Origin: Lachnospiraceae bacterium
GTDB lineage: Bacteria; Bacillota; Clostridia; Lachnospirales; Lachnospiraceae
DNA: 64,000 bases
Assembly: GCA_017513625.1 (NCBI GenBank)
Contig: JAFXEW010000035.1
Location: 544-64,543 of the forward strand
Direction: 5' to 3'
Positions within the stretch are counted from its first letter, which is position 1; each line of letters starts with the position of its first letter. Shown here one piece after another: positions 1-64,000 of the stretch. Below the pieces are notes generated by a model, which saw nothing but the letters and a program-made list of their open reading frames with translations, ran no database searches and was not told the origin of the DNA. The position numbers and the translations under genes were made by a program.

Positions 1-414
1 GGTATTACCGCTCTTACCTACTGCAGCATAACCGCTGGAGGTACCCAGGTTGTCCGAATATTTCAGATACGCATCCAAAGTGTCCGGAATGGTAAGCGCA
101 CCATTATTCAGATAGCCTCCGTTATATCCGAGAATAACTGCGACTTTATTATTAGAGCTGATATTATTGGGACTTACATATGCAAACTGATAAGTACCGT
201 CACCGGTGGTATATATGGTTTCATTACCATTTACAATAGGAATCTCGCAATCATCAATATCCACACCCACCTCTACACCGGCAGGCAGGGCCGCTTCCAT
301 ATTATCCACGGGAATGGATGCTGTCACTAATGCGGAAGCCAGGAATAAACTTCCTATAGTCTTTCTGACCGTTCTCTTTAATCTTCTCTTTTTCTTTACA
401 ACAGGTTTTGCCAT
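1..414 (-). CDS. 5' part of a large secreted/surface protein that runs off the window edge (possibly LRR-type; candidate sortase substrate)
   Basis: Not in the ORF track. ATG at 414 follows AAGGAG, 4 nt after the sortase stop. Open to base 1: MAKPVVKKKRRLKRTVRKTIGSLFLASALVTASIPV... (basic N-region plus hydrophobic segment). Confidence 0.75.
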   Translation of the reverse strand, partial: MAKPVVKKKRRLKRTVRKTIGSLFLASALVTASIPVDNMEAALPAGVEVGVDIDDCEIPIVNGNETIYTTGDGTYQFAYVSPNNISSNNKVAVILGYNGGYLNNGALTIPDTLDAYLKYSDNLGTSSGYAAVGKSGNT

Positions 415-418
415 TGCT

Positions 419-1573
419 CTACTCCTTTGTCGTAATCTTTCTCGCAACAACTACAAATCTACCATCTTTTTCTTCATAATCACATGTAGAAAGGGTCAGT
501 AATTTGTCTCCGTAGGATGCTGTTACACCTGTGCTGTACAAAGACATTGCTGCCATTTCATCCATGTTGGATAAAAACTCTTTTTCTCCGTTGACTTCAA
601 TGAACTGGTAATACTTAAAAACCACTTCATCTTCCTTATAAACTCTGGAGCGGAACACGTACATTACTTCATACGTACCCTTTTCATATATGGTATCAAA
701 CTGAATATAACGATGTTTATCATAAAAACTTTTATCACTGTATTTATTCAGCTGTCCGAACATCTTGCCGCTCTTCATATGATGGCCATATAAAATCATG
801 TTGGTGCTGCCATTAACGGCGTCACAATCCTTATCCAGGAATATGGTTCCGTTCCGGTCATACTTACCATCCGGATTGTGATCCAGATAAAAAACATTGT
901 CCTCCGTCTGCATGACAGGGTAATCAATATTTGTATCGTCAATTTTTAGCCATCCGATTAGGTTTTCATACTTATTTAATAAATTTTTATATTCATCCAG
1001 CACTTTTTTGTCCGGGTTCATACTTTCCAACGTAAACTGTGGACCGGATATAATGCTGCCATCCATGCTTCCCTCTGCTCCGGAATGAGGCATAACCACC
1101 TCTTCCTTTAAAACATCTTTGTATCCCTGATTGATGGATTCATTTTGATAATCGGTATATACATAAAGTCCGAACACCGTCAAAAAGGCCATTCCAAGTA
1201 TCATACTAATACTTAAAAACAGTTTCCTGCGTTTTTCTCTGTTTTGCAATTCCTGTTTTACATATTCTTCCATACCGCTGTCATTTATAAAACGTGAATT
1301 ATCCGTTTTATTTGAAGTTTTGCTACGGCTTCTTTTAACCTGCTTCTCCATAAATTTCTCTTCGAGACCATCCTTAAAATCTTCACCAAGTAAGGTATGG
1401 AAACGGTATTTATCATTCCTAATATCCTCCAACAAGGTCCGACGTTTCTCAGGCGTTGCTGCCTTAATTTCACGGGACAATTGTTCTATCAATTCTTTGT
1501 CACGTAGTCCCAGCCGGTAATCCTGTTCCGTACGAAACTGTCTGTCGTCTATTACAAATCTCTTTTGTTCCAT
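419..1573 (-). CDS. srtB: Class B sortase with a long N-terminal extension
   Basis: One TM segment, then GWLKI..IDYPVMQ, YGHHM, TLSTC and downstream R (GRFVVVA). Start placed at ATG 1573; the ORF track starts at TTG 1585. Confidence 0.85.
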   Translation of the reverse strand: MEQKRFVIDDRQFRTEQDYRLGLRDKELIEQLSREIKAATPEKRRTLLEDIRNDKYRFHTLLGEDFKDGLEEKFMEKQVKRSRSKTSNKTDNSRFINDSGMEEYVKQELQNREKRRKLFLSISMILGMAFLTVFGLYVYTDYQNESINQGYKDVLKEEVVMPHSGAEGSMDGSIISGPQFTLESMNPDKKVLDEYKNLLNKYENLIGWLKIDDTNIDYPVMQTEDNVFYLDHNPDGKYDRNGTIFLDKDCDAVNGSTNMILYGHHMKSGKMFGQLNKYSDKSFYDKHRYIQFDTIYEKGTYEVMYVFRSRVYKEDEVVFKYYQFIEVNGEKEFLSNMDEMAAMSLYSTGVTASYGDKLLTLSTCDYEEKDGRFVVVARKITTKE

Positions 1574-1708
1574 ATGTATCACCAAATATCAAAATGGTTT
1601 CATCCTACAATTATCTCAATTTACCATACTTATATTTTACTATATGTTGTAAATATTGCAAGTTTATTTTCAATATCTAGTAACTAAAATAATTTTGAAA
1701 CCTATAGA

Positions 1709-1737
1709 AACATAGACAAACCGGCATGCATAGAATA
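1709..1737 (+). promoter_or_regulatory. Candidate sigmaK (late mother-cell) promoter
   Basis: AACA(1709-1712)-N16-CATAgaaTA(1729-1737) matches the mACm-N16-CATAnnnTA consensus. Confidence 0.6.
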
Positions 1738-1770
1738 AACCATAAAACAAAACCCCATGGAGGTATTACT

Positions 1771-2049
1771 ATGAGCGATTTAACAGCAGCAAACTGTGGT
1801 TGTGGTACAAATGTAAGAAATAATAATTGTGGTTGCGGATGTGGCGGCAGCTCCATCTGGATCATCCTTTTACTGCTCTTCTGCGGTAACGGCAATGGTT
1901 GCGGTATCGGCTCAAACAATGACGGCTGTGGCTGCGGATGCGGCAACGGAATCTTAGGCGGCTCCGGCAGCAACAACTGCTGTGAGTTATTGATTTGGAT
2001 TCTTTTAATCTCATGCTTCTGCGGCGGCAACAACAGCTGTGGTTGCTAA
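1771..2049 (+). CDS. 92-aa Cys/Gly/Asn-rich protein with two hydrophobic segments; probable spore coat/exosporium component
   Basis: GGAGG RBS before ATG 1771, 16 Cys, CGCG repeats, IWIILLLLFCG and LIWILLISCFCG segments, sigmaK-like promoter. Confidence 0.75.
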   Translation: MSDLTAANCGCGTNVRNNNCGCGCGGSSIWIILLLLFCGNGNGCGIGSNNDGCGCGCGNGILGGSGSNNCCELLIWILLISCFCGGNNSCGC

Positions 2050-2095
2050 TTAACCCCACACTTTATACGGACAGTCATAACGCCCGTATCACATC

Positions 2096-2134
2096 AAGCC
2101 TCTGTGCGGACTACAAACCGCCGGAGGCTTTCTT
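2096..2134 (+). terminator. Intrinsic terminator after the Cys-rich gene
   Basis: AAGCCTCTG..GCGG/CCGC.CGGAGGCTT stem followed by TCTT. Confidence 0.5.
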
Positions 2135-2143
2135 CATACCAAA

Positions 2144-2172
2144 CATATCTTTGCATGCCACAGCATAGTATA
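2144..2172 (+). promoter_or_regulatory. Candidate sigmaE promoter
   Basis: cATAtc(2144-2149)-N14-CATAgtaT(2164-2171). Confidence 0.55.
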
Positions 2173-2196
2173 AAGTTAGGAAAAGGCGGTGCTAAT

Positions 2197-2691
2197 ATGG
2201 AAAACTGTTCCCCGGGTTCGGTGTGCAAATTTAATATTATGTACACAGATAAGAACTTAAATAAACTAAAGGTTATCTCTTCCAAATTTCAAAATTATCC
2301 CTTAAACCTGCTTGCCTTATATATCAAAGTAATGGAAGTTAAATACACCCTTGAAAAGATCCGCTCCTGCCCTCATCAATCCATTCCTGATGTATTACAA
2401 CAGTTAGGTAGCGACAACATCAAAGAAATGTGCACGGAAATACAGCCCTTTTGCAATGAATCTGAGCAAAATTTCCTTGCAACGATCCTAAATCTTCTGG
2501 AAAGCATGTCAAACATGCAGGAAATGATGCAAATGATGGAATTGATGCAGGAATTCACAAGTGACGGCAATAATAGCAACAATATCAACAATTTAACAGG
2601 TGGATTAGGAAATAATCCGGAAGAACTGTTTAGTCTCTTCTCTGCTTTCTTTCCTACCGGTAATGATAATGGAGGTGACCATTATGAATAA
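2197..2691 (+). CDS. Hypothetical protein, probably sporulation-associated (Met/Gln-rich helix)
   Basis: AGGCGGTG RBS before ATG 2197; MQEMMQMMELMQ segment; sigmaE-like promoter. Confidence 0.65.
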   Translation: MENCSPGSVCKFNIMYTDKNLNKLKVISSKFQNYPLNLLALYIKVMEVKYTLEKIRSCPHQSIPDVLQQLGSDNIKEMCTEIQPFCNESEQNFLATILNLLESMSNMQEMMQMMELMQEFTSDGNNSNNINNLTGGLGNNPEELFSLFSAFFPTGNDNGGDHYE

Positions 2692-2986
2692 TCAAAACCA
2701 TATCAACGAAAACAAATCGCCCGATTGGATGAAAGACCCTGCAGTCAAACAAATAAGCAAAGAAAAGCTGGACTTTTTAGAGGACTGTTTCTCTGCCATA
2801 CAGGGAAAAGACAAAAAATCACTGATGCCTCTTCTGGGGTTAAAGATCAGAGAGGCCAAAAAAGCCGGTCTGCAATTTACACCGGAAGAACTGAATATTG
2901 CCGTAACAGCAATCAAAAAACAGGGCGATACAGAAAGTAACAGACAAATAGATGCTATCCTTAAAAAAGGACAATCAAACATCTGA
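2684..2986 (+). CDS. Small hypothetical protein coupled to the upstream gene
   Basis: GGAGGTG RBS before ATG 2684; overlaps the upstream stop codon. Confidence 0.7.
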   Translation: MNNQNHINENKSPDWMKDPAVKQISKEKLDFLEDCFSAIQGKDKKSLMPLLGLKIREAKKAGLQFTPEELNIAVTAIKKQGDTESNRQIDAILKKGQSNI

Positions 2987-2995
2987 TAAATCAAA

Positions 2996-3033
2996 GAAAA
3001 TCCCGGTACCTTTTGAAGATACCGGGATAAAAA
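2996..3033. terminator. Bidirectional terminator between the spore locus and leuS
   Basis: ATCCCGGTA/TACCGGGAT arms between convergent genes. Confidence 0.7.
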
Positions 3034-3038
3034 TATTT

Positions 3039-5462
3039 TTATTTCACCACAATATTTACAATTCTGCCGGGAACATAGATTTCCTTCACAACAGTCTTGC
3101 CTTCCATTGCAGCCTGTACGCCGGGCACAGCCTTTGCCTTGGCAATAACAGATGCTCCTTCTTCATCCACACCGATTTCAACGGTTCCTCTTACCTTGCC
3201 GTTGATCTGGATACCGATTTCAATCACATCCTCAACCAGTGCAGCTTCATCATAGGTAGGCCACTTCTCATATGCAATGGTTTTATCATGACCAAGAATC
3301 TGCCATATTTCTTCGCCTACATGAGGACAGATACAGGAGAACATTTTAACAAAGCCCTCTGCATATTCCTTAGGACACTTCTCTGCCTTATATGCTGCAT
3401 TCATAAAGATCATCATCTGACTGATTGCAGTATTGAATCCAAGCTGTTCAAAATCAGAAGAAACCTTTATCACAGTCTGATGATATACCTTAGTAAGTGT
3501 ACCGTCATTCTCTGTTGTTATTCTGTCATCTCCCGTGAAGAAAGTCCATACACGGTTGATAAATCTTCTGGCACCTTCCACACCCTGGGGATTCCAAGGC
3601 TTAGACACTTCCAAAGGTCCCATAAACATTTCATAAAGTCTTAATGTATCTGCTCCGAATTCATTTACAACATCACTGGGATTTACTACAAACTCAGGGA
3701 AACGCTTACCCATCTTAATACCGTTTGCTCCTAAAATCATACCCTGGTGAACCAGCTTCTGGAAAGGCTCTTTCACAGGTGATAAGCCTTTGTCATAGAG
3801 ATAACGGTTCCAAATTCTGGAATACATCAAATGGCCTACCGCATGCTCAGGACCACCGATATAAAGGTCAACGGGAAGCCAGTGCTTCAGAAGCTCCTGA
3901 TTAGCAAATTCCTTAACATTATGAGGATCAATATATCTCATAAAATACCAACTGGAGCCTGCACTTCCGGGCATGGTAGATGTCTCACGCACACCCTTTA
4001 CTCCATTATAATCATACTGCTTCCACTCAGTAGCATTCTCCAAAGGAGCCTTGCCGTTCTTGCCCTTATAATCTTCCAGTTCAGGCAAAATAAGGGGAAG
4101 TTCTTCATCAGACAAAACATGGATCAGACCATCCTCGGTATGAACCACAGGAACTGGCTCACCCCAATAACGCTGACGGGCAAAAATCCACTCACGGAAG
4201 TGATAATTTACCGTTCTACGTGCAACCCCCCGCGCCTCCAGCTTACAAGTAATAGCTTCCTTAGCTTCTTCCACGGTAAGACCGGTAAATTCTTCGGAGT
4301 TCATTAATTTACAGCCCTTACCCAGGTACTCACCCTTCTCAAAGGCCTTTTCACTTACATCGCCACCGTCAATTACCTGAATCATGGGAATGTTATGTGC
4401 AACGGCATATTCAAAGTCACGCTGGTCATGGGAAGGCACCGCCATAACTGCACCTGTACCATAGCTTGCCAATACAAAATCACCGATATACAAAGGCACT
4501 TCCTTACCGTTAACAGGATTCACCGCATAAAGTCCCTTCAAAGGACAACCGGATTTGGTCTTATTTAATTCGGTACGATCCATATCATTTTTCTTCAAGG
4601 TCTCATCAATATATGCCTGTACTTCTTCAGGATTCTGCACTCTGGGCATCAAATCCTTCACAATCTGTCCATCCGGCGCAAGTACCATAAATGTAATACC
4701 GTAAATGGTCTCAATACATGTAGTATAAATGGAGAACTTGCCTCCGCCCACTATCTCAAAATCAACCTCCACACCTTCGGACTTTCCGATCCAATGTCTC
4801 TGAATATCCTTAGTGGATTCGGGCCAGTCGATTTCTTCGAGACCTTCAAGCAACTTCTCTGCAAAAGCAGGCTGATTGATTACCCACTGCTTCATATTCT
4901 TACGGATAACGGGATAACCGCCACGCTCGGACTTACCGTCAATTACTTCGTCATTGGACAATACGGTACCAAGCTCTTCACACCAGTTTACGGGCATATC
5001 CACGTACTTAGCATATCCGTCCAGATAGAGCTGTTTAAAAATCCACTGAGTCCACTTATAAAATTCAGGATCACTGGTTGCCAGCATCTTGCTCCAGTCA
5101 TAATCAAAGCCAAGTTCTTTTAACTGCTGTGAGAAGGTCTCAATATTCTCCTGAGTAAAACCGTTTGGATGATTACCGGTACTTACAGCATACTGCTCTG
5201 CAGGCAGACCGAAGGAATCGTAGCCCATGGGATGGAGTACATTATAGCCCTGCATTCTCTTCATACGGGACATAATATCAGTTGCAGTATATCCTTCGGG
5301 ATGACCTGCATGAAGGCCTACACCTGAGGGATAGGGAAACATATCAAGCGCATAATACTTGGGCTTACTAAAGTCCCAAACATCGGTCTTGAAGGTTTCG
5401 TTCTCAGACCAGTAAGTCTGCCATTTCTTTTCAATCTCTTTCGGATTATAAATCTTTTCCAT
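3039..5462 (-). CDS. leuS: Leucine--tRNA ligase
   Basis: MFPYPSG.GLHAGH (HIGH region), GTGAVMAVPSHDQRD, GADTLRLYEMF; Leu T-box upstream. Start at ATG 5462. Confidence 0.95.
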   Translation of the reverse strand: MEKIYNPKEIEKKWQTYWSENETFKTDVWDFSKPKYYALDMFPYPSGVGLHAGHPEGYTATDIMSRMKRMQGYNVLHPMGYDSFGLPAEQYAVSTGNHPNGFTQENIETFSQQLKELGFDYDWSKMLATSDPEFYKWTQWIFKQLYLDGYAKYVDMPVNWCEELGTVLSNDEVIDGKSERGGYPVIRKNMKQWVINQPAFAEKLLEGLEEIDWPESTKDIQRHWIGKSEGVEVDFEIVGGGKFSIYTTCIETIYGITFMVLAPDGQIVKDLMPRVQNPEEVQAYIDETLKKNDMDRTELNKTKSGCPLKGLYAVNPVNGKEVPLYIGDFVLASYGTGAVMAVPSHDQRDFEYAVAHNIPMIQVIDGGDVSEKAFEKGEYLGKGCKLMNSEEFTGLTVEEAKEAITCKLEARGVARRTVNYHFREWIFARQRYWGEPVPVVHTEDGLIHVLSDEELPLILPELEDYKGKNGKAPLENATEWKQYDYNGVKGVRETSTMPGSAGSSWYFMRYIDPHNVKEFANQELLKHWLPVDLYIGGPEHAVGHLMYSRIWNRYLYDKGLSPVKEPFQKLVHQGMILGANGIKMGKRFPEFVVNPSDVVNEFGADTLRLYEMFMGPLEVSKPWNPQGVEGARRFINRVWTFFTGDDRITTENDGTLTKVYHQTVIKVSSDFEQLGFNTAISQMMIFMNAAYKAEKCPKEYAEGFVKMFSCICPHVGEEIWQILGHDKTIAYEKWPTYDEAALVEDVIEIGIQINGKVRGTVEIGVDEEGASVIAKAKAVPGVQAAMEGKTVVKEIYVPGRIVNIVVK

Positions 5463-5487
5463 ACTAAAAACCTCTTTCCGTAAATAT

Positions 5488-5805
5488 AAAAAGCCCTTTC
5501 GCATTCTAGAGACGAAAGGGCTGTATTCCGTGGTACCACTCTAGTTCCCCTAAACATTAGATAACATCGTGAACAATATTCTAAAATGTATATGCATTCC
5601 TGAAATCATCCGTTTATCCGGGGCACTCTTTGGTCTGTAACGGGACTTCCCGCCCGAAAATACCCACCTTATGACTATACTACCGCCAACAGGCTTTCCT
5701 CTCGGGAACTCAAAGGCCAGTTCAAATCCTTACACTACCGCCTCACACCTACCGGCGGCTCTCTGAAAGCTTGGGAATCCTACTCTTCCTTTTCATAGTT
5801 TTTCT
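5488..5805 (-). promoter_or_regulatory. T-box riboswitch, Leu specifier (CUG)
   Basis: Minus strand: stem I with AGAGA and GGTGTGAG motifs; GAA-CTG specifier at 5718-5720; AACTAGAGTGGTACCACGG T-box at 5528-5546; AGCCCTTTCG/CGAAAGGGCT terminator with U-run. Confidence 0.9.
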
Positions 5806-5849
5806 CTTATACGATGATATAAAAACATATCTGTATCAAATATGGCTTC

Positions 5850-5878
5850 ATTTTAGCCTTTTATAAGGATTCTGTCAA
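5850..5878 (-). promoter_or_regulatory. sigmaA promoter of the leuS leader
   Basis: TTGACA-N17-TAAAAT. Confidence 0.75.
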
Positions 5879-5884
5879 GGCAAT

Positions 5885-7102
5885 TTATAGGATATTACCT
5901 TTCTTTACACGGAACAGTATCTGCTTATCATTATAAATAGGCTTATCGGCACCTACACCGATAAAGTCCTTACCAAACATATCAAACATATTGCTGACTA
6001 TGGTGAAAGGAGGAAGCTTACCTAATATCTTCTCCCCGTCACAAAGCATGGCCGAATGTACCGGCATGGTATAATCCCCGTTATCTGCAAAGCCGCCGCC
6101 ACCGTAATTCAAAGGAACCACACAATATCTTCCGTTTAAAAGTTCTTTTACGGTTTTCGTACTGCGTCCGATTCGAAGATTACGCACACCCGCACCCGGA
6201 ATATCTGAAAAGTTGAAGTACGCGTCGCCTGTATGGGAAATGCCGTATTTCTGTGCATTCTTCTTATCCGCATATCCGGTTAACACTACTCCGTTCTCGA
6301 TAAAAGTCTGCTTATCATTTTCAAGCACGCAGCCATCGCCGTCCCAGAAACAGTTAAACCAGGATTCTTCATCAGTTACATCATCCGTAAGTGTAAAACC
6401 ATCCGCAAACACCTTCTCTCCCACCTTACCGGAAAGCAGTGAAGTACCAAGTGCAAGATTCTCACCATTCAGACTGTCTGCAAGTTTACCCACGAGTCCG
6501 TAATACTGCATATCCATAATGATTTCTTCAGGCAGTTCTACTTCAGTCGTATAGTTAGCCAGATAATTATCTGCCATCTTTGTAAATACATCCATTTCAA
6601 AATCACGGAGACTGAAATTAAAGAAGCCGTCCATGATGTCCTTACTGGATACATGTTTAAAACTTATACTAACGTTTACACAACAGTCTGTGTTGGAATA
6701 ATCCATTCCCTTATCATTTACCCTGCTCTGGGTATTTTTATTTTGGGAAAAACTGGTTTTAAAAACAAAATCCGGATATTTCCCGCATATGTATTTCATA
6801 CAGTCGTCAGCAATCTCCAGCAGCTCCTTATCAGCCACTTCTCTCTCTGTAAGATTCCTGCTTCGCTTACCACTTTCTAACTCAAAAGGATACGGTCTGG
6901 GACGCTCCCGAAGATTCTCCTCCGCCTTCAGAAAACCTTCCTCATCGGTAATCTCACCTATCTGACAATGGATACCCACCATACCGTTTTCATAAACACG
7001 GTAGGAAACCGTTTTAGAATTTATCTTTTGAAAAGAAAGCAGTTTATTCTCCTCGTACTGCACTTCAGAGACTATATTATCAGATATCATTTTTTCTCTC
7101 AT
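5885..7102 (-). CDS. TldE/PmbA-like subunit
   Basis: WDGDG..FIENGVV, TGDA and GDYTMPV motifs of the PmbA/TldD C-terminal domain; no HExxxH; directly downstream of tldD. Confidence 0.7.
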   Translation of the reverse strand: MREKMISDNIVSEVQYEENKLLSFQKINSKTVSYRVYENGMVGIHCQIGEITDEEGFLKAEENLRERPRPYPFELESGKRSRNLTEREVADKELLEIADDCMKYICGKYPDFVFKTSFSQNKNTQSRVNDKGMDYSNTDCCVNVSISFKHVSSKDIMDGFFNFSLRDFEMDVFTKMADNYLANYTTEVELPEEIIMDMQYYGLVGKLADSLNGENLALGTSLLSGKVGEKVFADGFTLTDDVTDEESWFNCFWDGDGCVLENDKQTFIENGVVLTGYADKKNAQKYGISHTGDAYFNFSDIPGAGVRNLRIGRSTKTVKELLNGRYCVVPLNYGGGGFADNGDYTMPVHSAMLCDGEKILGKLPPFTIVSNMFDMFGKDFIGVGADKPIYNDKQILFRVKKGNIL

Positions 7103-7116
7103 GTCCGTCTCCCCCC

Positions 7117-8454
7117 TTAATTAAATGTCATCTTCTTTACTCTGATACTGGGACCGCCTGCCGACACAGGTACCGACTGTCCGTTTTTGCCGCAGATATA
7201 ATTATCAATCATTTCAAAATCATTACCCACTGCATCAATATCAAAGAGGGTCTCAAAAACACTACCTGTAAGTACATTTACGCGAAGGGGCTCCTGTAAC
7301 TTACCATCCCTGATACGATAACAGATTGCAGGTTTTATGGTAAAGGTAGCCATACCGGATCCATGTTCCACACTGTATACATAGATACCGTCTTTAACGC
7401 CAGCAATCATATCCTGAGGGGCATCCTCTCCGCCCTCCATATATGTATTGGTCATACGTACTATGGGCATATGATAATAGCTCTGGGCCCTGGCATTTCC
7501 CGTTAACTCTTCACCAAGTGTAGCGGCTGATTTTGCATCATGCAAACGACCTACCAGCTTTCCTTCTTTGATTAACCAGTTCACACCTGCAGGCGTGCCT
7601 TCATCATCATAAGGTACATATCCGTGGTTTGGCATATCCCCCGCATCACATATGGACACTTTACCATTACCCACGTTCTTTCCCATGACCCATTCATCCT
7701 GAAGTGTCTTATCATTAAGCATAAGGTCTGATTCACTTTTGTGACCAAAACTTTCATGCACAAACATAGATGTCGCAAGGGGTGATAGTATACAGGTATA
7801 TACACCGGGCTCTACCTGAACCGCATTACGGGCAAAATCCAGATATTTATCCCTTTCTTTGTTGATTTCATTCTCATATCCATACAAATCTTCTTTACAA
7901 TCCTTTACATAACGCTTTCCGCCGAATGTTGTGATTCCGTCCACAGTAATACCAAAAACTACTCCGATACTACATTCCTGTCTGTCTTGAATAATCGCCG
8001 CACCTTTACTGGAATAAAAGCTTTTCTTTAGATGGGAGCAGGATACATTTACCATCCACAGAGGGATCTCTTCAATGGATTCATCCACACAAAGCCCCTT
8101 ATAGTGATCCAGGAGTTCCATCCATTCACCGCGGCTGATTTTGCGGGCATCCTTATCACCTTCATACATTAATACCGTAGCTTCATGCACCTGATATTTT
8201 TGTACAAAAGGATGTTCATATATTGCCGGATCAGGCTTAGCCAATGTAGCCAGATTATCCAGTTCTTTTTGGATATCGTCTAACTTATTAGTGGTACTGG
8301 TATACCACATTTCTCCGTCAAACACACGAATAATAGCCCCCTTTTCTGTCATGGACGAATCAGTTTCCATTACATCGTTTTTCATATGGAGATTTAAATT
8401 GTAATACTCTTCTATACGCACATCAGCATATAAATCTTTAGGAAAATGATACAT
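7117..8454 (-). CDS. tldD: TldD family metalloprotease
   Basis: HESFGH metal motif, YDDEG, TGNARA, PIVRMTNTY, C-terminal CGK..Q.VPVS.GGP. Confidence 0.85.
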   Translation of the reverse strand: MYHFPKDLYADVRIEEYYNLNLHMKNDVMETDSSMTEKGAIIRVFDGEMWYTSTTNKLDDIQKELDNLATLAKPDPAIYEHPFVQKYQVHEATVLMYEGDKDARKISRGEWMELLDHYKGLCVDESIEEIPLWMVNVSCSHLKKSFYSSKGAAIIQDRQECSIGVVFGITVDGITTFGGKRYVKDCKEDLYGYENEINKERDKYLDFARNAVQVEPGVYTCILSPLATSMFVHESFGHKSESDLMLNDKTLQDEWVMGKNVGNGKVSICDAGDMPNHGYVPYDDEGTPAGVNWLIKEGKLVGRLHDAKSAATLGEELTGNARAQSYYHMPIVRMTNTYMEGGEDAPQDMIAGVKDGIYVYSVEHGSGMATFTIKPAICYRIRDGKLQEPLRVNVLTGSVFETLFDIDAVGNDFEMIDNYICGKNGQSVPVSAGGPSIRVKKMTFN

Positions 8455-8597
8455 TTTTCTACCTCCGTTCCTTTTTACTGTTTCCCCAAAATTTAAATTA
8501 ACTGCCCGCTAAACTCTGCGGTACAAATAAAGGATAGCAAATTAATCATAATATATCAATCATCAATCTGTTGTTTGCAATCCAAGAACACGTTTAT

Positions 8598-8647
8598 AAA
8601 AAAGAAGGCAACCGTCAAGCCAAATATGACTTAATGGACTGCCCTCT
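8598..8647 (-). terminator. Terminator after the EF-G paralogue
   Basis: Minus strand AGAGGGCAGTCCATTAAGTCA...TGGCTTGACGGTTGCCTTCT followed by a T-run. Confidence 0.65.
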
Positions 8648-8685
8648 CATAATACATTTTATTTGTAAACAATCGTATCGGGAAA

Positions 8686-10779
8686 TTAATCCTCTACATT
8701 GTTCTCTGCAACCTTAGCTGCTCTTGCCGCAACTTCCTTCTCCTGTACATCGGAAGGAGTCTGTTCATATCTTGCAAATTCATAGGAATAATCACCGCGT
8801 CCACCGGTCATGGAACGAAGATCTGTACAATATCCGAAAAGTCCGCTCATGGGAATGTCGGCTTCGATGACCTGTTTGCCGCCGGCAATAGGGTTCATAC
8901 CAAGTACACGGCCTCTTCTCTTATTCAGGTCACCCATAATATCTCCGGTATAGGAATCGGGCACGGTAACCTTTAAGGACATAATAGGCTCAAGCAATAC
9001 AGGATGTGCTTCCATGAAGCCCTTCTTAAATGCCTGTACGGCAGCAGTCTTAAATGCCATTTCAGAGGAGTCTACCGCATGATAGGAACCATCATACAAT
9101 ACGGCCTTTACACCTACAACCGGATATGCCGCCAAAGGACCCTTAACAACAGAATCCTGAATACCCTTTTCTACTGCAGGGAAGAAGTTCTTGGGCACTG
9201 CACCGCCGACAACTTCCTGTTCAAATTCATAAGTCGCTTCAGGATCTGATGCAGGTGAGAAACGCATCTTTACATGACCATACTGTCCATGTCCGCCGGA
9301 CTGTTTTTTGTACTTGTATTCCACATCGGATGTCTTTTTAATGGTTTCCTTGTATGCAATCTTAGGCTGCGTCAGTTCTACCTCTACCTTGTATTCATTA
9401 AGCAGACGGCTCACAATAATATCCAGATGCTGGTCACCCATTCCGTAGAGCAACAACTGTCTGTTATCAGAATCATTTACCACGCGGATGGTCTGGTCTT
9501 CATGAGTAATCTTCTGAAGTGCCTGGGATATCTTATCTACGTCAGCCTTATTCTTAGGCTTATATCTCATATAAGTATAAGGTGTGGAAATCTCAAATTT
9601 ACCGAACTTGATGGTAGTAGCCTTCGTGGATAAACTGTTACCGGTTCTTGCTGCGGTCAGCTTGGCAAGCGCACCGATATCACCTGCATGAAGCTCGGGT
9701 ACTTCAATGGGCTTATTACCCTGAAGTACATACAATTTACCGATTTTCTCTTCAATATCACGGTCTACGTTATAAATCATATCATCAGTCTTAAGTACAC
9801 CGGAATTTACCTTAATCAGGGAGTATTTACCAATGAAAGGATCCACGATAGTCTTCCAGATATATGCTGATTTAGCCTTTGAGAAGTCATAATCGCAGTT
9901 ATAAATCTCATTGTTTTTCATATTGATACCTGCAACGGTACGGTTCTCGGGACTGGGCAGATATTTAATAATATCATCCATCAGAGTATAAATACCCTGG
10001 CACAAAGTATTGGAACCCATAGTCATGGGAACGATACTTCCGTCACATACACTGATGCGAAGGGCAGCACGGATTTCAGCCTCTGAGAATGTCTCTCCGC
10101 CGAAATACCGCTCCATCATCTCTTCACTGGTCTCAGCTACAGATTCCATCAGAGTATCACGGCAAATCTGCAGATTCGCCTTATTGTATTCAGGCACATC
10201 ACAAGGTACAACCTCTTTACCCTGCCATCTGTTACCGGTTTCGGTAATAACATTTATGTAGCCGACAAACTTTTCATCTTCACGGATGGGTAAATGGAAG
10301 GGAGCCATCTTCTTACCATAAAGCTCTGTCATATCCTCAACAACCTGACGGAAAGAAGCATTATCCACGTCCATATTGGTTACATATATGATACGGGGCA
10401 GTTTATATTTTTCGCAAAGTTCCCAAGCCTTGATGGTTCCTACTTCGATACCTGCCTTTCCGTTAACAACGATAATTGCCGCTCCTGCAGCACTTACAGC
10501 CTCTTCTACTTCACCCACAAAATCAAAATAACCGGGAGTATCAATAATATTAATCTTATAACCTTCCCATTCAATAGGAACTACAGATGCATTAATGGAA
10601 AACTGTCTCTTCTGCTCTTCCTTGCTATAATCGCTGATTGTATTTCCATCTGTTACCTTACCCATACGGGAAGTAATACCGGATAAATAACCCATAGCTT
10701 CTGCCAGACTGGTCTTGCCGCTGCCACCATGGCCCAGTAAAACTACGTTTCTAATCTTGTCTGTTGTGTACACCTTCAT
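8686..10779 (-). CDS. fusA2: Elongation factor G paralogue (EF-G2 type)
   Basis: GHGGSGKT, DTPGY, KKQSGGHGQYG, DGSYH.VDSSEMAF, LRSMTGGRG; stand-alone, not in the str operon. Confidence 0.9.
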   Translation of the reverse strand: MKVYTTDKIRNVVLLGHGGSGKTSLAEAMGYLSGITSRMGKVTDGNTISDYSKEEQKRQFSINASVVPIEWEGYKINIIDTPGYFDFVGEVEEAVSAAGAAIIVVNGKAGIEVGTIKAWELCEKYKLPRIIYVTNMDVDNASFRQVVEDMTELYGKKMAPFHLPIREDEKFVGYINVITETGNRWQGKEVVPCDVPEYNKANLQICRDTLMESVAETSEEMMERYFGGETFSEAEIRAALRISVCDGSIVPMTMGSNTLCQGIYTLMDDIIKYLPSPENRTVAGINMKNNEIYNCDYDFSKAKSAYIWKTIVDPFIGKYSLIKVNSGVLKTDDMIYNVDRDIEEKIGKLYVLQGNKPIEVPELHAGDIGALAKLTAARTGNSLSTKATTIKFGKFEISTPYTYMRYKPKNKADVDKISQALQKITHEDQTIRVVNDSDNRQLLLYGMGDQHLDIIVSRLLNEYKVEVELTQPKIAYKETIKKTSDVEYKYKKQSGGHGQYGHVKMRFSPASDPEATYEFEQEVVGGAVPKNFFPAVEKGIQDSVVKGPLAAYPVVGVKAVLYDGSYHAVDSSEMAFKTAAVQAFKKGFMEAHPVLLEPIMSLKVTVPDSYTGDIMGDLNKRRGRVLGMNPIAGGKQVIEADIPMSGLFGYCTDLRSMTGGRGDYSYEFARYEQTPSDVQEKEVAARAAKVAENNVED

Positions 10780-10854
10780 AAGTCTGTCCTCCGATTTTTA
10801 GCAATTTGGGCATCCAATCAATGATTAATTAGATATTAGGAATCCCATGCATCT

Positions 10855-10883
10855 ATTTTACTAAATATTCACTCCTTTTACAA
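10855..10883 (-). promoter_or_regulatory. sigmaA promoter of fusA2
   Basis: TTGTAA-N17-TAAAAT. Confidence 0.5.
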
Positions 10884-11062
10884 GTAATTGTTTGCATTTT
10901 GTTGCATTAATTTTATAATTAGTCATGAAAATTGTATACAATTACAAGTATCATCTGTATATATCGCTTCTGACTCATTGTTTACTACAATAATTTGTAG
11001 TAATCTTTGCGCCATCTAATCCCAAAACCAAAAAAAGAAATGAACCCGGGGATTCACTTCTT

Positions 11063-11575
11063 TTAATCATCTTCTTTAGTTATTATTCTGCTACGTTCAA
11101 GATTTCTGCATATCAGGTACAATACACACAATCCGAAGATACCGCCACAGGTATCTATAAATACATCCTTAAAACTGCAATAACGGCCAGGCACAAAACT
11201 TTGATGCCATTCATCCAGCGCTGCAGAAATAAAAATCAACAGTATAATTCCATGCCACTGCCACTTTTGACGCTCCGGCTTTAACCATAGAATACACAAA
11301 CAACCTATGGCTGTCGCAAGCAATGCATATTCAGTGAAATGGGCCAGTTTGCGGATGGGATGCTCCATATTTTCAGCGATTTCCTGTTTTAAAGTATCTG
11401 ACCAGCTGCCCTTATCCAGCTTATCAAATATTTCAACGCACTGTCTGGAAATCTTTTTACTTAATCCACCGGAGGTTTCACCATCCTGTCCGGAAAAAAT
11501 AAATATCAGAACATAGAGAAATACTATCACTGCTATAAGCAGCAGTGACAGTATCCATTTTTTTACACGCATCAT
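11063..11575 (-). CDS. VanZ family membrane protein
   Basis: IFIFSGQ, RKLAHFTEYA, DEWHQSFVPGR, D..IDTCG. Confidence 0.85.
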   Translation of the reverse strand: MMRVKKWILSLLLIAVIVFLYVLIFIFSGQDGETSGGLSKKISRQCVEIFDKLDKGSWSDTLKQEIAENMEHPIRKLAHFTEYALLATAIGCLCILWLKPERQKWQWHGIILLIFISAALDEWHQSFVPGRYCSFKDVFIDTCGGIFGLCVLYLICRNLERSRIITKEDD

Positions 11576-11577
11576 AT

Positions 11578-11913
11578 TTAATTCTCGTCGTTTTGAATCG
11601 CCTGATATACTTCGATTCTCTGGGAATCATTCTGGGGCATACCGATAAATGTGGCACCGTATGCATAACCGTCTCTTAACAATTCGATTCTGACAATCTT
11701 AAGAAATACATGAATGGTCTCCTGGGTCCAGATGGTAATATCCGCATCATATACGGTTCCGATACCAAGCAGATTAGTACACTCAAATCCGATTCCGGTC
11801 TTAGATAAGTCCTTTACATCCACCTGCAATTCCTTGGGATTTCTGCCATCCATACTGCTGATTACTGCACTGATATTCAGCTCTGTTCTGATACTGCGTC
11901 TTCTTTCTTCCAT
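11578..11913 (-). CDS. Stand-alone PilZ-domain (c-di-GMP-binding) protein
   Basis: RxxxR (ERRRSIR) and DxSxxG (DLSKTG). Confidence 0.85.
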   Translation of the reverse strand: MEERRRSIRTELNISAVISSMDGRNPKELQVDVKDLSKTGIGFECTNLLGIGTVYDADITIWTQETIHVFLKIVRIELLRDGYAYGATFIGMPQNDSQRIEVYQAIQNDEN

Positions 11914-11958
11914 AATTATCTCCTTTTCCTAACGTGCATAGACATCCGTTTCTAATAT

Positions 11959-13008
11959 TTATTTATGAAAATCTGCTATAAACATAGCATCTCCGAAACT
12001 GAAAAACCTGTAGCGCTCCGCTACCGCTGTTTCATACGCAGCAAGCACCTTCTCGCGTCCTGCCAAAGCAGAAACCAACATCACCAATGTAGACTCCGGT
12101 AAATGGAAATTGGTTATCAAACAGTCAAGCACTTTAAAACGGTATCCCGGATAAATAAATATTTCAGTATTATCACAACCGGGAATAACTTTTCCCTGTT
12201 CATCCGCCGCACTTTCAACAGTTCTGCAGCTGGTAGTGCCCACGCATATGATTCTGCCGCCCTTTTTCTTCGTAGTGTTTATAAGCAAAGCAGCTTCTTC
12301 ACTAATTTGATAATACTCCGAATGCATATGATGTTCAAGCACATTTTCTTCTTTTACAGGTCTAAAAGTCCCCAAACCCACGTGAAGAGTAACGTATGCA
12401 ATGCTTACACCCATATCCCGAATCTGCTTTAAGAGATCATTGGTAAAATGTAAACCTGCGGTGGGAGCCGCTGCCGAACCTTCATATTTGGCATAAACGG
12501 TCTGATAACGAGTCTTATCCTGCAATTTATGGGTAATATACGGAGGCAGGGGCATTTCACCCAATGCATCCAATACCTCTTCAAAAATACCGTCATATTC
12601 AAAATGAATGAGACGGTTACCTTCTTCCACAGTTTCCAGCACTTCTGCCTTTAACAAACCGCCACCAAATACCAGCCGGGTACCGGGCCTGCATTTCTTA
12701 CCGGGTCTTACAAGAGTTTCCCACACATCCCCTTCCCGTCTTTTTAACAAAAGCACTTCTACATGGGCTCCGGTGCCTTCACGTTCTCCAAGCAGCCTGG
12801 CAGGAATTACTTTAGTATTATTCAGCACCAGGCAATCACCGGGGTTTAAATAATCTACAATATTACGGAATATTTTGTGCTGCACTTCACCCGTATTTTT
12901 ATCCAGGCATAGGAGTCTGGATGCACTTCTATCTTCCAATGGATCCTGTGCAATCAGCTCCTGGGGCAAATCAAAATAAAAATCCGATTTCTTCAGTATA
13001 TCAGTCAT
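11959..13008 (-). CDS. queA: SAM:tRNA ribosyltransferase-isomerase
   Basis: [47 protein letters not shown]. Confidence 0.95.
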
Positions 13009-14423
13009 TATAGGGATGCCTCCTCCATAAATGCCATATAGCCGCGATATACTTCATAGACATCAGCCTTACTTGTAGCCTCCCAGGGTGCATGCATATT
13101 CAATACAGCCACACCGCTGTCAATGACATTCATTCCGTAAAGAGCAAGAATATAAGCAATGGTGCCGCCACCGCCCAAATCAACCTTCCCAAGCTCTGCA
13201 GTCTGGAAATTAATCTTCTTTTTATCAAAAATCTGTCTGATATGAGCCAGATATTCTGCATTGGCATCATTGGAACCGGACTTACCTCTGGAACCGGTGA
13301 ATTTATTCAGCACCATACCGCAACCTAAATAAGCAACGTTCTTTCTGTCGAAGCTTCCTGCATAGGAAGGGTCATATGCACTGCTCACATCAGAAGAGAG
13401 CATGCAACTGCGTGAAAGTGCACGTCTTAAATTCAGTTCAGTATATTCTCCGCAGAGGTTCATCACTTCAGCCACCGTATTTTCAAAGAAACGGGATTGC
13501 ATACCGGTAGCGCCCACACTACCGATTTCTTCCTTATCTACCAGAATACAGCAAGCTGTACGCTTAATCTCTCCGATATCAAGCATAGCACGCAGAGAGG
13601 TAAATGCACACACTCTGTCATCCTGTCCGTATGCAAGAATCATACTTCTGTCAAAACCTGCCTCACGTGCACATCCTGCAGGAACGATTTCCAATTCTGC
13701 AGATATAAAATCCTCTTCTTCTATTTCATACTGCTCTTTTAAGATATCCAGAACACCTGATTTTACCGCATCCTTTGCTTTACTATCTTTATCACCGTCC
13801 TTATCCGGCTTAAAAATAAGGGGCTTATTACCAACAATCAGGTCTAACGCTTCGCCCTCGATAACCTTTACAGCCTTCTTTTCCAGCTGCTCCTGCGCCA
13901 GATGAATCAAAAGATCTGAAATAAAGAATACGGGATCATCTGCATTTTCTCCGATATTAATCTCCACTGTCGTACCATCCTTGCGCACTACCACGCCATG
14001 GATTGCAAGAGGAATGGTTACCCACTGATATTTTTTCACACCACCATAATAATGGGTATCAAAATAAGCAAAGCCATTGTCTTCATACAAGGGATTCTGC
14101 TTTACATCCAGTCTGGGGCTGTCAATATGGGCACCCAGAATATTCATACCCTCAGAGATGGGCTCTTCGCCGATTTGGAACATAACGATAGATTTATTCA
14201 TCCATACACTGTATACCTTGTCTCCCTGCTTTAATGCTATTCCTTTTTCGATACACTCCTGTAACTGTCTGTATCCTTCTTTCTCTATGGTATTTACAAT
14301 GGTATCATTACATTCTCTTTCTGTTTTACCATTATCCAGAAACTGACGATACTCCTTAGCCAGTTTATCACAACTCTTTATCTGCTTCGCGCTATAGGTC
14401 TCCCATGTATTCTTCTTTTCCAT
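13008..14423 (-). CDS. M18 family aminopeptidase
   Basis: [43 protein letters not shown] overlap with queA. Confidence 0.9.
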
Positions 14424-14465
14424 ACAGGTTCCTTCCTTTCCACGTTCTGTTTTCTATAATTTCAC

Positions 14466-14494
14466 ATTATACCAAAGGTATACATTCACTGCAA
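14466..14494 (-). promoter_or_regulatory. sigmaA promoter of the aminopeptidase-queA operon
   Basis: TTGCAG-N17-TATAAT. Confidence 0.6.
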
Positions 14495-14535
14495 GAAAAA
14501 CCCGTAAAATCAAGGTTTGTTTAAGATTTATTCCC

Positions 14536-14614
14536 AAAAACGGCAGGACATTATGTCCACAATGTCATTAAGCCAGGGACCGCCTGCTTAACAACATTAC
14601 ATAATGTCCTGCCG
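14536..14614 (-). terminator. Long hairpin/terminator after pheT
   Basis: Perfect 16-bp arms CGGCAGGACATTATGT (14541-14556 / 14599-14614), a further inner stem, and a T-run on the minus strand. Confidence 0.7.
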
Positions 14615-14632
14615 AATAAATTAAACCCTATA

Positions 14633-17053
14633 TTAGCTTCTTATTTCTGCACCCAGATTCTTATTTAACTGTTTCAAAATCTTTTTCACAAAAGCATCCA
14701 CGGAATCAGCAGCAAATGCTTCTTCGCCGGGAGTGAATACCAGGGAGAATGCCATACTTTTCTTATCGGAAGCAATCTGTTCACCCTCATAAACATCAAA
14801 TAAAGTAATCTTGGTAATATACTTACATGCTGCCTGCATAACAGCTTCGATTTCGCCACAGGTAACCTCTTTAGCTACAACCAGTGCCAAATCTCTCTGT
14901 TCTTCAGGGAACTTAGGAAGCGGCTTAAATACAGGCTTATTACCATACCATTTGGAAACAGTCTTTAAATCAATCTCCATGATATATGCCTGGGTACGCA
15001 TATCCAGCTCGTCCGCAATATCATAAGCCAGCTTGCCGAAATAACCGATTTCTTCACCATCGCAAAGGATCTTTGCAGTCTGATAAGGATGAGTATATGA
15101 AGTAGCAGTATTTTCATAAGTAAACTTCACATGCAAGGTATCAGCAACCTTTTCTACAATACCCTTCATAGTATAGAAAGATTCCTTATCACCGAAAACG
15201 CCCACGCAAAGTCTTGCTTTCTCATTAGGATAGCGGGTAAGGGGCAGTTCGTAAGGGATAAATACATTACCGATTTCAAAGAGTCTTCCCTCCAGATTAC
15301 CTCTCTTCTGATTACGGGCAATGGCATTTATCATGGATGCAGCCAATGTGGTACGCATCAGGGACAGTTCTTCTGTAATGGGATTCATCAGTCTGATTGC
15401 ATTACGCTCCATAGCATCCTCAGGAAGCTTTAACATATCTAAATCGGAAGGTGAGAAGAAGGAATAATGGATACATTCATATGCACCCACTGCACAAAGT
15501 GCCTTCTTTAATCTCAACTCCTGCTTCTGCATAAGATTCAGACCACCTACCGTAATCTGTGCGGAAGGCATAAATGCAGGCACTACATGTTCATAACCAT
15601 ATAAACGTATTACTTCTTCTGCAATGTCCTGATAGGTCTCAATATCCTCACGATATGCCGGCACCTGTACGGTCAGGTTGTCGCCATCAATAGCAGGCGC
15701 AAAGGTCAGATGATTCATGATTTTTAAAATCTCCTCATCAGGCACCTGAATACCAAGGCATTTATTTACTCTGTCAATGCTGACGGTCAATGCTCTGGGC
15801 TCTACACTGTTTCCGGTATTTATATCCGCATGGGTAGCTCCTACTTTACCGCAACCCAGCTCTTCAATGAGATGAAGGGCACGCTTAAGTGCCATAACGG
15901 TAGCGTATTCATCCACACCCTTTTCATAACGTGCACTGGAATCGGAACGCTTACCCAATGCCCTGGACGTTCTTCTGATATTATCACGGGCAAACTTTGC
16001 AGATTCGAAAAGTACACTACTCGTAGTTTCACGGATTTCAGAATTCAAACCTCCCATAACACCTGCAAGTGCCACCGGCTTCACACCGTCACAGATTACC
16101 ATGTTGGCATCCGTAAGAGTCAGTTCCTGGCCATCCAGGGTGGTAATAGGCTCACCATTTTTTGCACGTCTTACGTTGATAGCATTTCCTTCCAAGGTGG
16201 ACAAATCAAATGCATGCATGGGCTGTCCCAACTCTTTTAAAACATAATTGGTAATATCCACTACATTGGAAATTGCCTCAATGCCAACAAGCGCAAGTCT
16301 ACGCTTCATCCATGCGGGAGATTCACCGATTTTAACATCTGTTACATAATGTGCGCTGTATCTGGGGCATAAATCAGGACAATCTACTGTTACGGTAAAA
16401 CCATCCAGGGTAGCACCGGACTCGGTATAATCCAACGCAGGCACTTTAATCTCTTTTTCCAAAACCGCAGCCACTTCTCTGGCAATACCATAAATACTCT
16501 GGCAGTCAGGACGGTTTGCAGTAATGGCAATATCAAAAATCCAGTCATCAAGACCCAGTATGGGCTTTACATCTGCTCCCACAGGGGCATCCTCAGGTAA
16601 TACCAAAAGTCCATTATAGCCTGCGCCGGGATACATATTTTCACTGACACCCAATTCTACACCGGAGCAAAGCATACCAAATGACTCATAGCCTCTGAGC
16701 TTACCTTTTCCGATAGTCATAACACCTTCAACGGTCTTGTGGTCCTTGGCAGTAGCATACACGGTAGCACCAACCAGCGCCGTAGGAAATTTACCTCCTG
16801 CCGCCACATTGTCTGCACCGCAACAAATTTGGAACTGACCATGCTCGCCGCAGTCCACCTGACATACATGCAGATGAGTATCCGGAATAGCTTCGCAGGT
16901 AAGCACCTTACCTACTACTACCTTACTGATGTCCTTGCCCAGTTCATATAATTCTTCTACCTCAAAACCGCAGGAAAATAATTTATCCTGTAATTCTTGA
17001 GGTGTAACATCTATATCAACATACTCTTTTAACCAACTAAGGGGTGTAATCAT
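14633..17053 (-). CDS. pheT: Phenylalanine--tRNA ligase beta subunit
   Basis: GMLCS, ITANRPDC, NVVDITNY..ELGQPMHAFD, C-terminal ferredoxin-fold anticodon-binding domain. Confidence 0.95.
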   Translation of the reverse strand: MITPLSWLKEYVDIDVTPQELQDKLFSCGFEVEELYELGKDISKVVVGKVLTCEAIPDTHLHVCQVDCGEHGQFQICCGADNVAAGGKFPTALVGATVYATAKDHKTVEGVMTIGKGKLRGYESFGMLCSGVELGVSENMYPGAGYNGLLVLPEDAPVGADVKPILGLDDWIFDIAITANRPDCQSIYGIAREVAAVLEKEIKVPALDYTESGATLDGFTVTVDCPDLCPRYSAHYVTDVKIGESPAWMKRRLALVGIEAISNVVDITNYVLKELGQPMHAFDLSTLEGNAINVRRAKNGEPITTLDGQELTLTDANMVICDGVKPVALAGVMGGLNSEIRETTSSVLFESAKFARDNIRRTSRALGKRSDSSARYEKGVDEYATVMALKRALHLIEELGCGKVGATHADINTGNSVEPRALTVSIDRVNKCLGIQVPDEEILKIMNHLTFAPAIDGDNLTVQVPAYREDIETYQDIAEEVIRLYGYEHVVPAFMPSAQITVGGLNLMQKQELRLKKALCAVGAYECIHYSFFSPSDLDMLKLPEDAMERNAIRLMNPITEELSLMRTTLAASMINAIARNQKRGNLEGRLFEIGNVFIPYELPLTRYPNEKARLCVGVFGDKESFYTMKGIVEKVADTLHVKFTYENTATSYTHPYQTAKILCDGEEIGYFGKLAYDIADELDMRTQAYIMEIDLKTVSKWYGNKPVFKPLPKFPEEQRDLALVVAKEVTCGEIEAVMQAACKYITKITLFDVYEGEQIASDKKSMAFSLVFTPGEEAFAADSVDAFVKKILKQLNKNLGAEIRS

Positions 17054-17084
17054 ATTAATTTACCTTACCTTTCTCTGCGTTTAA

Positions 17085-18116
17085 TTAATCATTTAACTGC
17101 TGCAATACGCCCAAATCAGATTCAAACAACAGCTTAATATTATTGATACCGTACTTTAACATGGCAGTTCTCTCAATACCGATACCGAAAGCAAATCCGC
17201 TGTAAACATTGGAATCAATACCGCAGTTTTCAAGCACCTTATTATTTACCACACCTGCACCCAGAATCTCGATCCAGCCGGTACCTTTACAAAGCTTACA
17301 TCCGGTACCTCCACACTCAAAACAGCTACAGTCTACTTCTACAGAAGGCTCTGTGAACGGGAAATAAGAAGGACGGAGTCTGGTCTTTGTGTCTTCGCCG
17401 TAAATCTTCTTTACAAACTCATCCAGCATACCCTGTAAATCGCAAAGAGTAATGCCCTTATCCACTACCAGACCTTCCATCTGGGTAAACATGGGTGAAT
17501 GGGTGGCATCATCATCTGAACGGAACACCTTACCCGGAGACAAAATCTTAATGGGAGGTTGCTGCTTCTCCATAACATGAATCTGTCCTGCAGAGGTCTG
17601 TGTTCTTAAAAGGAACTCAGGAGACAGATAAAAAGTATCCTGCATATCTCTGGCAGGATGATCCTGAGGAGTATTCAGTGCAGTAAAATTGTAATAGTCC
17701 GTCTCAATTTCCGTTCCTTCGAAAATCTCGAAACCCATACCTGCAAAGATATCTATCAGATGGTTACGGATTAATGTAATGGGATGAAGATTACCCTCTG
17801 TTGTAGTTTCTGCAGGAAGGGAAATATCAATCTTTTCAGACTCATATCTGTTTTGTAATTCCTTGGCCTTCATCTTGGTATCAAGCTCACCTAAGAAATC
17901 CAGCGCCCAGACCTTCAGTTCATTTACACCTTTACCGTAATCTGCCCTTTCCTCAGGCGGTATATTTTTCATCTCTTTCATTAACAGGCCGATTTTACCG
18001 GTTTTACCATCCAAAAATTTCTTTTTGAACTCATAAACTTCCCTGGAAGTATTTAACTCTTCCGCTCCAACGATTATTTCCTGCTTAATTTGTTCCAGAT
18101 TTGCATTCATATTCAT
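17085..18116 (-). CDS. pheS: Phenylalanine--tRNA ligase alpha subunit
   Basis: [35 protein letters not shown]. Confidence 0.95.
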
Positions 18117-18205
18117 CTTCCTTTCTTTGTCGGTCCCTATTCGGTGCAGGACCTAAAGCAAATATTGCGTATCTGCCTGCCTTGTTTCACGGGAAATTCC
18201 CAAGA

Positions 18206-18455
18206 AATAAAAAATCCCTCGTAGTCAATGACTACAAGGGACGAAATTCTCCGCGGTACCACCCTGTTTCCTGATAAAACACCAGACACTCGAAACGCTT
18301 AACGTGCGTTGACCGGCTTGAAATACTGGTAATACGTTCCTCCAAGCAGCTCCGGTGGGAAATTCGAGTGGGTATCTGAACTTAAGGAAGCTTACAGCCG
18401 GTGGCTTCCTCTCTCTGTAAGAAAATACGCTCTACTGTGCACCATCATAGCTTTT
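18206..18455 (-). promoter_or_regulatory. T-box riboswitch, Phe specifier (UUC)
   Basis: AGAGAG/GGCTGTAA stem I motifs; TTC specifier at 18359-18361; AAACAGGGTGGTACCGCGG T-box; TCCCTTGTAGTCA/TGACTACGAGGGA terminator with U-run. TTGACA at 18492-18497. Confidence 0.9.
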
Positions 18456-18517
18456 ACACTTAAAAGTTATATTAAATATTTTTGTGTAAAATGTCAAGGA
18501 TAATTTGTAAATATCCT

Positions 18518-19258
18518 CTACAAGAGCTTAATCAGCCCTAAAATCAGCAGATGCAGAGGATAAAATCCATAATATGCAAACTGCAGCCACTTGCTGTGAT
18601 ATCCCTGTTTCCCGTCATATAACCAGATAGGAATCAGTGCCAACAGCGCAAATCCCTGGCGTGCAAAGAAGATCGTCTCTTCTCCGATTTGAAACTCATA
18701 ACCGTATCCACCCAGCAATTCAGTATTAATATAATTCAGACAAAGTAACTGCCCTGCATAGCACCACCACTTTCCGTGACGAAAGAAATAAAATACCAAC
18801 ACAGTCAACACACCGGCATGGTAGAAGTCCACCATGGTTACCAGACCTGCCATAAATCCAATCAATACCGATGTGACTCCTACAAGTATCCTAAGCCACA
18901 TTTTACCCTTCTGCTTCACCTTCTCATTCCAGTGAATGAGCCCAATAGAAATCAAAAAACTCCATAATACATTTTGATGGATGGGGTAAAACAGCCTGCT
19001 TCCCATAGCCAAATTAAAAGGGATTCCCGAAAGAACCGCAAATAATAACAATCTACCCACATACCGTTTTAGATTACTTGTATGAAAATATCCCTCCACA
19101 ATCATAAATGCATAAATAGGAAAAGCAATGCGTCCTATGCAGGTAAGCCAGTCATTTCCTGGCACAATGGTTCCCCAGAGATGGTCAAGCAACATACATA
19201 CCATAGCCAGTAAATGTAATGTAAAGGACGTAAACCCAAATTTTCTTTCTTTTTCCAT
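18518..19258 (-). other. TraX family membrane protein
   Basis: LAMVCMLLDH, IGRIAFPIYAF.IVEGY.HT, QNV, YDGKQG, Y.FYPLHLLIL. Confidence 0.85.
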
Positions 19259-19285
19259 AAATATCTCCTTCCCGGTGATATTGAC

Positions 19286-20662
19286 TTAGTATAAACAGGT
19301 ATAAGCAACGGGGCTTCTCTTAATACTTGCTTCCAAACACGGCAACACAATATCCTGTCCGACCATCCCCCGGACCTCTGTCTGCTTTAAATGAAATCCT
19401 TTAATATATTCCATTCTCGCTTCATCCAGCCCCACATACTCTGCATACCTTTTCCAATTAGCCACAACGGTCGATACTTTTTCAATCATACGGTCCATTT
19501 TACGGCAACTGATATCCATTACTTTGCCGCACTCACGCAAATTATCCATGGTAATTCCGTCACGCTTTCCGTCAATTCTCATCTGATGACTGCTCGTCCA
19601 CATACTGGCTGCATTGTAAGCAAAAGTAATATCATACCCCGGCGAAAGCTTCCACTCTCCTTTTCTGTTCATTAAAAAGGAAATGTTTTTTACATGGTCA
19701 TCATAATTTTTTGCAATTTCATTAAAAAGCATTCTCAGATAAAGCTGTTCAATTTCTTTTTGCTTCAGTCCTATCCTACGCATTATCATTGCTGTCTGCT
19801 CATAGGAATGTGCCCCTGCCTCATTATAATCATAATGTGCCAGTGCTCCCAATGTCTGCATATGGATTTTCTCGCCGTTATTCGTTCTGTCAAAACGTTT
19901 TGTCATGAAATGATATCCTTCATTACTTTTAATCAGCTTGCAGTCCATCATATCTATACCCGCATCACGGGCCATCAAGGCATACGCATACTCTATTTTG
20001 GAATAATCAGAATAATCCGCTTCTCTATCCTTATCCTTATTATTTTTTAAACTGCCGAATTTCAAAAGCCAATAAGTATAACCGTCTCCTGCATCTATCT
20101 GTCCCGATCGAATACTTTTAGTAGCTTCATTCCAGGCAATAAGCGCTTTTGCTCTTGCTCCTCCCGCTGAAGTACCTATCTTAAGTAATTGTGCAACCGC
20201 TTCCTCATCCGCTGCAATTTTCACATTACTTCTTTCTGACAGAATCGTATCTGCAAGCTTTGCCAGTTCATCTATATCCAGCGAACTATCCGGTATCTGC
20301 GGTCCTGTAGCGGGCACATATTCAAGGGCCCCCATTCCTCTGGAACCTGTATAACACAATCTTTCAATGGCAGACGGCTTCTGATTGGCCCTTCCGCTTT
20401 TAGCCAGATAGCTTTCAAACACTTTGGTTCCGTATTTATCCGGAAGGGAATCCGCAAGTAGCCCAGGAAGCTTATGAAAACTTTCCTCATTTAATGCAGG
20501 AAAAGTATAGTTCTGTCCGGACAGGGGCATGGTAACGGGTGATATCTCTATACCGCTTTTTACAAATTTACTGTCATAGGAAAAAACAGCCGGAGAATTT
20601 GGCTCCTGCTGAATAACTGTTCCTATCTTAGTCTTCCATAAATATACATCCGTTCCCTGCAT
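19286..20662 (-). CDS. hipA: HipA family kinase toxin (type II toxin-antitoxin)
   Basis: N-terminal LPGLLADSLPD.YG segment, GTSAGGARAK loop, KRFDR, NYDDHVKNISF, LSPGYD. Confidence 0.9.
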   Translation of the reverse strand: MQGTDVYLWKTKIGTVIQQEPNSPAVFSYDSKFVKSGIEISPVTMPLSGQNYTFPALNEESFHKLPGLLADSLPDKYGTKVFESYLAKSGRANQKPSAIERLCYTGSRGMGALEYVPATGPQIPDSSLDIDELAKLADTILSERSNVKIAADEEAVAQLLKIGTSAGGARAKALIAWNEATKSIRSGQIDAGDGYTYWLLKFGSLKNNKDKDREADYSDYSKIEYAYALMARDAGIDMMDCKLIKSNEGYHFMTKRFDRTNNGEKIHMQTLGALAHYDYNEAGAHSYEQTAMIMRRIGLKQKEIEQLYLRMLFNEIAKNYDDHVKNISFLMNRKGEWKLSPGYDITFAYNAASMWTSSHQMRIDGKRDGITMDNLRECGKVMDISCRKMDRMIEKVSTVVANWKRYAEYVGLDEARMEYIKGFHLKQTEVRGMVGQDIVLPCLEASIKRSPVAYTCLY

Positions 20663-21000
20663 TATAATTCATCTCCCCACTTAAAAGCTGTTTTTTCTTC
20701 TTTTTCCCTACTTGCACGTTGTCTTTTCGGAATATTTCTGTATATTTCTTCGGCAGTTTGTTGCTGCCCGGGTATTAGTATTTCCAAATTTTGGATGAGA
20801 TCAAAAAGACGCAGAATACGAAGGAAATTATCCATAGTACTTCCTTTACCGGACTCTATTCTTTTTACGGTACTCAAAGATACTCCGGCATTTTCCGCCA
20901 CATCTTCCTGGGTCATATTACGGGATATCCTGATATCCTTAATTCTTTCTCCTATTTCGTTTAAAAGAAATATATTATTTTCATCACCGTATATCCTCAT
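20662..21000 (-). CDS. XRE-family HTH antitoxin (HipB-like)
   Basis: RISRNMTQEDVAENAGVSLSTVKRIESG helix-turn-helix; TAATG coupling to hipA; GAGG RBS before ATG 21000. Confidence 0.85.
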   Translation of the reverse strand: MRIYGDENNIFLLNEIGERIKDIRISRNMTQEDVAENAGVSLSTVKRIESGKGSTMDNFLRILRLFDLIQNLEILIPGQQQTAEEIYRNIPKRQRASREKEEKTAFKWGDEL

Positions 21001-21021
21001 ACGCCTCTCACCTCTTTTAAA

Positions 21022-21069
21022 AGTTCTTTTATGAACTATAATATAACACAACAGCTCTTAATATGTCAA
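21022..21069 (-). promoter_or_regulatory. hipBA promoter with a candidate autorepression operator
   Basis: TTGACA (21064-21069) with TG-TATATT -10; palindrome AGTTC-N6-GAACT (21022-21037) just downstream. Confidence 0.5.
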
Positions 21070-21088
21070 GTATGAGCTTTTAAAAAAC

Positions 21089-21116
21089 AAAAAGGAACTT
21101 TTTGCAAGCTCCTTTT
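21089..21116. terminator. Terminator after murD2
   Basis: AAAAAGGAACTT-N5-AAGCTCCTTTTT. Confidence 0.6.
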
Positions 21117-21183
21117 TATAGTATCAACAATTTTACAAAAAACATCCAAAAGCTTGAATGTATCAAGCTCAAATTCAGCAGAT

Positions 21184-22386
21184 TCAGCACATTTCAAGCG
21201 CTTCCACAAATTCACGGAATACATCTCCGCGCTCTTCAAAGTTCTTGAAATATCCATAGGATGCTGCTGCAGGTGACAATACACATGCCTTACCGGACAA
21301 AGTCAAACGGTGCGCCATCGCAACCGCATCTTTCAAATCCTCAACCCAATATACGTTACGGCATCCGGATACCGTATCATAAATACGTTTACCGGTATCA
21401 TATGCGCATATAAAATTAACATCTTCACGTGTACGGATAAATTCCTCAAGAAGCGTATAATCAATCCCTCTATCCATACCGCCTATAATAATAGTTCCCA
21501 CATCCGGAATACTCTTTACAGCATTAATGGCCGCTTCGGGAATGGTACTGATAGAATCATCATAATAACGGACGCCTCCGTACACCCCCACAGGTTGCAA
21601 ACGATGGGGTAAACCTGTAAATGTCCTCAGGCTTTCCCTAACTCCCTCTTCATCACAGCCAAATATTTCCGTTGCAATTTCATATACAATACCTGCATTA
21701 TATTGATTTTGCTCTCCCAATATCTGCAGTTCATATCTGCGACTGAAATCATAGGGCATTACTTTTACTCTGCCTTCACAGGGGATGGCAGGCACATTTT
21801 CTCCCACAAAGAAATAGTCCCCCTGTTTCTGATAACAGGCTATATGACTTTTAGCAGTAAAATATATATCCAAAGTACCGTAATAATCCAAATGCTCCTC
21901 ATAGAGATTCAAAAACACAGCCACATGAGGGGATACATTGGTATGGGCAAGCTGATGGCACGACATTTCAAAAACAACCAGTGTATCCTGTGTCACCTCA
22001 TCAAAATAGTCCAAACAGGGCAATCCTATATTCCCCATCAAAAGTACCTTTTTACCGGAATTTTCCTTTAACACCTTATACAGCATAGAAGAAACAGTAC
22101 TCTTACCCTTAGTTCCGGTGATACCGATGACCCTGTCCCTGTATTGCTCCAAAAAAAGCTCCGTTTGAGAATAATACTTAGGATGATCCTCTTCCATCTT
22201 TATACCGGGACTTTTGATGATGATGTCATAATCCTCTTCATTAAAGTCCTCTCGCTTTCCTTCAAATACATCAACAGAGACCGACTTACAATGTCGGTTT
22301 AAAAAAGCCTCCGTAGACTTACCTTCCCGGCCATAGCCCCAGATCAATATTTTTTTGTTCTCTAACAATTGAACAACATCAGCCAC
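21184..22386 (-). CDS. murD2: MurD family ligase, probably MurD2 (adds L-glutamate)
   Basis: WGYGREG, ITGTKGKST, FEMSCHQL, LPHRL, DDSISTIP, GGMDRG, LSPAAASY..F..RG; directly after murL. Confidence 0.75.
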   Translation of the reverse strand: MADVVQLLENKKILIWGYGREGKSTEAFLNRHCKSVSVDVFEGKREDFNEEDYDIIIKSPGIKMEEDHPKYYSQTELFLEQYRDRVIGITGTKGKSTVSSMLYKVLKENSGKKVLLMGNIGLPCLDYFDEVTQDTLVVFEMSCHQLAHTNVSPHVAVFLNLYEEHLDYYGTLDIYFTAKSHIACYQKQGDYFFVGENVPAIPCEGRVKVMPYDFSRRYELQILGEQNQYNAGIVYEIATEIFGCDEEGVRESLRTFTGLPHRLQPVGVYGGVRYYDDSISTIPEAAINAVKSIPDVGTIIIGGMDRGIDYTLLEEFIRTREDVNFICAYDTGKRIYDTVSGCRNVYWVEDLKDAVAMAHRLTLSGKACVLSPAAASYGYFKNFEERGDVFREFVEALEMC

Positions 22387-22389
22387 TTC

Positions 22390-23709
22390 TTATCTTCCCT
22401 TCAAAAGCTCTGCAAATGCATCAGGCAAATTATTTGCCTCCACATAGTTTTTAAGCATAGGAGGTAAAGGTGATGCAATATAAAGAATCTCCTGCTCATA
22501 ACGCTCTGTCAGCAGGCTCTTGCCACCCATTTCAATATAATACAGCAGGGATGCTAATACTTCGCTTCTGGTTCCTACGCATTCAAAAGGTTTATTCTCT
22601 AAAATACCGGTCAACTCTCTGAAGTCCTTATCAAAGGATTCCTTATTCAGCAGGTTTTCGCCAAATATCTCTTCCAACTCCCCTTCATCCAAGAAAGGCA
22701 AAAGTATAATGTACACAAACAGACACTTGGAACAATTAGCGCACCATACACCTTCCTTACTACCTACATTACAGCTGCGGAAAATAGAATGGAATTCTGT
22801 ATACTTAGCAAACTGGCGGGCAATCTGAATTTCTGACCAGGGACGAAGTAAACTGAAATAATGGATGTCTGAATCCGTAATCTGCTGAACATACCAAATA
22901 AAATCATTTTCAAACTCAATAGACTTAGAGTACTGATGATTTACATTGGTGCCCCGCACGGTAGCCTCATTTGCACTGGTTTCATTTGAAAGTGTGATAT
23001 ACTGATTACCGCTAAGGTATGCAGCCACTACTGCTGAAAAAGCAACAATGGCAGAAAAGGGTGTATGTCCGTTTAAATATCCCTCTTCATTTAACTTCAG
23101 CATATTAGCACAAAGGGTACGCTTCGCATAATAGTCGCCCTTCTTGTAATCATATGCATCTATTACTTCCTTAATGGCACTTCCGTAGTTAATATGATAT
23201 GTAGTAACAGGCCACTGTTTATCCTTTAAAAGGCAAAGGGATACGATGGAATCCTTACCGCCGCCCACGGGAACCAGACAACCTTCATAAGACGCCTCAT
23301 CATGGATTACTCCGGGATACTCCTGTTCACATACAATATCCATCAAATCATTCATGGATACATTAATATTATTTTTGTACATAAATTCGCCCAGTCCATA
23401 GTGATACAGCTTTTTCCACCAGGCAATCTGCTCCTGGTTCAGTCCGCCGCAAAGCACTCTGATCTGCTCGGGACATACACATTTATAATAGCTGATGCTC
23501 TCTGCCATACCCAAATGAAAAATAAGCTGGCTGAGTATTCCTTCATTTACTTCACGGAAAACAGGGAATTCCCATGTAGGGTGAAACTCTGCAAGTCCGG
23601 GAATCTCAAAATCATAGGTAATCTTGTACATATCACCCATTCTGTCCATATGATATGCTTTATACACAAACTCCGGATATTGTTCTCTTAAACTTCTGAA
23701 TGTCTTCAT
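22390..23709 (-). CDS. murL: UDP-MurNAc-L-Ala-L-Glu epimerase (MurL-like)
   Basis: ISYYK, PP-loop VPVGGGKDS, NGHTPFSA, SNE.SA, NHQYSKS, FRSCN, WCANCSKC, KPFECVG. Confidence 0.75.
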   Translation of the reverse strand: MKTFRSLREQYPEFVYKAYHMDRMGDMYKITYDFEIPGLAEFHPTWEFPVFREVNEGILSQLIFHLGMAESISYYKCVCPEQIRVLCGGLNQEQIAWWKKLYHYGLGEFMYKNNINVSMNDLMDIVCEQEYPGVIHDEASYEGCLVPVGGGKDSIVSLCLLKDKQWPVTTYHINYGSAIKEVIDAYDYKKGDYYAKRTLCANMLKLNEEGYLNGHTPFSAIVAFSAVVAAYLSGNQYITLSNETSANEATVRGTNVNHQYSKSIEFENDFIWYVQQITDSDIHYFSLLRPWSEIQIARQFAKYTEFHSIFRSCNVGSKEGVWCANCSKCLFVYIILLPFLDEGELEEIFGENLLNKESFDKDFRELTGILENKPFECVGTRSEVLASLLYYIEMGGKSLLTERYEQEILYIASPLPPMLKNYVEANNLPDAFAELLKGR

Positions 23710-23711
23710 TT

Positions 23712-25304
23712 TCAGCCTCCCTCATATATAATACAATCATTATAGAAATATCCTAAAATCTCTTCTGCTTTATAACCGGCAGCAGCCATATGCTTTGCCC
23801 CGTTCTGGCTCATGCCCACTCCGTGGCCCAGTCCGCCGCCAACTAATGTATATCCTACCACATTAGAACAAACTTTTCCAGTATTCAATACAAAAAAGGC
23901 ACTGGGTAATAACGAACTTTGTATCCCTACACTATTATCCTGTAACACAAATTCATGATTCTCCTGTAACAAAACCCTTCTGATGGTATTGTCTCCCCGT
24001 ACACAAAAAGTATTTTGATCTGTAGTAATCAGTAATGCTCTTGCGTTGCCCCCTCTTCCTCTCTCAGTAATTTCCATATCCAGAACAATACCGAAATCAC
24101 TGATTTCTTCGTGACAATACTCTTCGTTAATTAATGTCAACACACTATCCGGATCTGATTCATATGCACTTTGTAATTTATCATATAATAAACCTGTATT
24201 TATATTTTCAACTGTATATTCCCACCGATACCAGTTTTCTCCTTTTTCAAAATCTTGCGGATTCCCTTCTTTCAAATATTCGCTGAATTTCTTTTCATTA
24301 TTATAGCTTACATTCCGCTGTTTCAGACTTCCGTTCTTTTGTTTATTAATGTAGTTTTTCATATATTTATTATTTATAAATTTACCTTCCAGATAAACAG
24401 GATAATCAGATTTTCCCCATACGTCACCATCCGCCCCTAATCCGCAGGATGTGGAATAATAATAACTTTCTGCCAAACTTCCTTCTCCGGTATACAATAT
24501 CCTGCAAGCAGTTTCATCCACTGCCCTGTTGGTGCGTTGCTGCTCCGTAATATTATTATAAACCTGGTATGTGGTACTGTCGTCCAGATGTGCATTTACG
24601 GCCGGATAACCGGGGTATAATATAAAGCGATAAGCAAAGGTTCTGGCGCTGATTGCCTGAGCCTTTAACGCCTCCATGGGATAGGATGCCGGCATTTCGC
24701 TGGGAACAATTCCGTATAAATACTCTTCCAGATTCAGTTCATTGATAACCAATAATCCCTGCGAAGTTTTATGTACTTCCAAAGTACCTCTGTAAACCGG
24801 CGGGCCATAACTACGCTGCAGACTCAAAAGTGTAAGTTTCTTTCCATAATCCTCAGGCACAATTTTTATAATATTATACTCGTTCCATAGGTTGCTGTCC
24901 GAGCTAATAGATAAAATATCCTGTGGTTCAAAATCGACACCCTCGACTTCTCCTGATCTGTATAATGTATATTTACAGTCACTTTCTATTTTTACTTCTT
25001 CATGATACAAGGAACGGAAGCCGGTTGTTTTCAAAAGTACTCTTATTTTAGTATCTTCTGAGGGAAATATCACAGGCTCCGCCACTTCCTCTTCATCATC
25101 AATATCAAAATGAAGAAGAATCATATTCTCTATACCTTCTTTATCCAGAATTTTCTTCTCCCATTCTCCGTCTCCTCCTCTGCACAGCCAGATAACTTCT
25201 AACAAAATAACAATCAATCCGGCCACTGCAACCCGGTACATCATACGAATCTTTTTCCTGTTATTCGCAGTTTGTTTTTTGTTTTCTCTTCTATGAGCCC
25301 CCAA
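23712..25304 (-). CDS. SpoIID/LytB domain protein with an N-terminal membrane anchor
   Basis: LEEYLYGIVPSEMP, EALKAQAISART, YQVY, GHGVGMSQNGA; TTG start after GAGGTG. Confidence 0.85.
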   Translation of the reverse strand: MGAHRRENKKQTANNRKKIRMMYRVAVAGLIVILLEVIWLCRGGDGEWEKKILDKEGIENMILLHFDIDDEEEVAEPVIFPSEDTKIRVLLKTTGFRSLYHEEVKIESDCKYTLYRSGEVEGVDFEPQDILSISSDSNLWNEYNIIKIVPEDYGKKLTLLSLQRSYGPPVYRGTLEVHKTSQGLLVINELNLEEYLYGIVPSEMPASYPMEALKAQAISARTFAYRFILYPGYPAVNAHLDDSTTYQVYNNITEQQRTNRAVDETACRILYTGEGSLAESYYYSTSCGLGADGDVWGKSDYPVYLEGKFINNKYMKNYINKQKNGSLKQRNVSYNNEKKFSEYLKEGNPQDFEKGENWYRWEYTVENINTGLLYDKLQSAYESDPDSVLTLINEEYCHEEISDFGIVLDMEITERGRGGNARALLITTDQNTFCVRGDNTIRRVLLQENHEFVLQDNSVGIQSSLLPSAFFVLNTGKVCSNVVGYTLVGGGLGHGVGMSQNGAKHMAAAGYKAEEILGYFYNDCIIYEGG

Positions 25305-25336
25305 GTATTCACCTCGCCAGATATATTCCTATGATT

Positions 25337-25373
25337 AAAAAACAGCCTCACAGACATATGTCTGTAAGGCTGT
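25337..25373 (-). terminator. Terminator of the 6S RNA
   Basis: ACAGCCTTACAGAC-ATAT-GTCTGTGAGGCTGT followed by T6. Confidence 0.8.
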
Positions 25374-25385
25374 AATCTTACGTAT

Positions 25386-25573
25386 GTATTCCCAAAATGC
25401 CGCCCTTTGCCCTTTGACTCCTAGCATAGCTAGGTGGGTAACCGCAACTAAGCTTTTGCCTTCCCCTGCAATCCTCTTACGAGTGGAGGCTTGACAGCCA
25501 CTTAGCAATATAGGAATCCCTTTTTAAAAGTGTAGGTTCAAAAACAGCAAAGTTTATCGGACATTCCAGGATA
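25386..25573 (-). ncRNA. ssrS: 6S RNA
   Basis: About 190-nt rod. The 5' TATCCTGGAATGTCCG pairs with 3' CGGCATTTTGGGAATA; CTTTGC/GCAAAG; TTTGAACCTA/TAGGAGTCAAA flank a central bubble closed by GGG/CCC (ACCCACC). Followed by a terminator. Confidence 0.85.
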
Positions 25574-25685
25574 GGGTTCGTAACTGTACAACGTAGTATT
25601 TGTACGTATGCTCTTATAGAGCACTTATTCGCAAAATCGCCTCTTCGAGGCTTTCCTTTTGCTCATAACATGGCTGTCGCCATAT

Positions 25686-25743
25686 AGCTTTCTGTAAACA
25701 GTCCACCGCAAGCATGCTTGCTCGGCCTGTTTTACAAAAAGCT
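25686..25743. repeat. REP-like long imperfect palindrome downstream of the PEPCK gene
   Basis: AGCTTTCTGTAAACAG...CTGTTTTACAAAAAGCT arms around a GCAAGCATGCTTGC core; no U-tail. Confidence 0.55.
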
Positions 25744-25764
25744 GCATTGCTCAATTTTGTTAAA

Positions 25765-27480
25765 TTATTTCATAGACTCAGCTTCGGAAACAAGCTTCTT
25801 CAGTGCATCCAGAGCCTCGTCAGGAAGCTTATCATAGCCTTCCTTCTTAGTAGCAAAGTCTTCTACTGCCTTCACACGGGTCTTCATAGAGTTAACCAGT
25901 GCAGTTACATAGTCAGCATCCTTGAAGTCAGGAGTAAAGTCTGCAGTCTTGCCATCCCAATCGTTCATGATTTCAATATCGGAGAAAGGTCCCCACTTCT
26001 CGAACTTATCTTTCTTCTCAACGATGGTCTCTAAGATACCTAAGGTATCAGCGGGCTTAACCTTGGTGCCCATGAAATCACCGGTGTTAACGATATAGCA
26101 GTCTACGTTCTTCTCTGCAACCAACTTCTTGAACTTCTCGTAGTCATTTACCAGAGGATAGGTTCTGAAGGGGTTAGCATAAGGTACAATACGGATTGCA
26201 TTCAGGTCAGTACCTGCAGCAACACGCTCTGCTGTAGAGGTCTTGGTAGCAAGGGTAGCACCCATTACAGATGCAAGTGCAGCACCGCTTAACTTAACAA
26301 CGGGAGGCAGCACGGGATCCTTCATGATCCAGAAGATTGCATTTACGGGAGCTTCAATCTTGTCTACACGGTTAGGAGACCATAATTTGGACTTAATAGC
26401 ACGTCCGTTACCATTTCTGATATCCTCGGTTACTAACTGAATCTTACCTTCGGAATCGTAGGTACAGGAACAGTTCTGAGCAGATAACAGATATGCGTTA
26501 TCTGCACAGCCTGTAGGATAATCGGAAGTCTTATCAAAGTAAGTAGGCTCCAGAGCTACGGAAGAACAGGTATCAGTGTTGATGATGAATGCATCATCAT
26601 GCAGAACCTTGATTTCGTACTTGCCGCCATGCTTAGCATGAGTCAGAGTAGACTTACCGGATCCGGATAAACCGTATACGGAAGCAACATACTTGGAACC
26701 GTCAGCAAGGATGTACTCCTTCTGTCCGCCGTGGCAGGATGCATAACCGTTTCTGTTTGCAATAGCCCATGCCATGGTCAGAGTACCCTTCTTATGCTCA
26801 CCAAAGTACTTCATACCCAGAATAGCTGCACAGTTCTGGTTGGTGTCAAAATAGCACAGAGTCATAGGATCGCTTAAGCAGCTGTAATCAACGTCAGGAC
26901 GGTTTCCGGGTACCCACTGGGGATCGGAGAAGATATAGATATCTGCTTCATTACCGTCGCCTACAGGCTTGGAATTCTTGTACATCTTTACATATTCATC
27001 AGACATGTACTGGAAGTTGATCATCCAGTTGTATAACAGGTTCTCTTCTCCTTCAGGAATCAGAAGGTGAGCCTTTACCATAAATTCAGGATCAAGACCT
27101 ACGAAACACTCTGCATGATACATGGTTTTCCAACGTGTTTCATAAATAGCGTCCATAATTACCTTATCAAGCTTGTCAGCATCAACACCGGGTTCGCCTT
27201 TGATACGACGGGCAGTTGCATAACGACCGGTAACAGCACCATCGTTGAATAACAAAACCTTAGCGTCCTTCTCAAGACCGAACTCTTCACCACGCAGAAC
27301 GGGCATATCGGTAACTACTGTACCGGGGGAGTTCTTTGCTAATTCATACGCTTCCTTTAAGGTATTAACCTTAACCACGTTATTGCCGTAGAATGCAGCT
27401 TCGATGATGGAACGTGTCTTGCTGAAACCTACTTTGCCGGCACCAATTTCATTAATTGGATAATAAGCCTTTGTTGACAT
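25765..27480 (-). CDS. pckA: Phosphoenolpyruvate carboxykinase (ATP-type family)
   Basis: YFGEHKKG, CHGG, P-loop GLSGSGKSTL, LHDD, RNGNGR, NTG; AAGGAGG RBS before ATG 27480. Confidence 0.85.
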   Translation of the reverse strand: MSTKAYYPINEIGAGKVGFSKTRSIIEAAFYGNNVVKVNTLKEAYELAKNSPGTVVTDMPVLRGEEFGLEKDAKVLLFNDGAVTGRYATARRIKGEPGVDADKLDKVIMDAIYETRWKTMYHAECFVGLDPEFMVKAHLLIPEGEENLLYNWMINFQYMSDEYVKMYKNSKPVGDGNEADIYIFSDPQWVPGNRPDVDYSCLSDPMTLCYFDTNQNCAAILGMKYFGEHKKGTLTMAWAIANRNGYASCHGGQKEYILADGSKYVASVYGLSGSGKSTLTHAKHGGKYEIKVLHDDAFIINTDTCSSVALEPTYFDKTSDYPTGCADNAYLLSAQNCSCTYDSEGKIQLVTEDIRNGNGRAIKSKLWSPNRVDKIEAPVNAIFWIMKDPVLPPVVKLSGAALASVMGATLATKTSTAERVAAGTDLNAIRIVPYANPFRTYPLVNDYEKFKKLVAEKNVDCYIVNTGDFMGTKVKPADTLGILETIVEKKDKFEKWGPFSDIEIMNDWDGKTADFTPDFKDADYVTALVNSMKTRVKAVEDFATKKEGYDKLPDEALDALKKLVSEAESMK

Positions 27481-27646
27481 ATAAAACGTCCTCCTTAGAT
27501 GTATTGTATTTATACCGCAAAACGGTAATTTCGAATTCAAATATGTACTACTACATATTCCCTTGTATTATCGCATAACTTATGTGAAAAAGTCAAGAAA
27601 TCAACTGAAATTAATAATGTTTTTATAAGTAAACGTTATCAGCCCG

Positions 27647-29452
27647 TTACATCTGCGAAATTTCATTACGAAGCCAGTTTTTCTCAGCTTCAGTAAGGTA
27701 CGGACTCAGCTTCTCATACACTTTATGCTGATAAGCAGTCAGATATTCCCACTGCTTTTCCGTAAGTTGCTTTCTGTCCACCGCTCCCATGTCAAGAGGC
27801 ACCCACGTCAGGGTTTCAAATCCCAGAAAACGGCCGTATTCATTGCTGTTTATATTCTTTACCACCAGGACATTTTCAATACGGATACCATGACTGCCTT
27901 CTATATACACACCGGGCTCATTGGTTACATCCATACCCGGCTCCAAAACCGTCTCTGACATTCCTTCAGCATATCTCCATCGGATATTATGTGGTCCTTC
28001 ATGCACATTGAGCATATAACCCACACCATGTCCTGTTCCGCATTTATAATCAAGTCCCAGTTCCCAAAGAGGTCGTCTGGCCAAAATGTCCAGATTCCTT
28101 CCCGTACAACCGTGAAGCCACACTGCATTGGTAAGCTCCAACATTCCTGCAGCCACAGCTGTATAATGTTTTTTCATCTCAGGAGTAATTTCCCCAAGCA
28201 CTATAGTCCGGGTAACATCCGTGGTTCCTCCCATGTACTGCCCACCTGAATCCACCAGAAGCATTCCCTCCTGCTTTAATACTGCATGTTTTTCAGGCGT
28301 CGCTTCATAATGCATCATGGCAGCATTCGCCCCATAGCCTGCTATGGTAGGAAAAGATAATCCGCAAAACTCAGGGATATCGTGCCTGCAGCATTCCAGA
28401 TAATCTGCCGCAGAAATCTCTGTAATCTCTTCCTTTCCGATGCGGTTCTTCAGCCAATAGATAAACTTGGTAACTGCCACACTGTCCTTTAAGTAAATAT
28501 CACGCATATGTAACAGCTCTACAGGATTTTTAACGGCTTTCAGATACCGTACAGGATCTTTCCTTTCGATAACTTTAATACTTGTGTTCTGATTGAAAAT
28601 CTTGAAAAAAGTATAACAGGTATCTTCTTTATCCAGCCAAATACTCTGAATCCCCTGCAAATTTTCCAGATAAGACCTTACCTCAGCGTAATCCCTTATC
28701 CTAATCATGTTATCCAGCAAATATTTTTTAACATTTTCAGATACAGCATCATCCGCCAGAAAAACCACCGCTTCACCACGGGTCAGATAAAAATAAGACA
28801 TAGCTACAGGATTACACGCCACATCACAGCCACGTATATTAAGACACCACATAATATGGTCCAGTTTGGAAATAAAGAGGCCTTCCGCCCCTTCCTCTTC
28901 CATCCGCAGCCTGATTTCATTCAATTTATCAGCCACGCTTTTACCCGTAAATTCAATAGGCAGTGCAGAAACCGGACCGCAAGGAAAACCCGGACGGTCC
29001 GGCCAGATATCCTCATACATATCCTCCGTAAGCTGCAGTCTTCCTCCTTTAGAGGTAACAATCTGTTCAAAACGAAGCCCCTCTTCTGCAGTCAACACTC
29101 TGCCGTCAACTCCAAGTTCCTCTCCGTTCCGAAGCTTTTCTTTCAAAAAAACAGACAGTGCCGGAACACCTTCCTCCCCCATCTTAAACAAGGTAATATC
29201 CGTACCTTCCAATTCTGCCTCCGCCTGAATGAAATAGCGGCCATCCGTCCAAAGTCCGGCACCATCCTGCCATACAAGCAAACAGCCGTTTGAACCGGTA
29301 AATCCTGAGAAAAACTCTCTTGCTTTGAAATAATCACTGACATATTCGGAATGATGATAATCCGCAGTAGGTATCAAATAGTAATCCAACCCTTTTTTCT
29401 GCATTTTCTGCCGCAATAATGCTAAACGTTTCTTTACCTCTGTCTTACACAT
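27647..29452 (-). CDS. Xaa-Pro aminopeptidase (M24B)
   Basis: D.HHSEY, WTDGRY, DSGGQY.GGTTDVTRT, GTGHGVG, VHEGP, NEPGVY, GIRIEN. Confidence 0.9.
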   Translation of the reverse strand: MCKTEVKKRLALLRQKMQKKGLDYYLIPTADYHHSEYVSDYFKAREFFSGFTGSNGCLLVWQDGAGLWTDGRYFIQAEAELEGTDITLFKMGEEGVPALSVFLKEKLRNGEELGVDGRVLTAEEGLRFEQIVTSKGGRLQLTEDMYEDIWPDRPGFPCGPVSALPIEFTGKSVADKLNEIRLRMEEEGAEGLFISKLDHIMWCLNIRGCDVACNPVAMSYFYLTRGEAVVFLADDAVSENVKKYLLDNMIRIRDYAEVRSYLENLQGIQSIWLDKEDTCYTFFKIFNQNTSIKVIERKDPVRYLKAVKNPVELLHMRDIYLKDSVAVTKFIYWLKNRIGKEEITEISAADYLECCRHDIPEFCGLSFPTIAGYGANAAMMHYEATPEKHAVLKQEGMLLVDSGGQYMGGTTDVTRTIVLGEITPEMKKHYTAVAAGMLELTNAVWLHGCTGRNLDILARRPLWELGLDYKCGTGHGVGYMLNVHEGPHNIRWRYAEGMSETVLEPGMDVTNEPGVYIEGSHGIRIENVLVVKNINSNEYGRFLGFETLTWVPLDMGAVDRKQLTEKQWEYLTAYQHKVYEKLSPYLTEAEKNWLRNEISQM

Positions 29453-29499
29453 TTCCGCCCTTTCTAATCCTTCCCCTATTTACATAAACATTTCTCTGA

Positions 29500-30165
29500 T
29501 TAATAACCTTCCGTTACCTGACCTTTTAAAAGTCCCACTGCACGGGAAGTTCCGATACGCTCACATCCGAGACTGATAAACATCTCCAAATCTTCCAGTG
29601 TGGAAACACCGCCTGCAGCTTTCATCTTTACATTGGGACCGATATGTGCTTTAAACAGTTCAATATCAGCTTTGGTCGCACCGTCCGTACCAAAACCTGT
29701 AGATGTCTTAATATAGTCAGCACCGGCATTGGTAACCGCTTTACACATAGCGATTTTTTCTTCCTCGGTAAGATAGCAGGTTTCAATGATAACCTTCAGA
29801 ATGTGTTCTCCGCAGGCTGCTTTCATAGTACGGATTTCCTCTTCTACTTTATCATAAAGACCGTTCTTTACATCGGAAACATTGATTACCATATCGATTT
29901 CATTACAACCGTCTTCTAAAGCCTTCTTAACCTCTGCTACCTTGGCTTCCGTCACACAGTAACCGAGAGGGAATCCCACTACAGTACAAATATTTATCTT
30001 ATCACCATAAGTATCATGGATTCTTTTTATATATGCAGGAGGCACGCACACGCTGGCCGTATGATACTGTATTGCCTCATCGCAAAGCACTTTTATGTCC
30101 TCCCATGTAGCAAAAGCCTTTAACTGTGTGTGGTCTACCTTTTTTAACATTTCTGCTGCTGTCAT
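29500..30165 (-). CDS. deoC: Deoxyribose-phosphate aldolase
   Basis: DHTQLK, VVGFPLG, EIDMV, KVIIET, IKTSTGF, KAAGG, RIGTS; GGAGG before ATG 30165. Confidence 0.95.
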   Translation of the reverse strand: MTAAEMLKKVDHTQLKAFATWEDIKVLCDEAIQYHTASVCVPPAYIKRIHDTYGDKINICTVVGFPLGYCVTEAKVAEVKKALEDGCNEIDMVINVSDVKNGLYDKVEEEIRTMKAACGEHILKVIIETCYLTEEEKIAMCKAVTNAGADYIKTSTGFGTDGATKADIELFKAHIGPNVKMKAAGGVSTLEDLEMFISLGCERIGTSRAVGLLKGQVTEGY

Positions 30166-30236
30166 ATTCACATCCTCCATTAAATTTTTAGGTTTTAGCT
30201 ATATACCTGATTTTTACTTCTTACATTTATTCATAT

Positions 30237-30271
30237 AAAAAATCCATGCACTCTTTTTGCAAGTGCATGGA
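30237..30271 (-). terminator. Terminator after thrC
   Basis: TCCATGCACT/AGTGCATGGA arms with a T-run. Confidence 0.7.
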
Positions 30272-30284
30272 CCTTTTCCTTTTA

Positions 30285-31772
30285 TTACATATTCAGGAAG
30301 TCTCTCACTACCTGCTTCATTTCATCAACTTCACACTGTTTATCATGCAATACGGGTGCAGTACGGATCTCTTCAATTGCACCGGGTACCTTTACATTAG
30401 CCAGCTTGGACAATTCATCCACCAGCTCAAAATCTCCCATAGCATCATACTTTGTATCAATTGCATTCATAACGCTTCTGGTAAACTTAAAAGGACTTGC
30501 AGTAGATGCAATCACTGTTTTTGTGTCATCCTTTGTCTCAGCTTTATATTTCTCATATACTGCGGCAGCAACAGCTGTATGGGTATCAATAACATATCCG
30601 CAATCATTGTAGATACTGCGAATAATATCCGCTGTCTCATCTTCGGTTGCATAATTACCGTAGAAATCATTCAGCTGCTGTTTCATATCATAGGAAATCT
30701 CATATCTTCCCTGGCCGTTTAATGCAGTCATTAATGCCTTGTTCTTATCCGCATCGTTACCTGCAATACGGTAAATCAGTCTCTCCAGATTGCTGGAAAT
30801 TAATATATCCATGGAAGGAGATGTGGTCAACATAAACTCTCTGTTTCTGTCATATGTACCTGTACTGAAGAAATCGTACAAAACCTTATTATCATTGGAT
30901 GCACAAATCAGCTTAGCAATAGGCAGTCCCATATTCTTTGCATAGAAAGCAGCCAGAATATTGCCGAAATTACCGGTAGGTACTACTACATTGACAGCCT
31001 CTCCGGAAGCAATCTTCTCTTCCTTCAGTAACTTAGCATATGCATATACATAATAACAAATCTGGGGCACCAGGCGGCCGATATTAATAGAGTTTGCAGA
31101 GGAGAACTGGAAGCCCTTTTCTGCCATCTCTGCAGCCAGCTCCTTATCGGAGAAAATCTGCTTTACCCCGGTCTGTGCATCGTCAAAATTACCATGAATA
31201 CCTACTACCAGTGTATTATCACCCTTCTGGGTAACCATCTGCTTTTCCTGGATGGGACTAACACCGTTCTTAGGATAAAATACGATAATACGGGTTCCTT
31301 CTACACCTGCAAAGCCGGCAAGTGCAGCCTTACCGGTATCACCGGAGGTAGCGGTAAGGATTACGATTTCTTTGTCCATATGATTCTTACGTGCAGAAGT
31401 AATCATCAGATGAGGAAGAATGGATAAAGCCATATCCTTAAATGCAATGGTAGAACCATGGAATAATTCCAGATAATATGCGCCTTCTGCTTCTACCAAA
31501 GGAGCAATTTCTTCCGTGTCAAACTTTGCGTCATAAGCATTGTTGATACAATTCTTTAATTCTTCCTCGGTAAAGTCGGTTAAAAGCAGCTTCATTACTT
31601 CGTAGGCTACTTCCTGATAACTCATTTCTGCCAGTTCTTCCGGACTCTTGTCCAAAGCAGGAATCTGCTGGGGTACAAATAAACCTCCGTCATCGGACAA
31701 GCCTTTCAAGATAGCTTGTGATGCGGTTACGGGAGCACTGTCACTTCTGGTACTCTTATATAACACTTCCAT
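30285..31772 (-). CDS. thrC: Threonine synthase
   Basis: DGGLFVP, ELFHG.T.AFKD (PLP lysine), ATSGDTG, SANSINIGRL, PTGNFGN, SPSMDI..SSNLER. Confidence 0.95.
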   Translation of the reverse strand: MEVLYKSTRSDSAPVTASQAILKGLSDDGGLFVPQQIPALDKSPEELAEMSYQEVAYEVMKLLLTDFTEEELKNCINNAYDAKFDTEEIAPLVEAEGAYYLELFHGSTIAFKDMALSILPHLMITSARKNHMDKEIVILTATSGDTGKAALAGFAGVEGTRIIVFYPKNGVSPIQEKQMVTQKGDNTLVVGIHGNFDDAQTGVKQIFSDKELAAEMAEKGFQFSSANSINIGRLVPQICYYVYAYAKLLKEEKIASGEAVNVVVPTGNFGNILAAFYAKNMGLPIAKLICASNDNKVLYDFFSTGTYDRNREFMLTTSPSMDILISSNLERLIYRIAGNDADKNKALMTALNGQGRYEISYDMKQQLNDFYGNYATEDETADIIRSIYNDCGYVIDTHTAVAAAVYEKYKAETKDDTKTVIASTASPFKFTRSVMNAIDTKYDAMGDFELVDELSKLANVKVPGAIEEIRTAPVLHDKQCEVDEMKQVVRDFLNM

Positions 31773-31880
31773 ATCTAAACCTCTCATTCTGTAGTGCACA
31801 TGACCTTATTTATCTTCCGTTATGTTTTCATTAACAGCATTCTTCGGTCCAATGTGGTACTCAAATTGCAAATTTGCTAC

Positions 31881-31909
31881 ATTATAGCACAAATAGTATC
31901 TCTACGCAA
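31881..31909 (-). promoter_or_regulatory. sigmaA promoter of thrC, divergent from the AP2-like gene
   Basis: TTGCGT-N17-TATAAT with TG extension. Confidence 0.6.
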
Positions 31910-32012
31910 CACTTTAAACGACTAAAGCAACAGCCATAAATCCCTTGTTTATTGTGCAAAAAGTATGATATACTGATATTATAAATATTACTATTCATCC
32001 ATGAGGATTTCC

Positions 32013-32861
32013 ATGAAACAAAAAGACCATAAAAAGACCAATGTATACATAACAGATAAAATCCATTATGAAGGAGTATTTACTGCAATAAAAAAGGACG
32101 GTACTCTCTATTATCGTGCTTCCCTCACCCACAAAACCAGACACATCAGTCTGGGCAGTCATACTACACCTTCCGCAGCCCACGAAGCTTACCTGGAGGG
32201 CCAGCGTTTGCTTCATGGCGAAACCGCAATCATGGATTATACCTCCGAATCCCCTTTAGCATTTGAGAAATGGGTCATTCTGATAAACTTCCGTGATAAC
32301 GGTATTTATTTCGGTACCCCTATTTATGTGGGGCAGAAAATGTTTTATTACTATTTATCTCCCACCCATGTACTAAAATTTGATATGGACGATCTTTTTT
32401 ACTTTGCATCCCATAAAATCATGTGTCGCGGAAATCACTATTTTGTGGCAGATTACGGTATGCAGGTCAATATTGCTTCCCGTTTCAATATTAAAAACTA
32501 TGCCGTACCCGGCAGGGACTTCCGATTTCTAAACGGTGACTCCACTGACTTTAGACGTGAAAATCTGGAAATAACAAACACCTACCACGGTGTTATTCCC
32601 GAACACAAAAACGGACAGTACTATTATACTGTCCGCATTCATATCGTAGGTAATTATCTGGTGGGCAAGTACGCCACTGAATGGGAGGCCGCCATAGCAT
32701 ACAATAAAGCCATTGACATTCTGCGCAAACAGGGCATCCGCAAAAACTTTATCCCCAACTACATAGAAGGCATCTCTCCCAGTAAATATGCGGATATTTA
32801 CACAGAAATATCCATATCGCCCAAATTATATACTATTTCCGGGAATAATCAATCAGACTGA
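32013..32861 (+). CDS. Hypothetical protein with two AP2-like DNA-binding domains flanking a degenerate HNH module
   Basis: YEGV...YRASL...SLGSHTTPSAAHEAY; FRFLNGDSTDFRRENLEI; YHGV...YTVRI...LVGKYATEWEAAIAYNKA. GAGG RBS before ATG 32013; TTGTTT...TG.TATACT promoter upstream. Confidence 0.7.
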   Translation: MKQKDHKKTNVYITDKIHYEGVFTAIKKDGTLYYRASLTHKTRHISLGSHTTPSAAHEAYLEGQRLLHGETAIMDYTSESPLAFEKWVILINFRDNGIYFGTPIYVGQKMFYYYLSPTHVLKFDMDDLFYFASHKIMCRGNHYFVADYGMQVNIASRFNIKNYAVPGRDFRFLNGDSTDFRRENLEITNTYHGVIPEHKNGQYYYTVRIHIVGNYLVGKYATEWEAAIAYNKAIDILRKQGIRKNFIPNYIEGISPSKYADIYTEISISPKLYTISGNNQSD

Positions 32862-33918
32862 TACTCATCCTTGCATATCCGGATATACCGTCGATTTTCA
32901 CACTGTCACTATACTCCCACATGGTAAATTTGTAGGGATAATCAGGTATATCACCATGTTCACCGTACCATACATCATATTCACTTAATTTAGCAGGGTT
33001 CAGCTCACAAATCAGCCAGCTCTTATCTCCGTATAAAACAGGATGATATCCCGCACCTTCAATCACTTCCATAAAAGCTCTTGCTATCTTTGTTCTGTCA
33101 TTTCCGGATAAATCATCAGTCCTGCTTTCGTCATTAATAATATCGTTCATATCAAATCCTACAGGAAATTTTATATCAAGGCCCTCTATACTCTTCAGGA
33201 CCATGGAAGCCTCTTCCCTTGCTTCTTCTATAGTGATTGCCTGGGAACAAAAATACACGCCCACATCCAGGCCTGCCGCATCTGCTTTCTCTACATTTTC
33301 TTTAAAAGCCTCATCTGCTACTATTTTGCCGGTACTATATCCTCTGGTGCCTGCTTTTATCATACAGAAATCAATCCCACCTGACTTTAACTTCTCAAAA
33401 TCAACCGCTCCCGACTCTTCAGATATCCTGACACCGGCATAGGAAACCTCTTTATCTTCCATGAAATATTTCATAATATTTCCATGTCGTATGAAGGAAG
33501 TAGGTTCATATCTGTTAGCAGGAATACTGTCATTAATAGCCACCCATTCCTGACTGTCGTCCTTAAATGTCACCAGCGTACGGTATCCGTCCGATAAGCC
33601 GTCGCCCGTTTCTTCCTCCTCAGTCCAGTGAGATTCATATGCTGTTTCCGTAGAAACATCTTCCTCTTCTTCAGAAGAATATTTGTCCCAAAAATCCAAA
33701 TCTTCGGGCTTTAAAGTACCTGCAGTAAAAGATTCCTCCGATGTATTACTCTCCTGCACTAACAAGGATTCTTTTTCATTATCACCGTCTGAGGATTGGA
33801 CATTGCTTACCAGTACAATCACAAAAATCAAAAGAATAAACAATGTCACACTGACAACGGCTGTAAAAACAGCCGAACTCATACCGCCGCTCTCTTCATA
33901 ATCATCCGGCAACTGCAT
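32833..33918 (-). CDS. Membrane-anchored GH25 (lysozyme M1-like) protein, probably inactive
   Basis: TM segment, acidic linker, GIDFCMIKAG.RGY, GLDVGVYF.SQA..EEA.EEA, MWEYS..IDGI. Confidence 0.8.
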   Translation of the reverse strand: MQLPDDYEESGGMSSAVFTAVVSVTLFILLIFVIVLVSNVQSSDGDNEKESLLVQESNTSEESFTAGTLKPEDLDFWDKYSSEEEEDVSTETAYESHWTEEEETGDGLSDGYRTLVTFKDDSQEWVAINDSIPANRYEPTSFIRHGNIMKYFMEDKEVSYAGVRISEESGAVDFEKLKSGGIDFCMIKAGTRGYSTGKIVADEAFKENVEKADAAGLDVGVYFCSQAITIEEAREEASMVLKSIEGLDIKFPVGFDMNDIINDESRTDDLSGNDRTKIARAFMEVIEGAGYHPVLYGDKSWLICELNPAKLSEYDVWYGEHGDIPDYPYKFTMWEYSDSVKIDGISGYARMSISLIDYSRK

Positions 33919-33948
33919 ATATCCACCTCCTTCCGGATTCTTATATCA

Positions 33949-34746
33949 TTATGCCCTCACTATACACTTTTTAGGACATTTCTCTGCACAAACACCACAT
34001 CCGGTACACTTCTCATGATCGATAACAGCATGAAAATCCTCTACATGCACCGCTTCCTGAGGACAGTTCTTCACACAAATACCGCAACCGATACATCCTG
34101 CCTGACAGGCTTTCATAGTCACAGGCCCTTTGTCCTTAGAGCTGCAGCCAACAACCATATGCGCACTATAGGGAATCAGACTGATTAAATGCTTAGGACA
34201 TGCATCCACACATTTGTTGCAGGCCTTACATTTCTCTTTATCTACTACAGCCACACCATCCACTACGGAAATGGCCTCAAAGGGACATACCTTTACGCAG
34301 GTACCGTAACCAAGACAACCATGTGAGCAACTTTTGGGGCCGCCTGCAGGCACAAAACTCATGATAGCGCAATCTTTCTCACCATAATACTCATAGTCAG
34401 AATGAGTTTTTTCGCAGGTACCGATACAATGGACAAAAGCCACCATGCGCTCGCCTGCCTCTGCCTCTACACCCATGATTTCTCCTATAGCCGCAGCAAC
34501 ACTTTCTCCGCCCACAGGACATGCATTCACAGGTGCTTCTCCTTTTACAATGGCTGAAGCTAATCCTGAGCAGCCGGGGAAACCGCATCCTCCGCAGTTA
34601 TTTCCGGGCAATGCCCCCAACACCTTTTCTTCTCTTTCATCCACTTCCACTTTAAATTTCAGGCCTGCAACTCCCAGAAACAGACCCACAAATATTCCAA
34701 CTATACCCACAATCAGAGTCGCTGTAATTATTCCAGTTATATTCAT
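33949..34746 (-). CDS. rnfB: Rnf complex subunit B
   Basis: LPGNNCGGCGFPGC, CPVGG, several CxxCxxCxxxCP motifs. Confidence 0.9.
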   Translation of the reverse strand: MNITGIITATLIVGIVGIFVGLFLGVAGLKFKVEVDEREEKVLGALPGNNCGGCGFPGCSGLASAIVKGEAPVNACPVGGESVAAAIGEIMGVEAEAGERMVAFVHCIGTCEKTHSDYEYYGEKDCAIMSFVPAGGPKSCSHGCLGYGTCVKVCPFEAISVVDGVAVVDKEKCKACNKCVDACPKHLISLIPYSAHMVVGCSSKDKGPVTMKACQAGCIGCGICVKNCPQEAVHVEDFHAVIDHEKCTGCGVCAEKCPKKCIVRA

Positions 34747-34782
34747 ACGCAATCCTTACCTTTCCCTTCTGCTGAACATTAA

Positions 34783-35367
34783 TCAGAGAAGACCGGAAAA
34801 TCCGCAAAATGCTATTGCCATAAGCCCTGCTGTCAAAAGTACCGTGGGCATCCCTTTGAAGGACTCGGGAATATCATTAAATTCCATCTTTTCCCTGATA
34901 CCCGCCAGAATAATAATGGCAATGGTAAAACCAAGGGCTGTCGCAAATCCGTTCACAATACCGGCAAGAATGCCATATTCCTTCTGTACATTGGTAAGTG
35001 CTACACCCAGAACCGCACAGTTAGTTGTAATCAATGGCAGGTACACACCAAGGGACTGGTACAATGAAGGAATTACCTTACGCAAAAACATCTCCACAAA
35101 CTGCACAAGTGCCGCAATGACAAGAATAAACACTATGGTCTGCAAATACTCCGCTTCCAGAGGTTGCAAGATAAATTTATAAATAAGACCCGCCACTGCA
35201 CTTGCAAGGGTAATAACAAATATAACAGCCGCTCCCATACCTGCAGCCGTATTGGTCTTTTTGGACACTCCAAGGAAAGGACAAAGTCCTAAAAACTGGC
35301 TGAGCACTACATTACTTACCAGAGAGGAACCAACTAACAATAACAATAATTCTTTTACTGTATCCAT
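34783..35367 (-). CDS. rnfA: Rnf complex subunit A
   Basis: QFLGLCPFLGVS, YLPLITTNCAVLG. Confidence 0.9.
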   Translation of the reverse strand: MDTVKELLLLLVGSSLVSNVVLSQFLGLCPFLGVSKKTNTAAGMGAAVIFVITLASAVAGLIYKFILQPLEAEYLQTIVFILVIAALVQFVEMFLRKVIPSLYQSLGVYLPLITTNCAVLGVALTNVQKEYGILAGIVNGFATALGFTIAIIILAGIREKMEFNDIPESFKGMPTVLLTAGLMAIAFCGFSGLL

Positions 35368-36102
35368 TTACCTTTCCTCCTCTTTCTCAGTTTCCGTATC
35401 GGCCTCTGCCGCTTTTTCATCATAAAAACGGGAGCTGCAACCGCTTTCCGCACAGGAAGCACAATCGTGTCCGCATCCTGAAGGCTTACGCACTTCCTTA
35501 CCTGAAGCTTTTGCCCTGATCTTCAGATAATTCTGAAATGCCGTCAATACAGCCAGTACAAAGAACGCACCGGGGGCAAGTATAAAAATATTAATAGGCA
35601 CATACCCCTCAGGCATAACCGTCATTTCAAACAAAGTACCTGCTCCCAAAAGTTCCCTTACAGCACCTATCAAGGTCAGCGCAAGTGAAAAACCAAGGCC
35701 CATGCCGATACCGTCAAAAAGGGAGGGCAACATACTGTGTGAATATGCATAACTTTCCGCTCTGCCCAGGATGATACAATTAACCACTATTAAAGGTATA
35801 TAAACACCAAGGGCTTTATTTAAGTCCGGTAAATATGCTTTTAAAAGCAATTCAACACAGGTTACAAAGGTTGCAATAATAACAATAAATGCAGGAATAC
35901 GCACTCTGGAAGGAATCACCTTACGAAGTGCGGAAATAATCAGGTTACTCATGGCTAATACTACAGTGGTAGTAAGCCCCATTCCCAGACCATTCTTGGC
36001 CGAAGTGGTCACCGCAAGGGTGGGACACATACCAAGCACAAGCACAAAAGTAGGGTTTTCTTTGATCATTCCGTTGTACAGCCGTTCCAACAAATTCTTC
36101 AT
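35368..36102 (-). CDS. rnfE: Rnf complex subunit E
   Basis: ENP..LGMCPTLAVT, PLIVVNCIILGRAE; C-terminal CxxxCxxC tail. Confidence 0.9.
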   Translation of the reverse strand: MKNLLERLYNGMIKENPTFVLVLGMCPTLAVTTSAKNGLGMGLTTTVVLAMSNLIISALRKVIPSRVRIPAFIVIIATFVTCVELLLKAYLPDLNKALGVYIPLIVVNCIILGRAESYAYSHSMLPSLFDGIGMGLGFSLALTLIGAVRELLGAGTLFEMTVMPEGYVPINIFILAPGAFFVLAVLTAFQNYLKIRAKASGKEVRKPSGCGHDCASCAESGCSSRFYDEKAAEADTETEKEEER

Positions 36103-36735
36103 TTACTGTCCCTCCTTTGCCATGCCGTTTGTCTGTAAAATATCCTGTACAGCCACTAACGCACCGTTTACCGCATTGGTTACGGCCTTAGTGGTAATGG
36201 TTGCGCCGCTTATGGCATCTATTTCACTTTCAGAGGTGCTTCCCGTCTTGGTATATGTAAAGCTTTCCACTGCCTTATCGGCAAACTGAGGAACCAGCAC
36301 CTTCTCCGCAAGCATACCCAGTCCGGGAGTTTCAGATATCTCTAAAATACTGATACCGTTCAGCTTTCCGGATGTGGTAATACCCGCATACAGCACAATA
36401 TCTCCGGCATAAGCTTCTTCAGATATGGCCTCCACCACATATCCCAAGAGTCTGCCTTCTGCATCTTTTGCTTCATATACAGTACCGATGGATACACCTT
36501 TATCCTGAATCAGTGTTAAAGTATCTTCCGTCAATTGCAAAGAATATTCTGCAAAAGAGTCCGCCTCTTCAAACACTTCTCCGCATGCCCTTTGAATTGC
36601 CAGCTCCTGTTGTCTGGCAATGGGTTCCTTGGTAAGTTCATATACAAACCCCAAAAGCAAACCCGCACCCAGTGTAATAATCAAAAGCACCAGGGCTTCC
36701 TTTAACATGATTTTTACATCGCTGTTATTTTTCAT
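36103..36735 (-). CDS. rnfG: Rnf complex subunit G
   Basis: ETPGLG; FMN-attachment motif DAISGATIT. Confidence 0.9.
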   Translation of the reverse strand: MKNNSDVKIMLKEALVLLIITLGAGLLLGFVYELTKEPIARQQELAIQRACGEVFEEADSFAEYSLQLTEDTLTLIQDKGVSIGTVYEAKDAEGRLLGYVVEAISEEAYAGDIVLYAGITTSGKLNGISILEISETPGLGMLAEKVLVPQFADKAVESFTYTKTGSTSESEIDAISGATITTKAVTNAVNGALVAVQDILQTNGMAKEGQ

Positions 36736-37661
36736 CCCTTATTCCTCCTTACACCGAAGGCTGCAGGCTTCGTTACTTTTTCAATTAAAGGCACCAGCAG
36801 ATTACCTATGATAATGGCATAGGAAACACCTTCCGCACCGGGCCCGAACACACGGAACACACCTGTCATAATACCTAAAAAGACACCGAATACAATCTGT
36901 CCCATGGGTGTAACCGGTCTGGTCACATAATCCGTTGCCATAAAGAACGCACCAAGCATCAGGCCGCCACCTGCCAGCTGTGCGGATATATACCGGGGAT
37001 CCAAACCGTTCCCACCGAATAATACAATAAATATCACAAAGGTAACAATATAACTACCGGGAACTTTCAGGTCAATAATCCCTAAAAGAATCAGGATACA
37101 TGCTCCGATAATAATGGCAATCATACTGGTTTCACCAATGGTTCCTGCCACATTACCCATAATCATATCATGTACATTTACCTCTCCACCTGCTTTTAAC
37201 ACAGCCAGCGGTGTCGCTCCCGAATATGCATCACAAGCAAAATCAGTCATATATGCAGGAAAAGAAATAAGCAGGAAACATCTGGCTCCCAAAGCAGGAT
37301 TCATAAAATTCTGTCCCAGGCCTCCAAATAAAAGTTTTACTACTAAAATGGCAAAAACTCCGCCCAGTGCCGCCATCCAGAGCGGAATACCTACCGGAAG
37401 ATTCAGCGCAAGCAATAGTCCCGTAACTACGGCAGACAAATCACTTATCGTAGGCTTCTTTCTGCAAAAACCATATACAAATTCAGTAAGCACCGTAGAT
37501 GCAACTGTTACCAATATTACCCAGAGTGCCCGGATTCCGAAATTATAAATACCAAATCCGGTGGCTGGTAATAAAGCAATAATCACTGCCATCATAATAC
37601 CGGAAGTGGTAACTTTAGACCGGATATGAGGATTTGCAGATACTTTATACATTTCACTCAC
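36732..37661 (-). CDS. rnfD: Rnf complex subunit D
   Basis: FGGLGQNFMNPA, SGATPL, GETS, FFMATDYVT. Confidence 0.9.
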   Translation of the reverse strand: MSEMYKVSANPHIRSKVTTSGIMMAVIIALLPATGFGIYNFGIRALWVILVTVASTVLTEFVYGFCRKKPTISDLSAVVTGLLLALNLPVGIPLWMAALGGVFAILVVKLLFGGLGQNFMNPALGARCFLLISFPAYMTDFACDAYSGATPLAVLKAGGEVNVHDMIMGNVAGTIGETSMIAIIIGACILILLGIIDLKVPGSYIVTFVIFIVLFGGNGLDPRYISAQLAGGGLMLGAFFMATDYVTRPVTPMGQIVFGVFLGIMTGVFRVFGPGAEGVSYAIIIGNLLVPLIEKVTKPAAFGVRRNKG

Positions 37662-37673
37662 TTTTGCATCCTC

Positions 37674-38990
37674 CTACTTTTTTCTTTTTGCAAGTAAAGT
37701 TTTACGCATGGATTTAATCTGCTGTGTCAAATGACGCTTAGCTGGACATGCAAAAGAGCAACATCCGCATTCCACACATTCCATACCGTAATTTTTTATA
37801 AATTCCTCTTCCATTCCATGTGCAGCATATTCCGCAAGCATACCCGGCATTATCCTGCTGGGACAGGCTTCCATACATTTTCCGCAGTTAATACATGCAC
37901 TGGGTTCCATTTCAGCCACCTGGTCCTTTGTAAATGCCAGTAATGCCGTGGATATCTTGGTGGTAGGCACGTTAAGGTCAAACATGGCAAATCCCATCAT
38001 AGGCCCACCGCAGATAATCTTCTCCGGTGTCCCTTTGAAACCTCCTGCCGCTTCAAGCAATTCCTGATAATTAGTTCCTATTTTAACTCTGAAGTTCCTT
38101 GGATTCATAACCGCATCACCAGTTACGGTAATGATTCTCTCCATAAGCGGCTTACCTTCCATTACTGCCCTGTAAACTGCCACTATGGTATCCACATTAT
38201 TTACGATACATCCCACATCTGCGGGTAGATTAGCCGAACTGATTTTACGGCCGGTAGTGGCAAATATCAATTGACGCTCTGCACCCTGGGGATATTTGGT
38301 TTTCAAAGCCTTTACGGTAATACGTGTTTCATTTGCAGTCAGCTGCTTTAAAAGCTTGATACAATCCGGTTTATTATCCTCTACCGCTAAAATGCCCTGC
38401 GCTTTATCAAACAGTCTCAAAATGATTTTCAAACCGCTGATTAACTTTTCCGGTTCTTCCAGCATTCTGCGGTAATCACTGGTGAGATAGGGTTCACACT
38501 CTGCACAATTGGCTATTACATACTCAATTCTATCCGGCTCTTTAGGCGACAACTTCACATAGGTAGGGAAACCGGCTCCGCCCATTCCCACAATACCTGC
38601 CTCTTTGATGCAATGGATAATGTCCTCCTTTTCCATCTTTTCAAGAGGCATTTCAGGATAAAATCCAACATCTTCATATATGCCGTCATTCTCAATAATA
38701 ATACTTTTTACCATATCTCCCGTAACCACTCGGCGGTCTTCTATAGCCTTAACGGTTCCGGACACGGAAGCATAGACAGGTGCAGATATAAAGCCGCTGC
38801 TTTCTGCGATTTTCTGTCCTGCAAGTACCCTGTCACCCTTTGCCACAACAGGCGTTGCAGGTGCACCGATATGCTGGGATAAAGGATACACCAGTTCTCC
38901 CTTGGGAAGCAGGTCTGCGATTGGTTTATCTTTCGACAGGTCTTTCCCGTCATAGGGATGTATTCCCCCCACAAAAGTCAACTTAGCCAT
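37674..38990 (-). CDS. rnfC: Rnf complex subunit C
   Basis: QHIGAP, GMGGAGFPT, ECEPYLT, KYPQGAE, GGPMMG, two 4Fe-4S motifs. Confidence 0.95.
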   Translation of the reverse strand: MAKLTFVGGIHPYDGKDLSKDKPIADLLPKGELVYPLSQHIGAPATPVVAKGDRVLAGQKIAESSGFISAPVYASVSGTVKAIEDRRVVTGDMVKSIIIENDGIYEDVGFYPEMPLEKMEKEDIIHCIKEAGIVGMGGAGFPTYVKLSPKEPDRIEYVIANCAECEPYLTSDYRRMLEEPEKLISGLKIILRLFDKAQGILAVEDNKPDCIKLLKQLTANETRITVKALKTKYPQGAERQLIFATTGRKISSANLPADVGCIVNNVDTIVAVYRAVMEGKPLMERIITVTGDAVMNPRNFRVKIGTNYQELLEAAGGFKGTPEKIICGGPMMGFAMFDLNVPTTKISTALLAFTKDQVAEMEPSACINCGKCMEACPSRIMPGMLAEYAAHGMEEEFIKNYGMECVECGCCSFACPAKRHLTQQIKSMRKTLLAKRKK

Positions 38991-39169
38991 AATCTGTCCT
39001 CGCTTTTACATTTCAACAAATATTACACACAACTATCATAAATATACTAAATTTTTAAAGAAAATACTACAGAAATTTCAAAAAATGTGCTATGATTCAT
39101 ATAGAATTATATGCATATCAGTTTATAAAATATATCCATACCGAAACCAATCGGCAGACAGGAGGTTCC

Positions 39170-40273
39170 ATGCAGATAATCACTCAGACGCTTGAAAATT
39201 TCATTCCCGGGTATCCCATTGAGAAGCTGGCTCCCGCGGACCAGATTTTGTTTATTGACATCGAAACCACAGGTTTTACTGCCAAAACATCATTCCTCTA
39301 TCTCATAGGCTGTGCCTTTTACAAGGATAATTCATGGCAGTTAATCCAATGGTTTGCCGAGAACTATACGGAAGAAAAGGATATTCTCACCGCATTCTTT
39401 ACTCTTGCTGCAGATTATCCCTATCTGGTACATTTTAACGGCAATAATTTTGATTTACCCTTCCTGTTACAGAAATGTATCCAATTTGAACTGCCCTATG
39501 ATTTTTCTCACATGGAAGGTATTGATCTTTACAGAAGGGTATCTCCTTTTAAATTCTTTTTAAAACTGGAAAACTGCAAGCAAAAGACCATCGAACAGTT
39601 CTTGGGAATTAAAAGAGAGGATACTTTCAGCGGCGGAGAATTAATCAGTCTTTACCACGATTATGTGAAAGAGCCGGACGAAACCACAGCCGGACTGCTG
39701 CTCCTCCATAATGCCGAGGATATACAGGGCATGATGCAATGCTTGCCTATCCTGGCCTACGGAGACCTCCTTTGCACTCCTCTAAAGGTCAAAAAAGTAC
39801 AGGCTAATTCCTATCGGAATATAAATGGCGAAAAGTGTAAGGAATTATATATGTACGTAGTTCCTCCGGTAGCGCTTCCCGTGCCCATAAGTTATACTTC
39901 AAATGACTGTTATTTCAAGGGTGAGCAGGATCTTATCACATTGAAAGTGCCCCTTATAGAAGCAGAGATGAAATATTTCTATGCCAACTACAAAGATTAT
40001 TATTATCTGCCTGCAGAGGATGTAGCATTACACAAATCCGTTGCTTCCTTCGTAGAAAAGGAACATCGCCAGCAGGCAACCGCACATAATTGCTATACAC
40101 GTAAGCAATCCGAGTATCTCCCTCAATGGGACCGCCTGTTCTCTCCCCTTTTCACAAAGGATTATGACAGCAAAGAATATTATTTTGAATTGACGGATGA
40201 AATGAAAAAAGACCGTCAGGCATTTAATCAATACGCCCAGCATGTTCTATGCATGATGGTCGAAAACTATTAA
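39170..40273 (+). CDS. YprB/RNase H-like DEDD 3'-5' exonuclease domain protein
   Basis: FIDIETTG, HFNGNNFDLPFL, IDLY, HNAED; GGAGG before ATG 39170. Confidence 0.8.
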   Translation: MQIITQTLENFIPGYPIEKLAPADQILFIDIETTGFTAKTSFLYLIGCAFYKDNSWQLIQWFAENYTEEKDILTAFFTLAADYPYLVHFNGNNFDLPFLLQKCIQFELPYDFSHMEGIDLYRRVSPFKFFLKLENCKQKTIEQFLGIKREDTFSGGELISLYHDYVKEPDETTAGLLLLHNAEDIQGMMQCLPILAYGDLLCTPLKVKKVQANSYRNINGEKCKELYMYVVPPVALPVPISYTSNDCYFKGEQDLITLKVPLIEAEMKYFYANYKDYYYLPAEDVALHKSVASFVEKEHRQQATAHNCYTRKQSEYLPQWDRLFSPLFTKDYDSKEYYFELTDEMKKDRQAFNQYAQHVLCMMVENY

Positions 40274-40308
40274 ACATTAAACCACCTGACTATTGTAAGA
40301 TTAATAAA

Positions 40309-40336
40309 ATAAAAGGACGCATATGCGTCCTTTTAT
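40309..40336. terminator. Bidirectional terminator
   Basis: Perfect palindrome ATAAAAGGACGCATATGCGTCCTTTTAT between convergent genes. Confidence 0.8.
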
Positions 40337-40343
40337 AATGTCT

Positions 40344-41120
40344 TTACGGTTTCTGATAGAAAAAAGAACTTTTTCTGAGATAACCGATTTCTTTATAATT
40401 CATAATCTGTTCTGTACTACCGATAAAAAGAATGCCATCCTTACTCAAATGCTTATAAAACTTTCTGAACACATCATCCTTGGCTTCTTCCGTAAAGTAT
40501 ATCAAAACATTTCTGCAAACAATCAGATTACAATCAGTAGGATAAGCATCCTTTATCAGATTATGTTCCCTGAACTCTACCCTTGCCTTTATCTGATCCG
40601 AAATCTTATAAGAAGGACCTACCTTCGTAAAGAATTTACGCTTCAAATCTTCCGGCACGCCTGCAATACTCTTTTCGCTGTATAACCCCACCTTAGCTTT
40701 AGCTATAACCTGTTTATCGAGATCTGTAGCCAAAACCTTTATCTGGGTCAAAGGCAAATGTCTGGAAAGTGCCATCACCAAAGAATAAGGCTCATCACCT
40801 GTGGAACAGGCCGCACTCCATATTTTCAGATTAGGACCAAAACGCTTAATTAATTCGGGAAAAACTGTACCTTCCAGTATCTTCCACTGGTCCGGGTTGC
40901 GATAAAACTCGGAAACATTAATCGTAATATAATTTACGAACTCTTCAAACTTCTCGGTCTCAGTTCTAAGAGCCCGTATATAACTGTCATAGCCTGTGAT
41001 TCTATGTTTTGCAATCAGAGTGTCTATCCTTCTCTTCATTTGCTTTTCTTTGTAAGCATTTAAATCGATGGACGTGAGTGCTAATATCTCTTTTTTGAAA
41101 TATTCATAATCATAAGCCAT
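40344..41120 (-). CDS. cheR: Chemotaxis methyltransferase
   Basis: ITINVSEFYR, IWSAACSTGDEPYS, CRNVLIYF. Confidence 0.92.
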   Translation of the reverse strand: MAYDYEYFKKEILALTSIDLNAYKEKQMKRRIDTLIAKHRITGYDSYIRALRTETEKFEEFVNYITINVSEFYRNPDQWKILEGTVFPELIKRFGPNLKIWSAACSTGDEPYSLVMALSRHLPLTQIKVLATDLDKQVIAKAKVGLYSEKSIAGVPEDLKRKFFTKVGPSYKISDQIKARVEFREHNLIKDAYPTDCNLIVCRNVLIYFTEEAKDDVFRKFYKHLSKDGILFIGSTEQIMNYKEIGYLRKSSFFYQKP

Positions 41121-41156
41121 GAAATCACCGCCTGTAATTATTTTCTTTAGTAAAAA

Positions 41157-42308
41157 TTATTCCTCAGCTTCTTCTTCCTGAGCTGCAATTACTGCATCGA
41201 TATCAACGGATACTACTTCAGAATCCTCTTCTTCCTTTGCTTCAGGAGCAGGTTCGGGAGCAAACATAGCCTTAACGCTGAGGGAAATCTTATTATTATC
41301 CTCGTTGAAGTCTACTACCTTTGCAGTTACTTCATCACCAACAGCCAGTACATCAGCGGGCTTTTCGACATGTTCCTTGGAAATCTGGGAAACATGAAGT
41401 AATGCATCTACACCGGGCTCTAACTCAACAAATGCACCGAAGTCAGTCATTCTTGCAACAACGCCGGTTACAACATTACCAACTGCATATTTCTTTGCTG
41501 CATCCCTCCAAGGATTTGCATCATCAAACTTTAAAGATAAATGAATCTTACCTTCATTAATGTCTTTAATCAGTACGTTTAATTTATCTCCAACCTTGAA
41601 GGTCTTCTTGGGATCTTCTACTCTGCCCCATGACATCTGAGAAATATGAAGCAGACCGTCAGCACCGCCCAAATCGATGAATGCGCCGAAGTTGGTAACA
41701 TTCTTTACAGTACCTTCCACGATATCGCCTACATTAATCTTTTCGAAGAGTTCCTTCTGCATCTCAGCCTTCTTTTCAGCAATCAGCTGACGACGGTCGC
41801 CGATGTATCTTCTTCTCTTGGGATTGTACTCGCTGATAACGAATTCGATTTCCTGACCTGCGTACTTGGACAAATCCTTTTCGTAAGTATCGGAAACCAG
41901 ACTTGCAGGGATGAAGATACGAACTTCTTCCACTACAACACTTAAACCACCATCCAGTACCTGGTTAACGGTTGCTTTAAGCACTTCTTTGTTGTTGAAA
42001 GCTTCTTCAATTCTCTTATTTCCTCTGTCAGCAGCCAGACGCTTATAAGTCAGAACCACCTGACCTTCACCGTCGTTAACCTTCAGAATCTTTACTTCCA
42101 TGGTATCGCCAACCTTCAAAACAGTGGTCAAATCAACACTGTTATCGTTGGTGTATTCATTTCTAGTAAGAATACCGTCAGACTTGTAACCGATATTAAG
42201 AACTGCTTCATCGGGCTTAACATCGATAACCGTACCACTAACTACCTCTCCTGTATGAATTGTTTTCAATGAATCTTCCAGCATTTGTTCAAAAGTTAAT
42301 TCTGACAT
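41157..42308 (-). CDS. rpsA: Ribosomal protein S1 (four S1 domains, Firmicutes type)
   Basis: Repeated FGAF.DL/EL..LLH.SQ S1 motifs; own GGAGG RBS. Confidence 0.9.
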   Translation of the reverse strand: MSELTFEQMLEDSLKTIHTGEVVSGTVIDVKPDEAVLNIGYKSDGILTRNEYTNDNSVDLTTVLKVGDTMEVKILKVNDGEGQVVLTYKRLAADRGNKRIEEAFNNKEVLKATVNQVLDGGLSVVVEEVRIFIPASLVSDTYEKDLSKYAGQEIEFVISEYNPKRRRYIGDRRQLIAEKKAEMQKELFEKINVGDIVEGTVKNVTNFGAFIDLGGADGLLHISQMSWGRVEDPKKTFKVGDKLNVLIKDINEGKIHLSLKFDDANPWRDAAKKYAVGNVVTGVVARMTDFGAFVELEPGVDALLHVSQISKEHVEKPADVLAVGDEVTAKVVDFNEDNNKISLSVKAMFAPEPAPEAKEEEDSEVVSVDIDAVIAAQEEEAEE

Positions 42309-43173
42309 AATTTTGAACCTCCTCTATTAATTTATTTGGGGTGGAAGCCCCGGCTGTAATTCCCACCAGAGTAGCAGCTTTAGGTATCTCTAAATGCAAG
42401 TCTTCCAGTGTTTGTATATAATAGGTATTTGCACATTCCGCTTTACAAATCTCGTACAGTTTTCGGGTATTGGAGCTGTGCTTACCTCCTATAACAATCA
42501 TTACATCTGCCTTGCGTGCCAGATTCTGTGCGGATTTCTGCCTTTCCTCCGTCGCATTGCATATGGTATTCATAATATTAATATTGTAACCTTTTTTCTG
42601 AAAAATTTCAACTATATCTTGAAATTTGTTGTAATTAAATGTCGTCTGTGAAACGATACAGATTTCAAACATATCAGGGCTTTTTCCGGCCTTTTGGATT
42701 TCGTCATCAAAAGATTTACATAATCGCTCTACTTCCTCAGCTGTTTCCACCGCACAAACCGGTCCCCGGCACCAGCCCTTAATGCCTTCCACTTCAGGAT
42801 GACTGTCATTCCCGACTACTACCACATATTTCCCTTCCGCAGAAGCCTTATCCACGATATTATGAATTCTCTTTACAAAAGGACAGGTGGCATCTATGCA
42901 TTCAAGCCCTGCATCTTCAAGATCTTGTTGCACTTCACGAGAAATTCCGTGAGCACGGATAATCACACTCCCCCGCTTCACCTCACGGGTCTGATCTGTA
43001 TTTTCCAACACACAGACTCCTTTTTCTTCCAGTTCCCTGACCACTTCTTCATTATGCACAATGGGACCGTAAGTATATATGATCTTATCTCTGTTTAACT
43101 GTTCATACACCGTATCCACGGCACGTTTCACACCAAAGCAAAAGCCTGCGCACTCCGCCAACTTTACTTCCAT
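42289..43173 (-). CDS. ispH: 4-hydroxy-3-methylbut-2-enyl diphosphate reductase
   Basis: AGFCFGVKRA, IVHN, RAHG, DATCPFV, TICNAT..RQ, SSNT, GITAGASTP. Confidence 0.95.
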   Translation of the reverse strand: MEVKLAECAGFCFGVKRAVDTVYEQLNRDKIIYTYGPIVHNEEVVRELEEKGVCVLENTDQTREVKRGSVIIRAHGISREVQQDLEDAGLECIDATCPFVKRIHNIVDKASAEGKYVVVVGNDSHPEVEGIKGWCRGPVCAVETAEEVERLCKSFDDEIQKAGKSPDMFEICIVSQTTFNYNKFQDIVEIFQKKGYNINIMNTICNATEERQKSAQNLARKADVMIVIGGKHSSNTRKLYEICKAECANTYYIQTLEDLHLEIPKAATLVGITAGASTPNKLIEEVQNYVRINF

Positions 43174-43262
43174 AACATTACTCCTTATACCATTATAAAA
43201 TACATACACCCGATGTCAGGTAAAGACCGCCGCATACGTTTAAAGCATTTACGTATACAATA

Positions 43263-43922
43263 TTAAATTTTACAATATCCCATAATGGTGTCGGCAACTT
43301 CTTCTATAGACATATAAGAGGTATCCACTAAAATAGCGTCTTCTGCCTGCCTGAGGGGCGAATGGGCACGGTTCATATCTCTGTAATCGCGTTCTTCTAT
43401 ATCCAGACGAATTTGTTCCAGGTTACACTCCACACCTTTTGCAGTCAGTTCATCGAAGCGTCGCTTTGCACGTACCTGACTGCTGGCAGTAAGATATATT
43501 TTCAGGTCTGCTCCGGGCAATACACAGGTACCTATATCCCGTCCGTCCATTACGCAGTCCTTTTTAGTTGCGAGCTCTTTTTGAAGCTCTACCAATTTTT
43601 CACGGACAGCCGGCTGTACGGATGTCTTAGACGCCATATTACCCACTTCTTCCGTACGAAGCAGGCCGCTCACATTCTCTCCGTTTAAGTATACCACCTG
43701 CATTCCGTCTTCATACTCAATGGAAATCTCTGCTTCCCTGCACTTAGCAGAAATGCCTTCTACATCATCCTCAGCCACACCGTTTCTAAGCAAATAAAGT
43801 GCCATAGCTCGATACATTGCCCCGGTGTCCACATATATTAAACTCATCTTTTTTGCAATCATTTTTGCAATGGTGCTTTTACCTGCACCTGCAGGTCCGT
43901 CAATTGCTATATTATACGCCAT
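43263..43922 (-). CDS. cmk: Cytidylate kinase
   Basis: IAIDGPAGAGKST, DTGAMYRA, MDGRDIG. Confidence 0.95.
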   Translation of the reverse strand: MAYNIAIDGPAGAGKSTIAKMIAKKMSLIYVDTGAMYRAMALYLLRNGVAEDDVEGISAKCREAEISIEYEDGMQVVYLNGENVSGLLRTEEVGNMASKTSVQPAVREKLVELQKELATKKDCVMDGRDIGTCVLPGADLKIYLTASSQVRAKRRFDELTAKGVECNLEQIRLDIEERDYRDMNRAHSPLRQAEDAILVDTSYMSIEEVADTIMGYCKI

Positions 43923-43942
43923 AACACACTCTCCTTTATTCA

Positions 43943-45223
43943 CTAAGCATTCTGTCCTGCCAGATATCCTGTGGACCAGGCAATCTGCAGATTAAATCCT
44001 CCTGTCATTGCATCCAGATCAAGCACCTCTCCTGCAAAAAACAATCTGTTTACTTTCTTTGACTCCATTGTGGACGGATTCACATCCTTTACGGACACAC
44101 CACCCTGGGTAATAATCGCTTCAGCAAAGCTTCGTGCTTCTGTTACCCTCAGAGGTAGTTTTTTAATCAGTTCGGCAAATCCCTGTCTCTCCGCCTTCGA
44201 TATTTCATTCACTTTCTTTTCCGGATGTATACCGGATAATGTCACCATAACCGGAATCAGTTTCGCAGGAAAAAGTCCACCCAGGGCATTTTTAAACTGC
44301 TTGTTTTTATTTTCTTCAAAGTCCCTCAGCAGACGTTTATCCAATTGCTGCATATCCAGTGCCGGCTTCAAGTCAATATATACATATGCCGGCTCCTGCC
44401 CCTTATCTTTATACTTTACATAATAACTGCTGGCACTGAGCACTAAAGGTCCGGTAATACCGAAATGTGTAAACAGCATCTCCCCGAAACCGGTGTATAG
44501 CTCTTTTTTACCCTTCACAAGAGTCAGTGATACATTCCGAAGTGATAATCCCATCAAATTCCTGCACCACTCTTCACAGCAATTAAGCGGTACCAAAGCG
44601 GGGGTAGGTTCCACCACACGGTGACCCGTATCCTCTGCCATTCGGTAGCCTGAGCCATCAGAACCTGTTGTAGGATAAGACTTACCACCGGTACAGACTA
44701 TCACTGAATCAGCCTGAAGCCTTTTACCGTCAGCAAGCATTACTCCGCAGACTCTTTTATCTGCCTTTTTGCCGGCTTTTCCCTCTTGAGTCTGTACTTC
44801 ATTCTCCGTTTCCGTAAGTATCTCTTCTACAATCGTCCGATATATGATTTTAATATTTCGCTTACTTATCTCTCTTAAAAAAGCACTGATTACATCCGAA
44901 GAATGATCCGAAACAGGAAACACCCTGTCTCCCCGCTCTATTTTAAGACGGCATCCTGCCTTCTCCAAAAAATCCATTATCGCCTTATTGTCAAAGGTAT
45001 AGAACGCACTGTACAAAAACTTTTCGTTGGTGCACACATTGGCAAACAAATCCTCCGTATCACAGGCATTGGTCACATTACAACGGCCTTTACCCGTGAT
45101 AAAAAGCTTTTTACCTGCTTTTTCATTTTTTTCTATTAAAGTTACCTCTGCACCGCTGTCAGCTGCGGCGATGGCAGCCATCATTCCTGCCGCTCCCGCA
45201 CCGATTACTATCACATGTTTCAT
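43943..45223 (-). CDS. HI0933/BaiN family flavoprotein
   Basis: GAGAAG, TGKGRCNVTN, GEMLFTHFG, TQGGV, GGFNLQIAW. Confidence 0.9.
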   Translation of the reverse strand: MKHVIVIGAGAAGMMAAIAAADSGAEVTLIEKNEKAGKKLFITGKGRCNVTNACDTEDLFANVCTNEKFLYSAFYTFDNKAIMDFLEKAGCRLKIERGDRVFPVSDHSSDVISAFLREISKRNIKIIYRTIVEEILTETENEVQTQEGKAGKKADKRVCGVMLADGKRLQADSVIVCTGGKSYPTTGSDGSGYRMAEDTGHRVVEPTPALVPLNCCEEWCRNLMGLSLRNVSLTLVKGKKELYTGFGEMLFTHFGITGPLVLSASSYYVKYKDKGQEPAYVYIDLKPALDMQQLDKRLLRDFEENKNKQFKNALGGLFPAKLIPVMVTLSGIHPEKKVNEISKAERQGFAELIKKLPLRVTEARSFAEAIITQGGVSVKDVNPSTMESKKVNRLFFAGEVLDLDAMTGGFNLQIAWSTGYLAGQNA

Positions 45224-46147
45224 TTAATCCTCATCCTTTCTCAGAGAATAATCAAGGATGGGCTCGTCATCTATAAAATTAATCTCATCATTCAGATAAA
45301 CCTGATAATTATTCCAGGTTTCTTCCAACATTTCCAGATTCCGGCGCACTTCTTCGGGAGATCTGAGGCACAGCGCCACTACCAGTGCATTAATCACACT
45401 CAATGGTGCCACCAGGGAGTCCACGATGGATACCATGTCGCTCCTTGCAAGCAGATTACAGGATGAATATAAATTCATGGGCGAGTGAATGGAATCTGTT
45501 ACTGCAATCACCTTAGCATTTCTGTCATTGGCAAACTCCATAGCCTTTAAAGTACGCATGGAATATCTGGGAAAACTGATTCCCACAAAGCAATCCTTCT
45601 CACCTATACGAATCATCTGCTCAAAGGTCTCACTGATACTTGTAGTGTTTATAAGCACTACTTTTTCGCGAATCATATTTAGGTAGAAATGTAAAAAAGC
45701 CGCCAGCGGTTCATTGCTTCGGAGCCCCATAATATATACGGTATCCGCTTCCAACAGTGTATTCACTGCTGTTTCAAAGGATGCAACATCCAGATTCTGA
45801 ATAGTATCTTCTATCTTTTCAATATCTGCATTCAGTACAGAATTAATTATTTCCGACTGAGAACTTTTGCCGTACTTAGCACCAATTCTCTGCACACCGT
45901 TGAGTTTGTTACGGACGCACTCTTCCAGTTTCTTTTGAAACTGGGGATAGCCCGCATATCCCATAGCAGAAGCAAATCTCACTACAGTTGATTCACTGAT
46001 TCCTACTGCTTCTCCTAATTTCGCCGCAGTCATAAACACAGCCTGGTCATAATTATCCAAAATATAACCTGCTATAGCTTTATGACTTTTACTCATTTTG
46101 GGATATCCCTCTTTTATGCGAACCAAAACATCCGCCTTTTGTTCCAT
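45224..46147 (-). CDS. RpiR/MurR family regulator
   Basis: HTH (SESTVVRFA) plus SIS domain (ISFPRYS). Confidence 0.9.
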   Translation of the reverse strand: MEQKADVLVRIKEGYPKMSKSHKAIAGYILDNYDQAVFMTAAKLGEAVGISESTVVRFASAMGYAGYPQFQKKLEECVRNKLNGVQRIGAKYGKSSQSEIINSVLNADIEKIEDTIQNLDVASFETAVNTLLEADTVYIMGLRSNEPLAAFLHFYLNMIREKVVLINTTSISETFEQMIRIGEKDCFVGISFPRYSMRTLKAMEFANDRNAKVIAVTDSIHSPMNLYSSCNLLARSDMVSIVDSLVAPLSVINALVVALCLRSPEEVRRNLEMLEETWNNYQVYLNDEINFIDDEPILDYSLRKDED

Positions 46148-46171
46148 CTATCCTATTCCTCCGTATTTAAA

Positions 46172-46726
46172 CTAAACCCTTCCGGCAAAATCATTATAAG
46201 AACGCTCCAGCAGGTCCAAGGTCTCTGCATCGGACAAATCAAAGTCACCGCTAAGTGACATACATGCTGCACCGTGAATAAATATCCACATTTTCATAAA
46301 AAGAAGGCTTGGATTGGTACATCCCATGGCGGCAGCCTTGTTGATTTCCGTTACTACCATCCCTTTCTTTCCGTTCAAAAGTTCATACATGCTTTTTTTT
46401 GCTGCATTTTCAGTAAGAAACAACAATCGGAACAGATGCTTTTCCTGTCTTGCAAATGATATGTATGCCATACCCAGATTAGAAAAAGGGGCTGTCCCCT
46501 GTCCGGCAAACTGTTCATAATACTCATGGAAATAGTCTACCCCACGCAGATAAATTGCATTCCACAACTCATCCATATTCTTATACACACGGAAAATGGG
46601 CTGTGTGGAGCATCCTGCCTTTGCCGCCACTTTTCTGGCTGTAACTGTATGAAATCCGTCTTCCCTGGTCATTTCAAATGCAGTATCCAAAATCATCTGA
46701 ATGGTTATAGATTCTTTCCTTGCCAT
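46172..46726 (-). CDS. TetR family regulator
   Basis: N-terminal HTH TARKVA..GCSTQPIF; C-terminal W.FIHG. Confidence 0.85.
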   Translation of the reverse strand: MARKESITIQMILDTAFEMTREDGFHTVTARKVAAKAGCSTQPIFRVYKNMDELWNAIYLRGVDYFHEYYEQFAGQGTAPFSNLGMAYISFARQEKHLFRLLFLTENAAKKSMYELLNGKKGMVVTEINKAAAMGCTNPSLLFMKMWIFIHGAACMSLSGDFDLSDAETLDLLERSYNDFAGRV

Positions 46727-46745
46727 TTATAAACCTCCCAATCAT

Positions 46746-46799
46746 ATAACAACCGTTATTTTACATATTCATTCTACTTAGCATACCATTTATTGTCAA
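46746..46799 (-). promoter_or_regulatory. tetR promoter with palindromic operator
   Basis: TTGACA-N17-TAGAAT; ATAAC-N4-GTTAT at 46746-46759, between the -10 and the RBS. Confidence 0.65.
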
Positions 46800-46883
46800 T
46801 ATGTATTTAGTACTCTCATGGTTCAAAAAAAAACATCGAGTACACATTTTATTCATTGTTTGTAAAATATGGAACCTTTATCA

Positions 46884-46922
46884 AAAAAAAGCACTATGCA
46901 GTAAAAAAACGCATAGTGCTTT
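46884..46922 (-). terminator. Terminator after the OadA-like gene
   Basis: AAAGCACTATGC/GCATAGTGCTTT arms with a T-run. Confidence 0.75.
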
Positions 46923-46937
46923 AAAATATTTATCTAA

Positions 46938-48365
46938 TTATACAGGATATGCTCCGTTTTTACCGTCTGCAACGGTCATATCAACCTTTTCCTGCTGTGC
47001 CTGACGATACTTGAAGTAATCGGTAGCAACCTGAGGGAACAATGCATAAGACAATACGTCCTCATCCTGCTGCTTCCATTCCTTCATTTCGCTTTCAAGC
47101 TTATCCAGCTCGTTAGGAATGGTATCTGCAAAACGACAGGTAATTCTCTCCTCACCGGGGATAACCTTGTCGATAACTTCCTGACTCATAGGCTTTACGG
47201 TCTGACCGTATTCACCACGCAGAACTGCCTTTGTTTCCTTAGTAGCCATTTTGTATCTCTCGCCCAAAAGAACATTGAATACAGCCTGTGTACCAACAAT
47301 CTGGGAAGAAGGAGTAACCAAAGGAGGCTCACCAAGGTCCTTACGAACCTCAGGAATTTCCTTTAATACATCATAATACTTATCTTCTGCGTTCTGCTCC
47401 TTCAACTGGCTAACCATGTTGGAAAGCATACCGCCGGGCACCTGGTAAAGTAAGGTCTTGATATCAACACCCATTACCTTAGGATTCAGCAGACCGCTTG
47501 CCAGACACTCATCTCTGTAAGGTCTGAAGTAATCAGCGATTTCAGCCAATAAGTTCTGGTCAAACCCGGTATCATACTCTGTTCCCTTAAAGGTTTCAAC
47601 CATAACTTCGGTTGCAGGCTGAGAAGTACCCAGTGCAAAAGGACTCATAGCGGTATCGATAACATCAACACCTGCTTCAACTGCCTTCAGATAGGTCATA
47701 CTTGCAACACCGGAAGTATAGTGGGTATGCAGCTGGATGGGAAGCTTGGTCTGGCTCTTCATAGCAGAAACCAGTTCAGTAGCCTTATAAGGAACTAACA
47801 GACCTGCCATATCCTTGATACAGATGGAATCTGCACCCATCTCTTCAATCTTCTTTGCCATATCTGCCCAGTATTCCAGGGTGTATGCATCGCCCAGTGT
47901 ATATGAAAGAGCGATCTGTGCATGACCTCTGCCTTCCTGTGCCTTGAACTTGTTGGTCGCATCTACGGTTGCCTGTAAGTTACGAAGGTCATTTAAGCAG
48001 TCAAAAATACGAATGATATCAATGCCATTGGATATGGACTTCTGTACGAAGTACTCTACCACGTCATCTGCATAAGGTCTGTAACCCAGAATATTCTGGC
48101 CACGGAATAACATCTGCAGCTTTGTGTTCTTAAATCCGTCACGGATCTTTCTAAGTCTGTCCCAGGGATCTTCCTTCAGGAATCTTAAGGAAGCATCAAA
48201 GGTCGCACCACCCCAGCACTCTACGGAATGATATCCGACTTTATCCATCTTCTCTAAAATAGGAAGCATAAAATCGGTAGGCATTCTGGTTGCAATCAGA
48301 GACTGATGAGCGTCACGTAAAATTGTTTCCGTAATTTTAATCGGTTTCTTTACTTGTTCTGACAT
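46938..48365 (-). CDS. oadA: Pyruvate/oxaloacetate carboxyltransferase (OadA / transcarboxylase 5S-like, no biotin domain)
   Basis: LRDAHQSL.ATRM, ECWGGATFD, IKDMAG, HTH, QVPGGM.SN, VTPSSQIVG. Confidence 0.85.
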   Translation of the reverse strand: MSEQVKKPIKITETILRDAHQSLIATRMPTDFMLPILEKMDKVGYHSVECWGGATFDASLRFLKEDPWDRLRKIRDGFKNTKLQMLFRGQNILGYRPYADDVVEYFVQKSISNGIDIIRIFDCLNDLRNLQATVDATNKFKAQEGRGHAQIALSYTLGDAYTLEYWADMAKKIEEMGADSICIKDMAGLLVPYKATELVSAMKSQTKLPIQLHTHYTSGVASMTYLKAVEAGVDVIDTAMSPFALGTSQPATEVMVETFKGTEYDTGFDQNLLAEIADYFRPYRDECLASGLLNPKVMGVDIKTLLYQVPGGMLSNMVSQLKEQNAEDKYYDVLKEIPEVRKDLGEPPLVTPSSQIVGTQAVFNVLLGERYKMATKETKAVLRGEYGQTVKPMSQEVIDKVIPGEERITCRFADTIPNELDKLESEMKEWKQQDEDVLSYALFPQVATDYFKYRQAQQEKVDMTVADGKNGAYPV

Positions 48366-48420
48366 TTACGAATTTCCTCCAAATTAGTTTTTCAAAATAA
48401 ATATAAGCGGGTTCATACAC

Positions 48421-48626
48421 ACAAAACCCGATGGGTTTTAAGCTGTGCGCCAAACAAAACCCTGGCGTTTTTAAGCTGTGCATTCATAAACCTCACGATG
48501 CCCCGCAGGGGCATCCCTGAGGTTTATTTCATCGCGCTATGCGCTCTATACATCCCATCCCAAGCACGCGTCTGCTCGTGCAAGCACGGCATCCGCGGCT
48601 TTGGCTGGGATGTGCACAGCTTAAAA
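48421..48626. repeat. Structured intergenic element with 14-bp terminal inverted repeats and a duplicated left end
   Basis: TTTTAAGCTGTGCA (48469-48482) / TGCACAGCTTAAAA (48613-48626) enclose three GC-rich hairpins; ACAAAACCC...TTTTAAGCTGTGC occurs twice in tandem. Confidence 0.75.
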
Positions 48627-49772
48627 GACTCCGAATATGGCCATGAAGGTACCGGCTGCTACTGCGGTACCGATAACACCTGCTACGTTAGGTCCCATAG
48701 CATGCATGAGCAGGAAGTTGGTAGGATCAGCTTCTGCACCAACCTTCTGGGATACACGGGCTGCCATAGGAACTGCGGATACACCTGCGGAACCGATAAG
48801 AGGATTAACCTTACCCTTGGTAAGAACACACATAAGCTTACCAAACAGTGTTCCCGCTGCTGTACCGAACATAAATGCAATCAGACCAAGTGCTACAATC
48901 TTTAATGTATCCAGATTTAAGAATGCTTCTGCACTGGTTGTTGCACCTACGGAAGTACCCAGCAGAATAACAACAATATACATCAGTGCATTGGAAGCGG
49001 TATCTGTCAGCTGACGAACCACACCGGATTCTCTGAACAGGTTACCAAGCATCAGCATACCAACCAAAGGAACGGTGGTAGGCAGAATAAGTCCTACTAC
49101 AATGGTAACAACGATAGGGAAAAGAATCTTCTCCAGCTTAGATACGGGACGAAGCTGGCTCATCTTAATCTTTCTTTCCTTCTCAGTGGTAAACAGCTTC
49201 ATAATAGGGGGCTGGATAATGGGTACCAGTGACATATAGGAGTACGCTGCTACCGCGATAGGACCCATGATAGCCGTCTGTCCCAGCTTACTTGCCAGGA
49301 AGATGGATGTAGGACCGTCCGCACCACCGATAATGGAAATAGCTGCTGCAGCCATATCGTTAAATCCTAAGCCGATTGCACCGAAATATGCCGCAAAAAT
49401 ACCAAACTGTGCTGCTGCACCAAGTAAAAAGCTCCTAGGATTGGCAATCAGGGGACCGAAGTCGGTCATCGCGCCTACACCCATGAAAATCAGGGAAGGA
49501 AGGATTGCCCATTCATCCAAAATATAGAAATAATACAGTAAGCCGCCCACACCGTTTGCTGCATCTTCTGCGTGAAGCATAATATCAGGATAGATGTTTA
49601 CCAGCAGCATACCGAATGCTATCGGGGTTAAAAGCAGAGGCTCAAAACCATGACGGATAGCTAAGTAAAGAAATACGCAGGCAACTGCAATCATAACATA
49701 ATTTCCCCAGGTCAGACTGAAGAACGCTGTCTGATGAAGCAGGTTGTCTAGCGTTGTAATTATATAATCCAT
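48621..49772 (-). CDS. oadB: Na+-translocating decarboxylase beta subunit
   Basis: [46 protein letters not shown]. Confidence 0.92.
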
Positions 49773-49812
49773 TTGTTGACCTCCTGTTGTAGTTTTCGGT
49801 TACTACACCTTA

Positions 49813-50187
49813 TTATTTTAAGGTTGCAAGTACAGCACCGGCTTCAACAGCGTCACCAACTGCTACATCAATGCTTGCAACAGTACCATCTTCGGGAGCA
49901 ACAACAGGAATTTCCATCTTCATTGCTTCCAGAATGATAACTGCATCGCCCTTCTTAACCGCCTGACCAACAGATGCCTCAATCTTGAAAATCTTACCTG
50001 CTGCACCTGCTTCTACTTTAACAGAACCTGCTGCGCCGCTTGCTGCGGGAGCTGCTGCGGGAGCTGCCTTGGGTGCTGCCTTAGGAGCTGCGGGAGCCTT
50101 TGCTGCTACGGGAGCACCTGTAGATGCACCTTCTTCTACAACTACATCATATACATTGCCATTAACTGTAATGGTATAATTTTTCAT
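49813..50187 (-). CDS. Biotin carboxyl carrier subunit
   Basis: EAMKM biotinylation motif, Ala/Pro/Lys linker; GGAGG before ATG 50187. Confidence 0.9.
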   Translation of the reverse strand: MKNYTITVNGNVYDVVVEEGASTGAPVAAKAPAAPKAAPKAAPAAAPAASGAAGSVKVEAGAAGKIFKIEASVGQAVKKGDAVIILEAMKMEIPVVAPEDGTVASIDVAVGDAVEAGAVLATLK

Positions 50188-50224
50188 TTTAAATTCCTCC
50201 ATGTAAATATATTATCAATAACTC

Positions 50225-51025
50225 TTAACGTCTTGCCTTACGAATGGAACGTACTACGAAACCATCTGTAGAAGCGGACCCCTCATATGCAGCCACTGCA
50301 GCGGCAATTACAGCCACCAGCTCCAGGTCATCAGCAAGCTCTTCGCTCTCCTGCTGTTCAATCTGCGCAACTGCGTTATCAATGCCGGTCGTTTCAACCT
50401 TTTTCTCTTTTCTTTCATCAAACCACTTCTGTACCTTAGGAATCAGGCCAAATGCTGAAATCACAAAAATTATCAGAATCAGAACACCGAATACGGTACC
50501 CATACCGATTAAAGTATTCAGTGCCGCCTTTTTCATTAAATCTCCCATAGATTCAACAGGATTAAGAGCGGCGGACTCCAGCTTCAAAAAACTGTCCTTA
50601 GATAAGATTAATTCTGCAATTGCATCCTTTTTCTCACCCTTAATCTGAACCTGAACTATAATCTGATCACCGTCTATGGTTGCTGTAGCATCGCCGATAC
50701 TCTCCGTAGTCACGGCACCGATCACATCAATTGCGGAATTAAAAGAATTCAATGCGCTTACAAATGCATAACCATCCAAATAAACAGGTAATTCATCACT
50801 GGATTCATAGAAAAATTCAATTTCCTCATATGTAAATGCTTCAACCTGCTCCAATAAAGCATCCTGAGAATTTGCAACACACATGGGAATGAGGTAAGAT
50901 TTGGAAAATGCCATTGCATCATCCATCAACATCTGATCACGTGCGGAAACATCTGCTTCACTTCCACAGCCTGTCAGACCTAAGATACAGGTAATCATAC
51001 ATATTAAAGCTAATAATTTCTTCAT
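50225..51025 (-). CDS. OadG/MmdD-like subunit fused to an N-terminal lipoprotein domain
   Basis: Lipobox LTGC at residue 20; C-terminal GMGTVF.VL TM and ELVAVIAAAVAAY...FVVRSI. Confidence 0.8.
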   Translation of the reverse strand: MKKLLALICMITCILGLTGCGSEADVSARDQMLMDDAMAFSKSYLIPMCVANSQDALLEQVEAFTYEEIEFFYESSDELPVYLDGYAFVSALNSFNSAIDVIGAVTTESIGDATATIDGDQIIVQVQIKGEKKDAIAELILSKDSFLKLESAALNPVESMGDLMKKAALNTLIGMGTVFGVLILIIFVISAFGLIPKVQKWFDERKEKKVETTGIDNAVAQIEQQESEELADDLELVAVIAAAVAAYEGSASTDGFVVRSIRKARR

Positions 51026-51043
51026 TTTATAATCACCTTTCTA

Positions 51044-52474
51044 TTAAACTGTTCCGTGCTTTTTGTCAGGACGGCATTCACTCTTTGTGAATAACATCTC
51101 AAATGCGCCGATAACATATTTTCTGGTATCAGCCGCATCAACGATCTGGTCCACATATCCTCTCTTAGCAGCACTTAATGCATTTAACTGCAGTGCTTCA
51201 TATTCAGCAGCCTTTTCATTGATTACATCTGCGCCCTGGCCTTCATACATAATCATGGCAGCCATCTTACTGTCCATGGTTCCGATGGAAGCATTAGGCC
51301 ATGCAATAGTGATGTCTGCACCGATGGACTTGGAGTTCATAGCAATATATGCACTTCCGTAAGCCTTACCGATGATAACGTTTACCTTGGGAACAGTTGC
51401 ATTAGCAAATGCATATGTGAGCTTTGCCGCAGCCTTTGCAATGCCCTTTTCAGAGCAAACAGTTGCTTCAAAACCGGTTACATTTGTCAGGGAAAGTACG
51501 GGAATATTGAAAGCATCACAGAAGTTTATAAACTCAGCTGCCTTGTCACATCCCTTTTTGGTAAGAACTGCATCCATCTTTTCAGCAGTCTTGCCTTCTT
51601 CATCATAAATCTCACAACGGTTAGCCACACATCCGATGGTTACACCGTTTAAACGGATAAAGCCTGTTACCATTTCCTTGGCATAATCAGCCTTAACCTC
51701 ATAAAAATCATTGTTATCAGCCAAAACGGAAAGTGCCACTGCAGTATCGCCTACACAATTAGCCAGGTCTGCACATACACGATTCAAATCATCGGTGCAC
51801 TCTTCGTTCATCTTGTAATCTTCATTATTGGAAGGCAGGAAAGAAACCAGTTCTCTCATCTTTGCAATGATAGTTGCCTCATCGCCAACTACATCCACAT
51901 TACCGCATTCCTTTGCCTGGAAGTCAGCACCTGCAGTATTGCACTTTTCTGCAGTATTACCTGCCAGAGCATTGGGTGCATTAACAAATAACTTTGCATT
52001 CTTTTCTTCCATAAAAGTAAAATCTGTAAGGGTAGGGAATAATCCCAAACCGCCGCCACAGGTTCCAAAGATTGCAGTAATCTGAGGAATCACACCGGAT
52101 GCCTGGGTCTGCTTGTTATAAATATAACCAAATGCAGCCAATGCGTCGGTCGCCTCCTGTAATCTTAAGCCGGCAGACTCAATCAAACCGATTACGGGTG
52201 CACCGGTTTTCATTGCCAGATTATAAAGATTGGTAATCTTCTTGGCATGCATCTCACCGATGGTTCCGTTCATTACGGAAGCATCCTGACTGTATACATA
52301 CACAAGATTACCGTCAATCACTCCATAACCGGTAATACAACCGTCGGATGGAGTTTCGTTAGGTTTCATATTGAAATCTGTAGCTCTTGCAGTTACAAGA
52401 CCGCCGATTTCAACGAAACTGTTGTCGTCGAGCAGAGCCGCAATTCTCTGGCTCGCTTTTGAAGTAGTACTCAT
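51044..52474 (-). CDS. Acyl-CoA carboxyltransferase (MmdA / transcarboxylase 12S-like)
   Basis: DG.ITGYG, GLRLQEA, SGVIPQI, FCDAFNIP, KAYG.AY, C-terminal KKHG. Confidence 0.85.
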   Translation of the reverse strand: MSTTSKASQRIAALLDDNSFVEIGGLVTARATDFNMKPNETPSDGCITGYGVIDGNLVYVYSQDASVMNGTIGEMHAKKITNLYNLAMKTGAPVIGLIESAGLRLQEATDALAAFGYIYNKQTQASGVIPQITAIFGTCGGGLGLFPTLTDFTFMEEKNAKLFVNAPNALAGNTAEKCNTAGADFQAKECGNVDVVGDEATIIAKMRELVSFLPSNNEDYKMNEECTDDLNRVCADLANCVGDTAVALSVLADNNDFYEVKADYAKEMVTGFIRLNGVTIGCVANRCEIYDEEGKTAEKMDAVLTKKGCDKAAEFINFCDAFNIPVLSLTNVTGFEATVCSEKGIAKAAAKLTYAFANATVPKVNVIIGKAYGSAYIAMNSKSIGADITIAWPNASIGTMDSKMAAMIMYEGQGADVINEKAAEYEALQLNALSAAKRGYVDQIVDAADTRKYVIGAFEMLFTKSECRPDKKHGTV

Positions 52475-52580
52475 GCTTTCAGCCCTCCATGTATAATAAA
52501 AAAATAATAACAGATTAACTTGGGTTTTGCTTATAAACGCAAATTACCCCATGATTAAATTGTCCGTTACAGTATAGCAT

Positions 52581-52618
52581 AAAAAGTGCAACTCGCAAAG
52601 CAAAAGTTACACTTTTTT
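52581..52618. terminator. Terminator after dacB, overlapping the decarboxylase operon promoter
   Basis: AAAAAGTGCAACT/AGTTACACTTTTT arms; a minus-strand TTGCGA...TG.TATACT overlaps them. Confidence 0.55.
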
Positions 52619-52680
52619 CAAATTTTACCGTTTCTTAACTTACAATGTAAATAAATCACTTATATAGTATCGCAATACCG

Positions 52681-54054
52681 TTAATTCAGATTTGAATTCA
52701 TACCGCAAAACAACTCCGTAATTCTGGTCAAACACCATTTATAATCAATACAATCTATATCCTGATTTATTACCACACTTTCTGTCTTAATTAATTCTTC
52801 TCCCAAAAAGTACCTGATTTCTCCTACCTTCTTCCCCTGTCTGACCGGTGCTTCAAGCTCTCCGATAAGATCTGTTTCTACCCTGATACTCTCCTCCGGC
52901 TTTATCAAAATCCCTTCATACTCGGGTGTAAGTCCTTCCTTCCGTTCCGGTGTAACATACGTTCCATAAGACCAATCATCCGACACCCCGTTTTTTATAT
53001 ATACCTCGGACAGTTCATCTCCTTCATACATAAAAACATCATCATCCGTCCTCAGATATGTAAAATTTCCCAGGCCGTACTCCATAAGCTTACGGGTATC
53101 ACTCCATTTATAATTTTTATTATTTGGCCAGCCACATGCAAGTAATGCCACTATCAGCTTACGTTCTCCCTTCTCTAAGGCTCCTACATAACAATATCCC
53201 GCATTTCCGGTAAAACCTGTCTTGCCGCTGACAGCACCATCCATCATATTCAGAAACTGATTATGATTTGATAAACAAAAGCTTCTGCCGTTTGCAGTAA
53301 AACTATAATTTCCCCGTCCTGTTATTTCCAGAAATTCGGTTTTTCTATCAGATTCCCATGTGCAGTATTTCATCACGCGCGCCAATTCATATGCAGTAGT
53401 TGAATGTGTTTTCGTCACCGTCTCTCCATTTTCTTCCCATTGCTGTGTTGCATCCAGGCCGTTAGGTGTTATATACCATGTATTATTACATCCTAATTCC
53501 TTTGCCTTTTCATTCATGAGATTTGCAAAAGCCGCCATCGCAAGTTTACTTTCTTCCGCGGCTCTTTCTTCCGGAGCTTCAGCAATCTCTCCGCTGCCCA
53601 AAAGCCCGGCTCCCACATGTTCTGCCAGCACTACTGCCGTATCGTTATGGGATTCCAACATCAGGGAATACAAAAGGTCCGAAACCTTATAACTTTCTCC
53701 CTTCCGCATATTTAATTTCACAGCGGGCATTCCGGCAGCATAAGACGACACCTTAACTGTTTCATTCACATCCGCATGTTCCAGAACCAATATGCAGGTC
53801 ATAATCTTTGTAGTACTGGCCATGGGCAATTGTACATCCTCATTTTTACCCAAGAGAATCCTTCCGGACTCCCCATCCATTAAAACCGCCGCTTTGGCAT
53901 ATAATTGATCTTGTTCTATCAGTCCAGAGGCCCATACCCTGGCAGCATCCTTTTCATTTGTTACATATCTGCCCCGCGTATATGCCAGCCCCAGACATAA
54001 CATACACACCAGAAATATTTTTAAAAGCACTTTCTTCATATCTGAATATTCCAT
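52681..54054 (-). CDS. dacB: D-Ala-D-Ala carboxypeptidase (S11), sporulation DacB-like
   Basis: ASTTK, SHN, GKTG; downstream of scpB as in Bacillus; sigmaE-like promoter. Start uncertain (54039, 54054 or 54069). Confidence 0.75.
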   Translation of the reverse strand: MEYSDMKKVLLKIFLVCMLCLGLAYTRGRYVTNEKDAARVWASGLIEQDQLYAKAAVLMDGESGRILLGKNEDVQLPMASTTKIMTCILVLEHADVNETVKVSSYAAGMPAVKLNMRKGESYKVSDLLYSLMLESHNDTAVVLAEHVGAGLLGSGEIAEAPEERAAEESKLAMAAFANLMNEKAKELGCNNTWYITPNGLDATQQWEENGETVTKTHSTTAYELARVMKYCTWESDRKTEFLEITGRGNYSFTANGRSFCLSNHNQFLNMMDGAVSGKTGFTGNAGYCYVGALEKGERKLIVALLACGWPNNKNYKWSDTRKLMEYGLGNFTYLRTDDDVFMYEGDELSEVYIKNGVSDDWSYGTYVTPERKEGLTPEYEGILIKPEESIRVETDLIGELEAPVRQGKKVGEIRYFLGEELIKTESVVINQDIDCIDYKWCLTRITELFCGMNSNLN

Positions 54055-54069
54055 TTTTCTATTCTTCAA

Positions 54070-54116
54070 AAGATATGAAAAAAACCTCGCCGAAATGACT
54101 AAATCATCGGCGAAGT
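54070..54116 (-). promoter_or_regulatory. scpB terminator overlapping a candidate sigmaE promoter for dacB
   Basis: ACTTCGCCGA/TCGGCGAGGT stem with T7; cATttc-N14-CATAtctT. Confidence 0.6.
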
Positions 54117-54124
54117 CCTATGTA

Positions 54125-54694
54125 TTATATATCCAGTTTTAATTGTACCTCTGCTTCGGCCTGTTGTTTAAACTCCTCAAGCACCACAGGATTAAATTCC
54201 GGCAGTTCATCCAGGCTTTTTACGCCAAAACTTCGTAAAAACTGCTCCGTAGTACCAAAAAGAAGGGGTCTGCCCGGTGCATCCAGTCTGCCCAGTTCGG
54301 TAATCAAATCATACTCAAGCAGCTTATTAATGGCATGGTCACAGCTTACGCCCCTTACCTTTTCGATTTCAATTCTGGTAACAGGTTGCTTATAAGCAAT
54401 AATGGACAAGGTCTCCAGAACCGTTTCGGTCAAAGTAATTTTTCTGGGCGCCTTGGCTATCTTTATCAGATATTCATACATCTCGGATTTGGTACAAAGC
54501 TGTACTGCATCATCCAACCAAATCAGATTAATACCGCTTTCTTCTTTATCATAATCTGTTGCCATTTCTTTTAATATGCTTTTTACCGTTCTCACATCCA
54601 ATTCCACAACGGATGCCAGTCTGCTCACTTCTACGGATTCCCCCATCGTAAAAAGAATCCCTTCTATAATCCCGCGGGCTTTTGCCTTATCCAT
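54125..54694 (-). CDS. scpB: Segregation and condensation protein B
   Basis: LETLSIIAYKQPVTR.EIE..RGV, GRP.LFGTT..FL. Confidence 0.95.
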   Translation of the reverse strand: MDKAKARGIIEGILFTMGESVEVSRLASVVELDVRTVKSILKEMATDYDKEESGINLIWLDDAVQLCTKSEMYEYLIKIAKAPRKITLTETVLETLSIIAYKQPVTRIEIEKVRGVSCDHAINKLLEYDLITELGRLDAPGRPLLFGTTEQFLRSFGVKSLDELPEFNPVVLEEFKQQAEAEVQLKLDI

Positions 54695-54713
54695 ATGTAT
54701 CCAACCTCTTTCT

Positions 54714-55463
54714 TTAATCCTGATTACATGCCTCTATCATGATGTCACCGAAAATCTCTTCCTGGGAAATGGTTATTTTACCCACCTTCATCATTTCCAG
54801 CATAATCAGAAATGTAACAATTACTTCCATCCTGCTTTTTTCACGTTCTAAAAGCTTACGGAAGCTGACCTTACGATGCTCTGAAATATACGCCTCCACA
54901 AAAAGGGCCTTAGCTTCCATGTCAATTTCTTCTTTTTCTATCTTACCGTATTTACTACGGATAGGGTCTATTTTGTCTTCCTGTCTTCGGATTACACTGC
55001 GGAAAATCTCTTGCAATTTAACCAGTGTGGTGTCACCTATCAGTTCTTCATAATCTAGCGGCGGTCTATATGCAGCCACCTCTTCCGGAAGCTTCTGCTC
55101 ACGGAACAAATTACGGGAAGCATCTACCTGTCTGTCCCTTAATTCCATGGACATATATTTATACATCTTATATTCAAGCAGCTTCTGTACCAGTTCTGCT
55201 CTGGGATCTTCCTCTTCCCCTTCTTCATTTACTTCTTTGGGAAGCAGCATCCTGCATTTGATATCTATCAAAGTGGCCGCCATAACCAGAAACTCACTCA
55301 TGATATTCATATCACGCTCTTCCATCTGCTTGATATAATCCAGATACTGTTGGGTAATCTCTACAATAGGAATATCATATATATCTACTTTGTTTTTATC
55401 AATCAAGTGTAAAAGCAGGTCCAAAGGGCCTTCAAACACTTCCAGTTTAACAGGTATCGCCAT
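54714..55463 (-). CDS. scpA: Segregation and condensation protein A
   Basis: FEGPLDLLLHLI, FLVMAATL, DPR.ELV. Confidence 0.95.
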   Translation of the reverse strand: MAIPVKLEVFEGPLDLLLHLIDKNKVDIYDIPIVEITQQYLDYIKQMEERDMNIMSEFLVMAATLIDIKCRMLLPKEVNEEGEEEDPRAELVQKLLEYKMYKYMSMELRDRQVDASRNLFREQKLPEEVAAYRPPLDYEELIGDTTLVKLQEIFRSVIRRQEDKIDPIRSKYGKIEKEEIDMEAKALFVEAYISEHRKVSFRKLLEREKSRMEVIVTFLIMLEMMKVGKITISQEEIFGDIMIEACNQD

Positions 55464-55464
55464 A

Positions 55465-56337
55465 TTATGCCTGCCTCTCCTCTTTCGATTTTAGTTCTAT
55501 TACCACCATTTCGCAGGGATTAAACAGCCTCACCGGAATGGTATGCACACCCAAGCCTCTGCTGAGAATCATCTTTTTCCCACTCTCATCAAAGAGTCCG
55601 CCGTCATATTTAGGGAAAAAGGATACCTTGGGAGACACGACACCACGTCTCCAGAAAGGCACTCTGACCATACCGCCGTGGACATGGCCTGATAAAGTCA
55701 GATCAGCCCCCCATGCTGCGTATAAAGGAAAGTATTCCGGATTATGTGCCAGAAGGATGTGATAAACGCCTTCCTCGGGCCGGCCAAGGAGAGCCTCCAT
55801 ATAATCCTCCTCCATTTGTATATTTTCCATGCGTTTATAAAATTTTTTATCAATCATGGCCCCGTGAACCCTGATATTATATGCTTCCAGAATATCCGAG
55901 GTATTCTGTAGCCATTTAAGCCCATCCCCGGAAACCGCGTGCTGATACTCACGGATTGCATTACCAAACTGCTCCGGATAAAGAGCCATCCGGTACTCAT
56001 GATTGCCGTCTGCATAATAAACAGGATATTTAGCTTTTATACGGTTCATAAATTCAGCCACGTGTGTCATATCCTTCTTTTTACCGGCAGTAATCATATC
56101 TCCGGCCACCATAATTACATCCGGCTTCTGACTGTCTATCGCCTGTTCCAGCAAAGAATTATCCTTGCCGAAACTGTTTCCGTGCAAATCTGCAAGAAGA
56201 ACTATCTTGCAGGACTTCTTTATTTTTTCAGCCGGTAATACATAAGTACAGGTTACAAACCTGCCCGTATCATATAAAATCTGCCAAAACAGATAAATCC
56301 CTATGATAAACATTATCAACAACAAAATATCTGCCAT
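55465..56337 (-). CDS. Calcineurin-like metallophosphoesterase (YkuE-like)
   Basis: DLH, GD, GNHE, LAHNP, SGHVHGG, SRGLG. Confidence 0.88.
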   Translation of the reverse strand: MADILLLIMFIIGIYLFWQILYDTGRFVTCTYVLPAEKIKKSCKIVLLADLHGNSFGKDNSLLEQAIDSQKPDVIMVAGDMITAGKKKDMTHVAEFMNRIKAKYPVYYADGNHEYRMALYPEQFGNAIREYQHAVSGDGLKWLQNTSDILEAYNIRVHGAMIDKKFYKRMENIQMEEDYMEALLGRPEEGVYHILLAHNPEYFPLYAAWGADLTLSGHVHGGMVRVPFWRRGVVSPKVSFFPKYDGGLFDESGKKMILSRGLGVHTIPVRLFNPCEMVVIELKSKEERQA

Positions 56338-56412
56338 TCTTCAGTCCTTCCTCATCCGGATTTCATCCTGATACACGGACAAAACTCCATGGGTAGTATA
56401 TCATACTTTCGG

Positions 56413-57603
56413 CTACTGCAAAAGGAAAAGTTGCAGGATTACTTTAAAACAATCACCATATCCTGCTTCTTCCACATTCTCTCCGTAAAGCACGGAAACT
56501 GCGCCCAAAAGTTTGCCATCCAGATAGTATTCCGCAACACCTGCAGCTTCACCTGCCTTTACAGGTGCACATACACTTTCAGGAAGTTTTACCTCTTTAG
56601 TAATTCCCGACAAATCCTTGCCTTCCGTATCCAGATACCGGAAACTGTCTTCATATCTGACAGAGGCATGCTCCTGCTTTCCCTGCTCTACCTTTACAGG
56701 CGGAAGTACATCCTTGTTTTCATCCTTATAGAGTCTCACCTTGGAAAAACCGTAATTTAAAATAACCTGCGCTTCCGAAAATCTGGTTTTACTGTCCGGA
56801 GCAGCCATAATTACTGCAATTAAATCGATTCCATCCTTGCTAGCCGAAGCCGAAAGACAATACTTTGCCTTGGAGGTAAAACCGGTTTTCAGTCCGGTTG
56901 CGTAGGGGTATTGCTTTAAAAGCTTATTGGTACTGCTGAGTCCGAAAACACTGCGCCCCTGCTTTGTTTCATGAACAATATCCTCCATCCAGATGCCGGA
57001 ATATTTCAAAATATCCGGATACTTATAAGTCAGCTCCCTGGACATTACAGCTACATCCTTTGCTGTAGTATAATGATTATCCGAATCTGTAAGTCCGCAG
57101 CAGTCCTCAAAATGGGTATCTGTCATACCAAGCTGCGACGCCTTCTCGTTCATCCTCTGTACAAAAGCCTCTTCACTGCCTGCAATATGCTCTGCCACCG
57201 CTACGCTGGCATCATTTCCTGAAGACACCACGATACATTTAATCATGGTTTCTAAAGTCTGTTCTTCTCCCTGAGCCAGATATACCTGCGAGCCCCCCAT
57301 ACTGCTGGCATGCTCACTTACAATCACTCTGTCATCTAAAGCCGCATCTCCTTTGGCTATGGCCTCAAAAGTCAGCAACAGTGTCATTATCTTGGTAATG
57401 CTGGCAGGACTTACTCTTTCCGTTGCATTCTTTTCATACACAATTTCTCCCGTACTGCTTTCCATCAAAACCACAGCATGGGACTGAATATTCAGTTCAT
57501 TTCCATCTGCAGCCATTACAGGCATTGATACCAAAAACATATACCCAATCATAATCCATGCAAAAAGTATCCTGCGTATTCGTTTCGTTTCGCCCAAAAT
57601 CAA
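56413..57603 (-). CDS. D-Ala-D-Ala carboxypeptidase (S11), DacF-like
   Basis: Signal peptide, PASITK, SGN, GLKTG. Confidence 0.88.
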   Translation of the reverse strand: MILGETKRIRRILFAWIMIGYMFLVSMPVMAADGNELNIQSHAVVLMESSTGEIVYEKNATERVSPASITKIMTLLLTFEAIAKGDAALDDRVIVSEHASSMGGSQVYLAQGEEQTLETMIKCIVVSSGNDASVAVAEHIAGSEEAFVQRMNEKASQLGMTDTHFEDCCGLTDSDNHYTTAKDVAVMSRELTYKYPDILKYSGIWMEDIVHETKQGRSVFGLSSTNKLLKQYPYATGLKTGFTSKAKYCLSASASKDGIDLIAVIMAAPDSKTRFSEAQVILNYGFSKVRLYKDENKDVLPPVKVEQGKQEHASVRYEDSFRYLDTEGKDLSGITKEVKLPESVCAPVKAGEAAGVAEYYLDGKLLGAVSVLYGENVEEAGYGDCFKVILQLFLLQ

Positions 57604-57806
57604 TTACTTCCCTCCCATAAGCCGGAACCCATCCGCCTATATGCTCTTTTACTATAATAGATATGGTCCAAATCATACTGATATGCGTATCACACCTGAT
57701 TGTACATATATAAATAGTACTTTTCTCGTGCACTTGCAGGTCCTTGGAGACTTCCCCCTGCCCCTTCTTAGACGGAAGTTCCCTTAACCCCCGAAGGTGC
57801 AAACAT

Positions 57807-57836
57807 AAAAAGTCCCCTGTCGATTGACAGAGGACT
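57807..57836 (-). terminator. rpsU terminator
   Basis: AGTCCTCTGTC/GACAGGGGACT stem with a T-run. Confidence 0.75.
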
Positions 57837-57848
57837 CTGACGTTTGAT

Positions 57849-58025
57849 TTAGTTATATTTACGCTTTCTAGCTGCTTCAGATTTTTTCTTACGCTTTACG
57901 CTAGGCTTCTCGTAGTGCTCTCTCTTACGAATCTCCTGCTGAATACCAGCCTTTGCACAACTTCTCTTAAAGCGACGTAATGCGCTATCTAAAGTCTCGT
58001 TTTCTTTTACGATTACGTTTGACAT
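57849..58025 (-). CDS. rpsU: 30S ribosomal protein S21
   Basis: Not in the ORF track (58 aa): [58 protein letters not shown]. Confidence 0.97.
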
Positions 58026-58108
58026 GCTTACACCCGACCTCCCTTCAGTCCCTCTAGTATCATGACTGATTGGGTTAATATTATGTGTTGATTTTTACAC
58101 ACATTAGT

Positions 58109-58136
58109 ATTATATCACACTTTTATTATCCGTCAA
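58109..58136 (-). promoter_or_regulatory. sigmaA promoter of rpsU
   Basis: TTGACG-N16-TATAAT with TG extension. Confidence 0.65.
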
Positions 58137-58149
58137 CTACTTTTTTTAT

Positions 58150-60804
58150 TTACTGTAACTGACCTTCCAGAACCATAGAAGCCTCTGCGATAGCATCGGG
58201 GATTCCTGCAGGATTCTTGCCGCCGGCCTGTGCCATATTGGGCCGACCGCCGCCGCCACCGCCTACCAGAGCAGCAATACCTTTAATCAGATTACCTGCA
58301 TGAGCTCCCTTATCAAGTGCTCCCTGAGTGGCCATAGCTACCATATTTACCTTACCGTCCTGGTTGGAAAGAAGTACAACAACACCTTCTCCCAGCTTAT
58401 CCTTCAGCTGATCACCCAGATCACGCAGGCCATTCATATCCACGCCATCCACGCTGGTAGCAAGAAGTTTCACGCCCTTTACTTCCACCACCTGATTCAT
58501 TACATCGCCCAAAGCATCCTTTGCAGCCTTGCTCTTCAAGGATTCATTTTCGGACTGTACACTCTTTAACTCTGCCAGCACATGCTCACATCTCTCTACC
58601 AGAGAAGCAGGTGTGGTTTTCATTACCCTGGCAGCTTCTTCCAGCTTCTTCTCCAGACTCTTGTAATAATCAAATACACCCTTACCTGTCAGTGCTTCAA
58701 TTCTTCTGGTTCCGCCTGCAATACCGCTTTCAGATACGATTTTGAATACACTGATTACACCGGTATTATTTACATGGGTACCGCCACAAAGTTCGATGGA
58801 AAAATCACCCATTTTTACCACACGTACGGTTTCGCCGTACTTTTCTCCAAAAAGTGCCATGGCACCGGTCTTTCTGGCTTCATCAATGGTCATCTCACTG
58901 GTAATGACATCAATTCCCTCAGCAATCTTAGCATTTACAATATCTTCAACCTTCTGCAGGTCCTCAGAAGTCATAGCCGAGAAGTGCGAGAAGTCAAAAC
59001 GCAGTCTGTCCCCATCCACATAAGAACCTTTCTGCTCTACATGCGCACCAAGTACCTCACGGAGTGCCTTCTGAAGTAAATGTGTGGCACTATGATTCTT
59101 GCAGGTATCGCTTCTTCTGGTGCTGTCCACCTTCAGTTCTGCGTTGTCGCCTGCTTTGATGACACCACGGGTAACTGCTCCGATATGGCCCACCTTGCCG
59201 CCTAACAGCTTAATGGTATCCTTTACTTCAAAAGTACCTTCTGCCGTCTCAATCACGCCGATATCACCGCACTGTCCGCCCATGGTAGCATAGAAAGGGG
59301 TTTCCTCTACGATAACAGTTCCTACTTCTCCCTCCGTAAGAGCCATAACAAGCTCTGTTTCCGAAGTAAGTACCGTAACCTTTGATGTATGGTTCAGTTT
59401 ATCATATCCTACAAATTCTGTAGTAATGCTTGGATCAATGGATTCATATACGGTTACATCAGCGCCCATATAATTAGAAACCTTACGTGCCTTACGTGCA
59501 GTCTCCTTCTGTTGCTGCATGCATACAGCAAAGCCTGCTTCGTCAATGGTAAAGCCCTTTTCTTCCAGAATCTCGGCAGTCAGGTCTGTAGGGAATCCGT
59601 AGGTATCATAAAGCTTAAATGCATCCTCACCGGGGAGCTCCGTAATACCCTTTGCTGCCATAGATTCTTCCATTTCGCCTAAGATAGCCAGACCTTTATC
59701 GATGGTCTTATCAAATTTATCTTCTTCCTGTGTAAGTACTGTCAGGATAAACTGCTGCTTTTCAGCTAATTCGGGATAACCGTCCTTACACTCGGCAATA
59801 ACGGTCTGCGCCAGATTTGCAAGAAACTGACCCTTTACGCCCAGCTTACGGCCATGTCTTGCCGCACGGCGGATTAATCTTCTGAGTACATAACCACGGC
59901 CTTCGTTGGAAGGTGTGATACCGTCACTGATCATAAAGGTGGAAGAACGGATATGATCCGTAATTAAGCGGATGGATACATCCTTCGCCTCATCGCTCTG
60001 ATAAGTAACGCCAGCAATTTCACAGATACGGTCACGGATAGCCTTCATGGTGTCAATATCAAATACGGAGGTAACATCCTGCACTACCACGGCCAGACGC
60101 TCCAGACCCATACCGGTATCAATATTCTTCTGGGAAAGTTCTGTATAATTACCCTTGCCATCGCCTTCAAACTGGGTAAATACGTTGTTCCATACTTCCA
60201 TGAAACGATCGCACTCACAGCCCACCTTACAGTCAGGGCTACCGCAGCCGTATTTTTCACCTCTGTCATAGTAAATCTCGGAACAGGGACCGCAGGGACC
60301 TGCGCCGTGCTCCCAGAAATTATCACACTTACCGTTTTCGTCACGGTAGAAACGGGTAATCTTTTCACCGGGCACGCCGATTTCATTTACCCAGATATCA
60401 TATGCTTCATCATCTTCACAATAAATGGAAGGATACAGACGCTCGGGCTCCATGCCCACCACCTCTGTCAAAAACTCCCAGCTCCATGCAATTGCCTCAT
60501 GCTTAAAATAATCTCCGAAAGAGAAATTACCAAGCATTTCAAAGAAGGTAAGGTGACGGGCAGTCTTACCTACATTTTCAATATCTCCCGTACGCACGCA
60601 CTTCTGGCAGGTGGTAACCCTGCGGCGGGGAGGAATTTCCTGTCCCGTGAAATAAGGCTTAAGGGGTGCCATACCGGAGTTAATAATCAATAAACTGTTA
60701 TCATTACGGGGAATCAGTGAGAAGCTGTTCATTTTTAAATGATCCTTGCTCTCAAAGAATTCCAGATACATTCTTCTAAGTTCATTTACACCATATGCTT
60801 TCAT
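58150..60804 (-). CDS. alaS: Alanine--tRNA ligase
   Basis: NSGMAPLK, RH.TFFEMLGNFSFGDYFK, GPCGPCSE, DTGMGLER, HSATHLL, ELCGGTH, GGGGGRP. Confidence 0.97.
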   Translation of the reverse strand: MKAYGVNELRRMYLEFFESKDHLKMNSFSLIPRNDNSLLIINSGMAPLKPYFTGQEIPPRRRVTTCQKCVRTGDIENVGKTARHLTFFEMLGNFSFGDYFKHEAIAWSWEFLTEVVGMEPERLYPSIYCEDDEAYDIWVNEIGVPGEKITRFYRDENGKCDNFWEHGAGPCGPCSEIYYDRGEKYGCGSPDCKVGCECDRFMEVWNNVFTQFEGDGKGNYTELSQKNIDTGMGLERLAVVVQDVTSVFDIDTMKAIRDRICEIAGVTYQSDEAKDVSIRLITDHIRSSTFMISDGITPSNEGRGYVLRRLIRRAARHGRKLGVKGQFLANLAQTVIAECKDGYPELAEKQQFILTVLTQEEDKFDKTIDKGLAILGEMEESMAAKGITELPGEDAFKLYDTYGFPTDLTAEILEEKGFTIDEAGFAVCMQQQKETARKARKVSNYMGADVTVYESIDPSITTEFVGYDKLNHTSKVTVLTSETELVMALTEGEVGTVIVEETPFYATMGGQCGDIGVIETAEGTFEVKDTIKLLGGKVGHIGAVTRGVIKAGDNAELKVDSTRRSDTCKNHSATHLLQKALREVLGAHVEQKGSYVDGDRLRFDFSHFSAMTSEDLQKVEDIVNAKIAEGIDVITSEMTIDEARKTGAMALFGEKYGETVRVVKMGDFSIELCGGTHVNNTGVISVFKIVSESGIAGGTRRIEALTGKGVFDYYKSLEKKLEEAARVMKTTPASLVERCEHVLAELKSVQSENESLKSKAAKDALGDVMNQVVEVKGVKLLATSVDGVDMNGLRDLGDQLKDKLGEGVVVLLSNQDGKVNMVAMATQGALDKGAHAGNLIKGIAALVGGGGGGRPNMAQAGGKNPAGIPDAIAEASMVLEGQLQ

Positions 60805-60842
60805 GGTCTATTCCTCCAAATCATTGGTTAATCAATTAAATA

Positions 60843-60871
60843 ATTATAGAAGTTAATCCCCTACTTGTCAA
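60843..60871 (-). promoter_or_regulatory. Consensus sigmaA promoter of alaS
   Basis: TTGACA-N17-TATAAT about 40 nt upstream of the start. Confidence 0.8.
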
Positions 60872-60904
60872 ATGTTTTACAACCACCGGGCAGGTTTTTA
60901 TCCA

Positions 60905-62593
60905 TTAATCATCTTCCTCTTCCAGGAAATCATTTAAAGCCTCCCTGGTACGGATGATTTCATCATGGTCAGCGCCCTTAAGTGCCGCTTCAAATGCTGT
61001 AAGATAAAAATCAAGATTCTTACGCCTTACGCCCAGGGATTCTTCATACACTCTCTCGGCACGAAGCAGTGCCAGACGGTTTTCTTCATAATCACGGGGC
61101 TGTATTTTCAGATAAGCCAGCTCTTCCATACGTTTTGCGATTTCCTCTTCCGTCATTTGATTATCATCACCTTTAATAATCATTTTACGGGTTAATCCCG
61201 TGGAAACTACTTTCACTTCCACCTCCAGAAGGGAATTAATATCATATGTATAAGTAACATCAACGGACTCACGTCCCTTTAAGGCCTTAGGAATCTCTAC
61301 CTCCAGTTCTCCCAGATACAAATTATTTCTGGCAAACCTGCTTTCTCCCTGCAAAACGCGGACTCTTATTTTATCCTGATTATCCCGCACCGTATACAAT
61401 CGTTCCGTATGACTGGCCGGAATTACGGTATTACGCTCTATGATAGGACAAAAACGTCCGTCCTCATACTTGCCTTCCTCGTACTCTACCACTACTTCCG
61501 TTCCCAGGGTAAAGGAGCACACATCCGTAAGAATTACCTCCTTCACTTCCTCCCTGCGTTCTTTCATGGCCGCCTGAATGGCTGCTCCCAACGCCACTGT
61601 TTCATCCGGATTTAAATTCGTATCCGGGAACTTCCGGAACAAACGTATCATAAAATCCCTGACAATGGATAATTTAGTGGCGCCGCCGATTAAAATAACC
61701 TCATCAATATCTCCCAGCTTAAGTCCTGCATCCGCCAAGCTTTTCTTAACCGGTTCTCGGATTTTCATAAAGAGCTCATTACAAGCCTCTTCATATTCCT
61801 TCAGGGTCACTTCTGCCTCTTTTGTCTCCTGATTCTGACGCAGCAGCGAAATGGTAACCTTATCCGTATCATTGATGGCAATCTTAGCTTTTTCTGCCTG
61901 TTTATACAGGCGGACCTGCTCTTTTTCAGTCAGCTCCTGCATCTGGATTTTGGTTTTCTGCAAAAACAGTTTCACCATCATCTGGGTAAAATCCTCGCCT
62001 CCCAGATAATTATCGCCGGCTACCGCCCGCACTTCCAGAATATTATGATACAGTTCCAATACAGATACATCAAAAGTACCGCCGCCTAAGTCAAATACAA
62101 GAAATCGGGTATCCCGTGTTTTATCATACAGTCCGTAAGCCACTGCAGCAGCTGTAGGTTCGGAAATCATACGTTCCACCTTAAGACCGGCCAATTCCCC
62201 TGCCCTCTTGGTGGCTTTACGCCTTTTATCATCAAAATAAGCAGGTACACTGATGACTGCCTCCGTTACTTCTTCGCCCAGATACGCTTCCGCATCCTCC
62301 TTCAATGCACGAAGCACCATGCCGGAAAGCTCCTCGGGCTTAAATTTCCTTCCGCCGAGCACATACTCTCTTTCCGTTCCCATGCTTCTTTTAAAAGTCT
62401 GAGCCACACTTCCGGGATAAAGACTCATACGCTCTTTAGCGGTTTCACCCACATACACATTGCCTTCTTCATCCACACTTACCACGGAAGGTGTAAGATT
62501 CTTTCCCAGTCTGTTGGGAATTATCTTAGGTCCGTCCTCTGTAAAATATGCCACCAGACTATTGGTTGTTCCTAAATCAATTCCGACTATCAT
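60905..62593 (-). CDS. hscC: Specialised Hsp70 (HscC/Hsc62-like)
   Basis: GIDLGTTNS, ISVPAYF, EPTAAA, DLGGGTFDVS, LTDVC.FTLG, CPIIERNTVIP; 562 aa, shorter than DnaK. Confidence 0.8.
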   Translation of the reverse strand: MIVGIDLGTTNSLVAYFTEDGPKIIPNRLGKNLTPSVVSVDEEGNVYVGETAKERMSLYPGSVAQTFKRSMGTEREYVLGGRKFKPEELSGMVLRALKEDAEAYLGEEVTEAVISVPAYFDDKRRKATKRAGELAGLKVERMISEPTAAAVAYGLYDKTRDTRFLVFDLGGGTFDVSVLELYHNILEVRAVAGDNYLGGEDFTQMMVKLFLQKTKIQMQELTEKEQVRLYKQAEKAKIAINDTDKVTISLLRQNQETKEAEVTLKEYEEACNELFMKIREPVKKSLADAGLKLGDIDEVILIGGATKLSIVRDFMIRLFRKFPDTNLNPDETVALGAAIQAAMKERREEVKEVILTDVCSFTLGTEVVVEYEEGKYEDGRFCPIIERNTVIPASHTERLYTVRDNQDKIRVRVLQGESRFARNNLYLGELEVEIPKALKGRESVDVTYTYDINSLLEVEVKVVSTGLTRKMIIKGDDNQMTEEEIAKRMEELAYLKIQPRDYEENRLALLRAERVYEESLGVRRKNLDFYLTAFEAALKGADHDEIIRTREALNDFLEEEDD

Positions 62594-62605
62594 ATCTTTC
62601 TTCCT

Positions 62606-64000
62606 TTATTTCTTATCAGTTCCCCCGAAAAGCTTGGTCAATCCTCTAAACAGTCCTTTTTCCGTTTTGCTGTCGCTTCCCGAAATGCCACTGAGTTCTT
62701 CATCGCCGGTAATAGTACCCATTTCACAGTATCTCTTTACTGCCAGCAGAAAATCATTGTAAACACAGCCTTTCAGATACTTATCCAACAATTCCAAAGC
62801 CTCTTGCCTGCGTCCTATACGCACCATATAAACCAGCCTTACAGCTTCAAACTCCTTACATACGGAATACGCACACTGGAAACAGGTCAGGGAAGTTTTT
62901 TCCGTTTCCATGATTTTCTCCAGTTCTTCCGGTGCCGCGTCATAATAGTGCATAAGAAATTCTTTCTGCAAAATCGCCTTTTCCATATGGTGATATCTTT
63001 CCGGCTGTCCGGATGCGGCATGTTCTTTATCAAGCTGTTGCATCTTAGCTGCATACTTTCTGCCTTTATCATCGTTTCCGGTTAGAATACACATCAGCAT
63101 CAGATCGGTATAACTATAAGCATCAGGTTTCCTGTGTTGTTCTTTTACCGCTGCTTCCATATATTTCACGGCTTCATCAGGCTCTCCGAACAAAAGCTCA
63201 CGAAATCCCAATATTTTATAATACTCAAACCTGCTTTCTTTATCAGAATTTGCAGTATTAGCAATATGCCACCTGCTCCACTGCTGCACGGCAAGTGCAG
63301 CTTTGTCCTTCTGATTGGTACTGTTATAAAAGTCAATCAGTTCATGATAACGTTTAGCCGCCCGGTCCTTATAAGTAGTATTTATAACTCTTTCTGCTTC
63401 ATCCAACCTTCCGGCGCAGGACAGAATATGTACATAATCACCGATTACCGTGGTATTATTCCATGCACGGTCACCGCCCACTTTAAACATCTCATCGCAG
63501 GATTTTAAAGCCATTTGGGGCTGTCCCAATCTGGAATAAATACGTGCAATCTTTAAATGCATTCCATAATACACTTCATCAAAATAGAGTTTGGCCATTT
63601 TAGCACATATAAGGGCATTTTCAAACATGCCTTTACGTACATACAGCTCGAGCAGCTCATCATATGCATAAGGATCTCCGGGTTCCAGTTCCAATATTTT
63701 CCTAAAATCCTCCTCAGCCTCTTCCATTTTGTTTGCAGCCATATAAAAGATTCCCCGCTTATAAAGCATATACGGACCGGGATATTTATAAAGATATTCA
63801 TTAATCACAGGAAGACCTTTTTCAAAACATTCCTCATTACCATCGGCTAAGGGATTCTGGTATTTCTCTTCGAATTCCTTCATCTTTTCTTCGATTTCAG
63901 CTCCGGTAAAAGGCTCATGGGTCATCTGATAACGATATGCATCCAAAAGAACGCTTTTAACGCCGTTTTGCTCTGCTTCATTTAAAAGCTTAACCAGATC
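62606..64000 (-). CDS. 3' part of a large TPR-repeat protein that starts beyond the window
   Basis: Frame is open from 64000 (DLVKLLNEAEQNGVKSVLLDAY...) through the ORF-track start at 63946; TPR-like helices; CxxCxxxxC near the C-terminus. Confidence 0.75.
   Translation of the reverse strand, partial: DLVKLLNEAEQNGVKSVLLDAYRYQMTHEPFTGAEIEEKMKEFEEKYQNPLADGNEECFEKGLPVINEYLYKYPGPYMLYKRGIFYMAANKMEEAEEDFRKILELEPGDPYAYDELLELYVRKGMFENALICAKMAKLYFDEVYYGMHLKIARIYSRLGQPQMALKSCDEMFKVGGDRAWNNTTVIGDYVHILSCAGRLDEAERVINTTYKDRAAKRYHELIDFYNSTNQKDKAALAVQQWSRWHIANTANSDKESRFEYYKILGFRELLFGEPDEAVKYMEAAVKEQHRKPDAYSYTDLMLMCILTGNDDKGRKYAAKMQQLDKEHAASGQPERYHHMEKAILQKEFLMHYYDAAPEELEKIMETEKTSLTCFQCAYSVCKEFEAVRLVYMVRIGRRQEALELLDKYLKGCVYNDFLLAVKRYCEMGTITGDEELSGISGSDSKTEKGLFRGLTKLFGGTDKK

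What the first reader, a model, noticed from the sequence alone, without database searches (positions are those of the whole stretch)
32013..32861. AP2 / dead-HNH / AP2 protein: candidate domesticated homing endonuclease
Seen: the C-terminal half follows the phage HNH-AP2 endonuclease layout. LKFDMDDL resembles the pre-HNH (I/F)D.ED motif. FRFLNGDSTDFRRENLEI resembles VDHINGN.LDNRR.NLR, with the catalytic His and the first conserved Asn both replaced by Phe and the distal metal-ligand helix apparently deleted. YHGV...LVGKYATEWEAAIAYNKA resembles AP2. A second AP2-like unit sits at the N-terminus. The gene has its own promoter between thrC and the rnf operon, with no intron, phage or IS context. 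Known: plant AP2/ERF and apicomplexan ApiAP2 factors are thought to derive from such endonucleases. Inferred: an independent bacterial domestication into a two-AP2 transcription factor or nucleoid protein.
Basis: partly seen in the sequence, partly recalled or inferred. Interest (0 to 1): 0.75.

Follow-up and report, generated by a model that had tools for sequence, protein, structure and literature searches.

The report
Nuclease-dead two-AP2 DNA-binding protein
This gut Lachnospiraceae gene encodes a protein descended from a phage-type DNA-cutting homing endonuclease that has lost its cutting residues, keeps two AP2 DNA-binding modules and is inherited as an ordinary chromosomal gene, so it most likely binds DNA without cutting it.

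Summary

The gene is not mobile. It is single-copy in its genome and present in 82 of 200 sampled Lachnospiraceae genera. It was found in 0 of 291 genomes of other Clostridia families. It is syntenic with thrC, a SleB-like hydrolase gene and a GH25 gene. Purifying selection is strong (pooled dN/dS 0.10; dead-HNH domain 0.07).

The best reading is a domesticated, non-cutting DNA-binding protein, probably a transcription regulator. Its target and its DNA binding are untested. No Pfam or NCBIfam family covers it, and three literature searches found no paper on it. An earlier report of this scan reached the same reading in another genome.

The parts
31945..31974 (+). Putative sigma-A-type promoter: TTGTTT (31945-31950), 18-nt spacer including a TG at 31966-31967, then TATACT (31969-31974)
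   Evidence: Read. The tool's stricter scan did not call it. An extended -10 (TGnTAnAnT) lies within 120 nt upstream in 69 of 114 orthologous loci, against a mean of 7.2 (maximum 14) in 200 shuffles. No transcription start has been mapped.
32003..32007 (+). Shine-Dalgarno-like GAGGA, 5 nt before the ATG
   Evidence: Sequence. It favours the start at 32013 over the ATG at 32001.
32013..32861 (+). Coding sequence, 282 aa plus stop (protein P0001)
   Evidence: 4177 relatives at E<=1e-3. AlphaFold2 model with pLDDT 93.8 and pTM 0.83.
32013..32069 (+). Lineage-specific basic N-terminal extension (aa 1-19), low confidence in the model
   Evidence: Most orthologues start 2-8 residues before the conserved GV. 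Mean pLDDT is 64-73 for the first 20 residues.
32070..32237 (+). N-terminal AP2 unit (aa 20-75): three strands plus a helix
32238..32516 (+). Helix plus beta-sheet body of the endonuclease-derived middle domain (aa 76-168), including LKFDMDDL (aa 121-128)
   Evidence: Folded alone with pLDDT 92.1. 12 viral-model hits at E<=1e-3, the named ones mostly HNH or homing endonucleases. hhalign places FD.DDL on the FDLEDY block of the canonical family. Lowest dN/dS of the protein, 0.069, for aa 76-190.
32517..32573 (+). Degenerate HNH hairpin (aa 169-187, DFRFLNGDSTDFRRENLEI). The catalytic Asp-His is replaced by Arg-Phe, and the following metal-binding helix is missing.
   Evidence: Pfam HNH_3 at aa 171-186, E 0.2. 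Alignment to the canonical family. Census of 115 orthologues: position 172 is F in 113, Y in 1, Q in 1; D169, N174, D179 and N184 are invariant; there are always 8 residues to the AP2 Gly.
32580..32762 (+). C-terminal AP2 unit (aa 190-250) with the invariant AAIAYNKA helix
32763..32858 (+). Conserved helical tail (aa 251-282; helices at 256-265 and 270-274)
   Evidence: Y259 is invariant and Y263 nearly so. dN/dS 0.13.

Best explanation
The gene encodes a Lachnospiraceae-specific chromosomal protein that descends from a phage-type HNH-AP2 homing endonuclease.

Shown here:
- It keeps the endonuclease's body and one AP2 unit and has a second AP2 unit at the N-terminus.
- It has lost the catalytic Asp-His pair and the metal-binding helix.
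- It is single-copy, syntenic and under strong purifying selection, most strongly in the dead nuclease domain.

Inferred:
- The two AP2 units bind two DNA half-sites.
- The dead HNH body acts as a rigid spacer or an extra DNA- or partner-contact surface.
- The protein occupies specific DNA sites without cutting them and acts as a transcription regulator expressed from a vegetative, sigma-A-type promoter.
- Candidate targets, named with low confidence, are its own promoter and the flanking cell-wall hydrolase genes. These are the divergent SleB-like gene found in most relatives and the convergent GH25 gene.
For: Architecture and descent.
- All 38 of 38 family members match phrog_99 (HNH endonuclease); best E 9.9e-23, window protein 2.1e-10.
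- The full model has 40 viral-model hits at E<=1e-3, dominated by HNH or homing endonucleases and AP2/ERF proteins.
- The middle domain alone has 12 such hits.

Loss of catalysis.
- Position 172 is never His in 115 orthologues, and the helix that carries two invariant Asn in the canonical family is absent in 115 of 115.

Domestication.
- One copy in the window's genome.
- 82 of 200 other genera of the family carry it, and only one genome has two full copies.
- 0 of 291 genomes in 75 other Clostridia families carry it.
- At least 543 species-level genomes hold a relative.
- Neighbours are conserved. Of the 80 closest loci, 77 have GH25 downstream, 62 have a SleB-like gene upstream and 53 have thrC. 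18 of 20 divergent genera have thrC within 3 kb.
- Distances track those of thrC (r 0.75).
- Pooled dN/dS over 8 independent pairs is 0.099: N-AP2 0.164, middle domain 0.069, C-AP2 0.088.
- Within-population variants in the gene: 5 synonymous and 2 non-synonymous.

Promoter.
- A conserved extended -10.

Precedent.
- CapR+AP2 proteins of Bacillota prophages bind DNA and silence transcription, and this needs the AP2 domain (bioRxiv 10.64898/2026.02.23.707548, passages read).
Against: - No experiment or computation here shows DNA binding.
- The window protein itself does not reach any Pfam AP2 threshold.
- Sequence-only support for the HNH remnant is weak: hhalign probability about 3%.
- No solved structure matches the middle domain.
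- Four residues in the remnant (D169, N174, D179, N184) are invariant, so a remodelled active site is not excluded.
- The neighbour-target idea is weakened in three ways. This window and its nearest relative L068 lack the SleB-like neighbour and the conserved upstream block. 3 of 10 genomes without the gene still have thrC next to a SleB-like gene. Conserved gene order within one family can be plain inheritance.
- Presence in only 82 of 200 genera shows the gene is dispensable in much of the family.
Confidence: 0.7

Rival explanations
1. Abundant architectural or nucleoid-associated DNA-binding protein, or global regulator, with low sequence specificity rather than a local regulator.
For: In many orthologous loci the promoter looks strong: an A/T-rich block 33-36 nt upstream of an extended -10. 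The gene is kept under selection in genomes that have lost the SleB-like neighbour (window and L068). The N-terminal extension in this lineage is basic.
Against: The gene was not found in 118 of 200 sampled genera of the family, which is unusual for a core nucleoid protein. Two distinct, tightly conserved AP2 units and a rigid model (pTM 0.83) suggest a defined bipartite site. There are no expression-level data; only one 241-nt metatranscriptome contig lies in the gene.
Confidence: 0.15
2. Site-masking immunity factor: a dead endonuclease that sits on the recognition site of related phage HNH-AP2 endonucleases, or on phage DNA, and blocks cleavage or phage gene expression.
For: It derives from the same protein kind that phages of this family carry. 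Canonical CapR-HNH-AP2 genes sit in a prophage-like setting, next to a replicative-helicase-like gene, in Lachnospiraceae. Phage CapR+AP2 proteins act by occupying DNA sites (passages).
Against: The gene shows stable synteny, vertical inheritance and dN/dS of about 0.1. Defence genes usually show rapid turnover and diversifying selection. It does not lie in a defence island; its neighbours are thrC, deoC, GH25 and rnf. The PADLOC library was not scanned.
Confidence: 0.07
3. Still an active nuclease or nickase that uses a remodelled site built from the invariant D169, N174, D179, R181 and N184.
For: These residues are invariant or nearly so in 115 orthologues, and the domain has the lowest dN/dS. 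One orthologue (L033) has His at the 172 position.
Against: The general-base His is absent in 115 of 115 sequences and in 38 of 39. The helix that supplies the metal ligands in the canonical family is deleted throughout. A single-copy chromosomal nuclease with no partner or immunity gene nearby is hard to picture.
Confidence: 0.05
4. RNA-binding or ribosome-associated protein rather than a DNA-binding one.
Against: These scores are lower than those for the DNA-bound plant AP2 domains and lie within the noise range the tool describes. Sequence-profile hits are only to DNA-binding AP2 factors. No RNA family was found nearby.
Confidence: 0.03

Closest known systems
Phage and prophage HNH_3-AP2 homing endonucleases (Pfam PF13392 + PF00847; PHROG 99; 'IPA-HNH' of Barth, Dunham & Seed 2023, PMC10448857, passages read)
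   Same: Same order of parts: a beta-rich body with the FD.[DE]D block, then the HNH hairpin, then AP2. 38 of 38 family members match phrog_99. The folds match viral HNH-endonuclease models. The Asp, Arg, Asn and Leu of the D-N-R-K-x-N-L-R block are kept.
   Different: The catalytic Asp-His is replaced (Arg/variable, then Phe). About 16 residues carrying the two invariant Asn of the metal-binding helix are deleted. There is an extra AP2 unit at the N-terminus and no CapR zinc module. The gene is single-copy, chromosomal, syntenic and vertically inherited rather than mobile.
Plant AP2/ERF factors, especially double-AP2 proteins such as WRINKLED1 (PDB 7WQ5), and ApiAP2 factors
   Same: Two AP2 units in one chain. 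The best solved-structure relative by profile is WRI1 (E 7.9e-7), and the folds match. The proposed evolutionary route, from HNH-AP2 endonuclease to DNA-binding factor, is the one suggested for plants (Magnani et al. 2004, recalled and not read here; the family is cited as ref. 45 in PMC10448857).
   Different: The two units are separated by a 115-residue dead-nuclease domain instead of a short linker. The helix motif is AAIAYNKA, as in phage AP2 (L027). The host is bacterial. Whether the DNA-contact residues of plant AP2 are kept was not tested.
CasPR proteins (CapR + AP2) of Bacillota prophages, and CapR of phage satellites, a domesticated endonuclease used as a repressor
   Same: Non-cutting relatives of homing endonucleases that work by occupying DNA. 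In CasPRs the AP2 domain is required for silencing (bioRxiv 10.64898/2026.02.23.707548, passages). Netter et al. 2021 was seen only as a reference title. CapR-repeat + AP2 genes occur in Lachnospiraceae genomes.
   Different: Those proteins are encoded by phages or satellites, have CapR zinc modules and no HNH remnant. This protein is a host gene with no CapR, two AP2 units and a retained dead HNH body.
The same family reported earlier in this scan (e1-3748643, another genome)
   Same: Same architecture, and the same reading as a nuclease-dead HNH-AP2 DNA-binding protein of gut Lachnospiraceae.
   Different: That report concerns a different genome. Added here: restriction to one family, dN/dS by domain, the conserved hydrolase neighbourhood, the promoter footprint, and the comparison of genomes with and without the gene.

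Membership tests
HNH_3 endonuclease domain (PF13392) | Score at or above Pfam's gathering cut-off (24.8 bits) | tested here: not met
   11.7 bits, E 0.2, aa 171-186. 0 of 38 members hit at E<=0.01 and 8 of 38 at E<=5, best 0.022.
HNH_3 endonuclease domain (PF13392) | Catalytic Asp-His pair in the first strand of the hairpin | tested here: not met
   R171 and F172 align with the invariant D145 and H146 of the canonical family. Position 172 is F in 113, Y in 1 and Q in 1 of 115. His occurs in 1 of 39 sequences (L033).
HNH_3 endonuclease domain (PF13392) | Helix after the hairpin carrying the Asn/His metal ligand | tested here: not met
   8 residues lie between N184 and the AP2 Gly in 115 of 115. 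The canonical family has about 24, with invariant N169 and N172.
HNH_3 endonuclease domain (PF13392) | Structural Asn and the D-x-R-x-x-N-L block of the hairpin | tested here: met
   D179, R181, N184 and L/I185 are conserved and align with D155, R157, N160 and L161.
HNH_3 endonuclease domain (PF13392) | Overall fold like known HNH endonucleases | tested here: inconclusive
AP2 domain (PF00847) | Sequence match to the AP2 profile | tested here: inconclusive
   The window protein has no Pfam AP2 hit. 13 of 38 relatives hit at E<=0.01, best 9.3e-10. The family profile hits WRI1 at E 7.9e-7. hhalign to the AP2 of canonical HNH-AP2 gives 97.1% (N unit) and 78.3% (C unit).
AP2 domain (PF00847) | Three-stranded antiparallel sheet packed on one helix | tested here: met
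AP2 domain (PF00847) | Sequence-specific DNA binding through the sheet | not testable with these tools
Contact residues were not mapped.
Homing endonuclease gene (selfish mobile element) | Mobile, patchy, often multi-copy, in phage, intron or intein context | tested here: not met
   One copy in the genome. Conserved chromosomal neighbours. Co-divergence with thrC. The two 'phage' records are chromosomal fragments. The one viral-contig copy sits beside leuC/leuD-like genes at the contig edge.
PHROG 99 (HNH endonuclease, HNH + AP2) | Significant match to the family profile | tested here: met
   E 2.1e-10 for the window protein. 38 of 38 members match at E<=1e-3. The match rests mainly on the AP2 part (profile positions 215-271).

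The most novel reading that the evidence does not exclude
A whole bacterial family has turned a phage homing endonuclease into a host transcription factor. This would be an independent bacterial parallel to the origin of plant AP2/ERF and apicomplexan ApiAP2 factors. The dead nuclease body is kept as the most constrained part, and the protein controls the membrane-anchored cell-wall hydrolases that flank it (SleB-like and GH25) through a bipartite site in the conserved divergent intergenic block.
Probability: 0.2. Interest if true: 0.75.

Novelty: new variant of a known kind. Interest (0 to 1): 0.55.

Why it matters
AP2 is the textbook case of a DNA-binding domain thought to have moved from selfish endonucleases into eukaryotic transcription factors. 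Here the intermediate state is preserved in a living lineage. The protein still shows the endonuclease body, is demonstrably disabled, and is fixed as a host gene in at least 543 species-level genomes in the collection scanned, many of them gut bacteria. It offers a tractable system, with cultured carriers such as Waltera intestinalis and Lachnospiraceae bacterium A4 and 28-4. That system could show how a homing endonuclease becomes a regulator and what the dead nuclease domain is kept for. It also gives a name and a testable function to a protein family that Pfam and NCBIfam leave unannotated.

Tried and rejected
- Homodimer prediction (two copies with alignment A2): no verdict, score 0.11 against a mark of 0.42. 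It is not used as evidence either way.
- ESM Atlas search with the middle domain: only the protein's own family and low-score viral hypothetical proteins.
- NCBIfam: nothing relevant.
- Rfam over 27000-40000: no riboswitch or T-box that could explain the thrC linkage.
- Sporulation-regulator idea, raised by the SleB-like and GH25 neighbours: dropped. The conserved promoter elements look like a vegetative extended -10, and I found no consistent sporulation-sigma pattern by eye. This was not tested formally.
- Operator search: the conserved block upstream of most orthologues is absent from the window and was not found elsewhere in the window's genome, which is 82% complete, with one exact pattern. 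Small repeats in the window's intergenic region are weak.
- Phage origin of close relatives: the two phage-collection hits and one viral-contig hit are chromosomal DNA.
- Expression: one metatranscriptome run holds a 241-nt contig inside the gene (32113-32353) and two in the GH25 gene. The library may contain DNA, and parts without cover prove nothing.
- A PADLOC scan and a test of presence against sporulation genes were considered but not run.

Full report
**The gene.** An ORF runs from 32001 to 32861 on the + strand. The ATG at 32013 follows a GAGGA five bases upstream and gives a 282-aa protein. Most orthologues start only 2-8 residues before the conserved Gly-Val at residues 21-22. The first 19 residues are therefore a lineage-specific basic extension, and they are modelled with low confidence. 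Pfam gives only a sub-threshold HNH_3 match at aa 171-186 (E 0.2; 11.7 bits against a cut-off of 24.8). NCBIfam gives nothing relevant. PHROGs gives phrog_99, 'HNH endonuclease', at E 2.1e-10.

**The family.** The word-indexed search found 4177 proteins at E<=1e-3. The best 120 are 67-100% identical and 267-299 aa long, and those that carry a name are 'hypothetical protein' from Lachnospiraceae, Clostridium sp. or Acetatifactor. The exhaustive search over 50%-identity representatives found 394 at E<=1e-3 and 61 at E<=1e-30, many of them fragments. This is a tight family rather than a broad superfamily. The 80 best are mostly Acetatifactor and other Lachnospiraceae MAGs. Cultured strains among them include Waltera intestinalis and Lachnospiraceae bacterium A4, 28-4 and 1XD21-87.

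**The two AP2 units.**
- A profile of 38 members hits the double-AP2 plant factor WRI1 at E 7.9e-7, followed by TEM1, ERF096 and ERF1.
- 13 of 38 members reach Pfam AP2 at E<=0.01, but the window's own protein does not.
- The AlphaFold2 model built on that alignment is confident (pLDDT 93.8, pTM 0.83). It shows a three-stranded sheet plus helix at both ends.
- hhalign on domain alignments gives N-unit vs C-unit probability 96.3% (E 1.5e-9). N-unit vs the AP2 of canonical prophage HNH-AP2 proteins gives 97.1% (E 6.6e-11), and C-unit vs the same gives 78.3% (E 1.8e-5).

**The middle domain.**
- I collected a canonical comparison family around a prophage gene of a Lachnospiraceae genome (L048). 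Its members have a CapR-type Cys module, then HNH, then AP2. In its alignment the Asp-His pair, the D-N-R-K-x-N-L-R block and two Asn in the following helix are invariant.
- hhalign of the window family's middle domain against it has low probability (2.8%, E 0.016 over 72 columns; 3.6%).
FD.DDL lies on FDLEDY. R171-F172 lie on Asp-His. D179, F180, R181, N184 and L185 lie on D, N, R, N and L.
- Independent support comes from structure. The middle domain folded alone (39 sequences, pLDDT 92.1) has 12 Foldseek hits at E<=1e-3 among predicted viral proteins (best 3.9e-6, TM by query 0.5-0.59). The rows that carry a name in the top 50 are mostly HNH or homing endonucleases.
- The full model has 40 such hits. 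No solved structure matches the middle domain.
- In 115 orthologues the His position is Phe in 113, Tyr in 1 and Gln in 1. D169, N174, D179 and N184 are invariant. The distance from N184 to the AP2 Gly is 8 residues in all 115, against about 24 in the canonical family. One orthologue outside that set (L033) has His there.
- By the usual criteria the nuclease is dead, and the loss is ancestral to the family.

**Not a mobile element.**
- The window's genome (82% complete) has one copy and no other Pfam HNH_3 or AP2 match. The AP2 control rang in no reference genome, so that negative result is weak.
- One genome per genus of the same family was sampled, and 82 of 200 have the gene (63 of 166 among high-quality genomes, counting the window's own). 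Only one genome has two full copies, and three matches contain an in-frame stop.
- Across the class, 4 of 9 genomes of the family have it, and 0 of 291 genomes in 75 other families do at E<=1e-10.
- Canonical HNH_3 genes are much rarer in the family: 3 of 60 genomes.
- The two phage-collection hits are UNVERIFIED virome scaffolds. One carries thrC and the other carries another chromosomal gene of this window.
- The one close viral-contig hit sits at a contig edge beside leuC/leuD-like genes.
- G+C of the gene (0.38-0.41) is within the range of its flanks.

**Neighbourhood.**
- In the window the gene lies between thrC (divergent; Thr_synth_N, PALP) and a membrane-anchored GH25 gene (convergent, overlapping the 3' end by 29 bases). 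rnfB and the rest of rnf follow.
- In the 80 closest species the usual order is thrC, then a membrane-anchored SleB-like hydrolase gene (its ORF aligns to the conserved cell-wall-hydrolase core; Pfam was not run on it), then the gene, then GH25, then rnfB. GH25 is present in 77 of 80, the SleB-like gene in 62 and thrC in 53.
- Across all 116 loci with a called gene, 81 have the SleB-like gene divergently upstream, typically about 80-250 bp away.
- In 20 more distant genera, 18 have thrC within 3 kb. In some the gene lies directly upstream of thrC on the same strand.
- The window and its nearest relative L068 (80% identity) lack the SleB-like neighbour. Three other Hydrolase_2 genes lie elsewhere in the genome.
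- Of 10 high-quality genomes without the gene, 3 still have thrC next to a SleB-like gene. That pair therefore does not depend on the gene.
- On a quick thrC tree of 59 genomes with the gene and 10 without, those with it are clustered (0 of 500 shuffles as low). At least 6 changes are needed, of which 2 are forced by well-supported branches. Most genomes without it branch near the base and two are nested. This fits one early gain followed by losses, but a single-gene quick tree is weak evidence.
- Pairwise distances of the protein and of thrC correlate (Mantel r 0.75; 0 of 999 permutations as high).

**Selection.**
- Nei-Gojobori estimates on 54 pairs with dS between 0.05 and 1.5 give a median dN/dS of 0.16.
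- Eight non-overlapping pairs with dS<1, pooled, give 0.099 overall: 0.164 for the N-terminal AP2, 0.069 for the middle domain, 0.088 for the C-terminal AP2 and 0.133 for the tail.
- The disabled nuclease body is the most constrained part, so it is functional rather than a relic.
- For the window against L068, dN is 0.13 and dS about 1.6, near saturation.
- Metagenome contigs of three DNA runs and one RNA run show 7 differences inside the gene, 5 synonymous and 2 not.

**Expression signals.**
- Upstream of the window's gene lie TTGTTT, an 18-nt spacer containing TG, and TATACT. The tool's stricter scan did not call this site.
- Across orthologues an extended -10 occurs within 120 nt upstream in 69 of 114, against 7.2 in shuffles.
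- In loci with the SleB-like neighbour there is also a well-conserved A/T-rich block 33-36 nt upstream of it, and a second block about 18 nt further.
- These blocks may be an UP-like element, parts of the divergent promoter, or binding sites. They are absent from the window. One exact pattern for them finds nothing elsewhere in its genome.
- One metatranscriptome run holds a 241-nt contig inside the gene. This is a weak hint of transcription.

**Interpretation.**
- Shown: descent from an HNH-AP2 endonuclease, loss of the catalytic residues, two AP2 units, and fixation as a host gene under purifying selection in one bacterial family.
- Inferred: non-cutting DNA binding with a bipartite site and a regulatory role.
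- Precedents exist for such a change of function. CapR+AP2 'CasPR' proteins of Bacillota prophages silence cas genes by binding DNA, and this needs the AP2 domain (bioRxiv 10.64898/2026.02.23.707548; search listing and passages). HNH plus AP2 is a recognised homing-endonuclease family in phages (PMC10448857; passages). That paper also discusses domestication of such genes.
- The proposal that plant AP2 derives from these endonucleases is recalled (Magnani et al. 2004) and was not read here.
- Three full-text searches found no paper on this Lachnospiraceae family. The library lacks most subscription journals, and supplements were closed.
- An earlier report of this scan (e1-3748643) describes the same family in another genome with the same reading. 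Within the scan this is therefore a second sighting, extended here.

**Verdict.** The thing is a new variant of a known kind: a host-domesticated, nuclease-dead HNH-AP2 protein. It is of moderate to high interest because it preserves an intermediate in the route from endonuclease to transcription factor and is open to experiment in cultured gut bacteria.

Noticed in passing
Loci L003-L147, 60-110 nt upstream of the orthologous gene (for example L126, L005, L121, L136, L014); absent at window 31800-32012: A strongly conserved intergenic block across many genera. An A/T-rich element lies 33-36 nt upstream of the extended -10, and a second conserved element lies about 18 nt further. Both sit between the divergent SleB-like gene and this gene. 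They could be an UP-like element, the divergent promoter, or an operator.
   Followed up: partly
Window 31800-32012, compared with L069-L147: The membrane-anchored SleB-like cell-wall hydrolase gene lies between thrC and this gene in 62 of the 80 closest species. It is missing from the window and from its nearest relative L068. Three other Hydrolase_2 genes lie elsewhere in the genome (G000 contigs C34, C32 and C106).
   Followed up: partly
Window 32833-33918 (minus strand): The GH25 muramidase-like gene has an N-terminal membrane anchor, and its 3' end overlaps the 3' end of the AP2 gene by 29 bases (convergent). This pairing is kept in 77 of 80 close species.
   Followed up: partly
Proteins P0128, P0147, P0152, P0154, P0155: Longer relatives (about 350 aa, 34-46% identical) carry a third AP2 unit at the C-terminus. 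Their hosts are unknown.
   Followed up: no
L049-L052, L054, L055, L057, L059, L061: Lachnospiraceae genomes carry genes with one to five CapR-type Cys repeats followed by a single AP2 unit and no HNH. This is the architecture of the phage CasPR silencers described in a 2026 preprint.
   Followed up: no
L021 (MT837267.1) and L022 (MT836856.1): Two GenBank 'Bacteriophage sp.' virome scaffolds marked UNVERIFIED carry bacterial chromosomal genes (thrC at 79% identity in L022). They are probably bacterial DNA in a virome preparation.
   Followed up: yes
L089 (CAVGMD010000043.1): A record titled 'Bacteroidaceae bacterium' carries the full Lachnospiraceae-type locus (thrC, SleB-like, this gene, GH25, rnfB). 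This suggests a mislabelled or mis-binned assembly.
   Followed up: no
G173:C16 (L002), G167:C65, G195:C10: Three orthologues contain one in-frame stop each (TGA, TGA, TAA). In L002 it lies near the C-terminus. These may be pseudogenes, truncations or assembly errors.
   Followed up: no
Window 31772-31799: The mechanical thrC ORF starts at a GTG at 31799. Homologues begin at the ATG at 31772 (MEVLYK...), which leaves a 240-bp divergent intergenic region.
   Followed up: partly
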